DNA of 64,000 bases from an uncultured Methanosarcinaceae archaeon (GTDB taxonomy: Archaea > Halobacteriota > Methanosarcinia > Methanosarcinales > Methanosarcinaceae), in contig CAWHXP010000002.1 of assembly GCA_963833425.1 (NCBI GenBank), positions 128,001 through 192,000 of the forward strand, in the 5' to 3' direction. Position 1 is the stretch's first letter; every line of letters starts with the position of its first letter. A program made the position numbers and the translations under genes. This document shows, one piece after another, positions 1-64,000 of this stretch. Under the pieces are notes generated by a model. It did not search any database, was not told the DNA's origin, and saw only the letters and a program-made list of their open reading frames with translations.

Positions 1-117
1 TATAATTTCTAGACTAGACTAGTCTAGAGATTTAGCGAAACTAAGCTACGTTTATTATCCTTACATTGAGAAATTTATCACGAAACATATCATATTTAAC
101 ATATTTATTCTGCAAAT

Positions 118-141
118 ATTTATTTATTTATTTATTTATTT
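118..141. repeat. (ATTT)6 simple repeat just upstream of the TPR pseudogene start
   Basis: Six consecutive ATTT units ending 9 bp before ATG at 151. Confidence 0.85.
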
Positions 142-150
142 TATAATTAT

Positions 151-679
151 ATGATCAGTATTATATCTAAGAAACTAATTGCATTCGGACTTATTATAGT
201 AGTTATATCATTAATAGCAACGATCTCAAGCGCATCGACGGACTCACAAACTTTTGGTGATCAAGCGGACATACTTAATAGCGCAGGCCAACACGATGAA
301 GCGATAAAAATCTATGACAATGAATTGCAAGTTACCGACTGGACGAAAATGCTTGGATCGGTAAAAGCGACATTTTATCTAAATCATATAAGGTGATGAA
401 GCAATCAAAATAGATAACAAGCACGTGAAACTTTTGACAATCAAGGAGCAAATCTTGTGAACTCGGACCACTGCGATGAAGCAAAAAAAAGTTTATGACA
501 AAGTACTTTTAAGGAATCCGATGGATTCTAAATTTTGGTTCGGAAAAGGTGGTGCTCTTGAGAAATTAGGTAGATTAAATTAAGCATACACTGCATATGA
601 TGAAGTAGCTAGTCCAGATGATTGGACCAAAAAAACCACAATTGTCGAGAAAATTGAGCAAATAAATTGTGGTTCTTAA
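151..679 (+). pseudogene. Signal-peptide TPR-repeat protein, disrupted
   Basis: Hydrophobic N-terminus, then DEAIKIYD TPR motif; TPR-like segments (DEAIK, DEAKKVYDK, WFGKG.ALEKLG) continue in shifted frames with stops. Confidence 0.7.
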
Positions 680-753
680 AAACAAAGAATAGCTCTGAAA
701 CTTCTAGTAAGATAATATTTAATTTTTTTATTGATTATATTTTTTTTACACAT

Positions 754-785
754 ATACACAAGTTTATGCTATAAAACATATGTAT
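754..785. repeat. Palindromic site A (ATACACAAGTTTA-TGCTAT-AAAACATATGTAT)
   Basis: Degenerate copy of the 31-bp palindrome family; lies between two convergent 3' ends. Confidence 0.55.
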
Positions 786-803
786 ATTCTCAACGTAAAC
801 TTT

Positions 804-2204
804 TCAGCAGATTTTTGCCAGATCATTTTCAGTTGAAACGATTTTTGTTGCCCCTAATTTTGCTGCTTGTTCAAGGAACTGACATGCTTTGTCTATATCG
901 TCTGCTAGAATTGTTGCCATATCCGAAGTGAAATTTTTCCTTATAACAATATGCATTATCTCGATATCCTCCGCATTTTTTGGTAGACAGTAGGCAGGGA
1001 CTATCCAGCCTTTTTCTCTAAGTTTAAACGATATCTGCAGCAAAGAATATCCCGTCTCTTTTTTTTGCCTGAAAGCAATTATAGGTAGCCTTTCTCCTTT
1101 TTAAGCATTTCAAACCGGTCCAATAGATCAAGTTTTTCAGCAAGATTTTGAGCAACTTTTGAATATTCTTCATTATCCCGGTATATCCAGCCCTGCCGAA
1201 CCTTAAGATACTGTAATATTGGGCTACAAGCATTGTACTACCTCTTGAAAAATTCAGGGTGTATGTCTTCTCTTGTTCCCCAAGATAGTTTACACTAAAA
1301 ATCAAATCCTTTGGAAGGTCTTTTTCTTCACGAAATATCAGCCAGCAAGCCCTGGATAAGTTAATCCATACTTATGTCCAGACACATTTACTGATCTTAC
1401 CCTATCCGGTCTGAAATCCCACTCAAAACTTGGTTCTGTGAAAGGCAATATGAACCCCCACTTGCAGCATCTACGTGGCTAGGTATATCCCAGCCCTTTT
1501 CTTTTTTATACTCCACAAGTAGGTTATTAATATCTTTTATTGGATCTATTTCTCCTGTAAAAGTCGTTCCTAGCACGCAACCAACACAGATGGTATTCTC
1601 ATCAATATGCTTAGAGACGCCTTTGGCTGTAATTGTACGTTTCTCCTTGTCTATAGGAATTTATATAGCATCAACATCGAAGTACTTGGCAAACTTGTCC
1701 CAGCAAACGTGGGCGTCTGCCCCAAAAATTATGTTTGGTTTACTTGTGCCGCGCCCCGAATTTTTCCAACTCCATTTGTGAGCTAGCAAACCTAGCAGTA
1801 TAGCCTCGGAAAAGCCTACTGTTGCAGTGCCAATGAATTCCGCGTTATGTCCATCAAAAAGCCCAAGCATATTCACGATATTTTTCTGAATAACCTTGCC
1901 AGTTTGCGGATATTCGAAGAGATCTATAATATTTTTGTTGATGTTTTCCATAATAAGCTTGTCTGCTTCCGGTTCCATCCAAGTATTGACAAAACTTGCC
2001 AGATTCAGAAAAGGATTGCCGTCCAGGCTCAGTTCATCATGCACTAGTTGATAAGCAGCTCTTGGACTCATTCCATCTTCAGGGAATTCATACTTAGAAA
2101 TTCCTTTTTTTGTAGCGTTTGGGAGATATCTAGCGCTGTATGCACCAACACGATATTTTTAGACTCTTCCATTTTTTTTCTATGATTGCTTTCTTCGAAA
2201 TCAT
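804..2204 (-). pseudogene. gad: Glutamate decarboxylase (PLP-dependent), frameshifted into several pieces
   Basis: Fragments carry GAD motifs: [39 protein letters not shown]...TLNFSRG, GWIVPAY.LP; multiple frameshifts. Confidence 0.9.
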
Positions 2205-2539
2205 AATTTTAATCCTATATTCGTTTCTAATTCTCTTAATGTTCTCTATTTCTTGGCGGTGTACATAAAGTCTGTAAAATCAAGATTATCGCTTTAATCA
2301 GAAATTGTGTGCCCTTTTTATCTGAATTTGGGATAAATACATAATTTTTATCTAATCGGTGTAATAATTAAAAGGCTAAATATTGCTATGTGGCAAAATA
2401 AAAAGGAATATTCTTTGGCCAGGAGAACCCAGCTTCTAAATGAATTTTTCCTATTTAGAATACCGATAGGTTTGTAGATTATATTTTTAAGTCAAAATTT
2501 TCTTGTGTTCAACCCACCTCCCGTAGAAATTCGCAATGA

Positions 2540-3130
2540 AAATTGAACTCGTGAAAATCATTGCTGGAATGCCTATAAGAACAATTGAGAGAATTGCAAA
2601 GACATTACAAGTGCATACTGTTTCAGTACTGCTACGATATAGTCTCCGAGATTAACTTTAACAACGTTAAATATGTAAAATTCAAAGAAAGACTCAATGG
2701 TCTGTTTCCTTAAGAAGTTAACCATGAGTATCGGGATCACAAAGAATCCAAGCAGCAGGCCAATGAGAATTCCATAACTAAATTAAAACGAGTAAATGAA
2801 TACTGTAGTCACTATTTTAGCACTTACGGGTCAAGTGTTTTGGATCTGGGGAAACTGATGCGGTAGTCTATCCTGAAACGTATTCTAAACAGACCTCTAA
2901 CCACGTACATATACATAGAGGTTAGTCTAAAAGGCCATGCCTATCTCCGGATAAGGGTAGGCATTTTGAACTTTCGTTGTTAAGACAGTGCTTTATCTTG
3001 CCTGTCGAAGAACCAACCGCACAGTAAGAATGCGCAAGCAAAAAAGCTAAATGAGAATATGCATAAGCAAGCTGTTCATGCCAAAAGTGTTTTCCATAAT
3101 GTTGATCCTGAGAAGGATTATCGTCCATTA
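2540..3130 (-). pseudogene. Remnants of a membrane-protein gene (possibly an amino-acid permease next to gad)
   Basis: Short hydrophobic translated stretches (GLLLGFFVIPILMVN; VFAILSIVLIGIPAMIF) with no continuous ORF. Confidence 0.25.
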
Positions 3131-3155
3131 TGAAACTAACAATGTTTGAAATTTT

Positions 3156-3554
3156 TCACATCGAGTGAGTAAGAGACACCTGTTTGCTCATCACTTTCAG
3201 CTTCTTGATTACTGAGATGGTTGCCTGAGATTCTTTGTAAATTTTGTCTTCATAATAACTTATGATCTCGTCAACCGAAGCCGCAAGAGAATAAATCTTC
3301 GTCGGGCGCCCTTTCCCAGGCTTTTTTTCCGAACGCATACTAACCCAAGACTTATTGCACATTAACCTCATTGCAAGACTGACTTCTGGTTGCCTTAATC
3401 TAGTACTTATTTCAATTTCCTGGGATGAAGCTTCGTTTACATTCATAAGATATGCCATGGTTGTAGCAGCATTTTTTGACATCCCGAGATTGCTTAATGC
3501 TTTAATAAAAATATGGTCACTTTCGTCCAACATTTTTACTTCAGAGTCTTTCAT
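3156..3554 (-). CDS. Winged-helix transcriptional regulator (Methanosarcinales ArsR/TrmB-like family)
   Basis: SQEIEISTRLRQPEVSLAM helix-turn-helix and KGRPTKIYSL wing. Confidence 0.85.
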   Translation of the reverse strand: MKDSEVKMLDESDHIFIKALSNLGMSKNAATTMAYLMNVNEASSQEIEISTRLRQPEVSLAMRLMCNKSWVSMRSEKKPGKGRPTKIYSLAASVDEIISYYEDKIYKESQATISVIKKLKVMSKQVSLTHSM

Positions 3555-4177
3555 GATAACTCCTTGACATTTCGAATTTATGAATCGTTTGTCATCTTAA
3601 AGAATGTTTTTATAATTACCACTTAAAGTTTGGGATACCTTATAAAGATTTTCACAACATATGTATTTACCTGATAAACGTTGCCATTTTGACATTTTGA
3701 AGATAAATAAAAAGCATTTTTTCTTTATTCGTTGGTTAACCACATAAAATCCCAAAAAACACTCTGCAGCCTCTTCACAGAGCTTAATCCAACTAGTAAG
3801 TATTTTGGACCCTCCTTCGGTTTACAAATACCCTGAAAACTGGTAGGACAGGCATATAATCTCTATCAAATTTAGCATTGTAGTGATCAGGCCGGGACAA
3901 AAATAGCTATTTAATTATGTCTATCCATGGCACTACTCCACATACCTAATCACGCCTATATACCAAAAAGCTAATCTAAAATTCCATGGCTACCGCTCGG
4001 GAATAAACTCAATAGATTTAGATGCCAGAAGGCTCGCAAGAAGTGAAAAAAGAAAAATATTTATTTCCTACTACCATATTGAAGGATTAGAAAATGGAGG
4101 AAGGCAGTGGGTTGATTTGTGAGTCGGTAGACAAAAAAGTTATAGGAATTTTAACAGATATAAGTATAATATTAGCT

Positions 4178-4588
4178 TTATTTTTCATCTTCTTCATTCC
4201 ATTCCATTAAAGCCTTCTCAATAGATATTAACGTGAACATAGTAGTATTGAAGATTTCGTCCGGGTGTTGTGGCATCCAACTGATTTCGTCGAGAACGTC
4301 TTTTGGGAGCCTAACAATGTCGTTCAGCTCTTCTCCTATCTTCACGAAATATTCAGTATATCGTAAACCATACCTACTGTTATCACACGCAGTGATAGAA
4401 ATATACTGAGTAAATGACCCATCATTCAGTATATCCCTCGAATATCTGTAATGAATTTCTTCAACGCAATCTGAGTAATCACTATTCAGTCTTTTGATGG
4501 TATCTGGGATCGATTCACCATCTTTCTGCAAAGCTTTCAGGTCTGATAATACACTTTTAGAAAGTCTGATAGTTTTGTATTGCTTCAT
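4178..4588 (-). CDS. Hypothetical protein with two ribbon-helix-helix-like segments
   Basis: Likely ATG at 4588 (MKQYKTIRLSKSVLSDL...GESIPDTIKRL); second similar unit IVRLPKDVLDEI...FNTTMFTLI. Confidence 0.55.
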   Translation of the reverse strand: MKQYKTIRLSKSVLSDLKALQKDGESIPDTIKRLNSDYSDCVEEIHYRYSRDILNDGSFTQYISITACDNSRYGLRYTEYFVKIGEELNDIVRLPKDVLDEISWMPQHPDEIFNTTMFTLISIEKALMEWNEEDEK

Positions 4589-4828
4589 GCTATGATTGAT
4601 GCAGTTGAGATCTATATATAGAATACTACATGAGTAGTTAACAGTACATGTACTAAAGAAGATTTCATGGATTTTTCGAGTAATTATACATATGAGTAGC
4701 AATTTTTTTTACATTTGTAGTATCGTTTAGTATAAATAGGTCTTGAAGATCCGGATATTCATATTTTTCCATACAGTGAACCTAAATCCAGAAAGCACCT
4801 GAATCATGAAAAGAGGCAGAAGAATTAA

Positions 4829-4874
4829 GTGAGCTCGCTGCGATTCGAACACATGATCTCCACAATTTAAAGGC
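4829..4874 (-). repeat. Degenerate direct copy of the 3' half of tRNA-Val(TAC); att-like relic or decayed tRNA
   Basis: Ungapped match of 36/46 nt to 8489-8534 (acceptor 3' strand, T arm, anticodon arm). Confidence 0.75.
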
Positions 4875-5540
4875 TTCATTAAATAATGCAGCCTAATAAT
4901 CCCTTTAATTCATGACCAAATCAACCCACTAAATTGCAACCCTATCAATAATCATTCCTCAACATCTGATTCCACACAAGAAACCAGTTGTGAGAACTTC
5001 GATGAACGCAACGTAATCATTGAAGGTAAAGTTGCCCACTATCCAACTTCTTTTTTATCTAATGGTGCAAACTTTTCACTTATTCTTCCCTGTTTCATAT
5101 GTTCCTGAACTGAAGAAGATATGTAATCTTAAGTCTTATTGTAGTGTACTAGAAGAAATTAAAAGTGGTCGTGTATCTGCAAAAACTATTCGTAAATGAC
5201 ATCTTAATATGATGATCAAAGAAAGTATTACAGAAAGTTTGGCTGGTTTCGTTCAAGGTAGAGCATCTATTACTGTAGGAAGTACACATTCTCTCAATAA
5301 GGTTCAAATAGCTGTGGATCAGTATCGAAAAAATATCGGAAAATTTTCTATTTAATTCAAGTTAGATACGAAGTAGATCAATTATATGTTGACTCGTATA
5401 TGTTGACAGCCCCCTCATTTCGTTACCAAAAGAAGATAGAGAACAAAGCCTTTTCTAACTTTCTTAAAAGTGGAGCTTCAACCACAAAACCCCTTCTTTT
5501 AGCTTAATGCCTAAAAAGAATAAAAAATTACCATCAATTT

Positions 5541-5624
5541 GCTGAGGCATCAAGTTTGGCCAAAGGCGCCAGATTCAGAGTCTGATCTCATAGGAGTTCG
5601 TGCGTTCTAATCGCACCTTTCGCA
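5541..5624 (+). pseudogene. tRNA-Leu(CAG) pseudogene, copy 1
   Basis: CCAGA-TT-CAG-AG-TCTGA anticodon arm and long variable arm; T loop mutated (TTCTAAT); acceptor and D stem 5' strands disrupted. Confidence 0.75.
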
Positions 5625-5843
5625 TAAACCTTTTTAATCTATTAATTTTCTTTTAGTTACTTTTTTGCTCATATATCCAAATTAACTTGCCTTTTATGGA
5701 GTCGCAACAAGATGAATTTTTAATGTAAAGGATTCAAGATATAACATACAAGACTAGACAAAAGCAAGAAGTAAACAGAGCAAAAAGTAGGAAGATAATA
5801 ATAAATAAGGACATATAAAAATAAAGATCTATTTTAACAATAT

Positions 5844-5928
5844 GTGAGGGTTGCCTAGCCAGGTCAAAGGCGTCAGACTTAAGATCTGATTACGAAGGTA
5901 TTCGTGGGTTCGAATCCCACCCCTCGCA
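5844..5928 (+). tRNA. tRNA-Leu(TAA)
   Basis: Full cloverleaf: GTGAGGG/CCCTCGC acceptor, TCAGA-CT-TAA-GA-TCTGA anticodon arm, long variable arm, GTGGG-TTCGAAT-CCCAC T arm; TATA-like box about 25 bp upstream. Confidence 0.95.
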
Positions 5929-6420
5929 CTAAAATTGTGGGTAATAGGTAACGTGAATTTTTTGTACGTGTGTGTAAAGTTTATGCACAACCCATTTTTT
6001 AAGAAGTTAACTAATTAAAAATTATTTATATAAACCCGTCTATTTATCAAGTGATCCATTTATAGATAATGTTTTAACAAGCAGTTGTAATCATTATAGA
6101 AGCCACAAAACCGATTAATGAAATCAGCGCTGAGGATCTTTGTAGTATTCTATCTAATCCTGGTTGTTTTAGTTCACCTAACCTCTCAATAACTTCCTCA
6201 TAGAATTCTGGTTTTATTATTTACAGAAAATTAGTATGTTAGAATTTTTATTTCATCCAAACGTTTTAGTTAAATCACTTAATTTATCAGCCTGGATAGA
6301 AAACAATTTTTCGATAGATGATGTATTTAAACTCTCAATTCCATTAAGTTTCTTTAGTTCTTTTTTCATGGCATCAAGGCTTGGGATAATAGTATGTGAA
6401 GTCACTTTAACTTTGAAAAT

Positions 6421-7696
6421 TTAATTAGTTATGCCATCCAATTTTTCAATAATTTTATTTATCTCTCCTTTAATTTCTTCAGTGTTATCTTTTATTGTTT
6501 TAATAATTTGTATTACATCATCGGGCATTGAACTAAAAATTGGAATTAATCCAACAAGTCTAGAAACTATTTTGTATTGTTTCACAAGATCTTTTTCAGT
6601 ACTTATTCCATCAATTTCTCTAAAAATACGTTCATAGGCAGATAAATTTAGCATTTTGAATATGAAATTCTCGATCAGATCTTCAATATTTTGCGTTATT
6701 TCTTTCTGACTACCGATTTCCCATTTCTGAACTTCTTTACTGACAGCACATGTAATTTCTTCCGTATCAGTTAGTTTCGCTTCTTTGCATACGATCTTTG
6801 CTTTCTTTTGAATTTCTTTAAGAAGCTCTTTTAGGTTTCTGTCAAGAATAGGCAGCCCTTTTTTCATTGTTTCTATTGCAAACAGTGCTTTTTCTTCGTT
6901 CTCTATCATAAGTTCCGTTGCACGATCACAGTATTGTCTATAAAAGTTAAGTTCACCTTTTTTTACTTCCAAGTCTAATTTCTCAAAATTCTTGAGTTCA
7001 TTTAATGCATTTGCAAGATTTTCAACAGCTTCAAAAAGTAGCTCTTTGCTCTTTGAGTCCCTAATTTCAGTTTTCGCTTCGGCCAGGTATCTGTCCACTT
7101 GTTTTTTTGCTTCATGTTTTTTGAAAAGTATTGTGTGGAAAGAACGGTAAAAAGGAAGGAAAAATTTAGATGGATTAGACTTATTGTCAAGTGATTCAAG
7201 TGCCGCTTCCTTAAAAAACTCAATAGCCTTGTCTAACTCCTCTTTATAATCTTCCTCGGTTTCTGCCTGGGAGGCCTTGAATATACAGACTCTTCCAAGA
7301 AAATGATTTGAGGAAATCCTCACATAATCATCAGAATCATTGGTCAGTCTATGTAAGTCATCCCATGCTTGTTACTTATCTGGAAATTGAGAAAACGCAG
7401 AAACAAGCACTTCGGCAGCATGACTCCTAACATAACTTATTTCATCATTGCTCAGTCTATATAAGTCATTCCATGCCTGTTATTTATCTGGTACTTTAGA
7501 AAACACAGAACCAAGAGCATCGGCAGCCTTAGCCCTCAAATCACTGTCTTCATCATTGATTAGTCTATGTAAATCGTTCCAAGCCTGTTTTTTAGAGGGT
7601 ATCAATGAAAAGTAAGCTGTTAACTGACCTAATACTTTGATACTTTTTTATATCCTTACTGATGCACTGATCGTGAATCTTCTTTTGGTCTATCAA
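6421..7696 (-). pseudogene. HEAT-repeat protein (Methanosarcina QAWxDLHRL-type repeats), disrupted
   Basis: 36-aa repeats QAWNDLHRLINDED..; frameshift near 7650 and in-frame TAA at 7480-7482 and 7372-7374; remaining 300-aa ORF 6421-7323. Confidence 0.8.
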
Positions 7697-7892
7697 CTGC
7701 CCTACACCAGAAATTTCTATGATACTTAGAGCTTAAAACAGTTTCTTTTTGAATCTTGAGATTTGTAAACAAGAGCAGCTAAATAATATATTTTAGGTTT
7801 CTTCTATTACGGTCTTGAAAACGATTTTTAGAATAGAAATTCAGAGAATTACATATAGGACTATATTTTATTAAACAGTAATCAAACCAACA

Positions 7893-7977
7893 TCGAGAGT
7901 TGCCCAACCAGGTTAAAGGCTCCCGATTCAGAGTACAGTTCCGTAGAAGTTCGTGCGTTCGAATCGTACCTCTCACA
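7893..7977 (+). pseudogene. tRNA-Leu(CAG) pseudogene, copy 2
   Basis: TTGCCCAACCAGGTTAAAGGC D arm, TT-CAG-AG loop, GTGCG-TTCGAAT-CGTAC T arm; anticodon stem largely unpaired (CCCGA/TACAG) and first acceptor pairs broken. Confidence 0.75.
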
Positions 7978-8489
7978 CTAATTCTCTTGGACCTACTCAT
8001 TTGAATTGAAATTATATAAACAATTACTATCCAAACCAAAATAATTTTGGCGTGCTGTATATACTTGATTTTGTACATCAAATACGTAAGTCTTATATCT
8101 ATTTCATCCTTTTTAAGATCAACTAAAACAAGGATTAAAGCCAAATATAGCCGAAGAGAAGACGGATCATAAACGGGGACATCATAGCACAGTATGGCAA
8201 TTATTATGTAGCAAAGCTTCAATGATTTTATTTTAGAGGAGTTACGTAGCACCAAAAAGATGTAAAGAAAATTTGATAAAAGTATCATATTTATTGAAAT
8301 CAGAAGCCGATAAATTTGCAGAAAAAATGAATATGAAACAGCATTCAAATACAATTTACTCTTGAGAGATATTAATGAATTTAAAGTTACACAACCAGAA
8401 ATAAAATCTTATCTTGAAGCAAGAATTGAAGCATTAGAAAAAGAAGATCATTAAACCTTTAAATTAGAAAACAAGGATAATAAAGATAG

Positions 8490-8563
8490 TGGGCCCGCTG
8501 AGATTCGAACTCAGGATCCCCGCCGTGTAAAGGCGATGTCATGACCGGCTAGACCACGAGCCC
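8490..8563 (-). tRNA. tRNA-Val(TAC)
   Basis: Reverse complement folds to GGGCTCG/CGGGCCC acceptor, TCGCC-TT-TAC-AC-GGCGG anticodon arm, CTGAG-TTCGAAT-CTCAG T arm. Confidence 0.95.
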
Positions 8564-9411
8564 ATTTCGCTGTTTATTGTATTTTTGGATTACTCAAAAT
8601 GCAAAACCAAAATGCTATTAATTGTATATATCTTTTTTGTTCCTCATAGATTTTTTTATTCTGAAATAATTTTACCTCCGAACTCGTTTTAATTTGTTAA
8701 TATCCTCACAACTTAGACAACTAACTCCGATTCTAAATTTTGCTTAAGTTGATAATCTGTTCTAGAAAGCACTTTCTAAGAATCCAGTTCTTCAAATTTC
8801 AAGGCCATTTGAAGCTTTGTGTTATACCTTGAACGAATTTCTCAAAGATTTCAAGCTCTTCTCTTAACCTCTGGAATTTATAATACATTCCCAGTTTTCT
8901 GCAATTCTGATATGTTATATCCACAAATGTTACCTTAATCACTTATTCTCTTTCGTCCATGTTTTTAGCGTTTTTCTTGATTCAATTTTGCACTTAAATT
9001 ATAATAGTTCCTAATCTAGTCAGTTCCAAAACTAATTATACAAATTAGAAAAATATCAAAAATTTATTAAAATTAATAAAGTTGCTGAGTTTGAAAATGA
9101 AAAGTTACTCAACTTATTGTATAAATAAAAACAATTTAAGGTTTGCATCTCCTCGAGTATGTACCATCATCGATTTAATTAATGAACCAGAAAAGAAAAA
9201 GATTCATTTACTTATTTTCTTAGTGCTTTGAAGCTCAAATTTTATAAAGAACCAGGTATTCGTATTTTTATTACTAAGAAAAACCTAAAGATAACATCCA
9301 AAGGTCTTCGAATAATATCAATCAAACAAGAACCAAAATGACTAAAAATCGGGAAAATTGTGACAGGCAAATTTCAGAAAGTATACAAAATATCCGGATT
9401 TAGTTTTCAAC

Positions 9412-10176
9412 TCAGGCAACCAAAAGGCGCATAATAATATAGTAAACCAAATCCCCTAAAACAACTGCAGTAATAAAGCCCGCTGTAATTGAGAGCATGA
9501 AAGGTATACAAGGCGTAACCCACACCTCTCTTTCAATAAACTCTTTTTTTATACACTCTTCAATTTTGGGTTTATGGTTCTCATCGAAGTCGAGTCTTGT
9601 CCAAACAAACTTTTTCTTAATTTCTCCTCTTCCACAAACCTCGAATTTCTCCAGTAAACTGAGATGTTCTTTATTTTCCATGGAATGCATATCGATCATG
9701 TACCCGATGAACATATAAAATGGCTTTTTCAGCATTTCAGGGGAGAAATGCAAGAGATTGTAACAGAACATTCCCAAAGGGACAATAGTAGTCATCAGGA
9801 GAGCATTTTCCAAGACAGTAAAAGTAAAAAGCCCTATTATAGGAGGGCCCAGTAGGGGATAGATCGCTCCCGATAAATTGAAGACAGGGTAAAAGGGGAA
9901 AAGAATTGAAAGTACTATCAGTCCTTTTGCATCCCCGCCTCCAATAGCTCCAACCTGAAAGAGAATATAAACAGAGACAAACACGATTATTCCAGAAAGA
10001 AACAGAGCTTTGAGATATGAGATCCCGCCTATTAAAATTTCATAAAATACGAGTACCGAACCAAAAATTATCATACACTTCCATACTTTGTTTGAGACAC
10101 TGCGGGTTTTTATGTCTGAATAACACGAATAAAGCAAAAAGGGAATCGTATAAAGTATTCTGATTACTTCGATCAT
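9412..10176 (-). CDS. A24-family prepilin/preflagellin peptidase (FlaK/PibD-like)
   Basis: SDIKTRSV first Asp, GGGDAK second Asp motif, C-terminal VWVTPCIPFM; multiple TM helices. Confidence 0.9.
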   Translation of the reverse strand: MIEVIRILYTIPFLLYSCYSDIKTRSVSNKVWKCMIIFGSVLVFYEILIGGISYLKALFLSGIIVFVSVYILFQVGAIGGGDAKGLIVLSILFPFYPVFNLSGAIYPLLGPPIIGLFTFTVLENALLMTTIVPLGMFCYNLLHFSPEMLKKPFYMFIGYMIDMHSMENKEHLSLLEKFEVCGRGEIKKKFVWTRLDFDENHKPKIEECIKKEFIEREVWVTPCIPFMLSITAGFITAVVLGDLVYYIIMRLLVA

Positions 10177-10239
10177 TTCAACCCAACAATAGAATTATCT
10201 AGATAGGAATTCACATCATTACTTATTTACTTTATTAAA

Positions 10240-10329
10240 GAACATTTGCATAAAACTCTGATTTTTAAAAGCCATATTAGAATCCATTTATAAGCATGTA
10301 GCATAATTTAGGGATTTATCGAAATACCC
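10240..10329. mobile_element. About 90-bp MITE-like element with IS5-like ends
   Basis: Ends resemble GAGAATTTCGATAAA; interior aligns with 35303-35389 (inverted) and 35885-35972. Confidence 0.6.
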
Positions 10330-10421
10330 TATGGTATTTAGATTTGCTCTGGTTCAGAATAACCATTCTTATTCGGTCCAAATTTTTGCTCAATAGTTGA
10401 CAAGAAAAAACTTTATCTATA

Positions 10422-11525
10422 GAGAATTTCGATAACCTCCATGCTCTTGAGCATGGTTGGCTTTGAATTTGTCAATATTTATGTATATTCATGAAAACTC
10501 TGACTGATTTTGCTCTTAAAAAGAGTGTAAACTTCTTGAATCTGTTGGAGATAAGCTTGCTGAAATTGCTTCCTGAATTGATTGGAAAACGTTTCGTATT
10601 ATTCATGAGCCTATGTATATTAACAAACCCTTTTCAGGAGGGAGACCTGAAACTGATGTCATTGTGATGTTCAAAATGCTTGTTTTACAACAATGGCACA
10701 GGCTTTCTGATTTTGAACTTGAGAAACAGTGTATAGATTGAATTTCTTTTAGAAAATTCCTTGGATTTCCGGAATACATACCTGACAGTACTACTGTATG
10801 GCTATTTAGGGATAGAATTATCGAGAATTTCCAAGAAAATATGGGTAAAGTTGCAAAGCCAACTTGCTGCTCTGGGTTTACAGATAAAGCAGGGAATTAT
10901 TCAGGATGTTACTTTTATCCATTCAGATCCAGGACACGCAAAAGCAGAGAGATGAGGCAAAAACAAGAAGAAGCAGAGACGGAACATGGACAAAGAAGGA
11001 GGTAAGTCTCACTTTGGATATAAGCTTCATAATATAATAGACAGAGATTATGAGCTGATCAGAAGATTCAAAACAACAACTGCGTCAGTACATGATTCGT
11101 ATGTAGATATAACAGAGGATACTTTGGAGCAAAAACGAAAGGGTATAATGCAACAATGAAAAAAGCAGTCAAAGGAAATACGCTGGGAATAAAGGATATA
11201 TTAAGAAATAAGAGAATTAGCTCAAAAGGAGTTCCAGGGGGAAGAGTTTATTCAGTAACGAAAGAAATTTTCAAAGCAGGAAGATTTTTTGTTACTACTG
11301 TTAAAAGAGTAAATATAAAAATGTTGTGTACGGCTTTTTGTTATAATCTCCATCAATTGAGGACATTGAAAATAAAAAAAGTATATTGAAGATAGCGGAA
11401 GCTATCTTTAAAATCAAAGAATTGAGAATAAGTAAAGCCAAAAAGAGGAATTAAATAGAGAAATTGAGGGGAAGATATGAGAAATACCTGCTAAGAAATA
11501 AAATCCGAAGTTTATCGAAATTCTC
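10422..11525 (+). mobile_element. IS5-family element with pseudogenised transposase
   Basis: Inverted ends GAGAATTTCGATAACCT / AGTTTATCGAAATTCTC, TATA flanking both sides; fragments with GRP..DVIVMFKMLVLQQW, IIQDVTFIHSDPG, HFGYKLH. Confidence 0.9.
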
Positions 11526-11728
11526 TATAAATTTTAATTCCATTTTTTTGCAACCTACTCTATAAAAAATTAAAAATTATAGAATTATTAAGTAGAAATT
11601 ATAAATGATCTAACTAAACATACTTTCTGCAGATGCACATGATAATTTCATCTATTTTTTTTCAATCTGAAAGTAGCTTAAAAATTGATCCAACTTCTAA
11701 TGAATAATAATGAATCAAAATTTCGCTG

Positions 11729-12322
11729 ATGCGCCTCGTTGCTTGCAGTAGAGTACGTTCGCGACCCGTTCCTTAGATAGTTTTTTACTGAAAGTCAATT
11801 ATCTGCATTTGCTTATATGCTTACTTTTCTTCCTGATCTCACTAATTCTAAACGTAATTTGCTATTATGTAGGAAGTAGTTCCACCATCGACTGTTCCAA
11901 TATATCCATTATCACTCCATAGTTCTTCAACCCAAAGCTGTTTTTTAATTTTCAGGGTATTCTTTGAAGATTTTTCTGGCTGTTGTCCTTTGAATGATCC
12001 ACATCACTCTTGAAGGGGAATACTTTGGCTCCCGAACAAAAAGTTCACTTGATCATCATCGCAGCCAATTGCATCAAATTCAAAAGAGTATCTTTAGCCA
12101 ACCTCAGAGAATACGTTTTTTTACAAAATTGACTACATCATCATTTAAAAAGTTTTTACGATATTTCATACAATAAACGATGTGATATTTAATTTCATAG
12201 ACACAATTATTTGCATGTCTTAATTCCATTTACAGCAAAAGGTGATTAAGAATATAAATCAGTTATTTAACAAAGGTTATCGGGGAAGGTTCCATCCCAG
12301 CAGCAAGCTGCTGGGTACTCGA
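11729..12322 (-). mobile_element. tnpA: IS200/IS605-family element with decayed tnpA (Y1 HUH transposase)
   Basis: MELRHANNCVYEIKYHIVYCMKYRK start at 12229, KKQLW..ELWSD motif, many stops; subterminal hairpin CCCAGCAGC-AA-GCTGCTGGG at 12296-12315. Confidence 0.8.
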
Positions 12323-12828
12323 ATGAAATAAATATTTGAATTATTTTTCTATAAAATTCGTGAAAAATTGATGAAATTTTTCTAAATATCTGAGCTAGTT
12401 GGTGAAGCACATTGGGGAATTAGATATTAAGCCAATACTGCAAGAATAAGACATCCTTAGACAAACTGGAAAATTGAGAAAATGGTTCAATACACATCAA
12501 AAGTTCAGATGCGAGTTTGAAATCGTGGAGAAATTAATTCAATGATACAACAGAAGCTTCACAGAGCCTTGAAAATTAAAGAACTGAATTATTAGAAAGT
12601 ACTTTTTAGAACAGATTACGAACGTAAGCAAAATTTTGAATATGAGTTAGATTTTTGGGTAGTGGATATCTGAGAAAATTAAAAAGAAGTTTCAACACGA
12701 AATCGTTTCAGGATCAAACATAAACTACCAGTTGAATATTAAGTTTTATAGAATCCTCAATATTCTACTGGCTAATTAACAATCATGGGAAAAAGCCATA
12801 TTATGAAACTTCAAGTTGGCAGATAGTT

Positions 12829-14799
12829 TTATCCTGTCCTTGCAAACATGCGGTCCAGTTCACCTTTTTTAAAGGTTATGATAGTTGGCCTTCCATGGGG
12901 GCAAGAGTAGGGATTTTCAGCCTTTTTGAGCTGATCTATTAACTCTTTCATCTGTACGGAGTTGAAGGCTGCTCCACCTTTAATTGCTGTCCTACATGCC
13001 AGTATCTTACAAACTTTTTCTGAAATCCCCGTATCCTTTTTAACCTTTCCTGTAGCTAAAAGGTCAGAGACTACATCATGGATAAGTTTCGGATCCTCAA
13101 GTTGCCCAAAAATTTCGGGCACGAATGTTACTACATAGGTATTGTCCCCGAATTCCGAGATTCCAAAGCCGTACTCTTCAAGATAGGGAATATATTCTTC
13201 CATAAGCACTTTTTCCTTCGGGGTGAGATCTATAGTTATGGGTATTATAAGCTCCTGTACTCTGGATTTTTTAATTTTTAATACCTTCTCGTAAAGAATT
13301 CTCTCATGAGCTGCATGCTGATCAATAAGCACTAAATCTTCTCCTTTTTCGGCAAGGATATACATTTTTGAAACTTGACCGATTATCCGAAGATTTTCAA
13401 AGGATTCTGTATTTAGTTTTTGTTTTGGTTCTTGCATATTATGTTCAGTTTCTATTTCCATCTCTTCCCATACTACACTATCCCGCTCTTTTTCTCTAAG
13501 GGCCTCCAGTACTTCTCTTTCTCCAGCAAAATCCAGAAGATGTTCTGATTTTTTTAGCTTTCTTTCGGTATCTTTTACGGGATAAGTATAAGATTTGGCT
13601 ATTTCTTGAAAAATTTTATTACTGCTCTCAGAAACTTCATATTTTTTTGCAATCTCTGTTTCCGCCATCATTTTTTGGGAGGTTTTCTGAGTACGTGATA
13701 CCTGCAATCTTCCTGAAGAACCTAAAACTTTGAAAGTTTTTTGAAAACCCCTGCTCCTGTTTTCCACGATCTCTGGTGCGAGTCCATGTTCAGAGAGGAC
13801 CTTTTCAACAGCAGCTGTTACTGCATCCCCAAGCTCTTTTTCCCGGCTAAAACGAACCTCTGCTTTTCGGGGATGAACATTGACATCCACTTCTCTTGGA
13901 TCAAGAATAAAGAAGAGTACTGCAACAGGATAACGTCCTTTTGGAATTTTGGTATAGTATCCCAAGCGTATAGCTGTAGTGATGGCTCTTGAAGATACAG
14001 GGCGCGTATTTACGAAAAGAAAAATCTGGTCACTTTCTGCCCTGCTAGCTTCTGGTTTAGAGATGTAACCTCGGATTTCAAAGCCTTCGATCCTATGTTC
14101 CAAAGGAAGCAGCGAGCGAGCGATGTCTGGACCCAGAACATTGACAATACAATTGAAAAGATCGCTTGATCCCATTTTTTGAAGGACTGTTTTCCTTTCA
14201 CTGAGGAGTGTAAAAGAAATATTCATATTTGCCAGGGCAAGCTGCGTGACTATATCTACAATATAGGCAAGTTCCATACGATCACTTTTGAGGTATTTGC
14301 ACCTTGCAGGCGTATTATAAAAGAGATCCTTTACACGTACTGAGGTGCCTGGAGCAGTGCCTACATCTGAGGTTTCAAGTACTTTTCCACCATGGATAAC
14401 TATCTTCGTGCCCGTGATTTCTTTTGAGGGACGGGTAAGGATTTCCATCTTTGCAACAGATGAGATCGAAGAAAGAGCTTCTCCCCTGAAGCCCATTGTC
14501 GATATAGTATCAAGATCCGCTATATTAGTAAGTTTGCTTGTTGCATGTTTTTTGTATGCAATCAGTGCGTCTGCCCTGTTCATCCCGCACCCATTGTCCC
14601 GAATAAGAATTGAATTTTTACCACCTTTCTCAACTTCAATCCGAATATCGTTAGCTTCTGCGTCGATTGAATTATCTATAAGCTCCTTCACCACGGATGC
14701 CGGGCGTTCGATTACTTCTCCTGCTGCGATTTTGTTTATCGTATCCTGATCAAGGATTCGAATCTTATTTCCCAGCGCTTCAATATATTCTTCCATCAT
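12829..14799 (-). CDS. mutL: DNA mismatch repair protein MutL
   Basis: NKIAAGEVIERPASVVKEL, GFRGEAL, DVNVHPRK, DQHAAHER endonuclease motif, CPHGRP. Confidence 0.98.
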   Translation of the reverse strand: MMEEYIEALGNKIRILDQDTINKIAAGEVIERPASVVKELIDNSIDAEANDIRIEVEKGGKNSILIRDNGCGMNRADALIAYKKHATSKLTNIADLDTISTMGFRGEALSSISSVAKMEILTRPSKEITGTKIVIHGGKVLETSDVGTAPGTSVRVKDLFYNTPARCKYLKSDRMELAYIVDIVTQLALANMNISFTLLSERKTVLQKMGSSDLFNCIVNVLGPDIARSLLPLEHRIEGFEIRGYISKPEASRAESDQIFLFVNTRPVSSRAITTAIRLGYYTKIPKGRYPVAVLFFILDPREVDVNVHPRKAEVRFSREKELGDAVTAAVEKVLSEHGLAPEIVENRSRGFQKTFKVLGSSGRLQVSRTQKTSQKMMAETEIAKKYEVSESSNKIFQEIAKSYTYPVKDTERKLKKSEHLLDFAGEREVLEALREKERDSVVWEEMEIETEHNMQEPKQKLNTESFENLRIIGQVSKMYILAEKGEDLVLIDQHAAHERILYEKVLKIKKSRVQELIIPITIDLTPKEKVLMEEYIPYLEEYGFGISEFGDNTYVVTFVPEIFGQLEDPKLIHDVVSDLLATGKVKKDTGISEKVCKILACRTAIKGGAAFNSVQMKELIDQLKKAENPYSCPHGRPTIITFKKGELDRMFARTG

Positions 14800-15019
14800 T
14801 CCTTTACTCCATCAAAAACCAGAAAAATATACTTCAAACATATTTTAAAATATCAAAATACCCTTTGATCCGACATTTCACAAATGTACACAGATGTATA
14901 ATTTTTTGCCTCTTTTCCCCCATAATTCATTGAAAGTTAGATTACTTTTCAAGCTACTTTCAGATTGAGGAAATTGTGGAATTCTGATGTAAATACGCAG
15001 AGAGTGAGTTTGACACTCC

Positions 15020-17740
15020 TTAATCTAGAAGCTTTTTTAGTTCATGGAGTTTATTCAGAGCTTCTATTGGCGTCATTTCTTCAACATTCAATATTCTCAT
15101 GGCTGCTTCCACAGGACCAGGCCTTTTTAAAGCATCGAATTTATTTACTTGTGCCGGAATTCCTTCGTGACTTCCAGGATCAAAAAGCATCATCTGAGTA
15201 TATCGTGCAATTGCTTTACTTTTTTTCATTTTCCTTTTATCGCTGTCTTCGGCTTCCTTAAAAACGTTTTCCCTTTCAATTTCCTCAAGAATCTCATTTG
15301 CTCTTTCGATTACCTTTTCCGGTACACCCGCAAGCCTTGCAACATGAATCCCGTAACTCTTGTCCGTTGCTCCGGGTACGATTTTTCTCAGAAAGACAAG
15401 TTCATGACCTTTTTCGGTTACTGCGATATGATAATTTTTGACCCTTTTCAACTTCTCCTCAAGGGCTGTGAGCTGGTGGTAATGAGTTGCAAATAGAGCC
15501 CTTACTCCAACCTTTCCTCTATTATGCAGAAACTCTACAACAGATTTTGCAATGCTATATCCATCATAAGTACTCGTTCCCCTCCCTATTTCGTCAAGAA
15601 GTACGAGGCTTTTAGAGCTTGCATTGTTCAGGATATTTGCAAGCTCTATCATCTCTACCATGAAAGTGCTCTGCCCGTTTGCGAGGTCGTCAAAGGCTCC
15701 TATTCTTGTAAAAATCTGGTCAATAATCCCTACAGAGGCATGAGATGCAGGAACAAAAGAGCCTGCTTGAGCCATGATAGCTATAAGTGCAATCTGGCGC
15801 ATGTAAGTAGACTTCCCAGCCATATTCGGGCCCGTAACTAGCAAAAACTGATTTTCTTTGCAATCCATTTCCGTGTCGTTAGGGACAAAACCCATTGGAA
15901 TTACATTTTCAATGACAGGATGCCTCCCATCCCGAATGAGAATCTTGCAATCTTCTGTAAGCTGAGGCCTAGTATAGTTGCTATTTCCTGCTACTTCAGC
16001 GAGGGCTGAAAGAGCATCCAGAGTTCCTATTCTTCCGGCTGTTTCCTGGAGTTCTTTAGAACTTACTGAAAGAGTCTGCGTAATTATCGTAAAGATTTCA
16101 TATTCTAGAGCCATAGCTTTTTCATTGGCTGTAAGGATCAGACTCTCTTTTTCTTTGAGCTCAGGTGTAAAAAAACGCTCTGCATTTGCTATTGTCTGCT
16201 TTCTAATATAATCTTCAGGCACCTGGTTGCAGTTGACATTGGTTACTTCAATATAATAGCCAAAAACCTTATTATATCCAACTTTCAGGGACTTAATCCC
16301 ACTTCTCTCTTTTTCCTTCTGCTGAAAATCCGCAATCCACTGTTTGCTGTTTCTGGCAATATTCCGGAGCTCGTCGAGTTCTGCGTTATATCCTGGTTTT
16401 ATCATTCCGCCTTCCCTGACTGATACTGGAGGCTCTTCAACTATTGCTTTTTCTATCATTTCAGCCAGATTTTCGAGCTCTGAAAAAGATGCAAGTCCTT
16501 CAGCAATTTCTTTCAACAATTTTACTTCCTTTTTTTCCATCAAACAGTCCCGAATAGGAGATACGGCATTAAGGGACTTTTTCAGAGCTACAAGATCTCT
16601 TGAGTTTGCATTTCCATATACAACTCTTCCTACGAGACGTTCTATGTCTCTTACCTCGGACAGCCATTTTCGAATATCGTAACGGATCAAGGGATCTGAT
16701 ACTAGCTCCTCGACAACATCGAGTCGAAAGTTGATTTTTTCTATGGATAACAAGGGTTTTGAAAGCCACTTTTTAATTATACGGCTTCCCATATGTGTTT
16801 TTGTACAGTTTAGAATTTTGTAAAGAGAATTTTTGTCTCCCCCATCCCTAACATTTTTTATAATTTCGAGATTGTGCAGGGTTATTGAGTCAAGAATCAT
16901 AAATTCGGAGTTCAAGTATGTCTTCAAAGTGTTTATATGAACAAGGTCCCTCATTTGTGTATTCTGTGCATATTCCAAAGCAGCCCATGCAGAACATACT
17001 GCAAAATCTAGTTTTTCACAGCCCATCCCTTCAAGAGTTGCAACCTTGAAATGAGCTTTCAGCTTTTCTCCAGCTTCCTCTGCTTCTGAGATTTCAGGAA
17101 CAAATTCCTGAATAATAGTTTGATCTTTCAGTTTATCTGTGAGTTCTGAATTCCCATGAAGTGAAGGGGGCAAAATACATTCTGCAGGGCTCATACGGAC
17201 AAATTCGCTAAGTAATTTCTCAAAGCTTTCAGAGTCTCTAAATTGAGTTGTAAGAAATTCTCCTGTAGAAATATCCAGGAAGGAGACTCCGATTTCTATT
17301 TCCTTTTTTGTATTTTTCCCAGATATTCCAACTTCTCTCCCTGCAACTGCCATCAAGTAATTATTCGAAGCATCCGAAAACATTGAAGAATCAATTACTG
17401 TACCAGGGGTAACTATCCTGACCACCCCTCTCTTTACAACTCCTTTCGCCTGCTTTGGATCTTCGAGCTGTTCGCAGATAGCTACCTTGTATCCTTTGTT
17501 TATGAGCTTTGGCAAGTAAGTGTCGATAGCATGGTAAGGGATTCCTGCAAGCGGCATTCTGTCCCCTGTCCTATCTTTTCCCCGAGCTGTCAGTGTTATT
17601 TCAAGTTCTTTGGATATGGTTTTTGCGTCTTCCCCAAAGGACTCATAGAAATCTCCCATTCGAAAAAAAACAAGTGTATCAGGGTATGCCTGCTTGGCTT
17701 CGTAATACTGACGCATTGCAGGGGTCATCATTTCAGTCAT
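15020..17740 (-). CDS. mutS: DNA mismatch repair protein MutS
   Basis: TPAMRQY, GDFYE, TGPNMAGKSTY Walker A, DEIGRGTST, ATHY. Confidence 0.98.
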   Translation of the reverse strand: MTEMMTPAMRQYYEAKQAYPDTLVFFRMGDFYESFGEDAKTISKELEITLTARGKDRTGDRMPLAGIPYHAIDTYLPKLINKGYKVAICEQLEDPKQAKGVVKRGVVRIVTPGTVIDSSMFSDASNNYLMAVAGREVGISGKNTKKEIEIGVSFLDISTGEFLTTQFRDSESFEKLLSEFVRMSPAECILPPSLHGNSELTDKLKDQTIIQEFVPEISEAEEAGEKLKAHFKVATLEGMGCEKLDFAVCSAWAALEYAQNTQMRDLVHINTLKTYLNSEFMILDSITLHNLEIIKNVRDGGDKNSLYKILNCTKTHMGSRIIKKWLSKPLLSIEKINFRLDVVEELVSDPLIRYDIRKWLSEVRDIERLVGRVVYGNANSRDLVALKKSLNAVSPIRDCLMEKKEVKLLKEIAEGLASFSELENLAEMIEKAIVEEPPVSVREGGMIKPGYNAELDELRNIARNSKQWIADFQQKEKERSGIKSLKVGYNKVFGYYIEVTNVNCNQVPEDYIRKQTIANAERFFTPELKEKESLILTANEKAMALEYEIFTIITQTLSVSSKELQETAGRIGTLDALSALAEVAGNSNYTRPQLTEDCKILIRDGRHPVIENVIPMGFVPNDTEMDCKENQFLLVTGPNMAGKSTYMRQIALIAIMAQAGSFVPASHASVGIIDQIFTRIGAFDDLANGQSTFMVEMIELANILNNASSKSLVLLDEIGRGTSTYDGYSIAKSVVEFLHNRGKVGVRALFATHYHQLTALEEKLKRVKNYHIAVTEKGHELVFLRKIVPGATDKSYGIHVARLAGVPEKVIERANEILEEIERENVFKEAEDSDKRKMKKSKAIARYTQMMLFDPGSHEGIPAQVNKFDALKRPGPVEAAMRILNVEEMTPIEALNKLHELKKLLD

Positions 17741-18880
17741 TTGTTATCTCACTGTAAGCTGTTGAGCGTTTTAGTTTAAAATGAATCTGTGTGTAGTTAC
17801 TTGGACATGTTATAGGGTGTGATTATATAAGCCGATTGATTTTTTCGCGTTTCAAGTTCCTTAAAAAGGATATCCTCATCTTAAATTATCTTTCTATATA
17901 TGATTAACAAATAGATACTTTAAGTCATGTCGTAGGGAGAAACTAATATTAATCGAGGAAAAATAATTGAAGTCTTCTTTACCGCTTGAATACTGATTAA
18001 TATACTACGAATTTGGTAAGTATGTAGGTACATTCCACCACTGCAAAAAATCCGGGCACTCAGCAGCTTTTTTGTATAGATTCATAGGAAGTAGTCGAAA
18101 AAAATACGGAAAAGTATAAGTTTGAAAGAGCTAATGAATCGGCATGAACTTAAACATGTTTACTAAAATATTTTTCTTTAAATACATTGTTTTGGTCTTT
18201 TAAGTTTTGTGGGAAAACTCGATCTTGATGGAGATGAATGATTGAGTTCAAGGTATCTAAGTTTTTTTATACATGGTTTCAGTCCTTCAAGTTTATTTGG
18301 GAAAACTCAATCTTTAATGTAGCTTGGGGATTTATCCCAGGGCTTCCGAGTATTTTGAATCAGCATTTTTCCTGCTATCATACTAGTACTTTGACATTTC
18401 ACTCCAAATTTGACATATTTTACCTACTGATACAGTAGTTCTTGACAATAAATACAATGATTACTTCAACTTCAGGTCTGCCCCAGAGACTGTTTTGTTA
18501 AAATATATAGACTCAAAAATGATACTAAAAGATTTCCAATCAATTAAGGAATCAATTTTAATAAGTTTGTCTCCAAATTATTGAAGAAATATATATATCT
18601 TAAAGAGCAAATCAGTAATATTTTTCATGATTAAAATTTATTGTTAATAGATTTAAACTCTACAATACTCAAATTGATATGATTTTATCGAAATTCTCTA
18701 AAGAATGAAAATATGGTTTTAAAATTAAATAGTGGCATTTTGAGGTATAGGATTATCTCTTATCATCACAAAATAACGCTTTAAATATCTTCAATTTACT
18801 ATCAACCATTTTGTGAGGCATATTTGATAAAATAATTTTTTTTAGTATATGAAATCTCTGTATTCAAGGAAGTTTTTTCC

Positions 18881-19636
18881 ATGGAACTTGAAAAAATTAT
18901 AGAAATTCTTGAACAAATTGCACCACTTGAACTTGCTGACGATTTTGACGAAGGCAAGATTGGATTAATTCTTGGCCTGAAAAATGATATAGAAAAGATT
19001 GCAGTTGCTCTTGATGCTAATTCCTACGTTCTTAAAAAAGCCGCCGAAGTGAGAGCAGATTTATTGATCACTCACCACACTCTTATCTTCCATCCTATTA
19101 ACAAAATTTCAAAATCACTAGCTTCTTCTCTTAAGCTTGCCTTTGAAAATGGAATATCTCTTTACAGCATGCACACAAATTATGACAGGGCAAAAGAAGG
19201 TATTAATGGTACCCTTGCGGTAAAGATTGGGCTCCAAAATTGCGAAACTATAGAAATAGGTATAATAGGGGAAGTAGAACCTTGTTCTTCAGCTAAATTG
19301 GCATCCCACATATCAGAATGTCTGCAGACTCCTGTAGTGTATGCCGGAGAAAGGGAAGGGATCAGGCGGGTTATGGTTATTGGAGGTAGTGGTTTCAAGA
19401 GTGAATTTCTTGAAATTGGCAGAGCAAACGGAATTGATGCTTTTATATCTTCCGAACTTAAGCATGAGGTTCTTCGAGCCTACGAGAATATCTGCCTAAT
19501 TGACGCTACTCACTATGCCACGGAAAGCCCGGGAATGGAGGCTTTATGCCTAAGGCTGCGTGAACTTCTTGAAATTGAGGTTGAGTTCATTGAACAGCCC
19601 TCTGGACTAAAGACAATCGATAGAACATGTCCATGA
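18881..19636 (+). CDS. Nif3-like dinuclear metal-centre protein (NIF3/YbgI family)
   Basis: LITHH, SMHTNYD, DATHYATE motifs. Confidence 0.93.
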   Translation: MELEKIIEILEQIAPLELADDFDEGKIGLILGLKNDIEKIAVALDANSYVLKKAAEVRADLLITHHTLIFHPINKISKSLASSLKLAFENGISLYSMHTNYDRAKEGINGTLAVKIGLQNCETIEIGIIGEVEPCSSAKLASHISECLQTPVVYAGEREGIRRVMVIGGSGFKSEFLEIGRANGIDAFISSELKHEVLRAYENICLIDATHYATESPGMEALCLRLRELLEIEVEFIEQPSGLKTIDRTCP

Positions 19637-19862
19637 TGACTGCGGTATCCAAAAACGATATTATTAACAGTTTATTTTTTGTGAGGATATCTGCAGAAAG
19701 TAGGTTGCAATGTATCCATTAGGACCACCCACATTGATGGAAAAGCTTGAGAAGAAAAGCTTGAGAAGTTCCCTCGAAAAAAAAATCAAAATTAAATAAT
19801 AATCTCATATAAAAGTTAAAATAAACTAAGATCCTAAATAAAAATTAGATGATGATGAGATT

Positions 19863-20974
19863 TCAATTCCCAGGATTTCGATTAAACTCGTAGTTGCACC
19901 TGATACCCTCGAGATCAAAACATAGATTACAAGATGCACAAATTGCCTTATTATCTTTTTCAGACTTAAGTTTCAAAACTAGATCGGGCTCGCAGATGAA
20001 TGGCCTGCTCATGAAAACTAAATCTGCATATCCTTCTTCAAGCAGACTCTCCATTACAGAAAGAGATCGGATACCCCCTACAAGCATTACAGGGATATTT
20101 ACTGCTTTTTTTATTGCTTTAGAATATTCTCCAAAATATGCCTCTTCAGCAGGAGAGTTAATTGCGGTTCTTACGGTTACTCTACCTGCCTCACTTATCC
20201 CTCCGCTAACCTTGATTGCACATACTCCAGTTTTCTCTAGAAGTTTTGCAGTCTCCACAACCTGTGAAACATCATTCCCGAGATCTGCTTTTTGAAAGCC
20301 AGGATGGAAACCATCGGTTGCATTCAATTTGACGAGAATTGGGAAATTAGCTCCAGTTTGTTCTTTTATTTGTCTGACAATCTCCGTGACCATTCTTGCC
20401 CGATTTTCAACTGAGCTCCCCCAACTGTCAGTTCTTCTATTTGTATATGGAGAAATGAAATTACATAATAGGAAACCATGGGCACAATGAAGCTGTACTC
20501 CGTCGAAGCCAGCTTTTTTTGCCCGAATAGCTCCTTTTGTAAAGGCATCAATTACTTCAAGGATTTCCTGTTCGGTTATTTCCCTAGGCACAACTGTAGA
20601 AAGTTAGTCTTTAATTTTCGAAGGAGCTATAGGAACTGGATATTCATCAGAAATTGTTGCTTGCCTCCCTCCATACACGATCTAGAGTATGATTTTGCTT
20701 TTGTATCTGTGTACTATCTCGGTTATCTTCACGTAAGGTTCAATAAAATAATCATCATAGATACCCTGCTGATAAATAATACTCTACTCACCAGGAAGTA
20801 CATAAGAAAATCCTGTTATAATCAACCCGACTTCATTTTTTGCAAGCTCCTCATAAAGTCTCCAAGTCTGGAAGTGGGTTTCCTGTCTTCTTCAGCCATG
20901 GATTCATTTGTTGCAGACCTAACTACACGATTAAGAAGATCTAGGTTGCAGACTGTGATAGGATCAAAAATCAT
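19863..20974 (-). pseudogene. NADH:flavin oxidoreductase (Old Yellow Enzyme family), 5' part disrupted
   Basis: NRVVRSAT N-terminus, AGFDGVQLHCAHGFL, NRRTDSWG; two frameshifts plus TAG/TAA stops upstream of the 242-aa residual ORF. Confidence 0.88.
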
Positions 20975-22125
20975 AAGAAAAATAAGAGAAGAGGAGATAA
21001 ATAATTATTTTCTATTTCCTGAAAAAGAGAACTTTTCGGGCGCAAAATTTTCTCATATACGAATTATCTCATATGCGAAAAAAGAAAAGGAAATTTAGAT
21101 TAGAAAACTTCATATTCAACCTAATTAGATAATTCAGGTTATTATATATTTTGATATGTAGTTTTCTGAATAAATTCGATTCATGGAATAATTTACTTGT
21201 ACTTTCATTTCTAAGGCAAATTAATTATTTATTTTTTTTCAAACATATCTTCATTATTCCTTTGCATTAACAATTAGAAGCTGAGAAATCAAACTCAATA
21301 GAACTAAATTGGATACAGGTATTTTAGTCAAAAAAATGTCTAATTTGTGGTGTTGGATTCTAATGATTAGCTTGATTTGCTGTTTTCTTGGAATCTTCTG
21401 AGCCTGTAATGTTTAAATAGCCGGATAGCTACAATGACATAATAGTTCGCTACATTAGCATCATATCTTTCAATCATGCTATAGCCATTACTTATTTCAC
21501 CCCTCTCACAAGATTGGTAAGACTGAAAAATAACAGGGTCATCGTTTTTAAAGTTTTATACAACGAATTTTTGGTGTATTACCTATCTATTTACTCACTT
21601 CATTCGGCTTGAAATGATTTAAGAACTTTCCTTTTAAGGTAAAAAAATTTAGAGCTGTTCTTTTCTTGCTTGAATAAACTCTATTGACCTTTTTCTCAAT
21701 AGTTCCAATGGAGGATATCATCTAAATTTGACAGATTTTCCAAGGCTAGCATCAAGGTGCTCCGACGGTAATATCCAGTACTAGAATTATCTGATTATCC
21801 CTCAACTATCCATCTCTCATTTAACCTCTTGATTTAATACTTTTTTCCTCAATTTTCTGTAAAAAGGGTAAGAGATCACCTTTTACTTCCATCAGGAGAA
21901 CTGGTGCCGTTCGAGTTATTTTTCAGTCAAGTGGCCCAGCTTTCTGCAAGATGTTAACTTCCCAGCTAACCGCTAATTGACGGACTAATTTATTTGTAAA
22001 TTTATCATTGTACTAGAAAAGGAACTAATACACTCAAACCATTGTATTTACAAAATAATATATCACATATTCTTTTTATATGAAATATCGCAATTTTTAT
22101 TTAGACAATGAAAATATCAATTATT

Positions 22126-23125
22126 GGCTCTGTAGAAATCCTTAATTTGATGTAAATTATTTCTATAACTTTTTTGTTTATGCTGTATACTATTAATTTA
22201 ATTTTAATCTTTTTTTACTTGATAACGGAATTTTCTTGCCCTTAGTGTTTCTCCTAATTTTCTTTTAACTACAGAAAATATTGTCTCCACAATATTTCTT
22301 TGATTTATCTAATTTTGCCAAAGACCAGGTTCAATTGTTTCTATATTTTCCTATTATTTTCTCCCTTTTTCTCTCTCTTACAGGTATAATTGAATCTGCT
22401 TTGATTTCTTCTCTAATTATAGAATGTATTTTTTCTGAATCGTATCCTTTATCCATTACATAACAATCAGACTTTCTCATCTTATTTGATTGCCTTATCA
22501 GAGCATTTGCATGTTTGATTTCATGGTCTGTTTTTTGACTAATTTTTCATCCCAATATTATCTTTTTACTTGTGTCCACTGACATTGAAGTTCTCAGGAA
22601 GCTTCTTCGAAGCTTCCCTGTTTTTCTGGAATAATAACAACTTGCATATGAACTCGTAAATCCTGTTGCATCAATCGCTGCAACATAGACATCTCTCCAT
22701 ACGAGTAAAACAGCTTTAGACTCCTTTACAGGAGAAGGTTAAACAGATAAGAGGGAATCCTGATTACAAACTTTTGAAGGGTAGTGAAATGTGGAATCTT
22801 ACCAAGAGCAAGTTTTTCTTTTAAATCGCTTATAAGGTCAATAAGTTCTCAAAATCTCGATAGTCTGTAATAATATGCTCTTTCAATAAAACCAGTATAA
22901 TAAGCTGATGCTGGGTATAAACGTGTTTTGAATGCTTGCAGGAATTAAGCTTCATTCTCGAAGACTGAAAGGCTTCGAGGCTGGTATCAACAAATTTAAT
23001 GTACTTATTAAACTTCAATATTGAATGTTCCTTCGTTTTTAGCGAAAAAAATAACAAAAAATTATAACGGAACAGTAATTAATATTATAGTGTAAAAGTT
23101 CAATTTAGAGCATTTCTAAAGAGCC
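22126..23125 (-). mobile_element. IS5-family (probably ISH1-like) element, transposase disrupted, copy 1
   Basis: Ends GGCTCTGTAGAAAT / ATTTCTAAAGAGCC with 8-bp direct repeat CAATTATT; SKHVYTQHQL, IPHFTTLQKF, IDATGF fragments; near-identical to 40090-41091. Confidence 0.9.
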
Positions 23126-23129
23126 CAAT

Positions 23130-23450
23130 TATTTAAAATTTATATGTTTCGAAATTGGTAGAAATGTGATGTTTTAAGTTTGATGCAATGTTTAGTGATG
23201 ATTCACATATACAATTTTTCTTTGGAACTGAAAAATATTTTCTTTCAAAAATGATGCAGATTATTAAGATTCTCATACAAGAAAGGTCTTTAAAGAATAA
23301 TCTGAGATCAAAAAACAGCTTTTGGGTTGTGAACTTTGGAGTGATAGATGTTACATTGAAACTGTGATGATGGTACAAATTCCGATGTACATAATAATTA
23401 TATTGAAATCAGAAAACAGGAGCAAAAAGAATAACACAAGCAAATAAAAT
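23130..23450 (+). pseudogene. IS200-family tnpA fragment
   Basis: Similar to 25980-26230 (inverted) and to 11.8-12.0 kb; KKQL.GCELWSDRCYIETV. Confidence 0.65.
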
Positions 23451-23866
23451 AAATTATTTTGGATAATTTATTTATATATGTAGCAATGGTGATACGAACT
23501 CGTGCTGCAGTGGGATCCACAACAACTTTGATTCACAAAAAACAGTTACAACAGAGGCAGATCTAACGAGTAGATAATAAGGATAAAAATTAACTGTGAG
23601 ATATCAGTTTTTCAGCTGTCTGAAAAGATGGAACTACCCTAGTTTGTGATTAAAACAAAATTTTTTTGAAAAATATCAAAAAAATATAAGAAAGCATTTA
23701 TTGAATGGAGTTCTAATCTGAAATTTTATCCTGAAAAGGAGGATCAAAAATTTCTGGAAAAAATTTAATATCCTCCCTAACTATGCTTATTATCAATATT
23801 AGCCATTTTTCACAGAACATACCCAAAAATAGGAATTTTTCCGGGGAAAGTGGCTGATAAAACAGA

Positions 23867-24274
23867 TTAATCAATGGTTCTTTTGCTCAGGATGTAAAGG
23901 ATCATGTCTGAATTCAACTTGCTTTCTCTTGAAAGTTTTTCAGCAATGACCTCATTTGTGAAGCGATCAGCTTTTAATTCCTGAATCTTTTCCAGCACAC
24001 TCTGAGAGACATTGTAATATTCGTTTATGTCTTTTCGATGTCCCCATACATCCCCTTCCAGGAGATTTATCTTTTGCATTTCCAGAAACATTTCAATTGA
24101 CTTCGAAACAGTCCTTTTGTAGGATTTTGGAAGCTGTATTGCTTCAATTTTAGGACATGTTTCAGCAAGCACAAATACATCTTTGTTAGATGGTCTGAAA
24201 GCAAGGTGGACAACCTTCTCGTTCGGATTCAGGACAGGAATTTCCTGCCGTGAACTAACTACTCTGATTTTCAT
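23867..24274 (-). CDS. DUF1699-family protein
   Basis: MKIRVVSSR..I..LNPNEKVVHLAFRPSNKD and GDVWGHRKDINEYY signature. Confidence 0.88.
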   Translation of the reverse strand: MKIRVVSSRQEIPVLNPNEKVVHLAFRPSNKDVFVLAETCPKIEAIQLPKSYKRTVSKSIEMFLEMQKINLLEGDVWGHRKDINEYYNVSQSVLEKIQELKADRFTNEVIAEKLSRESKLNSDMILYILSKRTID

Positions 24275-24401
24275 ATTGATCCCCCACTCTTCATTTTAAG
24301 AATTAAGTATTTATTTGTTTAAAATTTAAATCTTTATTCATATAAATACCAAATTTTGATTATGCATTTAAATTTTATATACATATCGATTAGCTAAAAT
24401 A

Positions 24402-25694
24402 TTATTTAGAGGGTCTGTACCCAAAACGGGTTCTAATAGCATCAGCATGTGCCTTCAATCCTTCTTCCTCAGCTAGTGAGATTATAGTTTCTTTTAAACT
24501 TTCAAGGCCAATCTTGCTAATTTTTTGAATACTTGAATATTTCATAAAGTGATTTATATTCAGACCGGAATAAATTTTTGCATATCCGGCCGTAGGGAGT
24601 ACATGATTAGTACCAGACGCGTAATCCCCAACAGCAACAGGAGAATAATTCCCTATAAATATAGATCCTGCATTTTTAATCCCGTCAAGTACAAAATCTG
24701 AGTTTGATACCATTATTTCGAGGTGTTCTGGAGCAAATTTATTGCTGAAGTCTATACATTGTTTCAGGGAATCTGCTGTAAGAATTGCAGCATTCTCAAG
24801 AGACGCCTTAACAATGCTTTTTCTTTCAGTTTGTTCAGATTGGACGAGCACTTCTTTTTTTACATCTTCTGCAAGAGTCTCGGAGATTGTAACAAGTATC
24901 GAGATTGCACTTGGATCGTGTTCAGCCTGAGCTATAATATCCGAAGCAACCATAATAACATCTGCCGACTCATCTGCAATAATTAGCACTTCGCTGGGAC
25001 CTGCAGGGAAGTCGATTTCAGCAACGTCTCTAATCTGCATTTTTGCAGATGTGACAAAGACGTTTCCAGGCCCTACTATTTTATTCACCTTCGGGATAGT
25101 TTCAGTTCCATAAGCCATGGCTCCAACGGCCTGGGCACCACCGAGTTTGAATACTCTGTCTGCTCCTGCAACCTTTGCAGCACTGAGAGTTAGGGGGTGC
25201 ACAGAACCGTCAGCCATTGGAGGTGTGCACACTATAACCTGTGCTACTCCCGCAACTTTGGCTGGAATCACCGTCATTAGAACTGTTGACGGATAGAAAG
25301 CCCGGCCTCCTGGAGAATAAACGCCTACGCTTTCCAGAGGTGTTGCCTTCTGGCCCAACAAAATCCCTGGTTTAAGTTCCATAAACCAGATGACCTCTGG
25401 AAGCTGAGCTTCGTGGAAAGCTCGGATATTTGCAGCCGCTGATTTAAGGTGATTCAGAAGTTTCGGATCGATACACGAAAGAGCCTTCTCAAACTCATTT
25501 TCACTTACTTCAAAATCTGCAAGCTCTAATTTATCAAATTTTCGTGTATATTCCCTAAGTGCTGCATCTTTTTTGATATACACATCCGAAAGTATGGCTG
25601 AGACTGTCTTCACTACATCTGCAAGTCCTGATTCTCGGGAAATCAATTTCTTCATTTCAGCTCCAGAAACATCAGACAATTTTTTAAACAACAT
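24402..25694 (-). CDS. hisD: Histidinol dehydrogenase
   Basis: [57 protein letters not shown] at 25694 after GAGGTG. Confidence 0.97.
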
Positions 25695-25979
25695 GGTACC
25701 CACCTCTAAAATAAACTGATAAAATATATAAATGGAATATTAGGTTTCTATATAAACTGTATATTATATAACCTGATAATCAGTTCATTAATCCCCAATA
25801 TTATTTAAAATGTTATCTCCTGAAATATCTATCTCGAAGGTGAAAGATAGTAGTATAGGAAATTTATGCATCATGGCTTAATTGGAACTATATGAGGAAT
25901 AAAATAAATTTTTATAATATACTTTTCAACGGGTAGCTCGTGTAACCGTTCTAGAAATAGAGGAAATTACTCATAATCA

Positions 25980-26230
25980 AATAATTTCATTTACTTATAT
26001 AATTCTTTTTCCTTCTGTTTTCTGATTTCAACATAATTATTATGTACATCGGAATTTGTACCATCATCACAGTTTCAATGTAACATCTATCGCTCCAAAG
26101 TTCACAACCCAAAAGCTGTTTTTTAATCTCAGAGTATTCTTTAAAATTTTTTATTGATATTATACTTCTTATAAGAATCAAAACAGTAACTTATACCAAT
26201 CTCAAAACATATAAATTTTAAATAATTGAT
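25980..26230 (-). pseudogene. IS200-family tnpA fragment
   Basis: EIKKQLLGCELWSDRCYIETV motif; inverted homologue of 23130-23450. Confidence 0.65.
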
Positions 26231-26269
26231 AATGACAGTGTCTAAAAGAAATCTTTTATGATACTTCAT

Positions 26270-26760
26270 ACTAAAAATCTCGTCATTTGTAATCAGATTC
26301 CATATAATTGTGGCAATTTCCCTCGCTGAAGCAATAATTGCCTTTGAATATCCAATTGATTTCTTCTTCAGGTAGAGTATTTTTTAATTTACTATTTTTC
26401 TTCCTTGTTGCTGCCTAAACAATCTGCATTAGAAACCACCTGCTACTTTGATCATCTTTTTGTAATTCTCCATTTGTAGAATTTATATGCAAATTGATAT
26501 ACATTCGAAACAACTTTGAATATAAGAAAAGCTGATATCCTGAAGAAAAATCCTTCAAATTACCTATTTCAGCAATTAGAATTGTTGAGCAATCTTCCAA
26601 ATATCCGAAACCAATATTAAAATTTATACTGCATTTTTATGTTCTCCCTAGAATAATGAAAATTTATCCATCCAAAGTTTCGACTTAATCGTCAAGATAT
26701 TGTATAAGATTCAGACATGTCTGAAACGTAACTATAACGCTTAGAGATATTTATATATCC
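26270..26760 (-). pseudogene. IS110-family transposase remnant
   Basis: STILIAEIGNLKDFSS and KKSIGYSKAIIASAREIATIIWNLITND-like fragments; heavily decayed; boundaries approximate. Confidence 0.7.
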
Positions 26761-27264
26761 CGAATCCCTCTTATCAGAATACGTATATTACGAACATTTT
26801 GAAAAAGGTATTCTACTATATGATCTTACTTTTTTTTACATAACAAAACCTTTTATGTAAATATATGCATTTTTGTCCAAATATCTGTCAATAAGTCACT
26901 TATATGAAAAATTTCAGATATGAGAATATAGTGAGCCTCTTTTCTTATATGTATTTTTGTTTGTACAAATTTATGGCAAATCCGAATGTATAAAATAAAA
27001 TAGCTCTGATTTGTTGGGGAGACTCTTAGTGTCCGAATCATTTTATTAGGTGCAAGTTGTGCAATAAATTCCGAGCCTAATTTATCTGTTTTTTAATTCA
27101 CATATGTCTTCATAACTCGTGCATTGCCAACTTCACTTATTATGGTTAGGCAGTTTTGGAAGCAAAAATTGGAACAAATTTCATGGCCAAAATAACTATG
27201 TAGTCAATGCTCAAAAAAGTCTGATGGATCATATTTTCATTTATTTTAACCCATTATTCGAAGA

Positions 27265-27350
<86 letters not shown>

Positions 27351-27599
27351 CTTTAAGCTACGGTCATATTGATAAAATAGATGGCATCTTGTGTACATCT
27401 TCAGAAAATGAGTTAATAATAGTCCCCCTTGAAGTTTCCATCATCTCAGCGCGATACTGTGCATTCTAGAGAAACACAATCGCAAAAATAGTAAAAATGA
27501 CTTAAATTAAGAAAATTAAGAAAACAAAAAGTAGGTGAAGGCAGTAATCATTTGTTATCTTTTGTCACTAAGGAAAATTTTTTTCAAGTGATGTAATTA

Positions 27600-29729
27600 T
27601 CATAACCTAGGGACTTCCTCTCTCCTTTCGATCTGGGTAAAAATTTTTTCAGCAATCTTAGGTCCAAGAAGTGCAGTCACTTTTCCCGGAGCAGCATCTA
27701 AAAGGTCTGCAATGGACTTTAAACCAGCTTCGTAAAGTTTCCGTGCTCTCACGCGACCTATACTTTGGATATCGAGCAGCTCCATCAATTCAGGACCAGC
27801 TCCATAATGAATCTGCCTTTCAAGTTCTGAAGCCTCTTTTACTCCTTTGATGTCTAGAAGCCTCGCAAGCTGGGTGGTTACATGCATGATCCATTCGGCA
27901 ATGTCTGCAATTGCATGGATATCGCCTTCCCCTATGCCGAATTTCAAACAAATCTCGTTTTCAGGCTTTTCATTAATCCAATCAATGAGCAGAAGAGCCG
28001 TTTTTACCTCTCCGAGGAACCATTCATATTCTACAGCATCAAACGGATTCGGGACTTTCACGAACTCTCCTGCATGAGCCATTGCATAATCGTTGATTAT
28101 GCAATAGTCTTGGCCTCTCATATAGAGCAAGCGCATATCAGGCGTGCTGCATATCAGATGCAACAGAGTAAGCTTGGTCAAGGATTCTGCTTTTTTAAGG
28201 TTTTTTACGATGATAGAGGCAGATCGAGGATCGACATATAGTCTCGAGACAAGTTTTCCGAAATTTGTGGGAAGAAGGACGTCTGTATCCTCAAGCATCT
28301 TTTCCTGTCTCAAAAAGCCAAGGCATTCGTCTACAACCGTAGAAAGTCCGAAATTTGAGTACTGGAAAGCGAAAAATGTTGCATCTAGAAATTCAAAGAG
28401 TTCTTCTTTTGTACGCGCAAAACCGCTTGAGATTGTAGAGAGTACATGCATCTTGAGAGCATTTTCTGTCCCAAGCTTGGACCAAATATCTTCGACTTCC
28501 GCATCGATATAATTCTTAAAAAGGAAACAAAACTCCTCATACGACCTGGCAAGAAGCACAGATTCTCCATAAGGGTCAAGCCTGGGCCTCCCTGCTCTGC
28601 CTGCCATCTGCTTGTACTCAAGCACAGGGATAGGCTGCATCCCGGCTTCAGAAGAATAGCGCCTATAACTTTTGATAATCACCCGCCTGGCTGGTAAGTT
28701 GAGTCCAGCTGAAAGGGTTGGAGTACTTGAGATCAGCTTGATCCTTCTTTCTCTGAACCCTTCTTCAACTAATTCCCTCAAAGGAGTGATGAGTCCTGCA
28801 TGATGAAAAGCCACACCTGAACGAATGCAGGAGGCGAGGGTTGCAGCAGTATCGGTTTCACTGTTTTCGAACACGTTGTCTGCAATCGCAGTCAGAAATT
28901 TTTTATCTTCTGTTGAAAGAATCTTTTTAATTTTTGGTGCCGCCTTCTTTGCAAAAGCCATACAGTTTTTCCTACTGCTTTCGAAAATCAGGCACTGACC
29001 ACCTTCCTGGAGGGTATCCAGCGCAAGGTTTATGGCTTCGTCTTTGGTGGGCTGCTCAATAATCTTTTCCCTTTCCTTGCAATAGAAAGTCCCATTAAAA
29101 TGTACCCCCTCCAGAAGTTCTGTAGGCCTCCATTCACTTACAACAAGTTCAGCGTTAAGCCAAGCTGCAAGCTCATCGGCATTACCTACTGTTGCAGACA
29201 GTGCCAAAATCTGACAGGATGGATTCATTTTCCGAAGCTTTGAAAGAGTGACTTCAAGTGTTGGTCCTCTGTCTTTAGAATCGATAAGATGTACCTCATC
29301 TAACACAATTACTGAGATTTCCTGCATCCAGGTAGTCTCATTCCTGAGCAGAGAATCGGTTTTTTCCGATGTCGCTATAATTATGTCGTTTACCCCAAGT
29401 TTTTCATCCCTCAAGTCATAATCCCCCGTCGAAATTCCGACCATGATCCCAAGGTTAGAAAATTCTCTAAACCGATTGAATTTTTCAGAAGCAAGCGCCC
29501 TTAGGGGCACTATATAGAGTGCCTTCCCTCCTGCGCAAATTGACTTCAACATCGTAAGCTCAGCAAGAAGAGTTTTCCCTGAGGCAGTTGGGATTGCAGC
29601 AAGCAGATTTTTACCTTCAAGCAGCCCTTTTTCCACTGCTTCCACCTGAGGAGGATAAAGTTCCAGAATATTGGAGTCCTGATAATAACGTTTTACTTCG
29701 TCTGGTATATCGAGGCTTTCTATCTTCAT
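27600..29729 (-). CDS. hel308: ATP-dependent DNA helicase Hel308 (Ski2-like)
   Basis: [31 protein letters not shown]-terminal GRVRARKLY HhH. Confidence 0.96.
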
Positions 29730-30190
29730 TAAAAACAAAAGACTCGAACATAAGATAAAAAGCTATTTTGAGCTCTCAGGTCTTCCACGATTATTTGGTT
29801 AATTTTATTTTGAAATCCATTTATTGTCATTTCCCGGTATTTTTGTTCTGCACTTCAGTGGAGTTAGTTAAAAATAAAATCGTCCTAAGTACATGAAAAT
29901 GTAACATTTGTTACACTGGAAACTTAATTCTGAAAACATCAATCACTTAATTACAAAAGACCACACTCATGCTAGTATCTAGAATTTATTATCCTGCAAA
30001 AAAACGGACTCCCCTTTATAAATCAACATTCTACAGATTTACATAGACATATTATTTGTTTGCTGATTTGCCTACTAACTCATTGAAAGTTAAATTACTT
30101 TTTAAGCACTGTCATATTGAGAACACATATGGATTCTTGTGCACGTCTACGGAAAATGGACTAAAAGTAACTTCGATTTTGTCGAATTTT

Positions 30191-31969
30191 TCAAAAAAAT
30201 CCTCCGTTGCTTGCTGAATAATAGTAATTCCCATTTTCCTTCTGTTCCCTATCAAGCCTTGAGCCGAGATTATTCACACGAGGACGTTTAGTTTCCTCAT
30301 CTCTGCGGAAGGTTATGCCCAAATTTTTCAAGAATTTATTCATACCAGTTTCCATGCTGAACGGGCCACGAGCTTCGCCATATACCGAGGGTTTGCCTTC
30401 GAAGACCATTAAGCGCTGGCTCAACATATCGATCATATATATATCATGATCCACAACTAGAGTCGCTTTCTGGTTGTTTTCGGCAAAATGATTCAGAACC
30501 TTAGTAACCATGGAGCGCTGCTCCACATCCAGGTGCGCGCTTGGCTCGTCCAGAATATAGATTTCGGCTTCCTGTGATAGGCAGGCTGCGATAGCAACCC
30601 TCTGTAGTTCTCCACCACTAAGATCAGTAAGTAGGCTGTCATAGATCTCTTCAAGTTGAAGTGGACTCGAGATCTCAACCTCATAATAGCTGGTACCGAA
30701 CCGTTTTGTGATGCTACCCAGAAAATCCTGCACTCGCATTGGTGTATCGACTTTGATATACTGAGGCTTGTAGGATATCTTGACTTCGATCTCAGTGTCT
30801 CTTTCTTCAGGCTTTATTTCTCCTGCAAGAATTTTCACGAAAGTCGACTTTCCTATTCCATTAGGACCCACTATCCCCAATACTTCCCCATCCCGAAGGC
30901 TGCCACCGGCAACTTCTAGGGAGAAACCATCCCCGTATCTCTTTGAGAAGCCTTTGAAGGTTATTGTAGATTTAAACTGTGAATCTTGTCTTGGGGGATG
31001 GATATCAAACTTAATGGCTTCAGGTCGTATTCGGATATTTTCTTCAGGAAGATAGCCTTTAAGGTACTGGTTAATTCCAACACGTACACTCTTCGGGAGA
31101 GTGACCACACCGAAACCCGCAGGTTTTCCATAGGCGATATGAACTACGTCTGCGAGCATGTCAAGGATCGCAAGGTCATGCTCGATCACAAGTATGGCCC
31201 TATCCTTTGAGATCTTCTGGATCAAGCGAGTAACATTGATTCTCTGATAGATATCAAGGTAAGGACTAATTTCGTCAAAGAAATAGAACTGGGCGTCTCT
31301 TGCAGCACAGGCCGCAATTGCCACCCTCTGAAGCTCACCACCGCTCAATTCAGAGATCTGCCTGTCTACTACACCTTCCAAATCGAGGTAATCTATAAGT
31401 TCATCCAGAACTTTTCTTTCATCTGTCTTTTCGAGCAATTCGGAGGTTTTACCTTTGAAAACTTTTGGAATCTGATCCACATACTGAGGCTTTTGTGAAA
31501 CACGAACTTCCCCATCCACCACAGCCTGAAAATAATCATAAATAGCAGTGCCAGCATAATTTTTAAGCACAGTGTCCCAATCACTCATTTCCTGTCCAAA
31601 GTTGGGAATTAATGATCCTGAAAGTATCTGCAAACAAGTGCTTTTTCCTATTCCATTAGGACCAAGGATTCCGGTTACTTTACCTACTTTTGGTACAGGC
31701 AGCCCAAAGAGGATAAAGCCATTTGATCCATATCTGTGGGTAGCCTTTTGCAAAATTTCAGGAAGCCCTATAATCATGATTGCTTTAAAGGGACATTTGT
31801 TTATGCAGATCCCGCAGCCCACACAAAGCTCCTCAGAAATAAAGGGTTTTCCGCCATCTCCAAAAACAATTGTTTCATCGCCAGTTCTGACCCTGGGGCA
31901 GTACTTTTCGCATTCCTTGCTGCACCTTCTGGGCTGACACCTATCTTTATTAAGTATAGCTATTCTCAT
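30191..31969 (-). CDS. Ribosome recycling ABC ATPase ABCE1 (RLI)
   Basis: N-terminal Fe-S Cys clusters, two GPNGIGKST Walker A and LSGGELQRVAIA signatures; ATG at 31969. Confidence 0.97.
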   Translation of the reverse strand: MRIAILNKDRCQPRRCSKECEKYCPRVRTGDETIVFGDGGKPFISEELCVGCGICINKCPFKAIMIIGLPEILQKATHRYGSNGFILFGLPVPKVGKVTGILGPNGIGKSTCLQILSGSLIPNFGQEMSDWDTVLKNYAGTAIYDYFQAVVDGEVRVSQKPQYVDQIPKVFKGKTSELLEKTDERKVLDELIDYLDLEGVVDRQISELSGGELQRVAIAACAARDAQFYFFDEISPYLDIYQRINVTRLIQKISKDRAILVIEHDLAILDMLADVVHIAYGKPAGFGVVTLPKSVRVGINQYLKGYLPEENIRIRPEAIKFDIHPPRQDSQFKSTITFKGFSKRYGDGFSLEVAGGSLRDGEVLGIVGPNGIGKSTFVKILAGEIKPEERDTEIEVKISYKPQYIKVDTPMRVQDFLGSITKRFGTSYYEVEISSPLQLEEIYDSLLTDLSGGELQRVAIAACLSQEAEIYILDEPSAHLDVEQRSMVTKVLNHFAENNQKATLVVDHDIYMIDMLSQRLMVFEGKPSVYGEARGPFSMETGMNKFLKNLGITFRRDEETKRPRVNNLGSRLDREQKENGNYYYSASNGGFF

Positions 31970-32491
31970 AATGGTCCCTAAAATCACGTTTTTTCTTTGC
32001 AATTACATTTTTTTCTTCGAATTGTTTTTATTTATTCACAGATACATCCTGAAATGAATTGTCTACTACGATTTAATGCGTAATCAAGCTTAATACTACA
32101 AATCTCTGCTATGATAGCTAGCAGTTATTCAGCAAAATAATAATAGGACATTTTAACAAATATATACTTGCATGGAATACATATATATTATTTCTAAACA
32201 TATAGATATATATAAATATATGAACTTATGAAAATCCTTCACAATATTAGTTGGTGTGATATGGATCAACAGATTTTGCACAATGAGGCAATTATCGGTT
32301 ATGAAATGCTTGCTCTGGTATATGAACTGTTGGACTATTTGCAAGTATGAAGCGCAATCATGCAAGAACTCAACGAATAAAGCAGGCAAAGGTTGCGCGA
32401 ATAGAAGCTAAACAATAAAAAGCTGATAAAACATACCATCTAAAAAGGTTTCCCTAGTTTGAAAACCTTTTTGCAGTTCAGGAAAAATATC

Positions 32492-32905
32492 TCAATTCAG
32501 AAGGAGAGTCCAGGTAACAAGGAAGAAATCAATGACTATAAACTCAACGTAAAACCAGTCCTTAAACTTGAATTCAATGGTATCGATATTAAGCTGAGAA
32601 TAGATCAACTTCTGCAGAAAATATGTAAAACCGATTACTAACATGAGTATAGCATACCAGGCCTTATTTTCTCCTGTTCCATACAGTATAGATGCTATAA
32701 GTCCTGCGATTATCCCAAGTGCTGAAGCTACTATTGTCTTTATGATTCCCTCTCTGTGGGCTTTTTGTTTCTCTTCAGGGGTAATTTCCTTGATAAGAGT
32801 TTTCCTTTCCGAGGACTCATCGTTTACGACAGAATTTTTTGCAAGAACTTCTGTAGTTTTTGCTGGTTCAGTTATGGGTTTTGATTTTGGATTTTGTTTA
32901 CTCAA
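32492..32905 (-). CDS. Small membrane protein, probably archaeal EMC6-like
   Basis: Three TM helices ending KDWFYVEFIVIDFFLVTWTLLLN; upstream of ABCE1; start codon uncertain. Confidence 0.75.
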   Translation of the reverse strand: MSKQNPKSKPITEPAKTTEVLAKNSVVNDESSERKTLIKEITPEEKQKAHREGIIKTIVASALGIIAGLIASILYGTGENKAWYAILMLVIGFTYFLQKLIYSQLNIDTIEFKFKDWFYVEFIVIDFFLVTWTLLLN

Positions 32906-33216
32906 TCGCTATACACTCCTGAACGGCAATTATCCTGGGATCTAATTTGCAAGAATTATACTTGAATCTCAAATTTGGATTATATATTTGGATAATTATA
33001 TTGATAGGCTATAATTGTTCAAACTTATCATTATATTAACCTATTGGGATTAAATGATCACATTTAAGTCATTCGGACTAAATTATCACCTAAATTGTTT
33101 TAATAGAATTATCATATTTGAATTCTTTGAATCTAAGTACTATATAAAAATCATAAGAATTTAATTTTCATATCTAAATTATCGATATTTAATTATTAAA
33201 CTTGAATCTCACAGCT

Positions 33217-34236
33217 TTAAATAAATTCATTACTTAAAACATTACCTATCTGATCTATGGATATCGAATCTATTCCTATTGAATTTAAATGTTTTGAAAA
33301 TTTGGAGGGCCTGTAACCTTTTGGATGGTAAGTAAGAGTAACTTCAGGGTTAAGTTTTCTGACCATATTTTCAAGACCGCATGCATCAAGATGGTCACTT
33401 ATCCTTATTATAGGGTAGGGATACTCCATGCGGCAGCTTAGAACGTACTTTTTCATATTCAATGGAAGCTTGCCAAGGTTCCAAGGTGCGACTATGAAAA
33501 CACCATCATCCCCTCCAGATCTCAGCCCTTCAAGTTCCCCTACATCTTCGATCATGTTTCGTGTAAGGGCTCTTGTCCTTGCATCCATATGGATAGTCTC
33601 CTCATATCCAAATTCCCGGATAAGTTTAACTGCTCGCTGGGCCTTCCCAAATTCATATGCTCCGAAAGCAACTGGTCCATGTTCAAAAAGAGCATCCTTC
33701 ATACCTTCGAAGTCATCTGCAAAATGACAACTTGGATCTTCTGGATCCCCATAGTTAGCCTCAGTGATCAGTACATCACAAGGAGGGAACTTACTTGCGT
33801 CTTTGATGTCACCGGTAACCAAAATCCTTGATCCTACTTCGTTTTCCCAGTAAAAAGCAGTCGCACCGGAAGTATGCTCAGTAGGGAAAGTCTTTACCCT
33901 CACCCTTCCTACATCAATTTCATCTCCAAGCCTGAAAATACTGCCGGCATATCTTTTATTGTGCCTGATTTCGAGGGCAATTGCAGTTTTTTCCGAACAC
34001 ACCGAATTAGAGGACATCATAGCCGATTTCCCATGATGATCTGAATGAGCGTGCGTAATCAGATACGCATCAGGGTATGCATGCTTTCCTGTAGTTCTGG
34101 TAGTGTCGATGGAAAACATGCGCAAATCCCCCTCATTATCCCTGAACCTGACCGAAATATGTGGTTTGAAATTTCCACGAGAGTTATGTTGCCTGAGCAC
34201 CAGCACTCCAAGATCAATTAGTTTTTTTGAAATCAC
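33217..34236 (-). CDS. Metallo-beta-lactamase-fold hydrolase (beta-CASP-like nuclease)
   Basis: THAHSDH, EH, VTGD, ITEANYG, ISDH motifs. Confidence 0.88.
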   Translation of the reverse strand: MISKKLIDLGVLVLRQHNSRGNFKPHISVRFRDNEGDLRMFSIDTTRTTGKHAYPDAYLITHAHSDHHGKSAMMSSNSVCSEKTAIALEIRHNKRYAGSIFRLGDEIDVGRVRVKTFPTEHTSGATAFYWENEVGSRILVTGDIKDASKFPPCDVLITEANYGDPEDPSCHFADDFEGMKDALFEHGPVAFGAYEFGKAQRAVKLIREFGYEETIHMDARTRALTRNMIEDVGELEGLRSGGDDGVFIVAPWNLGKLPLNMKKYVLSCRMEYPYPIIRISDHLDACGLENMVRKLNPEVTLTYHPKGYRPSKFSKHLNSIGIDSISIDQIGNVLSNEFI

Positions 34237-35302
34237 ACAAATCCTTGAGGAGATTATACTTAAGATATTTAAGTTTAGGTAAAAGAAATTTGAATTCTTT
34301 AATATACTAACTTACACATTAATCGAAGAACGTATCTAACATTAGAAGTGTCTTAGAATACACCTTTAAAACTGAAATTTGTTAACATTTTTTTGGAGCA
34401 TAAAAATATATAATTATTGTTCACGTTATTCGACTGTGAAAATCAAAGGTACAGTGTCGCACCCAGAAGCAAACGACATAAATTTTTCTCACCCACACTC
34501 TAGATATAAAAAGATTATTAGAAAGAATTATTCAAAACCAAATATTTTCATTTGTTTGTATGGTTCTTTTTCTTCATAGTTTCCCTTAGTTTCAACATAG
34601 AGTTAAAACGGGGTGGAGTGCCATCAATCATATTTTCAGTATAACCAGCACCAAAACTTCATCGAATAATGATGTTTTCATCTCAGCTCATACTTTTAAG
34701 ATTTTTATTGCTGTGATACTGTTTATAATTCACCTCAGCTTTGAAGGAGAGTATTTTGGTTCAACACCAACGAAAGGATTTACACTATGATCATCATAAC
34801 AGATTGTATTAAATTTTAAACAGTACCTTTTACTAATTTCAAAGTATGTATTTTTCAAATAATTGACTATGTCATCATCTAAAGAGCAGTCCTATTTATC
34901 TCATATTTTTTCCTCGCGGGAATTCTGTCCAGAACATCACCGCTAATTTAGGTATTTGATCTCATCTATTTTCTCGTTCATTATTCTTTGATTTTGAAGA
35001 CAGAGTCCGCTATGCTTAAAATACTCCTGCTATTTTCAATGCTATCAACTGATATAAATTCTAACAAAAAGCTGTAAACATCATCTTATACTCACTTTTT
35101 GCGCAGTAGTGAAAGAACTTTTCCTGCCTTAGAACCTTTTTAGTTACTGCATAGAATTATCATATCAAATATTTTTTAAGCTGTTTAATTGAAAGCTGAC
35201 AAATTCGATATAATTTCGATGAAATCTTTGAAGTCTATCAAATTATTTTTTTAATTAAAAGACGAGTTTTCATTCCAAATAGATATTTACCGTCAAACTA
35301 AC

Positions 35303-35389
35303 AAGGATTTATCGAAATCCTTAAATTTTGTCACATGCTTATGAATGAAATCTAAATGACTCGACAAATTAGAGGTTTATCGAAATGAC
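35303..35389. mobile_element. MITE-like element, inverted homologue of 10240-10329
   Basis: TTTATCGAAAT end motifs; interior aligns with 10240-10329. Confidence 0.6.
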
Positions 35390-35884
35390 ATATTAACTCT
35401 TTAGAGATTACTCGTATTTCAGGCTATTGAACAAACTAACTTGAGAGACGAGTTTAAAAGCTTTAAGAAATTCATTCAAGGGTGCAAAAAAAGCCTCTAA
35501 TAGCTGCTAAACTTGGATAACTGGACTCATTAAGAAATGTTTTATTAAATAAATTGATAGTGGTAGCAAAATTCAAAATAGAAGTTAGTTGTTTGAATTG
35601 TGCCAATATGAAAAAATTAAAATCAGTTTTAGGTGAAATTATTAATTATTTCAGGACAAAGCACAGAGGCAGTTAAAGAAATCGAAATTCCTTACTTACA
35701 CATCTTCTCTGACTTTTTTTTGGCATAAAATATATATTGATGTAATTCTTATTATTTAGCAGAGATTCCTTTTAAAAAAAAGCGTTTTCAGAGTTTATTC
35801 TTTTCAGCTTTTGAAGAGAAAGCTATAGGTAGTAGATGTCAGGTAGCAGATATCTAAACTGAAACTTTTTATGAGTAATTTGCA

Positions 35885-35972
35885 GAGGATTTGATAAATC
35901 GCTGATTTTCACGAATTATTTACATATATATTTATAAGCATATGACGAAATTGAGAATTTATTGAAATCCTC
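35885..35972. mobile_element. 88-bp MITE with TGCA target duplication
   Basis: GAGGATTTGATAAAT ... ATTTATTGAAATCCTC inverted ends with TGCA on both sides. Confidence 0.75.
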
Positions 35973-36134
35973 TGCAATTCGCAGGAAATTGCTTTTTATA
36001 GCGCTTTTAAGTTTTATGAAATGTTTTCTGTTGTGTGGAATGTTTAACTATTCCAAAATTTCTTTATTTGATACACCCTGATTCTGAAAAGATACTTTTA
36101 AGGTTTTTATAGTAAAAAGCATAAGGACAGCATA

Positions 36135-38318
36135 TTGATGACAATTTTAAATGAAGCCACGTCTGGCATGAAACCTGTTTATCTCGAGCCTATGAAGGAA
36201 AATAAGAAGAGAATTGTTAAAAATCTTCTGAAATATTTTGAAACAAATCAAAGAGGCTACATCAAAGTACCCACTGGCTGGGGAAAGACTTTTGTTTCGA
36301 AGCACATCATGAAAACTTACTACTGTGAGAGAAAGATTATTCTTTTTCTAGTCTCAAAAAACAACCCTCTTCTTAATCAGACTTATTACGATAGGAAAAA
36401 AAAATATCCTCTTTTTCCAAATAGTGCAATCCTCTCTTCAGAACATAAGGTAGATAGAAATGAGCTTGCTAAAGTTTTGAACTATCTCGGGAAAGAAAAA
36501 AGCGGAGGTTTTGTGCTTTTTGCCTCTTTACAGACAATATTGGGAAAACAGGGTTCTGAAATCAAAAATCTAATTCTTAAATTTACAGACCTCGCAATCG
36601 TGGATGAGATCCATAACTTCATCAACAATAAAGGGAACGATTTTCTCAATGAGTTTGGTGAACGGACAAAAATCTTGGGCATGACTGCAACTCCATTCCA
36701 GGGTATAGTCGGAAATGTCAAGTTCGTGGATGAAATTGCTGGGGATATGAGGGAGATTTACTCTAAAACGCTTCCTGAATGTATTCTGGACGGAGAACTA
36801 GCCCCACTCATATATACGATTGCAGAAAGTTCAGAAGACATCTCTGAGATCTTTGATTTCGAAAAAGGTTTGGAAGAACTTGATAAGCAGGATCTTTTTC
36901 TTGACTGTAGTACTGCCGATAAGTTGAAGAAAGTTATACGAAGAACACAGCTCGCAAAAGATGTTTACGATTCTATGGTAGAACAAAAAGATTTAAAAAC
37001 ACTTATATTTTGTGCCCCTGTCCGGAAGCAGGTATATGGAGCAGGAGCAGGGGGAGACAAAATTAATGCTTTTCATGCAAAGCTTACTTCCTCAATTTTC
37101 AATGGAGAGGTTTCTGACGTAGAACTGAATCAGGGCTCTGAACCTGTCCTGCCTGCAAATTTTGAAAATTATACCCCAGAAGGACAATTCAAAAATTCGG
37201 TATTTATAACCTCTGAATTGCCTAAAGAAACTCAAGAAAATATTATTGCGGCTTTCAAAGAGATTGGAAGACCTCCTTATATTCTCTGCGCTGTAGGGAT
37301 GTTGATTGAAGGTTTCGATTTTCCGGGCTTAGAATCCCTTTTTCTGCTGCGACCAACACTGAGCATGAGATTATTTGAACAGCAGGTTGGAAGGGTAACA
37401 AGAATGTCCACAGGTTCAGGAAAGCGGCAGGGGAGGATTGTTGAAATTTCAGATAAAATTGAATCTCTCTATCAGCACTTCGGGGAAGGAGTTTTTAATG
37501 GGGGAAAAGTGAATCAAATTCAGATGCTTCAACCTGAAATACGTATCGAAGAGCTATTTTCGGAGGGAGATGCTGCCAGGGCGATTGAAGAAGGAAAAAT
37601 TAAGATCAACAAGGTAGAGTTTAGATCCCTCGGAAAAGGAAAAAACCCACCTTTTAAGGAAATGCCCATAAGGCTTCCACCAACCGCCCTCAGGGTTAAA
37701 TATTTCTCACGCCTGCTGACTCTGATAGAGGAAAAGGATACCGGAGCTTTTGAGAGGGAAAAACGGGAACTCATGCGGGATACCCTGAGATTCAGGGTAA
37801 GAGGAGTTAAAGATGCTGAAGAATTATCGATTCTTACAGAACAGATCAATAAGCTCAAGCGGGAAGCATATGAAGACCGTAGATTAGGAGACATCTCGAG
37901 GCAGCACAAACCGAAGGTATTCGGGGAAGTTGAGTGGCTGCTGAAGCTTCAGGCTTTAAATTCTCTCAAGTACGAAGGCAAGCACCTTTCGATATCTGAA
38001 AGAAACCGGATATTTAACACCTTGGGTTTCGAATCAGATTTTAGGAAAATAGATATCTACAGACTTAAATGCCTTAAACTCGGTTCCGCTCAGAAGACTA
38101 TCCCAGATCTTGTAAAGGTTCTGGGGTTCGTAAGCCGGTTATCGTCTTCAAAAACATATCAATTCATTGATAAAAGGAAGAAAGAGCAATGGAAGCGAGA
38201 ATTCCTGCCTGCGGTTTATTGGGGTTTCTGCTTTATTAATGACTCTTCAGAAATCAGAGAACTTTTTGAGTCTACAGAATGGGACAGGCTGGTTAAAAAT
38301 ATAATTCGGCAGAATTGA
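36135..38318 (+). CDS. SF2 DEAD/DEAH-box helicase (type III Res/XPB-like core) with long C-terminal extension
   Basis: VPTGWGKT, DEIH, MTATP, EGFDFP, QQVGRVTR; start could be a slightly downstream ATG. Confidence 0.9.
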   Translation: MMTILNEATSGMKPVYLEPMKENKKRIVKNLLKYFETNQRGYIKVPTGWGKTFVSKHIMKTYYCERKIILFLVSKNNPLLNQTYYDRKKKYPLFPNSAILSSEHKVDRNELAKVLNYLGKEKSGGFVLFASLQTILGKQGSEIKNLILKFTDLAIVDEIHNFINNKGNDFLNEFGERTKILGMTATPFQGIVGNVKFVDEIAGDMREIYSKTLPECILDGELAPLIYTIAESSEDISEIFDFEKGLEELDKQDLFLDCSTADKLKKVIRRTQLAKDVYDSMVEQKDLKTLIFCAPVRKQVYGAGAGGDKINAFHAKLTSSIFNGEVSDVELNQGSEPVLPANFENYTPEGQFKNSVFITSELPKETQENIIAAFKEIGRPPYILCAVGMLIEGFDFPGLESLFLLRPTLSMRLFEQQVGRVTRMSTGSGKRQGRIVEISDKIESLYQHFGEGVFNGGKVNQIQMLQPEIRIEELFSEGDAARAIEEGKIKINKVEFRSLGKGKNPPFKEMPIRLPPTALRVKYFSRLLTLIEEKDTGAFEREKRELMRDTLRFRVRGVKDAEELSILTEQINKLKREAYEDRRLGDISRQHKPKVFGEVEWLLKLQALNSLKYEGKHLSISERNRIFNTLGFESDFRKIDIYRLKCLKLGSAQKTIPDLVKVLGFVSRLSSSKTYQFIDKRKKEQWKREFLPAVYWGFCFINDSSEIRELFESTEWDRLVKNIIRQN

Positions 38319-38633
38319 ATTTTCATTCCGTCTAATACCGCGCAGCTTGTTGTGGGGTTGGATACTTCCCTGAGAACAGTTATTAACGGATTGATTTGTA
38401 TTTTATACAACCTTTGTACTATAAAAAAGAGCTAATTAGTGGAAAGAGTGTATATATAAAGTACGACATTCAGTGGTTTTTTTAGTATGAAGTATCGTAA
38501 AAAATCTATTCTAGTTTTTAAATCGAAAAGTTAGTTTTATTGTTTAAAATGGTAGCAAATAAACTACCTGACTGATATAAATCTTGATTTGGAGGCAAAA
38601 AGGGATTGTTACAAAAAAACGCATTGTAACATG

Positions 38634-39487
38634 GGTTTCGTTGCAAAATCTAAGAATAAGCACGTAAATATATGGATGATAAACAAAAGTCAAAATATCC
38701 GAGAAAAATGTATCAAACTACAGAACTATTCCAAATAATTGATTGATATATTTAGCTTCATTGAGACCAGAGTAGTTTAGATTCTTGATTAGTCCTTTTT
38801 TAACCATATTCAAAGCTTCAATTCCTTTTAAAATCTTACTTGCAGAGTGAAAAGACTGAAAGCTTAGCATTGGAGCAATTATCCGCTTGATAGACCTATG
38901 ATCTTGTTCTACAATGTTATTCAAATATTTTACTTGTCTAATTTCAACTCTTTTAGACAACTTCTTTTCATTTTTCAGTTCATGTATGGCAATAGGATAA
39001 GCTGAATTTTTATCAACTGTTATTGCTCTCGGCATTTGATTGTGATTTGAACTCAATGCCTTCCTAAGGAATCTCTTTGCAGCTTTTCTATTTCGTTTTG
39101 CAGTTAGCATGAAATCTGTTTTGTTTCCACCTGAGTCAACTGCTCTGTAAAGATATTTCCATTCACCTTTTACATTTATATAAGTTTCATCAACTTTCCA
39201 TGAATCGTTAGTTGGTCTTAAGTGCTTTCTTATCTTCTTTTCTATTCCAGGGGAATATTGATGCACCCATCTTATTATAGTACTGTGATCAACTTGAATT
39301 CCTCTTTCTGCCATCATTTTCTTTAAATTTCTATAGCTTAATGCATATTTAAAGTACCCTCTTACGTTTAATAAAATAATTTCTTCTTCATAGTACTTCC
39401 ATCGAAAGGAATTTACTGGAATAATATATACTCCTAAATTTCTACTTATTTCAGTAAATCCCACTCATATTTTTTTGCAACTGAACC
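38634..39487 (-). mobile_element. IS6-family insertion sequence
   Basis: Ends GGTTTCGTTGCAAAA / TTTTGCAACTGAACC, perfect 8-bp target duplication GTAACATG. Confidence 0.95.
38718..39464 (-). CDS. IS6-family DDE transposase (open frame; true start probably further in)
   Basis: SWKVDETYI, YLYRAVDS, ITVDK, YLNNIVEQDHR. Confidence 0.9.
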   Translation of the reverse strand: MGFTEISRNLGVYIIPVNSFRWKYYEEEIILLNVRGYFKYALSYRNLKKMMAERGIQVDHSTIIRWVHQYSPGIEKKIRKHLRPTNDSWKVDETYINVKGEWKYLYRAVDSGGNKTDFMLTAKRNRKAAKRFLRKALSSNHNQMPRAITVDKNSAYPIAIHELKNEKKLSKRVEIRQVKYLNNIVEQDHRSIKRIIAPMLSFQSFHSASKILKGIEALNMVKKGLIKNLNYSGLNEAKYINQLFGIVL

Positions 39488-39705
39488 GTAACATGTACAT
39501 CTCAAGTCAGATAGTGGTCATATCATATAATGAATTCACTAAAAAATGTTTGAAACTATCATTAAATGTATCCTTCGGACTTTACGCTGGTTAACGTCCA
39601 AATAGGCGCATAAAAAATCAAACTATTGAAACATGCTGATTTTTACAAACTCATTTTTGCTTGAGTTTGCTCATCAGAAGCGTCAAGTGAATAATTCAAA
39701 TCCAT

Positions 39706-39879
39706 TTATTTGTCATTTAAAACTACATCTCTTATTTCTAAAAGTTCACACAATCTATTCAACGCATATTTTTTTTCGTGTATCATAACCTGTAATTTAT
39801 TAACTTCTACTTCCAGCTGCGCTATTTCTATTTTCAATTGTATTACCTGCTCTTTAATGAGCTCATTACTTTGCATCAT
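39706..39879 (-). CDS. 57-aa putative coiled-coil protein, below the ORF-track cutoff
   Basis: MMQSNELIKEQVIQLKIEIAQLEVEVNKLQ... heptad pattern; GAGCTGAT before ATG. Confidence 0.4.
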   Translation of the reverse strand: MMQSNELIKEQVIQLKIEIAQLEVEVNKLQVMIHEKKYALNRLCELLEIRDVVLNDK

Positions 39880-40089
39880 ATCAGCTCAGTCTAATGTCTT
39901 AATGTTCCTTAAACCATGATACTGCTTTTACATATAAATTCATGCGTTTTCAATAGTTTTGAATCCCGTTAGTTACTAAACCATTTCTACAAATAAAAAA
40001 AATCAAACAAGTATTTAAGGTAATTAAGTCGTTGATTCCGACAAAAAAATGACTCCACTTCTAGTACAGATATAAGTAGTTAATTTTCT

Positions 40090-41091
40090 GGCTCTGTAGA
40101 AATCCTCAATTTGATGCCAATTACCTCTAAAACTTTTTTTATCTATGTTGTATATTATTAATTTAATTTTAATCTCTGTCACTTGATAACGGAATTTCCT
40201 TGCCCTTAGTGTTTCTCCTAATTTTCTTTTAACTACAGAAAATATTGTCTCCACTATATTTCTTTGATTATATTTAATTCTGTCAAAGGCCAGATTCAAC
40301 TGTTTTCTATATTTACCTCTTATTTTCTTTCTTTTTCTCTCTCTTACAGGTATAATTGAATCTGCTTTGATTTCTTCTCTAATTATAGAATGTATTTTTT
40401 TCTGAATCGTATCCTGTATCCATTAACATAACAATCAGACTTTCTCATCTTATTTGATTGCCTTATCAGAGCATTTGCATTTTTGATTTCAGGGTCTGTT
40501 TTTTGACTAATTTTCCATCCCAATATTATCTTTTTACTTGTGTCCACTGACATTGAAGTTCTCAGGAAGCTTCTTCGAAGCTTCCCTGTTCTTCTGGAAT
40601 AATAACAACTTGCATATGAACTCGTAAATCCTGTTGCATCAATCACTGCAAAAGAGACATTTTCTCCATATGAGTAAAACAGCTTTAGAATCCTTGACAG
40701 AAGAAGGTTAAACAGAGAGGAAGGAATCCTAGTTACAAACTTTTGAAGGGCAGTGAAATGTGGAATCTTATCAAGAGCAAGTTTTTCTATTATATCACTC
40801 ATAAGTCAATAAGTTCTACAAAATCTCGATAGTCTGTACTAATATACTCTTTCAATAAAACCAGTGAAAGAAGCTGATGCTGAGTATAAACGTGTTTTGA
40901 ATACTTGCAGGAATAAAGCTTCAGTCTCGAAGATTGAACAGTTTCAAGACTAGTATCAACAAATTTAATGTACTTATTAAACTTCAATATTGAATGTTCC
41001 TTCATTTTTAGCGAAAAAATAAGACGAATATTATAACTGAATAGTTATAATAATGGTGTAAAAGTTTAATTTAGAACATTTCTACCGAGCC
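40090..41091 (-). mobile_element. IS5-family (probably ISH1-like) element, transposase frameshifted, copy 2
   Basis: Ends GGCTCTGTAGAAAT / ATTTCTACCGAGCC, flanks TAATTTTCT / TAATTTTCA; transposase split into ORFs 40799-41005, 40383-40802 and 40024-40299. Confidence 0.9.
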
Positions 41092-41421
41092 TAATTTTCA
41101 TTTCTTTTTATCTTTCGTGAAAAGGGATCTTTTTCGGCTTTTTAATATTCCACTACTTATCAACCTTCTAGTCATTTTGAGTATTTGTTTATTCAAGCTC
41201 AAACTTGCAACCATCACACAGACTTCAAAAAAATAATATGCAAAAAATCATATAATTTCCACATATAATTATTAAAAATTTCGATGAACTTATAAATCTC
41301 GTCATGTGTTTATGCACAATATATAAATAATTCATAAAAATAAATAATTATTGACATTTTCCATAGTAAGTTGTAGCTATTTTTCATTATTAATATATGA
41401 ACAAATATTCGGAAACTGAAT

Positions 41422-42477
41422 ATGAAAAAAGCGACATACTATAAAGCAAGTAGAAGGTTAGGCATCACTTTGTCGACCCTTTTAATACTTGTGAGTATCG
41501 CAGGTGAGGCACAACTTGCAGATATTGCAAACTCCGGCAGCAACAATATATCTGATTTAAATAAATCACTTGAAAATGACATAAAAATTCAGGACAAAGC
41601 AATTGAAATTAACCCTCAGAATTCAACGGCTTGGAGCAACAAAGGACTTGATTTAGGGCTATCAGGTAGATATGATGAAGCAATAAAAACATTTAATAAA
41701 ACAATTGAAATTAACTCGCAGAATTCAGATGTTTGGACCGGCGAGGGACTTGCTCTATATTATTTAAATAAATACGATGAAGCAATAACAGCTTACGACA
41801 AAGCAATTGAAATTAACTCTCAGAATTCAATAGCTTGGGATGGTAAAGGACTTGCTTTATATAAATTAAATAAATACGATGAAGCAATAAAAGCATTTGA
41901 CAAAGCAATTGAAATTAACTCACAGAATTCTATAGCTTGGGAAGGTAAAGGACTAGCTTTTAATAATTTAAACAAGCATGAAGAAGCAATAAAAGCATAT
42001 GATAAAGCAATTGAAATTAATCCACAGGATTCAAAAGCTTGGTCCAATAAAGGACACTCTCTCAATAACTTAAATAAATATGAAGAAGCAATGAAAGCAT
42101 ATGACAAAGCAATTGAAATTAATCCTTTTGATTCAATAGCATGGGAAGGTAAAGGACTAGCTCTTGATAACTTAAATAAGCATGAAGAAGCAATAAAAGC
42201 ATTTGACAAAGCAATTGAAATTAACCCACTGGATTCACTTACCTGGGCCTCTAAAGGAGATGCTCTAAATGATTTGAATAAATCCGATGAAGCAATAAAA
42301 GCATTTGATAAAGCAATTAAAATTAACCCACTGGATTCAATAGCATGGGAAGGTAAAGGACTTGCTTTTGATAACTTAAATAAGCGTGAAGAAGCTATAA
42401 AAGCGTACGACAAAGCAATTAAAATTAATCCGAGGTATTCAATGGCTTTGGAAGCTAAAAAAAAATTAGATAAATGA
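41422..42477 (+). CDS. Exported TPR-repeat protein
   Basis: Signal-like N-terminus; about eight 34-aa repeats (AW.GKGLAL..LNK.EEAIKA.DKAIEINP), seen as 102-bp DNA repeats. Confidence 0.92.
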   Translation: MKKATYYKASRRLGITLSTLLILVSIAGEAQLADIANSGSNNISDLNKSLENDIKIQDKAIEINPQNSTAWSNKGLDLGLSGRYDEAIKTFNKTIEINSQNSDVWTGEGLALYYLNKYDEAITAYDKAIEINSQNSIAWDGKGLALYKLNKYDEAIKAFDKAIEINSQNSIAWEGKGLAFNNLNKHEEAIKAYDKAIEINPQDSKAWSNKGHSLNNLNKYEEAMKAYDKAIEINPFDSIAWEGKGLALDNLNKHEEAIKAFDKAIEINPLDSLTWASKGDALNDLNKSDEAIKAFDKAIKINPLDSIAWEGKGLAFDNLNKREEAIKAYDKAIKINPRYSMALEAKKKLDK

Positions 42478-42719
42478 ATTGAATATATTTAAATAGTAAA
42501 TTAAATAATTACTTAACTTTTATTTATTTTTACTTTTTTAAAATATAACTAGAGTAATTTTATGATTTTTAATATAACATATATTTAAATAAAAACTATA
42601 CCTTTTTTGAACAATAATTTGAGACATCATATAATTTTGATGATGAAATTGGAACTTTGTAGATACAAATTTTCATCTATTTTATGAAAAGCATAAAAGT
42701 GAGATCGAAATTTTATTGT

Positions 42720-43170
42720 CTGCTTTAGGTATCGGAAAAAATTGACTTATTAGCTCTAATTGCTACAACAGGCGATTTCAAGACTTTAATTAAGTATAAT
42801 AAGTTTGCTTCACGGGGTGGAGTTGCTTAGGACGCATACCAATCTGCGGATTAAATTCTATAACTAGAAAATCACAAAAAGAGGATCAAAATTAGCAAGA
42901 TGGATTCTAACACAAATTGATCAAGCAGTAGCAAAAAATACAAATTAAAAGAGTTTATTAACCGGGAGAAAAAAAATCAATTCGACACCAAAGACGCTAT
43001 TCTCTAGCAAAGGAAATTGCCAAATTTATGGCATCTTATTATAAATGGCAAAATGTACTAAGATGAAAATGGGCATTAGAAGAAAGAAATTTATATTAGA
43101 ACGATTGTTAAGACTTAGAACGTCTCGGTTGATACAAATATAAAAATAATTGTGAAGTAATCGGAATTCT
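42720..43170 (+). pseudogene. IS110-family transposase remnant
   Basis: YQSA...KITKRGSKLARWILTQI and LARKLP.LWHLIING-like fragments; boundaries approximate. Confidence 0.7.
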
Positions 43171-43228
43171 ACATACTTTAATCCTCACTTTCATCATATG
43201 GCCAAGATTTCTCAGCCAATAGATATCT

Positions 43229-44182
43229 TCATATTAGTACATTTCTAACAGATTCCAAAATCTTGTCTATGTATTTTGCTGTTGCATTTTTCAGGTCCAT
43301 AGGATGTACTCTTTCTGCAACAAAATCGTTCTCCATTTCGTAGTAACTGGTGTATGTCAGGTTCCCACCGAACTTTTCAGGTCTCTCTATGACAACAGTC
43401 TCATATCTGGGGAAAATATGATAGCGTAAAATAGCAAGAATCGGGTTGTTTTCCAAGTCTCCTACTTTACAGTAGGCTTTCTTTAACTTTCTGTAAATCT
43501 CTTCTCCAGTATCGTCCACTGAAATGAAATTATCCTTTGAAGAAGACATCTTGGTTCCGTCCAATCCTATGAGAATTGGAGTATGAATGCAGACAGGTGT
43601 TTTGAATCCAATACTTTTTAAGTTTTCACGGGCAAGCATATGGATTTTCCTCTGGTCAATACCACCAACAGCAATATCAACTTTGAGCATCGCAATGTCA
43701 ACAGCCTGCATAAGGGGATATACCATCTGAGAGACCGTGGGGTCATCCATAGCACGCCCAACTTCATCCATACTCCTGCGCGCCCTATTAAGTGTTACTG
43801 TCCTCGAAAGCTTGAGAACATTTAACATGTAATCTGCACCAAACTGATAGTCTGAACCATATACAAAATCAGTTTCCTTTTCATCAAGACCGAGAGCAAC
43901 AAAGCAACGTCTGTTATAGTCTGCAATTTTCCGGACATCTTCAAGTGTGCCTTTTCTATTCAGATAAGCATGTACATCTGCAAGCAGGACAATGACCTTG
44001 AATCCTGCTTTTTGCAAATCAATTAACTTATTTACTGTAAGAACATGGCCCATATGAATTTTCCCGCTTGGCTCATATCCTACATAGGCACGTGGAGCTT
44101 TTTTTTGATTAAGAAGTTCTCCAAGTTCTACTTCTGTTACAATTTCCTGAACGTTTCTTTTCACAAGTTCGAGTCTATACAT
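43229..44182 (-). CDS. tyrS: Tyrosine--tRNA ligase (archaeal type)
   Basis: YVGYEPSGKIHMGH, YPLMQAVD, GGIDQRKIH, KMSSS. Confidence 0.97.
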   Translation of the reverse strand: MYRLELVKRNVQEIVTEVELGELLNQKKAPRAYVGYEPSGKIHMGHVLTVNKLIDLQKAGFKVIVLLADVHAYLNRKGTLEDVRKIADYNRRCFVALGLDEKETDFVYGSDYQFGADYMLNVLKLSRTVTLNRARRSMDEVGRAMDDPTVSQMVYPLMQAVDIAMLKVDIAVGGIDQRKIHMLARENLKSIGFKTPVCIHTPILIGLDGTKMSSSKDNFISVDDTGEEIYRKLKKAYCKVGDLENNPILAILRYHIFPRYETVVIERPEKFGGNLTYTSYYEMENDFVAERVHPMDLKNATAKYIDKILESVRNVLI

Positions 44183-44962
44183 CGCCTTACATTCCTTACG
44201 TTATTTTCTTATCTTCAAAAACTAAATTTAGATTAATAAGTTTATCTAGAAGTGTTATTTCATTTTTTAATTTGGATTTAGCGATTCCCAAATTGCGAGT
44301 GACTTTTCTGCACAGAGATTTAGTCTCCTCGCCAAAAATCGGTTTAGAGCAAGAGGTTCATGAATCGTTGTATAAATGAGAATTTATCTCCTCTTCCAAC
44401 TAGAAGTCGTGCAAGGTTAGTCCCCGTTTCAAAAAACATTTAATGGATTTTCCATTCTTTTTTCTTTTCAGATTTTAAACTTCACATTATCCGTTACTTT
44501 TTATACATCAGAGCATAGTAACTCGATATATAAAAAAAATTTGCAAGGATCCAAAATATCTCAAATGAAAATGAGAAGGAATTTTCCTCCTTTTGAAGGA
44601 CAAATATTCTGGAATCAAAAGCCAAAGATTTTTCAAGCCACAGATCTATATTAATGGAGCTTCCTAGAAAGCTTTCTACAATATAGTCAATTTTACTACT
44701 TTACTTCAAATGAAAGATCTGTAAACACAAAACTGATTTCATCCGAAAAAGTTTAAGGCAAAGAGAGGGCCTAAACTACTTTTCTAACGAAAAGTATGGC
44801 ATTATTCGCCATCTTCCTGGTGAAGTTTGGGTCATAGAGTTTCTTAAACCCAGGCACAAGAGCTTATTTCTTGATACCTAATATCAGCGCGCACAACCAC
44901 AGGAGGGATACAGCGCATTTCAACAAAGATTTCCATATTTTTAATTTATCGTTCAAAAATTA

Positions 44963-45223
44963 TCAGTCTTCTTTTCGTTTTTTGTATCTTTGGACAACAT
45001 CTCTTATTATAATAATATCTGCCGCGGTTATGACCCACCGGTAAGGAATAATTACACCTCTGGTGGTCAGGTCAAAAAGTTCTTTATTAATATCAGAAAC
45101 AGCAAGCCCAGTAATCTTCTGATCATCTATATCAATTACAAGGTCCTGTAGCTTTCCTACATAAACACCGGTATTTGTGTATATGCTTAAACCAAAAAGT
45201 GATGTAAGTTCTGCGCGCATCAT
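44963..45223 (-). CDS. PRC-barrel domain protein
   Basis: LFGLSIYTNTGVYVGKLQDLVID...IIPYRWVITAADIIII. Confidence 0.88.
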   Translation of the reverse strand: MMRAELTSLFGLSIYTNTGVYVGKLQDLVIDIDDQKITGLAVSDINKELFDLTTRGVIIPYRWVITAADIIIIRDVVQRYKKRKED

Positions 45224-46430
45224 ATCCCTGCTTTGTAAATTTATTTCATTCTTTCTCCTAACCTTATATGAAAAACATGCTTATATATCTTACAGTTTTA
45301 CTGTCTCATAATTACTGTTTTCGTTCATCTTTCAGGTGATAATGAATTTTCAATCTGCTTTTTATTAAAGTATTCTTATCTGAGTAATGTGAGGAAAGGT
45401 AATTCAACTTTTTAAAATCCAATCTCCAAAATTTAAGTTCAGAAACGATAATTTTAATTATATTAAGTTGCCTTCGTATTTATTCGTTCAACTATGGAAT
45501 TCTTAATTATTATTTTTTTTTCATTATACATTTATAGTAAACTAATAAATAAATTACACTTTTGATAATCAATTATGCTTTCGAACTTAATTACTTGTGC
45601 TTGGTCATTGGAAATTCTATAGAAAAAGAAAAAGCAGAATTACAAGAAAAAATGTTCAAGTATTTCCTTTATTCAGTGTTTTCTGTGCTTTCCAAGATTT
45701 ATCTCTGAGTTTAGGATCCGTGGAGCAAGGTAACCATTTAGATTACCAAAAATCAGTTGTAGATATCTATTTTGACGCAATAGATCTTTTTGACTGTACA
45801 CGGATTGAAAAATAAAAATCAATGTTCTTGGCCACGGTTAACTTAAAATACGCCTACCTAAATTTGCTACCGAATCCTAGTGAAGAGGTATATTGGGATT
45901 TTTTACTCAGAATGGATAGTCACAAAGAAATTTTAGTATTTTATCACGAATTTATTTTTTTCTCATTTTGTAAAGTGTCGATTTTTGCTGTGAGGGCCAT
46001 TTTAGAGTAAATCTGTTTAAGTTCATGAGAACGCAAACATTCTTTATAATGAAAGTCTGTAATAAACTCACAAATCAATAAAAATTTCCGAGAATATCTA
46101 TACTTTAATCATGATTATTCATACTTCAGTCACTCAAAATTCCACAATAATGGAAATAAACCGAAATAAAAGGAAAAATTATTTCCTTATTCTATTTTTT
46201 TCGTGCTCTAAGTGATCCAAATTTGTATTATGTCTAAGAGAAATGTGTGTATCTGATGATAAATCCATTTTTCCTAGATTTTTAAATATTAATTTTTATT
46301 GAGATGACTATAATTATGATGACATGAAACGCTTAAATGGGCGACGACTCGAATTTAAATAATTGAAGGGAATATGATATGTTGGTAGATATTTTTGATA
46401 CCAGTCAGTTTCAATAAAAAATTTTGCCTC

Positions 46431-47180
46431 TCAAGCATTTAGAGCCTTTTCAACCATTTTAGGATAAGTGAGCTCCAAAATAGTTTTCAGATTAACTATA
46501 TCCTCTTTATTATATTTAATAAGTTTGGCTAGCGCATTTTTGTCTCCTCTCTCATATTGTCTCCAGAGCCTTACGGCATCAAATCCTGTCATACATACAG
46601 TATCTTCACTTCGGGATATCCCGAGTATCTTTTCAATATTTTTGAGGCCACCTTTATATCCTATTCGCCTTAGAGGATACAAAAGATCTATATGGAGCTG
46701 TTTGAATTCTATTTCAGGAAATTCGGACCTTATGAAAGGAATATCAAAACGAGCGCCATTGAAGGATACAAGTAGCCTGTATTTTGAAAATTCATCCACA
46801 ATATCATCAAGATTTATGTTCTTTACATATGTCTTAGACTCTCTACCATCATAAATTCCAACAACGGTTATTTTATCTCTACGCTGAGAAAGCCCAGTTG
46901 TCTCAATATCCACAAATGCTACAGACTCGGAAAACAGAGGGTAGGTCCTCCAGTGTTCAGCAGGAGGAAGACACTGAGAAAAATAATAATAATCTTTTGC
47001 TGCCAGACGCTCGGAAGACTTCTTAATCCCCTCACAAATTATTGCTTTTCGAGTAGGAGGTATTGAGATTCTATCTCCCATCTCAAGAAATTCTTCCCAT
47101 GTATGTATTCCTTGAGCCCAGATCTTCTGTTCAAGGCCTTTCCCTACACCAGGAATATGAATATATGTATTATTTAGCAT
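46431..47180 (-). CDS. RNase H-like 3'-5' exonuclease (YprB/RNase_H_2-like)
   Basis: FVDIETTGL, SFNGARFDIP, HIDL, YNKED motifs; N-terminal HIPGVG. Confidence 0.9.
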   Translation of the reverse strand: MLNNTYIHIPGVGKGLEQKIWAQGIHTWEEFLEMGDRISIPPTRKAIICEGIKKSSERLAAKDYYYFSQCLPPAEHWRTYPLFSESVAFVDIETTGLSQRRDKITVVGIYDGRESKTYVKNINLDDIVDEFSKYRLLVSFNGARFDIPFIRSEFPEIEFKQLHIDLLYPLRRIGYKGGLKNIEKILGISRSEDTVCMTGFDAVRLWRQYERGDKNALAKLIKYNKEDIVNLKTILELTYPKMVEKALNA

Positions 47181-47339
47181 ATTTTACCTTGGATAATTTG
47201 GAATAATATTTTATAAAAATGCTGCTTGAAGTCAGAGGATATTCAAAAGCTGTAACTATCCATCCTTGACGCCTAGATTAATAGCTACCTTTACTAAGAT
47301 TCATTGAGTAAATTTATGTAGGCTTATTTTTCTCCAATC

Positions 47340-47890
47340 GAATACCCTGCAGCAATCTGAGGGGATGTATACTTTCCCTAGAATCTTTATCAACTAGCCA
47401 ATTAATATTTTAACCGACTTTCTGCAAATGTACACGGATATATATTTGTTTGTCTATTTGTCCACAATGATTTATTGAAAATCCGATTGATTTTTAAGCT
47501 ACTGTCATATTGAGAAAAGATATGACATTTTTGGTACGTCTGCGGAAAATGGGATACGATTCTTTTAACTTTGAATTTTTGCAAGTTTATCAAACGATTT
47601 AACCTTAGAAGAAATGTATAATAAGTATTTTATTACAGTCAAATACTCACAGATTGTTGTGATGATGAAAACTTCCAAAAGAACCGTTATTAATTAACTG
47701 CATTATCATTTAAAACCTTTTTATGATATTTCATACAAAAAAAACCATATGATATCTAATTTCTTAGACTAATGGTTTACATATCTTAATTTCACCTACA
47801 GCAAAAGGTAATTGAGGATTAAATCAGCTATTTAACGACGGTTACCTTGAAAGTTGAATCTCTGCAGTAAGCCGCAGGATATTCGAATTA
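47340..47890 (-). mobile_element. Decayed IS200-like element with other IS debris
   Basis: 47700-47890 parallels 12150-12330; hairpin-like CTGCAG(C/T)AA motifs at both ends; 47500-47550 also resembles 30110-30160. Confidence 0.55.
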
Positions 47891-48171
47891 AATAAAAAAT
47901 AGCATTGTCATCCACAAATATACCGAATAGTTACAATAGGATATCACATAGCTTTTTAGGGAATATAATAACTTTTTTTAGACTATCAAAGACTGACTAT
48001 TTGAGACTGGTTTCGTACTCAATGATTATGTGGACAAAAACGTAGATAATTTTGACATTGATCACAAGCTTATCAACTACTGAGGCCTTTTAAAGAGCCC
48101 AGTTGGCATAAAATATCATATAAAATCAGCAAAAATTTTAAATAAAATAAAACCGTTCGAGAAAACTGCAT

Positions 48172-48519
48172 ATGAGAAAATAATTATTTGATGAAGTAAA
48201 AAAGAAACGGGTTATTTTTCTGGCAATCTTATTTGTAGTGATATTAGCAACTGTAACGGTGAGCGCATTCGAGTCAACAAATGCAAATTATTCTGTAAAA
48301 ATGATAAAGATTGCAGTGAGTACAATCAGGGATATCACAATGGATATTAGAAAGGATATCAAGATGGTTTTATTGATGTAAAAAATCGTCAAGGAGCACG
48401 CATATTTTCTATGAAATGTTTTACAGTATTCTTCTGGATACTATTGAGGACGCTCTAATGGCTACAGACTCGGATATAATCAGGGATATGCTAATGGGAA
48501 AAAACACGTCATTAATTAG
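48172..48519 (+). pseudogene. Signal-peptide protein with YNQGY/GY.DG repeats, disrupted
   Basis: MRK*LFDEVKKKRVIFLAILFVVILATVTVSA leader with early stop; later YNQGYHNGY..GYQDG and GYNQGYANG pieces in shifted frames. Confidence 0.6.
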
Positions 48520-49148
48520 TATCAACGACAGTTAAGAATCCTCCATTTTTGGTGGTTTAAAATTTCCAAGTTCTTAATTCTTGAGAGAAGTTAGAGGATT
48601 GCAAATAATGCTGAAAATATAGAAATGGCTAGTGATACGAGATTTATATGCACAAGGCTTGAGCATTAATTGAATAAGTGAATTGCCCCTTTATTACAAG
48701 ATTGTGTTTTCAGCCCGAACTTGGGTATATATATGATCCTCACAGCAATTAATTTTCCAAGTTATGTAACTATTTAACTTGGATAAAACAACATCAATGG
48801 TCATCTTTATTGAGATCAATTGACAAATTTCAGTGAGCTGATTTTCTTTCATGTATCTTCGGTTAAGCGAGGAATCGTGCTAAATTACACTGATTTCCAC
48901 AAAAGTTAATTAAAAGTATTCATTGATATTACGCTGTGACAAGATGCCTATTTCAGTTTTAGTACTCAAATTTGTGACTAATTTTTGTTTCAATTTGAAA
49001 TTGATAGCATTAGAATTTATTAGATTTTACATATGTGTTTCTTACAATTTATATTTCATTTACAGAATAAATTGTTGAAAATTTGTATATTCTTATATAT
49101 AATAGAACGATTGAGTCAAGATAAGTATGGGGAGCTTGATCCTAGAAT

Positions 49149-49180
49149 ATGCATAGTTTTTGTATCAAAAACTTGTGCAT
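49149..49180. repeat. Palindromic site B (ATGCATAGTTTTT-GTATC-AAAAACTTGTGCAT)
   Basis: Member of the 31-bp palindrome family, one extra base. Confidence 0.75.
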
Positions 49181-49481
49181 TTACTCTTCACCCAAAATCG
49201 AGAAAATTGTTATCTAAAATAGAGAATGTAAACAGTTTTTACTAAAACATATATTACAACTTAAAAATAAAAATGTTACTTTTAAACCCCTTATGGGGGA
49301 AAACCCATCAAAAATTCTCTATAGAATGATTTCTTGATATTAGTCATTTTGCAGAAAAATCAACACATAGACAATTATCATTGCTGTATAATCTTTGTTA
49401 ATAGTAGAAAATTCGCGAAATTGATCAAAACAATTTTAATAATAAAATGTTCATATAGATAATTGGCAATTTATATAACAT

Positions 49482-50126
49482 ATGTTAAAAGCAGTTATTT
49501 TTGATGTTGACGGAGTTCTTGTAGACTCCATGCGCTTTCATGCGGATGCTTGGAAGACTGTTTTTTATGAAGTTGGTATTAATATTACTAGGGAAGATAT
49601 TTATGAGCTAGAAGGCTCAAACGAGAGAGCGATAATTAAAACAATTTTTGAAAAAGATGGAAAAAAACCTGAACCCTGGCATTTCGAGTATTTGGTTAAT
49701 AAGAAACGTGAAGTATTTGAGTTTGATCAGATAAAACCATTTAAAAATATTCAAGATTGCCTCAAGAAGTTAAAAAGGTATTTCAATCTCGCTGCAGTTT
49801 CCGGGTCAAGCCGCAAAGTGGTTGAAAAAGTTATGAATACGTTTTTTTCAGGTTTTTTTGAAGTTATTATCACCGGAGACGATTTGGAGCGGGGAAAACC
49901 TAACCCAGCTCCCTTCCTTAAAGCCCTTGCAAAACTTGACATTACTAAAAATGAATGCATTGTAATTGAGAATTCACCTTTGGGTATCACTGCCGCTAAA
50001 AGAGCTGAAATTTATTGTGTTGCGGTCGCAAGCACACTTGGACCTGATAAATTACAACATGCAGATCTTGTGTTCAGAGATCACACTGCCCTTTTTGACT
50101 TTCTGAAAAAATTTATCCAAAAATAG
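49482..50126 (+). CDS. HAD-superfamily hydrolase (beta-phosphoglucomutase-like)
   Basis: FDVDGVLVDS motif I, VSGS, GKPNP, VIENS. Confidence 0.93.
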   Translation: MLKAVIFDVDGVLVDSMRFHADAWKTVFYEVGINITREDIYELEGSNERAIIKTIFEKDGKKPEPWHFEYLVNKKREVFEFDQIKPFKNIQDCLKKLKRYFNLAAVSGSSRKVVEKVMNTFFSGFFEVIITGDDLERGKPNPAPFLKALAKLDITKNECIVIENSPLGITAAKRAEIYCVAVASTLGPDKLQHADLVFRDHTALFDFLKKFIQK

Positions 50127-50354
50127 ATTCTTAAGTTTCAGAATTATTTTCTACATTTCTTCCTAAAAGATAAACCTCGCAGAAAGTGAGATATTAGAGC
50201 AAATATGTGACTTTTCTGGATAAACATCAACTCGTTATTGATGGACCACCAAATTTTTTGAACAAAAATATTTAACCAAGATTTGACAGAATCATAAATG
50301 TCAGAATATATAAATTGGCTTTATGTTTCTATTTTGTTCATATCCACTCTCTTC

Positions 50355-50469
50355 AGATGTACACAAAAATGCCATATAACATCTCAATATGATAGTAGCT
50401 TAAAAATTAAACTGATTTAAATAAATTAGTGAGCAAATAGGCAAACAACTTCTACATCTGTGTACATCT
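50355..50469. mobile_element. About 115-bp element with AGATGTACACA inverted ends
   Basis: AGATGTACACAAAAATG ... CATCTGTGTACATCT; solo copies of the end near 14884 and 27385. Confidence 0.45.
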
Positions 50470-50610
50470 ATGGAAAATGAAAGTATAGCTATATTCGGTC
50501 AGATTTCATTTACCAAAAAAAAAATATACATAAAAAATATGTAAAATCTGAAAAGGTTCAAGATTCGGAAAATCACAAAACGTATAAAATGAAACTAGAA
50601 GGTTCTAACT

Positions 50611-51885
50611 ATGGCCGAGATAAAAATTGACAGGTCTCTCTCATATATTGAAGGTACACAGCGAGTGTATGATGAAACTACAACCTTGGAAAATACAAAA
50701 GATAAGATAAAAAAGATAGGTGTTACCCGAATTGCAGACATTACAAACCTGGATAGGTTAGGAATCCCTATTTTTTCGGCAATCCGCCCAAGTGCCGCTC
50801 AGGGAGCGATCAGTATATACTCAGGCAAGGGTTCGACTGAGCAGAGAGCTCGGATTTCGACTATAATGGAGAGTTTTGAGCGCTGTCTAGCAGAAAAACC
50901 GGGCCTGAATGAAAACATCGCAGAAGACATTTCCGCCCCATCTCTAGTCGAATCCTATGCTAAAGCCATCGAAAACTTCAATGTACTGGATCCAAAAACC
51001 CTCCTTCTGCCTCAGCCCTATATTCCCCAATCCCTACTTGAATGGGTGAAAGCTTACGATTTAATAAATGAGGAAGAAGTTTTCGTAAGCGCAAATGCGG
51101 TTTACCATCCATACGACGCACCAGGTCAATGTCAGAAACTTTTCCTGAGTAATACCAATGGGCTAGCATCTGGGAATGTAATTGAAGAAGCTATCCTGCA
51201 TGGAATGCTTGAGGTCATAGAAAGAGATGCAATTAGTATAGCTCAGTTTACCCGCAACCTTGGGAAAGAAATATTGCTGACTAAAGAAGATGGATATCTC
51301 TACGAGTTTGCCAGAAAGTTCAAAGACGCGGAAATAGAATTGAAGATCTGGCTTGTTCCCACAGAAACCGGAATTCCAACAGTGATTGCAGTAACCGACG
51401 ACTTAAAATTGAAAGATCCCGCTCTTCTAGTAATGGGAGCAGGCTCCCACCTAAAACCTGAAACTGCGGTTGTAAGGGCCATAACTGAAGCTGCTCAATC
51501 GAGGGTGGTTCAGATCCAGGGAGCAAGGGAGGATACGGATAGAGAAGGTTTTATTAGAGGTATAGGGTACGATCGAATGAAACGCTTGAACTCTTTCTGG
51601 TTCGAAGATGGAGAAAAAGTTTCCCTTTCTGAAGTGCAAGATCTATCCAGAAAAAGTCCTGCAGAAAACATCGACTTGATACTCGACAAGCTCCGGGATC
51701 TTGCTGAAAAAGTGCTAGTAGTGGACCTCTCAAGGAAAGAAGTTGGAGTTCCGGTTGTTAGAGTAATTATCCCTGGCTTTGAGCTTTTCACTATTGATCG
51801 TGACAGAAAGGGAAAAAGAATGGCTTCAGGGCAGAAAAAAAATTTTTTTAGGGACAGAAATGATAAGCCATGGAAAAGACTATGA
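50611..51885 (+). CDS. ycaO: YcaO-family McrA glycine thioamidation protein
   Basis: GVTRIADITNLDRLGIP, MESFER, SNTNGLASGN, EVIERDA, TEAAQSR; ATGA overlap with tfuA. Confidence 0.95.
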   Translation: MAEIKIDRSLSYIEGTQRVYDETTTLENTKDKIKKIGVTRIADITNLDRLGIPIFSAIRPSAAQGAISIYSGKGSTEQRARISTIMESFERCLAEKPGLNENIAEDISAPSLVESYAKAIENFNVLDPKTLLLPQPYIPQSLLEWVKAYDLINEEEVFVSANAVYHPYDAPGQCQKLFLSNTNGLASGNVIEEAILHGMLEVIERDAISIAQFTRNLGKEILLTKEDGYLYEFARKFKDAEIELKIWLVPTETGIPTVIAVTDDLKLKDPALLVMGAGSHLKPETAVVRAITEAAQSRVVQIQGAREDTDREGFIRGIGYDRMKRLNSFWFEDGEKVSLSEVQDLSRKSPAENIDLILDKLRDLAEKVLVVDLSRKEVGVPVVRVIIPGFELFTIDRDRKGKRMASGQKKNFFRDRNDKPWKRL

Positions 51886-52541
51886 AATCAAGAGCTGTAA
51901 TTTTTACAGGCAACAGCATCAGCCACGAGGATGCAAAAAAAATATTGAGGGTAAATTACCAACCTCCTGTATGCAGATTTCAGCTTGAAATATTCGTCCA
52001 GAAAGGATATAATATCATAGGGATCATAGACGGAATTTTTTTTGACAGGGCTGCAGTAGGACACAGGGAGATTATATCCGCCCTCAATGCAGGAGTAAAA
52101 GTTATCGGAGGCTCCAGTATGGGAGCCCTCCGAGCCTCTGAACTAGATACCTACGGGATGATAGGAATAGGAAAAGTTTACGAATGTTACAGAGACGGGG
52201 TATTTGAATCAGATGATGAGATAGCAGTTAGTACTAATCCTGATACTTTCGAGCCCATTTCCGTGCCTCTGGTCAACATAAGAGAAACCTTGAAAGTCGC
52301 TGTGGCTTCTGGAATTCTAAGTAAAAAAGAGCATAATGATCTCCTGGAGCTTGCGGTTAACACATATTACCCGGACAGAAGCTATCTTGGACTTATAAAA
52401 GAAGGAACAAAAAGAGGCCTGGTCCCGGAAGAAAAGAGAAAATCAATTCTAGATTTTTGTATCGTCAGAGAAATTGACGTGAAAAAGGAAGATGCAATCC
52501 TCGTGCTTGAAACAGTGAAAAAGCTGATAGAAGATACCTGA
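51882..52541 (+). CDS. tfuA: TfuA-family McrA thioamidation partner
   Basis: IIDGIFF, VGHREI, GGSSMGALRASEL, DDEIAV, PLVNIR. Confidence 0.95.
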   Translation: MKSRAVIFTGNSISHEDAKKILRVNYQPPVCRFQLEIFVQKGYNIIGIIDGIFFDRAAVGHREIISALNAGVKVIGGSSMGALRASELDTYGMIGIGKVYECYRDGVFESDDEIAVSTNPDTFEPISVPLVNIRETLKVAVASGILSKKEHNDLLELAVNTYYPDRSYLGLIKEGTKRGLVPEEKRKSILDFCIVREIDVKKEDAILVLETVKKLIEDT

Positions 52542-52787
52542 TGATTAAGATTTCTTTAAAATAGCATTATTGACTCTCAAAAACTATTTTTCAATGCATT
52601 GTTTTATTTTAGTTTAGCGATTCAGTTTCAAATTTTCTTCATGATTTAATAGCTTTTTTCAACGCTTTAATATTAGAGTTTGATAATGTAAAGGTTCAAA
52701 GCGTGACAAGTCAGTTGGAGATAAACTTACTGCAATTGCTTTTTTAGTCCTTTTCTTCACTATAAAAAAGAGATTTTGTCTATAACG

Positions 52788-52818
52788 GCACAGAGGTTTT
52801 GTGATAAAATCTATGTAT
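52788..52818. repeat. Palindromic site C (GCACAGAGGTTTT-GTGAT-AAAATCTATGTAT)
   Basis: Member of the 31-bp palindrome family. Confidence 0.7.
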
Positions 52819-53695
52819 TTTATCAGTTTCAGCCAAAATAGTAGGGGCATTTTTATCTAAATTTAGGATAAGTACATATATTTTACAAAAATAACTGCAT
52901 TATTAACCGACTTTCCACAGATCCCCTTTTGATTTTAACAATCTTTCTGTTATCGCTCTTTATGAAAATCACCTTTGCTACTCAAACATGGGTTTTTGAA
53001 ATGTCCAACAACTTTCAACCCTTCTACTTCATTGAAAAGTTTTGACTTCCATTCCCCAAAATTTGAAGTAGAATAATTCTTTACATTTGTTCAATAACCC
53101 AGGAACATGGCCCTAAATTTAAAGATTCTTACTTTAAAAAAATTGTGTTGATAACAGCTCTTATCAGACCTTTAAAAGTTTGATTTTAAAACATTCTATG
53201 AGAAAGTAATTTTTATTCAGAAATTATTTTTTATTGAGTTAATTTAAAGTAATAATATACGAAATAGTACACTGTAGCTACCGAAAATCAACAAAAAATT
53301 AGGGATTATTGAAAAAGTCTATAGCAACTAAATATATATGCAATTTATAATTTTTGAGTCAAAAATGAGTAGATGGGTAGGAAGATAAAAAATTTTGTGT
53401 TATACCTAATAATAGTTGATATGATATCAAGATCTGGCGGTGCTACAATAGTAAAAGCCAAAGATTGAGGGATAATATGTGGGGTGGAGAGGACGAAAGA
53501 ATTTTAGACAAAATTCAAGATTCACTTAACAAATATGGAAATTCGTGAGTAGTCAGTGATACAAGCATGTCTTTGCTCCCACATACATTTCTTAATTTTT
53601 TTATTCTAATCGTTTAGGTCGTGTATTAATTTAAGAACGAATGTTTCTAAAAGGATTTCAGCTACTTGAAATTGGAAATTTAGGAGAATCTAGAT

Positions 53696-54235
53696 ATGAA
53701 AAAGCATATATTTCAAAAAATAAACAGAAAAATAGCTATTCTGTTGTCAGCCTTCTTTGTAGTTTCATTGACAGCAGTATCAATAGGCTCATCTTCTACA
53801 ACTCAATCAGTAACAAGTTTTGTTGATCCATATCAATATAAGTTGACAGGCCATGGCATAAACGTGATATATACCCCTATGGGTCCAGGTGCTGTACCAA
53901 ATTTAATCTATAAAGATAGAGTTGGAACAAAACATTTCATTGGTAAAAATATTACCATCGTTAGCGTAGAGAACCTTGGAACTGTAGTTGAAGTTACTCT
54001 TGATAGCAGATTGGTGGGAGTTGGCTGGTCTAAAACATCCTTCGCTTTTATATTGCCGGTATTCAATCACGAAGATCTAAATAGAACTAGAACCCCAATA
54101 CCGATCCATACAATAGGTATTAAAACGAATTACAGGGAGGGGGGTGCAACTCTTCCAGTCCACCAAATTGGGACGTCGATTGACACATACAACTTAAAAG
54201 GTACGGCATCTAAACCTCGGATTAACCCGCTTTAA
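53696..54235 (+). CDS. Secreted hypothetical protein, beta-rich
   Basis: Signal peptide KKHIFQKINRKIAILLSAFFVVSLTAVS; AGGAGA upstream; 179-aa open frame. Confidence 0.8.
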   Translation: MKKHIFQKINRKIAILLSAFFVVSLTAVSIGSSSTTQSVTSFVDPYQYKLTGHGINVIYTPMGPGAVPNLIYKDRVGTKHFIGKNITIVSVENLGTVVEVTLDSRLVGVGWSKTSFAFILPVFNHEDLNRTRTPIPIHTIGIKTNYREGGATLPVHQIGTSIDTYNLKGTASKPRINPL

Positions 54236-54494
54236 ACATCGGGTTGATCATCTCACTAACTACAAAAACAATATTTTATGGTAGTTAACTTCATGTTGAT
54301 AGTTGGAATCACAATGCATAATTTAAAAGGGTTAGTCATCTAATTTCCAGGGCAATAATGATATTCTTTAAGGTAATCTATATTGCCCTATTTCTTTTTG
54401 CGTCTTCAACAGCACTTATTACTCGGGCCTTCGTTGAAATTAATGGGAATCAGTAGTTTTGCTGACAAATATTATATTTAGATTGTTCTCACTG

Positions 54495-54525
54495 ATGCAT
54501 AGGTTTTGACACAAAAACTGCGCAT
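54495..54525. repeat. Palindromic site D (ATGCATAGGTTTT-GACAC-AAAAACTGCGCAT)
   Basis: Near-consensus copy. Confidence 0.85.
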
Positions 54526-54715
54526 TAAAAGGTTGTACTTAAGCATATTGATCACTAATTCTCAAATTTTGGGAATATTGAATGTATCGAATCTATGACT
54601 TTTTCGTATTTTTATAGAATATTACGCGCATGCTTCCTGATCTATTAGAAAAGTCAAATTAATCACAATTTTTATAGAAATTTATTTCAATCCTTTTGCA
54701 GTTAAGTGATCTCAT

Positions 54716-55573
54716 ATGACCGAGAAAAAAATTGATGAATCTTCACTCAAAAACAAAGGTTTTCTGTCTCAGAGACAAGAAAATATGTTTTCAATGCGGC
54801 TTAAAGTTGTAGGTGGAATGGTAAATGCCAATAAACTACGGGCAATTGCGGATGCTGCAGAGAAATACGGCTCTGGTTACATCCATTTAACTTCAAGGCA
54901 ACAGATTGAAGTTCCATTTGTCAAACTTGAAGATGCGGAAAAAGCGAGTTCTGAGCTTGAAATGCAGGGGATTTTCGGAGGTTCTTCTGGGAAAAGAGTA
55001 CGGGCAATTGTTGCTTGTCATGGGAACACTGTCTGTAAATATGGATTAATTGACTGCCAGAAACTTGCTTCCAAGATCGATGAGAAATATTTCGGAGAAT
55101 CTGTCCCTAAAAAACTCAAGATTGCGATCACAGGCTGCCCTTCTGCCTGTGTAAAACCCCAAGATAATGATTTTGGAATTATGGGTGTTACAAAACCTGA
55201 AATTTTCGAAGAGGATTGTATTGGTTGTGGGCTCTGTGAAAAAGCTTGTAAAATGGAAGCAGTAACAATCAAAGATGAAAAAGTAAGGATTAACAGAGAG
55301 AAGTGCGTTCTTTGCGGAGCTTGTATTACAGCTTGTCGGAAAGATGCATTGAGAGCGGGAAAAATTGGATATACGATTTTTGTTGGAGGTAGTATGGGAC
55401 GCAAGCCAAGGCACGGAATAAAATTTATTGAACTTGTGGATGAGGAGCAGCTTTTTTCAATCCTGAAAAAAACTATTGATTATTACAGAAAAGAGAGTCT
55501 TGACGGAGAAAGGGTAGGAGAACTTTTTGACAGGCTTGGAATTGAAAAATATAGGAAAGAAATTCTTTCCTAA
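54716..55573 (+). CDS. Nitrite/sulfite reductase-like siroheme-[4Fe-4S] protein with inserted 2x[4Fe-4S] ferredoxin (AsrC/Dsr-like)
   Basis: HLTSRQ, ACHGNTVC, KIAITGCPSAC, two CxxCxxCxxxC motifs. Confidence 0.9.
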   Translation: MTEKKIDESSLKNKGFLSQRQENMFSMRLKVVGGMVNANKLRAIADAAEKYGSGYIHLTSRQQIEVPFVKLEDAEKASSELEMQGIFGGSSGKRVRAIVACHGNTVCKYGLIDCQKLASKIDEKYFGESVPKKLKIAITGCPSACVKPQDNDFGIMGVTKPEIFEEDCIGCGLCEKACKMEAVTIKDEKVRINREKCVLCGACITACRKDALRAGKIGYTIFVGGSMGRKPRHGIKFIELVDEEQLFSILKKTIDYYRKESLDGERVGELFDRLGIEKYRKEILS

Positions 55574-55769
55574 AAATATCCGAAAATTTATGTATTTAAT
55601 TAACTATAATAAAATCTATCTGGCTAGTATATAATTAAATCAGATAATTTATAGCTTCTTTGATAAAATCTATGGAAAGGATTGACTATATCTGGTATCA
55701 AGATTATAATGTATGGAATCCACATCTGAAGCAGTGAGTACCTTACATTATAATCGTAAGAATGAGATC

Positions 55770-55800
55770 ATACATATGCTTTATCACAAAAACTGTGCAT
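55770..55800. repeat. Palindromic site E (ATACATATGCTTT-ATCAC-AAAAACTGTGCAT)
   Basis: Family member between two convergent 3' ends. Confidence 0.8.
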
Positions 55801-56247
55801 CAATATAAAAAAACAATTTCTTTTTCGTTGTGAAAAAAACACAGAGTCATTCATAATTTACAGATTTGTAGGTACATTTTCGTGAGAGTTGAGTTGGCTT
55901 TAAAACTTTAATATTTTTTCAAGAAAAAGGACTTTAAAATCAGAGACTTGCCAAAAAATTCTCAGATGGAAATAATGTGATCTTGAACATAATTTTCGAA
56001 TAAGGATGTTAGAGATCATATGAGCTTACATACTATCAGATGAAAGTTCAATATATTGAAGGATAAAAATAAATAAAAATTAAGTAACTATTCAATCTAC
56101 AAATAGAATTTATTTAGTCTATTTAGATAAAGTTTCTTCGTTATAGTACCAAGCTATGTAATTATAGAAATTAATTTCATTTGTTTTGATGTATGCTTTC
56201 ATATTAATCTCTTTGGAAATTTAAGATAAGTACTTACTAACGATTCT

Positions 56248-56823
56248 TTAGATTTTAATAGGAGTACTTACTAACAATTTTTTAGCCAAGTCTACCTTGT
56301 ATTCAACGGGCTCCTGGCTTAATGGCTCTGGCTCAACATGCAATACCTTTAATGTGGATATGTCGATTATATTCGGGTTCATTGCAGCTGTTTTGAATGC
56401 TATTTTTTCAAGATCTTCATCTGTTTTAGACTTGGCTCCAAAATAATCATGGATATGTACAACTTTTCCATTGCTGTCATAAAGTACACACCTTTTATCT
56501 ATCGTCGTAGCAGTAGGATTCCAAGCAAAATCAGCACGCAATACACCTCTGATCGTACAAGTCCCAGAACCTGATGGGTGAGCATACATGAAATAGGTTA
56601 TTTCAGTTGCATTAGAGATCTCAGCTGCACTCGCATTTATCTGTTTATCGACCCCAGCATCCACGACACTTGCGACTCCTACACCCGAAGTTCCCCATCC
56701 ATCTAAACCAGTCATATACGCCTCTGCAAACACATGTACACCTGATGTGTCTCCAGAATAAGTGTGAGTCCAGGCGTGGTAATTATTAGTTATCGTGGCG
56801 GGAAAAATCCATAGATTATCCAT
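56248..56823 (-). CDS. Hypothetical protein
   Basis: 191-aa ORF with ATG preceded by AGGAGGAC; no family recognised. Confidence 0.75.
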   Translation of the reverse strand: MDNLWIFPATITNNYHAWTHTYSGDTSGVHVFAEAYMTGLDGWGTSGVGVASVVDAGVDKQINASAAEISNATEITYFMYAHPSGSGTCTIRGVLRADFAWNPTATTIDKRCVLYDSNGKVVHIHDYFGAKSKTDEDLEKIAFKTAAMNPNIIDISTLKVLHVEPEPLSQEPVEYKVDLAKKLLVSTPIKI

Positions 56824-57150
56824 ATAAGTGTCCTCCTATATACTTTTAGTATTCATAATTGTACTATTATATTATGTTATATTTTTATTTAAATATTTTA
56901 AATCTTTAGATATGTATATTATATTGGTTGTTTTTTATGTAACTTGAATGGCTAAAATAAAACATTTACAACATTTAATATTAAGTTATCTATCAAAAAA
57001 ATAATTTTCAAATGAAAAATAATTCTATATTAAAAATAATTTTATATGAAATTTTTGTAATAAAAAAATTTAGCAAAATACCCACTATCTTTTTTGTTTG
57101 GCTAAATGCTTGTTTTTCCATTTGCTTAGACTCCAAAATGTTGTTTAATT

Positions 57151-57540
57151 TTATTGCGGATGCTCTAGATAATATAACGCCTGCAATGCTGGTTTGTTAT
57201 ACGGTTTAAGTTTTAGTGAATTTTTGTAATCAAAGATTGCTGCTGCTTTATCGCCTTTAATTTCGTCAAAGACTCCTTTTGCATTCCAACCAAAGAAATT
57301 GTTTGGATCAAGCATCAAGCCTTTATCTACATAATTTTCTGCTTCATCTTTTTTACCTTGATTCATTAGGGTTCAATAAAAGTGCATGGTCAATTGCTTC
57401 ACTAGCTTCATTCATCTTAAATTCACCAGCTAGAGCATTTACTTTATAATATCACGCGTTAGCATCTTTCGGATCTAGATTAATTGCTTTATTAAAAATT
57501 AATATGAAGTCATCGTTTTGTTTGGCGTTAAACAGATCTT
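57151..57540 (-). pseudogene. 3' fragment of a TPR-repeat gene
   Basis: FNKAINLDPKDANA*YYK, AIDHALLLNP and DKGLMLDPNNFFGWNAKG pieces; stop and frameshift; no 5' part beyond site F. Confidence 0.65.
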
Positions 57541-57569
57541 GCAAATGTTTTCACACAAAACCTATGTAT
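57539..57569. repeat. Palindromic site F (TTGCAAATGTTTT-CACAC-AAAACCTATGTAT)
   Basis: Family member abutting the truncated TPR fragment. Confidence 0.75.
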
Positions 57570-58130
57570 TTTTTAGATCACTTCAATTACATCAGAAGTA
57601 TGTAAGTTCTATTCAAGATACCCTTTCTTAATTACGCTCTGCTCTTCACGAACTTAGCGTTACATCTTTTGAGTACCAGTTAGTACCGTCCATCCAAGTT
57701 CGTAGGCATGATTATTGTCCCCAAAATAATATATCCTAAGTAAATTATTTTTTAGAATTGTTGATAAAAGTGCACTTTCAGGCTTTGATGGTTGACTATT
57801 TGCATCTATTGGTCTTGGAGATTTTATCACATGTTTCACCTTGCTATCGTATTTTTTTGTTGTTACTTTTAAAATACATAATTTTTTCCTGAATTATTTA
57901 AAATTAATTGCACAAAAATTAGTTTATAATTAAAATTAGCTTTCTGATGAAATTTTTTAAGACCACTAAATAATCAAATACTAATGAAGTCATATTACTA
58001 GTTTCTAAATAAGCTTATTTCAGCGTGAAACGTTGTAAAAATCAACTGCGATTTGATATTAATCACATTATTTAATTATTATAAAATAGATAATGTCTAG
58101 TCAATAGTTTTACAAGAAAGAAGAAATTTT

Positions 58131-58146
58131 GGTTCCGTTGCAAAAA
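58131..58146. mobile_element. Solo IS6 terminal repeat
   Basis: GGTTCCGTTGCAAAAA identical to the IS6 end at 63362. Confidence 0.7.
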
Positions 58147-58568
58147 TAATTTTTCTGCAGTGTGATACTATAAATTTTATTTTTTTTGAAGGAGTTAATA
58201 TTGAAGAATCTGAACTTAGAGCAGCTTACTATTTAAAATTTGAACAGCTTTCTAAAGTGAAGACATGATCCTTTCATTTATCGCGAAAATTTAGTTCTCT
58301 ATCAACTAACTAGGATGAAATTACCATATTTGAAAGATATTCTCTGCGGCTGTATACCTATATTTTGCAAAATCTTTCCTTTTTTTGCATTTCTAGCGCT
58401 TTTTGTTTTTTCATAAGTTCTTTTAATGTTGGTGGGACTATATACCCATTCTCAAGGTTTTTAATATCCGCAATGTACATGGGCTTTTTTATATAGCCAT
58501 TATTATTTGTATATACCTATTTTTTCTGCTTTTTGCCACTACAAAAAATAGGACTTATAGTTTTGCTT

Positions 58569-58599
58569 ATATGGAAATTTTCATACAATTCATGTGCAT
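58569..58599. repeat. Palindromic site G, degenerate (ATATGGAAATTTT-CATAC-AATTCATGTGCAT)
   Basis: Same 13-5-13 register, spacer type and TGTGCAT end; left arm decayed. Confidence 0.45.
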
Positions 58600-58681
58600 C
58601 TTAGGGTTAAGATAATTCAAATATTTGGACAAAAATAGAAATCAGTATTAAGATCAATAGTCTCAATATGTTTCTAGATTT

Positions 58682-59176
58682 TTAATCCATAAATTCTCGA
58701 AGAAGGCACTCGATTTTAGAGTCCAGATCTCTAGCAATAACGAGAGCTTCAGGGTTTCCGTATGGAGCCAGAAAACTGGCTATCTTGTCATACGACAAAT
58801 GCACACCATCTGGCCGCTCATCGACCAGAATTGTAACTGGAGCGTAAGATCCAGCATCGGGAATATGCTTTACCATTTCTTTCATGATGAGCGGATTGCC
58901 GATCAAAAAACGCATGACTTTCGGAGTGTTGAGCCCGTTTTCCTTACGCAAAATAGCGCCTAGATCGAATTTCATGAACATCATCAGCCCCGTTCTACCC
59001 AGACTCCTATGAATTACATTTTTCAGTTCAGCAAAGGTAAGTGCGCACTGAGTTGCTTCCATGAATTCGACCATATCTGTGTGCCCAACAGCCGCTTCTA
59101 GGGCTGCCACGATCACTTCGAATGGCTTGGAAGATATCACGCTGAATCGATCGATCTGGACTTTTTTGATAGTCAT
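58682..59176 (-). CDS. DUF302 domain protein
   Basis: FLIGNPLIMKEMVKH.PDAGSYAPVTILVDE; ATG at 59176 after GGAGA. Confidence 0.85.
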   Translation of the reverse strand: MTIKKVQIDRFSVISSKPFEVIVAALEAAVGHTDMVEFMEATQCALTFAELKNVIHRSLGRTGLMMFMKFDLGAILRKENGLNTPKVMRFLIGNPLIMKEMVKHIPDAGSYAPVTILVDERPDGVHLSYDKIASFLAPYGNPEALVIARDLDSKIECLLREFMD

Positions 59177-59359
59177 GTTTTCTTTTTCTCCGTAAAACCA
59201 TTTATATATTAGATTCCATTGCAAAAAATTAAAAGAAGATTCACCGAAATAAGTGGCAGTTTAGGAATATATATAATGAATATTTAACAAATATATAATT
59301 CCTTATCTCGAGGCTTCGTAGAATTTAGGAGCTTTTTTACTGTTTTCTGAGAAAATATT

Positions 59360-59390
59360 ATGCAGAGATTATAATGTTAAATCTGTGCAT
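59360..59390. repeat. Palindromic site H (ATGCAGAGATTAT-AATGT-TAAATCTGTGCAT)
   Basis: Family member between DUF302 and the methyltransferase. Confidence 0.75.
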
Positions 59391-59464
59391 AATTTGAACA
59401 GAAAATCCACAAAGGAAAAATCATGGATAAATTAGAATTCTCATTGGCATATTGTTATGCCTAA

Positions 59465-60421
59465 CTATTTGACAACTGCATATGCAAAGTGCTCATTTTC
59501 TTGTGTTTGATATTCATCAGTAAGTCCTTTGAAATAACGTTCTTTGATGTCTTCTGGCCTTAAATTTTCTTGGAGACTAAATCCTAAACTTGCTAGCTCA
59601 TCTCCTAAAATTGACGGATTTAAGCCAGTAATCATCGGTTCGCCTATATTTCTTAAATACTCCAACGTTTTTTTCATTCGTGGAGACGATTTCTCAGGGA
59701 TAAAAGCATCGGTATCGAGATAATCAAAAACAATAGTACTATCAGTGGGAGCAATTATTGTGATTGAGTGAAATACTGTAAATATTTCATCACGGGTCAA
59801 ATAAGGGGTAACACCAAGCCAATTAAAGAAGGTTTTAACTTTTTGGTCATAAGAAGATGAGCTAGTTAGTGCTGTTATTAGGCTTTCCTTCGTGAGATCT
59901 ATTGGAATAAAATGTAATTTTGCTGGATGTTTCCATCCCAACTCAGCAATGCGATGGAGCTTAAATTTTTGTGTAGCTGGGTGATCAACCTCAAACACTT
60001 CCAACTCTTCCATCATTTCAGGTTGTCGGAATGCAAATGTATCCATTCCTGCTCCAAGAATCACATACTGCTTTACTCCTTTTTTGATTTCATTTTTTAA
60101 GGCATCTTCAGCATATCGTGCACGGCTATTGAAAAAGCCTTCCAATTTACTGGTTGCTTGTCTTAATAACTCTGGAGTAATTGTTTGCTCAGATTGCAAT
60201 GCAGTATGAGGAAAATCATTCAACGGTAGATCATAGATCATATTTTGTTCAATTAAATGTTGTTCAATTAGTGCCCTTTTTTCCTCGGGTATCAACTCAT
60301 AGGCCAGAAAGTCGTCAAAGATTTTTTGAGTTGCATGTATGGAATGATAGGCACGCATGTAGGCTACCGTCATTGCAGTAAAGCTTGCTTGATTATCTTT
60401 CACTTTTATTGTCTCCTTCAT
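59465..60421 (-). CDS. Class I SAM-dependent methyltransferase (LCM/TIGR00027-like)
   Basis: TAMTVAYMRA, QYVILGAGMDTFAFR, FEVDHPATQ.FK, WLGVTPYL. Confidence 0.92.
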   Translation of the reverse strand: MKETIKVKDNQASFTAMTVAYMRAYHSIHATQKIFDDFLAYELIPEEKRALIEQHLIEQNMIYDLPLNDFPHTALQSEQTITPELLRQATSKLEGFFNSRARYAEDALKNEIKKGVKQYVILGAGMDTFAFRQPEMMEELEVFEVDHPATQKFKLHRIAELGWKHPAKLHFIPIDLTKESLITALTSSSSYDQKVKTFFNWLGVTPYLTRDEIFTVFHSITIIAPTDSTIVFDYLDTDAFIPEKSSPRMKKTLEYLRNIGEPMITGLNPSILGDELASLGFSLQENLRPEDIKERYFKGLTDEYQTQENEHFAYAVVK

Positions 60422-60537
60422 TTAACCATCTATTTTTAATGTAACCTCTCCAAAAAAACAATATCCAGAAAAAAATTATAACGTAAGAAAGTGAATAATG
60501 TTTTGCAGAACAGATCACAAAACTTTTCGAATGGGCT

Positions 60538-60765
60538 CTAAAAAAGTTCAATAAACTCTTCAGGTGTCAAGCCAGACTGCCTGATTATTGACTGCAAAGT
60601 TCCAACAGGAATTTCATTATAGTCAGGGATGATAACGATACGTGTTTCTTCCGATGTTTTCTTTTTCATTTTTATATGGCTGCCCTTTTGTGAAACCACC
60701 TTAAATCCTTGGCTATTGAGACCTTTTATAATCTCATGTGCTGACAGTATGGGAAGTTTTGTCAT
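60538..60765 (-). CDS. hicA: HicA-family toxin (mRNA interferase)
   Basis: GFKVVSQKGSHIKM, IIP...EIPVGTLQSIIRQSGL. Confidence 0.92.
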   Translation of the reverse strand: MTKLPILSAHEIIKGLNSQGFKVVSQKGSHIKMKKKTSEETRIVIIPDYNEIPVGTLQSIIRQSGLTPEEFIELF

Positions 60766-60976
60766 GGGAGACCTCAATTATTGTGGTAAGAATCGAGCCT
60801 GCAGCAGGGATTTTAACATCTTCATCTTCAAGATAGAGTTCTATAGCCTCTTTAAGATTATCAATTGTTTTTTCAATAGTTTCCCCCTGGCTTGCCACGT
60901 CAAGTTCTGGACACCATGATACGTACCATTCCCCTTCTTTATGGATTACTGCTGAAAACTTATAGGTCTCTTGCAT
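60734..60976 (-). CDS. hicB: Short HicB-family antitoxin (no obvious DNA-binding domain)
   Basis: YVSWCPELDVASQGETIEKTIDNLKEAIELYLE; overlaps hicA. Confidence 0.92.
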   Translation of the reverse strand: MQETYKFSAVIHKEGEWYVSWCPELDVASQGETIEKTIDNLKEAIELYLEDEDVKIPAAGSILTTIIEVSHDKTSHTVST

Positions 60977-61078
60977 ATATGAAAAAAGGTTGTATGCGCT
61001 ATAAAGATTTTCTCAAATATCATTTATTTTGAGAAAGTAATCATATCAGCGCTCATGGTTTACAAAACTGATATTTGA

Positions 61079-61109
61079 ATGCACAGATTTTTCTATAAAA
61101 CCTGTGCAT
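61079..61109. repeat. Palindromic site I (ATGCACAGATTTT-TCTAT-AAAACCTGTGCAT)
   Basis: Best-conserved copy: 12 of 13 arm positions complementary. Confidence 0.9.
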
Positions 61110-61488
61110 TAATGATGATAAAAAACAGAAACTTTGTCAGCATAATAATTGAATCTGCATCATACTTTTTGCAGTGAAATAAAAAATAACCCACATATGA
61201 CACATTTAAATCTTGAGAAGAACCTGATATCGATGAATTCCTCTGTATCTGGTTCCCTCAAGAAAGTAATGAGTTCTCGATCAGCCCACAAGATTCTTCT
61301 TAATGTATTGATAGGATAGCAAAACTATATCATTAATTGAACTGGCAATTGATTGCAATTAATTCAAAACCCAGAAAATAATAAAAAAATGTTTTATTTT
61401 TATCATTGATTGTTTTGAATGAGTATAGAAAAAATTTGGAGACCAGAAAATAAAAAAGTCTCTGGCTTACTGCTGTCTATGATTGGCA

Positions 61489-62688
61489 TTATGCTCGGAA
61501 CCGGGATGCTTCCTCCGAGCCACCTGTGGTATCACCCTCGGTATACGAACGAGCACCGGTCCCTGCCAGCTTTCCGTGGTCCACGATTAAATACTCTTCG
61601 CGGATCTGGCGTCCCTCCAGCCAGCATTCCAGAATCTCTCGAGTACCTGCCGCGTATCTTGCCTGTGCTGAGAGTGAGGTGCCTGAAGTATGTGGTGTCA
61701 TGCCATGATGTGGCATCGTCCGCCAAGGGTGATCCTTCGGCGCCGGCTGTGGGAACCAAACATCACCTGCATAGCCTGCCAGATGCCCGCTCTTCAGCGC
61801 CTGCGCCACAGCATCTCGGTCACATATTTTCCCACGAGCGCAGTTCACAAGGTAGGCTCCCCGTTTCATCTTGCTGATAAGCAAATCGCTAAACATGTTC
61901 TCTGTCTGCGGATGCAACGGTGCATTAATCGTCACTACGTCGCACAAAGGCACCATAGACTCAACATTTGAGTGATATTCCGCATTCAGCTCCTGCTCCA
62001 CTTCCACCGGCAACTGATGCCGTTCCGTGTAGTGAAGTTTAACGCCGAACGGCTTCAGCCGCCTGAGAACTGCCTCTCCAATGCGGCCTGCACCGACCGT
62101 ACCCACATGCATTCCTTCTAGATCATACGACCTGGACACCGCATCCGCGATGTTCCACCCTCCACGTATTACCCACCCATAGGCTGGTATGTAATCCCTC
62201 ACCAGCGCCAGGATCATCATAACCACGTGCTCGCTTACACTGATACTGTTCGAGTAGGTCACTTCCGCTACAGTCAGCCCGTGCTCCCCTGCCGCCTGTA
62301 GATCAACATGGTCCGAGCCGATTCCAGCGGTAATCACTAGTTTTAGTTTACGAGCCTTATTAATTCGGTCGGCAGTTAAGTACGCAGGCCAGAAAGGCTG
62401 CGAAATCACTACGTCTGCATCAATAAGCTCTCTTTCGAACACACTGTCCGACCCGTCCTTGTAAGAAGTTACCACTAAAGTATGCCCAGCAGCCTCCAGG
62501 AATTTCCGCAATCCAAGCTCGCCAGAGACACTTCCAAGCAACTCTCCAGGTCGAAAGTCGATAGCATGGGGCGTAGGTGCCGTCTGCCCATTGGGATACA
62601 GCTCTATTTCCGGTATGTCTTTTCGTGCATACGACGGTGGATAGCCCGTTATCGGGTCGTCGTACAGTACACAAAGGATTTTCACCAA
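61489..62688 (-). CDS. fdh: Bacterial-type metal-independent NAD(P)+-dependent formate dehydrogenase
   Basis: KILCVLYDDP..GYP..YAR N-terminus, SQPFWPAY, AGIGSDHVDL, GAGRIG, catalytic R285, PQP Q314, H333; collinear with the Pseudomonas sp. 101 FDH as I recall it; visibly GC-richer than flanks. Confidence 0.95.
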   Translation of the reverse strand: MVKILCVLYDDPITGYPPSYARKDIPEIELYPNGQTAPTPHAIDFRPGELLGSVSGELGLRKFLEAAGHTLVVTSYKDGSDSVFERELIDADVVISQPFWPAYLTADRINKARKLKLVITAGIGSDHVDLQAAGEHGLTVAEVTYSNSISVSEHVVMMILALVRDYIPAYGWVIRGGWNIADAVSRSYDLEGMHVGTVGAGRIGEAVLRRLKPFGVKLHYTERHQLPVEVEQELNAEYHSNVESMVPLCDVVTINAPLHPQTENMFSDLLISKMKRGAYLVNCARGKICDRDAVAQALKSGHLAGYAGDVWFPQPAPKDHPWRTMPHHGMTPHTSGTSLSAQARYAAGTREILECWLEGRQIREEYLIVDHGKLAGTGARSYTEGDTTGGSEEASRFRA

Positions 62689-63361
62689 AATAAATCACTC
62701 CTTCTCTGCCACAATGACGAGTAAGAGCTATCGAAAAACGTTCCATAACTGAAAGTTGATACACGCAGGGATGTTTGATCAATTTGTGTAGATTTCATCT
62801 TTTTGTCTCCTGTTATGTAACCATTCAGCTTAAAGAATACAACATCAATAACCATCTTTTATTAAATTCTCTTGACAAATTTCAATGAATCCGTTTTTGT
62901 AACCGCTGGATATTGACTATGTTTTTTGTAAATTAAAAAACAATTTTGGATGTATACTATTTCAAAATTGATATTAATTAATTGTTTTCAGTAGGCTGAA
63001 CAGTTATGTTTGGTTTATGTTCCATTCCCTGTGAGCGCCTATTTATAATTTAGGAGTTGCACATTCTATAATCAAATTAAAGAATAGCAAAGCCTAGTGG
63101 AAATATAAACTTAGGAGTTCGATAAATATCTAGGCATGTCAGTGATTGGTCGAAAATCTTATGAATGAAAATATTTCTATAGAACTTATGACAAACCTCG
63201 TATTCTTCGAACAACGGGCACAAGACATGAAAGTACTTGAAAGTGCTTTCATACCAAAGTTTGGATATATTAATCTTTTATAAGATTAATAATTGACAAA
63301 CAATAGTCTTTTATTTAAAACCTTAGAATGATGTACAAATAAATATCTATATATTGTACAA

Positions 63362-64000
63362 GGTTCCGTTGCAAAAAATCCTTTCTACTGATACAATAGA
63401 ATAAAAAGAAAATCAAAGATAGTAATATGCTATCTAATTCCTTTAAATGGAAGCATTATGAAGGAGAAATTATCTTATTAAACGTAAGATGGCACCTAAA
63501 ATACCCATTGAGCTATAGAAATTTAAAGGAAATGATGATAGAAAGGGGAATTCAAGTTGATCACAGTACTATAATGAGATGGGTACATCAATATTCTCCT
63601 GAAATCGAACAAAAGATAAGGAGACATTTAAGACCAACTAATGATTCTTGGAGAGTGGACGAAACTTACTTCAAGGTAAAAGGAGAATGGAAATATCTGT
63701 ATCTTGCAGTTGATTCAACTGGAAACACAGTTGATTTTATGCTAAGTGAAAAACGAGATAGAAAAGCAGCAAAGAGATTCTTTAAGAAAGCTTTGAGTTC
63801 TAATCATAACCAAATTCCGAGAGTAATAACAGTTGATAAGAATCCAGCTTATCCATCTGCTATAGGTAAACTGAAAAATGATAAAATACTACCTAAAAAC
63901 GTAGGTATTCGACAAATCAAGTATTTGAATAACATTATAGAACAAGATCATAGATCTATAAAGCGAATCGTTAATCCAATGTTAGGATTTCAGTCTTTTT
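63362..64000 (+). mobile_element. IS6-family element, runs off the window (transposase ORF from 63427)
   Basis: Left end GGTTCCGTTGCAAAA; FKWKHYEGEIILL, SWRVDETY, YLNNIIEQDHR. Confidence 0.92.

Follow-up and report, generated by a model that had tools for sequence, protein, structure and literature searches.

A 31-bp palindrome at the borders of accessory-gene segments in Methanosarcina, a likely cognate site of a small tyrosine recombinase family

The window analyzed here, a 64,000-nt stretch of DNA from an uncultured Methanosarcinaceae archaeon, contains between 52.8 and 61.1 kb a series of accessory genes that alternate with copies of a 31-base palindrome, which raises the question of what the palindrome is and whether it mobilizes the genes between its copies. 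A first-pass annotation had read the array as a set of recombination sites at which a host tyrosine recombinase such as XerA may capture and shuffle gene modules. The explanation that now appears probable is that small tyrosine recombinases (~190 to 235 aa), a family encoded on Methanosarcina plasmids and chromosomes, have the palindrome as their cognate DNA site.

Six palindromes separate accessory segments in the window

A weight matrix derived from 78 distinct copies, all from other genomes and thus independent of the window, identified six copies of the motif AT[G/A]CA[T/C/G]AGnTTTT-RYNRY-AAAAnCT[A/G/C]TG[C/T]AT. Their scores were 38.6, 36.4, 34.2, 27.4, 27.0, and 26.8 bits; the best noncopy position, 32177, scored 8.3 bits, and in 200 shuffles the per-shuffle maximum had a mean of 2.5, a 95th percentile of 9.2, and a top value of 16.8 bits. 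With at most 3 mismatches, the literal consensus of the first-pass annotation recovered only the copies at 54495 and 61079 (zero expected from 100 shuffles); with at most 8 mismatches, a scan of the whole window returned the six matrix-supported copies and no others. The copies, with mismatches counted against that consensus, are as follows.

52788..52818, no strand: P1, palindrome copy, GCACAGAGGTTTT GTGAT AAAATCTATGTAT; 27.4 bits, 7 mismatches; lies 247 bp past the tfuA stop codon; left flank resembling flank element Y by eye, unreported by nhmmer
54495..54525, no strand: P2, palindrome copy; 36.4 bits, 3 mismatches; flank at 54446 to 54493 Y-like (nhmmer E of 0.0031)
55770..55800, no strand: P3, palindrome copy; 34.2 bits, 5 mismatches; flanking genes convergent; right flank grouping with the Y/X flank family
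57539..57569, no strand: P4, palindrome copy; 26.8 bits, 5 mismatches
59360..59390, no strand: P5, palindrome copy; 27.0 bits, 5 mismatches; 75 bp past the stop codon of the LCM methyltransferase gene
61079..61109, no strand: P6, top-scoring palindrome copy; 38.6 bits, 1 mismatch; Y element nearby at 61121 to 61187 (nhmmer E of 3.3e-13)
49149..49180, no strand: degenerate 32-bp copy; right arm longer by 1 base, left arm a good half-site; 9 mismatches; upstream of the HAD-ycaO-tfuA segment
754..785, no strand: weak decayed copy; one arm good, the other with an indel; 12 mismatches; half-site match on the minus strand only, full-matrix score of -1.9 bits

Six of the seven array copies originally listed were therefore retained, at 27 to 39 bits; the seventh, at 58569, was rejected (2.4 bits, 9 mismatches). 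The two further copies, at 49149 and 754, are both present, as degenerate forms with a 1-nt indel. No copy was found by the weight-matrix scan between ~1 and 49 kb, in agreement with the earlier observation that the housekeeping stretch is free of them. Conservation across the nine aligned window positions was confined to the 31-mer, and an extra flank element was present on one side at four window sites.

The six copies lie within 8.3 kb and separate accessory segments of 1.2 to 1.8 kb, and Pfam searches showed the gene content originally listed to be broadly right. The segments, together with the one beyond P6, are listed below.

52819..54494, plus strand: segment A, orphan 179-aa protein (53696 to 54235; hydrophobic stretch near the N terminus, one homologue only, no match in a Pfam search) and a dispersed ~200-bp repeat (54229 to ~54450)
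54526..55769, plus strand: segment B, small sulfite/nitrite reductase-like gene (54716 to 55573; Pfam NIR_SIR, 9.8e-38, NIR_SIR_ferr, and Fer4)
55801..57538, minus strand: segment C, gene for a 191-aa hypothetical protein (56248 to 56823) and a TPR fragment (57151 to 57366; Pfam)
57570..59359, minus strand: segment D, solo IS6-type terminal repeat (58131) and a DUF302 gene (58682 to 59224; Pfam, 2.5e-8)
59391..61078, minus strand: segment E, LCM-family methyltransferase gene (59465 to 60421), HicA (60538 to 60777), and HicB (60734 to 60976) (Pfam)
61110..63356, minus strand: segment F, 2-hydroxyacid/formate dehydrogenase family gene (61489 to 62688; 2-Hacid_dh_C, 1.5e-49), lying between P6 and an IS6 copy (63357 to 64000)

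Gene orientation in the array is mixed, and the genes probably have promoters of their own in the long intergenic regions. No recombinase gene is encoded in the 64-kb window.

Palindrome copies lie at the ends of homology blocks

When one genome per species was scanned, at least 112 loci carried the palindrome, and 76 of these came from at least 22 assemblies labeled Methanosarcina, Methanosarcinaceae, Methanosarcinales, or Methanobacteriota, in which the copies are dispersed and often clustered. A single MAG had at least 16 strict motif matches.

The copies mark where accessory-gene blocks end, and the arrangement of these blocks varies among related genomes. Among 509 distinct block endpoints, 22 were within 10 bp of a copy, compared with a null mean of 3.4 and maximum of 9 in 200 draws. 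Site-partner pairs were at a boundary in 28 cases and internal in 3, where random 31-mers taken from intergenic DNA yielded 8.8 and 14.4; the sample consisted of loci picked for carrying the motif, with crude ORF calling and each pair counted in both directions. Of 13 pairs checked, 12 had 74 to 94% identity over 200 bp inside the block and 2 to 62% outside. The only clean example with both ends is a histidine kinase segment that runs from site to site in loci L004 (10001 to 13339) and L006 (7688 to 10031) between unrelated flanks; the remaining shared blocks have a copy at one end only. In the window, segment F belongs to a block shared with L037 (61071 to 63354), whose 88% homology ends ~8 bp past P6, and segment D is 89% identical to L074.

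A small tyrosine recombinase gene is linked to the palindrome

A PF00589 family was found in 5 of 47 sequences, 0.04 to 1.4 kb from a palindrome copy. In L003, a canonical copy and, at a distance of 53 nt, a 29-bp variant are directly upstream of an intact integrase gene, and the plasmids of M. barkeri 227 and MS (39.6 and 41.7 kb) have their sole copy, with the same 29-bp variant, directly upstream of an L003-homologous gene for a roughly 200-aa tyrosine recombinase. In the plasmids of M. vacuolata, Kolksee, and Wiesmoor, the encoded integrase shares 52% identity with the L003 protein, and one variant palindrome per plasmid, ACGTCAGGTTTT-N5-AAAACCTGATG (beginning ACCGTCAGG in Wiesmoor), precedes the integrase gene by 101 nt. 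In total, six loci have a 29-bp variant as a second site 53 to 54 nt from the palindrome. L063 is an exception, with an intact integrase gene that has no upstream copy and the nearest one 1.4 kb downstream. Because each of the five plasmids has a single copy beside the recombinase gene and the site covaries with the enzyme, these sequence comparisons point to a dedicated enzyme-site pair.

In its residues and predicted fold, the integrase has the appearance of an active tyrosine recombinase. Across 21 integrase sequences, R58, K88/K90, K145-x-x-R148, H171, and Y180 do not vary, and the structure model has a pLDDT of 89. Among the PDB matches listed, 25 entries down to rank 45 were all tyrosine recombinases, the lowest three (ranks 46 to 49) were protelomerases, and the best was archaeal XerA (4a8e; E of 5.4e-4). 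The enzyme and site resemble the XerA/dif system in this fold and in a palindrome whose inner arms are A/T-rich. However, the protein is 60 to 100 aa shorter than XerA and falls below the cutoff of the NCBIfam XerA/integron-integrase model (21.7 bits for the L063 protein and 33.5 bits for the L043 integrase fragment; cutoff, 220), and archaeal dif, according to excerpts of two reports (PMC2958812, PMC8371274), is an 11-6-11 site present in single copy, versus six copies in 8.3 kb here. The reading as recombination sites and modules is partly supported by the block-end positions and the linked small integrase, but nothing points to XerA as the acting recombinase; the candidate belongs to a separate family of ~200 aa.

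The 13-5-13 inverted arms noted in the first-pass annotation have the geometry of a tyrosine recombinase core site, and the spacer of 5 bp (7 counting the inner T/A pair) is atypical for the 6- to 8-bp class. At spacer positions unconstrained by the search pattern, a purine occupied position 14 in 146 of 156 arms and a pyrimidine position 15 in 124 of 156. Arm pairs 3/29, 6/26, and 9/23 were Watson-Crick complementary about as often as independent positions would be, with no arm-to-arm covariation or compensatory changes; since the half-sites vary independently, their sequences fit protein binding better than a hairpin. Half-site scores of at least 17 bits were reached by 136 arms within full sites and by 26 “solo” arms, most of which belong to full sites that carry a 1-nt indel, and the unit is the full palindrome. 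Many tyrosine recombinases require identical overlap regions. Among 55 pairs of neighboring copies, the 5-nt spacer was shared directly in 2 and inversely in 3, no excess over random pairs (1.6 and 1.2), which counts against the recombination reading.

In the proposed mechanism, a recombinase dimer would bind the two 12- to 13-bp arms, with strand exchange within the central 5 to 7 bp. A circular DNA (plasmid or excised segment) whose site recombined with a copy in the chromosome would become inserted between two copies, recombination between two chromosomal copies would delete or invert the intervening DNA, and repeated events at existing copies would generate arrays such as that at 52.8 to 61.1 kb. 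Segments could in this way be captured and shuffled as units, and the enzyme would act on the window sites in trans, because none is encoded in the window.

Alternative explanations for the palindrome

The palindrome might instead be a dispersed repeat, either selfish or a relic, that resembles REP elements or forms the core of a MITE-like element and was perhaps seeded by plasmid integration; the genes between copies would then not be mobilized as units, and the block boundaries would be secondary, arising through ectopic homologous recombination or an adjacent insertion preference of other elements. This explanation is possible but considerably less probable. It accommodates the many copies per genome, 97 of 106 of which are extragenic (92% intergenic), the ~110-nt one-sided extension of Y plus X at 29 of 210 flanks (a ~140-nt repeat with the palindrome), the second dispersed repeat of ~200 bp that directly adjoins copies in the window, L014, and L077, and the ATAGC/GCTAT spacer class in 17 of 106 copies, suggestive of copying. 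The single-ended placement in most shared blocks and the unrelated spacers of neighboring copies also favor it, M. spelaei is reported in an excerpt of PMC11602168 to be among the most MITE-rich archaea, and ectopic homologous recombination could place breakpoints at a dispersed 31-bp repeat with no dedicated enzyme. Against it, there are no target-site duplications around the 31-mer, few solo arms, neither hairpin covariation nor a GTAG-type (GTAG/CGTC) tag, and no transposase that recurs beside copies apart from the unrelated IS6, and the pairing of one copy with a covarying recombinase on five plasmids points to a dedicated enzyme and site.

That the palindrome is a transcription factor operator of a stress or accessory regulon, bound by an integrase-like repressor or another dimeric regulator, with clusters as coregulated islands, is unlikely. 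Symmetric and independent half-sites, the strictly intergenic location, and many redox/stress neighbors (catalase, SOD, nitroreductase, FMN reductase, Usp, and sulfite reductase) are in keeping with an operator, as are the two palindromes that separate the integrase gene's start from its promoter region, a placement that would fit autoregulation; the upstream palindrome could be an autoregulatory operator only. Distances to the start codon, however, vary between 29 and 3119 bp without a favored value, and convergent genes flank 27 of the 89 classified sites. In shared blocks containing a gene, the site was 3′ of the gene in 10 cases and 5′ in 3, and in three genomes (the window, L067, and L026, the latter two having a P5-equivalent site with an identical AATGT spacer) it follows the LCM stop codon while the downstream gene differs. 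Pure regulation would also leave the excess at block boundaries unexplained. Very improbable is an RNA-level role of the 13-bp hairpin as a terminator or 3′-end stabilizer: the palindrome could form a near-perfect hairpin, and 3′ ends are in slight excess (102 of 178 site-gene adjacencies), but the arms lack compensatory changes, the T-run is inside the stem and not followed by a T-rich flank, no Rfam family matched at E values up to 1 or up to 5, and 14 of the 89 sites lie between divergent genes.

Comparison with known systems

A plasmid-borne Methanosarcina tyrosine recombinase has been described before, namely SsrA of the M. acetivorans plasmid pC2A, which an excerpt of PMC9569500 presents as dispensable for replication, with its site and role not known and with chromosomal homologues; compared by description only, pC2A being absent from the plasmid matches, it differs in its size of ~320 aa, derived from the published deleted interval. 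The pdif modules of Acinetobacter plasmids (XerC/XerD sites) likewise place short accessory modules, including toxin-antitoxin pairs, between recombinase-type palindromes, in differing contexts and with no recombinase gene inside the modules. The sites here, in contrast, are chromosomal and archaeal, are symmetric 13-5-13 rather than 11-6-11 with distinct arms, and have as candidate enzyme a dedicated small integrase rather than a host Xer. Integrons (IntI, attI, and attC) also string together accessory units of one or two genes with recombination-type sites between them, mostly at the 3′ end of the unit's gene, and the integrase genes of L003 and the plasmids, with a site directly upstream, recall intI-attI. 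Unlike attC, a folded site of 55 to 141 nt, the palindrome is a 31-bp double-strand site; unlike integron cassettes, the genes are in mixed orientation and probably have their own promoters. No integrase adjoins the arrays studied, and the integrase here is no nearer IntI than other tyrosine recombinases.

REP/BIME elements and the Neisseria dRS3/NIME mosaic consist of multicopy short extragenic palindromes that are clustered, lie beside small repeats, and border variable segments, all of which applies to the palindrome. It differs from them in its lack of hairpin covariation and tag and in its linkage to a tyrosine recombinase gene rather than to a RAYT gene, none of which was present in the 834 kb examined. 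Cre/loxP and FLP/FRT resemble the system in their inverted arms of ~13 bp around a short spacer, in the single plasmid copy adjoining the recombinase gene, and in the tyrosine recombinase fold and catalytic residues, which are predicted here. Their spacer is 8 bp, compared with 5 (or 7) bp here, where the enzyme has only ~200 aa, and the palindrome is distinguished further by dozens of chromosomal copies, dispersed and clustered, and by the second, 29-bp site.

Palindromic sites and gene content of the window

A scan of the whole window (G+C content, 34.8%) with up to 8 mismatches returned exactly six copies of the 31-bp palindrome. The first-pass annotation had listed nine, which differed from its consensus by 1 to 12 mismatches; taken literally, that consensus found 2 copies in the window at no more than 3 mismatches, with 0 expected by chance. 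To avoid circularity, a weight matrix was built from 78 distinct copies, all from other genomes. With this independent matrix, the six copies scored 27 to 39 bits, the runner-up position in the window scored 8.3 bits, and the 95th percentile of the maximum in 200 shuffled windows was 9.2 bits. Six of the nine listed positions were thereby retained, one was dropped, and two were found to carry indels, as follows:

754, weak copy; one good arm, the other with an indel
49149, 32-bp copy; right arm with one extra base
52788, 31-bp copy, first of the six
54495, 31-bp copy
55770, 31-bp copy
57539, 31-bp copy
58569, dropped (2.4 bits)
59360, 31-bp copy
61079, 31-bp copy, last of the six

A longer repeat around the sites was rejected, since alignment of 190 bp per site showed no conservation outside the 31-mer across the nine aligned sites.

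The accessory genes that the annotation had placed between the copies, including the remnant of an IS6 element, were recovered as described, and the matrix scan agreed with its statement that the housekeeping stretch at about 9 to 47 kb (mutS, mutL, hisD, and genes for a Hel308-type helicase, RLI, and TyrRS) is free of copies. The HAD, ycaO, and tfuA genes lie 5' of the first copy. No integrase gene was found within the 64-kb window. Elsewhere in the window, a TPR-repeat gene (41422-42477) is built of 102-bp units that gave many staggered matches with the TPR genes of other loci, and a gene of the RNase_H_2 superfamily (PF13482; 46431-47180) lies at the border between the housekeeping and accessory regions. 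A pyridoxal-dependent decarboxylase gene (PF00282) at 1024-2071, near the weak palindrome at 754, is split between two or more ORF pieces (1024-1305, 1661-2071) and is probably a pseudogene. A 179-aa ORF at 53696-54235 has a hydrophobic stretch at its N-terminus; it matched nothing in Pfam, and a search of about 5.8 billion proteins yielded one homologue, at 94% identity.

Distribution of the motif across genomes

A degenerate-pattern scan of one genome per species identified at least 112 loci. Among the matches listed, 76 loci came from 22 assemblies labelled Methanosarcina, Methanosarcinaceae, Methanosarcinales, or Methanobacteriota, and the remaining 36 were for the most part lone matches of lower score in unrelated bacteria, although some of them, such as L036, were contigs with further copies and Methanosarcina-like sequence. 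True copies were seen in contigs binned as Smithella, Ignavibacteria, and Patescibacteria (L036, L021, and L087/L088), which are probably mis-binned Methanosarcina contigs; L036 and L021 carry several copies each, and IS6 and TPR sequences of L036 recur in the window. The loci used for comparison come from genomes other than that of the window; none is orthologous to it or spans ycaO-tfuA.

The refined motif, AT[G/A]CA[T/C/G]AGnTTTT-RYNRY-AAAAnCT[A/G/C]TG[C/T]AT, has inverted symmetric arms in a 13-5-13 or 12-7-12 consensus geometry with RYNRY at the center, which agrees with the two inverted 11- to 13-bp binding arms and short central region of tyrosine-recombinase core sites (loxP, FRT, or dif type). 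Even though the spacer was left free in the search pattern, it was biased, with a purine at position 14 in 146 of 156 arms and a pyrimidine at position 15 in 124 of 156. At a threshold of 18 bits or more, 106 copies were found in 46 loci plus the window (834 kb), and 97 of these were intergenic, in sequence of which crude ORF calls span 55%. Arrays of four to seven copies occurred in other loci, with seven copies in L020 and five each in L006, L026, L052, and L067. The genes in array-rich loci were mainly single accessory genes, including those for catalase, SOD, nitroreductase, FMN reductases, and Usp on the redox/stress side, together with acetyltransferases, methyltransferases, HicAB, VapBC, ParE, sensor kinases, and pentapeptide and TPR proteins.

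Boundaries of shared sequence at palindromes

When the loci were compared all against all, 22 of the 509 distinct endpoints of homology blocks fell within 10 bp of a copy (null mean, 3.4; maximum, 9 in 200 draws), in loci that had been selected for bearing the motif and that carried crude ORF calls. Site-partner pairs lay at a block boundary in 28 cases and internally in 3, and random intergenic 31-mers from the same loci gave 8.8 and 14.4, respectively; the pairs were counted in both directions, so that about 15 distinct pairings underlie the counts. By a crude measure, 12 of 13 checked pairs were 74 to 94% identical over the 200 bp on the block side and 2 to 62% identical outside it. The window's dehydrogenase segment, for instance, matched L037 at 88% through 380 bp of noncoding DNA, and the alignment ended about 8 bp past 61079. 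The copy that lies 75 bp past the stop codon of the window's LCM methyltransferase gene recurred in L067 and L026 with the same AATGT spacer, and the next gene differed. Where a shared block contained a gene, the copy lay at the 3' side of the gene in 10 cases and at the 5' side in 3. A module bounded by sites in different contexts, as in pdif modules, was found once in clean form at both ends: in L004 and L006, a histidine-kinase segment has a copy at either end, and the flanks beyond are unrelated.

Sites common to different genomes had an unchanged spacer in 7 of 13 cases. Among 55 pairs of adjacent sites, identical spacers were found in 2 direct and 3 inverted pairs, with 1.6 and 1.2 expected at random; a sharing of spacers between neighbors, as would mark recent insertion, was not seen. 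An arm-by-arm comparison did not place a crossover within the palindrome, the arms being too conserved (26 distal and 24 proximal differences, each of 169 positions).

A predicted small tyrosine recombinase family near the sites

In a search for recombinases within the arrays, Pfam profiles run on 150 ORFs from 14 array-rich loci matched nothing of the kind beyond IS6 transposases, a DDE fragment, and an integrase fragment that is unrelated. Clustering of 635 ORFs from the loci revealed a family of short PF00589 proteins, with intact members in L003 (209 aa) and L063 (188 aa) and fragments in L035, L059, and L008; in all five loci, a copy of the palindrome lay 0.04 to 1.4 kb from the integrase gene. 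The L063 and L003 proteins scored 35.6 and 33.8 bits against Phage_integrase (PF00589; cut-off, 27.1). In the protein database, the family comprises 208 or more clusters; most relatives there are already annotated as PF00589, and those with a name are entered as site-specific integrases, from M. mazei, M. barkeri, M. hadiensis, and other species.

The catalytic residues of tyrosine recombinases are R, K, H-x-x-R, H/W, and a nucleophilic Y. Invariant positions in 21 aligned sequences included R58, K88/K90, R148, H171, and Y180, and an invariant K145 instead of H stood three positions before R148 (K145-x-x-R148). A structure model (pLDDT, 89; pTM, 0.87) matched 25 PDB entries among the hits listed to rank 45, all of them tyrosine recombinases, followed by protelomerases at ranks 46 to 49; the matches listed included XerA, Tn1549 Int, XerH, VchIntIA, and lambda Int (TMq, 0.5 to 0.58), with archaeal XerA as the best PDB match listed. 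Against the NCBIfam XerA model, the L063 protein scored 21.7 bits and an integrase fragment from L043 scored 33.5 bits, far short of the cut-off of 220. By profile, catalytic residues, and modeled fold, the candidate partner of the palindrome is thus a predicted tyrosine recombinase.

Linkage of site and enzyme on plasmids

In L003, a canonical palindrome is followed by a 53-nt gap, a related 29-bp palindrome (the 29-bp variant), about 38 nt, and the integrase start codon. A translated search found the integrase family on five Methanosarcina plasmids; in a phage collection searched in the same way, no relatives were found. The plasmids of M. barkeri 227 (39.6 kb) and MS (41.7 kb) each gave just two matches to the matrix, one canonical copy (42.4 bits) and the 29-bp variant, 53 nt apart, both directly upstream of the point where homology to the integrase family starts. 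The RefSeq integrase ORFs of these records begin about 210 nt upstream of that point (L113, 27993-28814 of NZ_CP009529; L116, 12407-13228) and as annotated cover both palindromes, so that their start is probably mis-set. The plasmids of M. vacuolata, Kolksee, and Wiesmoor encode a more distant integrase (52% identity with the protein from L003), and each carries a single variant palindrome, ACGTCAGGTTTT-N5-AAAACCTGATG, 101 nt upstream of the gene; on the Wiesmoor plasmid it reads ACCGTCAGG.... Two enzyme clades are thus accompanied by two site variants, so that site and enzyme change together, and one site lay upstream of the integrase gene on each of the five plasmids and in L003. The arrangement of palindrome, 53- to 54-nt gap, and 29-bp variant also occurred without a recognizable integrase gene in L007, L034, and L073.

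The window's housekeeping stretch includes a DUF1699 gene (23867-24274) with homologues on all five plasmids, of which those of M. vacuolata and Kolksee have it beside the small integrase gene; L007, L018, and L047 have homologues as well.

Interpretation and comparison with known elements

In the best-supported reading, the small recombinase family has the palindrome as its cognate site. The window array would then consist of chromosomal copies at which DNA segments became joined; we infer that the recombinase binds the site, that strands are exchanged there, and that segments move as units. Several observations weigh against the cognate-site reading: the window itself has no integrase gene, the histidine-kinase segment is the only clean both-ends module, and the spacers of neighboring copies are no more alike than those of random pairs. 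The same breakpoints could have come from ectopic homologous recombination at a dispersed 31-bp repeat, and the palindromes beside integrase genes could be operators only. An operator at a fixed distance from the promoter, one of the alternatives the annotation had raised, fits the copies poorly as far as start codons and gene orientation can tell: distances to start codons span 29 to 3,119 bp, and of the 89 copies that could be classified, 27 are flanked by convergent genes and 14 by divergent ones.

The other alternative it had raised, fused ends of an IS or MITE, was rejected because target-site duplications were absent (direct repeats of 2 to 8 bp around the site were at control level) and arms almost never occurred alone; the IS6 terminal repeat also differs in sequence from the palindrome. 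A hairpin or terminator was rejected for lack of arm covariation, of a T-run after the stem, and of an Rfam match: the arms vary independently, with Watson-Crick pairing at positions 3/29, 6/26, and 9/23 close to the rate for independence. REP/REPIN elements were rejected for lack of compensatory arm changes and of a terminal tag, and no Y1-type transposase was found among 168 proteins scanned from the loci. An archaeal dif site would be expected in a single copy per replicon, near the terminus, versus six in 8.3 kb here, and pdif-type bounding sites (XerC/XerD) differ in arm length, spacer, and sequence from the palindrome, dif being given as 11-6-11 in PMC2958812. As for integrons, an IntI gene with attI and a cassette promoter would be expected at the array head, and the window has no integrase gene; attC sites are long imperfect hairpins recombined as single strands, and the palindrome is symmetric, 31 bp long, and shows no covariation of its arms; and cassettes would be expected to be co-oriented and mostly promoterless, but gene orientation is mixed and intergenic gaps are 75 to 880 bp. 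The array and its sites thus lack defining features of integrons, dif, REP elements, and MITEs.

In outcome, the putative gene modules bounded by recombinase sites resemble integrons and pdif modules; in parts, site and enzyme resemble pairs of the Cre/loxP type. A broader reading, which we put forward tentatively and hold at somewhat less than an even chance, is that a clade of Methanosarcina has its own gene-shuffling system, with an outcome like that of integrons or pdif modules and parts of another kind, in which FimB-sized plasmid and chromosomal tyrosine recombinases recombine dozens of dispersed 31-bp palindromes, inserting, excising, and reordering 1- to 2-kb accessory modules of redox-stress genes, toxin-antitoxin pairs, methyltransferases, and sensor kinases, with arrays like that of the window as the product. 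If the enzyme-site pair is active, it would be an undescribed route of gene gain and reordering in methanogens, would help to explain the gene-poor, accessory-rich islands of these genomes, and might offer Methanosarcina genetics a compact tool, a recombinase of about 200 aa that uses a site of 31 bp.

Full-text searches turned up no account of either the motif or a site used by the small integrase; the supplementary MITE catalogue of PMC11602168 may list parts of these repeats. The passages of PMC9569500 on plasmid pC2A describe its tyrosine recombinase, SsrA, as non-essential and its site as unknown, and the MITE census in PMC11602168 places M. spelaei among the most MITE-rich archaea.

Repeats beside the palindromes

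A dispersed repeat of about 200 bp at 54229-54450, which starts at the stop codon ending the 179-aa ORF, has copies of 72 to 88% identity in at least 15 Methanosarcina loci; its conserved stem (CAGGGCAATAATGA...ATATTGCCCT) precedes a T-run, and the repeat adjoins the palindrome in the window, L014, and L077. A one-sided flank element of about 65 to 85 nt, Y, lies directly beside the palindrome at 61121-61187 and 54446-54493 in the window, at 10033-10108 in L004, at 10032-10115 in L076, and elsewhere; of its 30 nhmmer matches, 17 begin within 15 nt of a copy. A second flank motif, X (TTTTACAGAACTTTCAGTACACTGCC), often follows Y and stands alone elsewhere; it occurs on both sides of the palindrome in L046, and in L052 a hairpin made of two X arms lies between a pair of copies. 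IS6-family (DDE_Tnp_IS240) copies are present in the window at 38633-39464 and 63357-64000, a solo IS6-type terminal repeat (GGTTCCGTTGCAAA) without an adjoining transposase remnant lies at 58131, and close IS6 copies are present in many palindrome-bearing loci.
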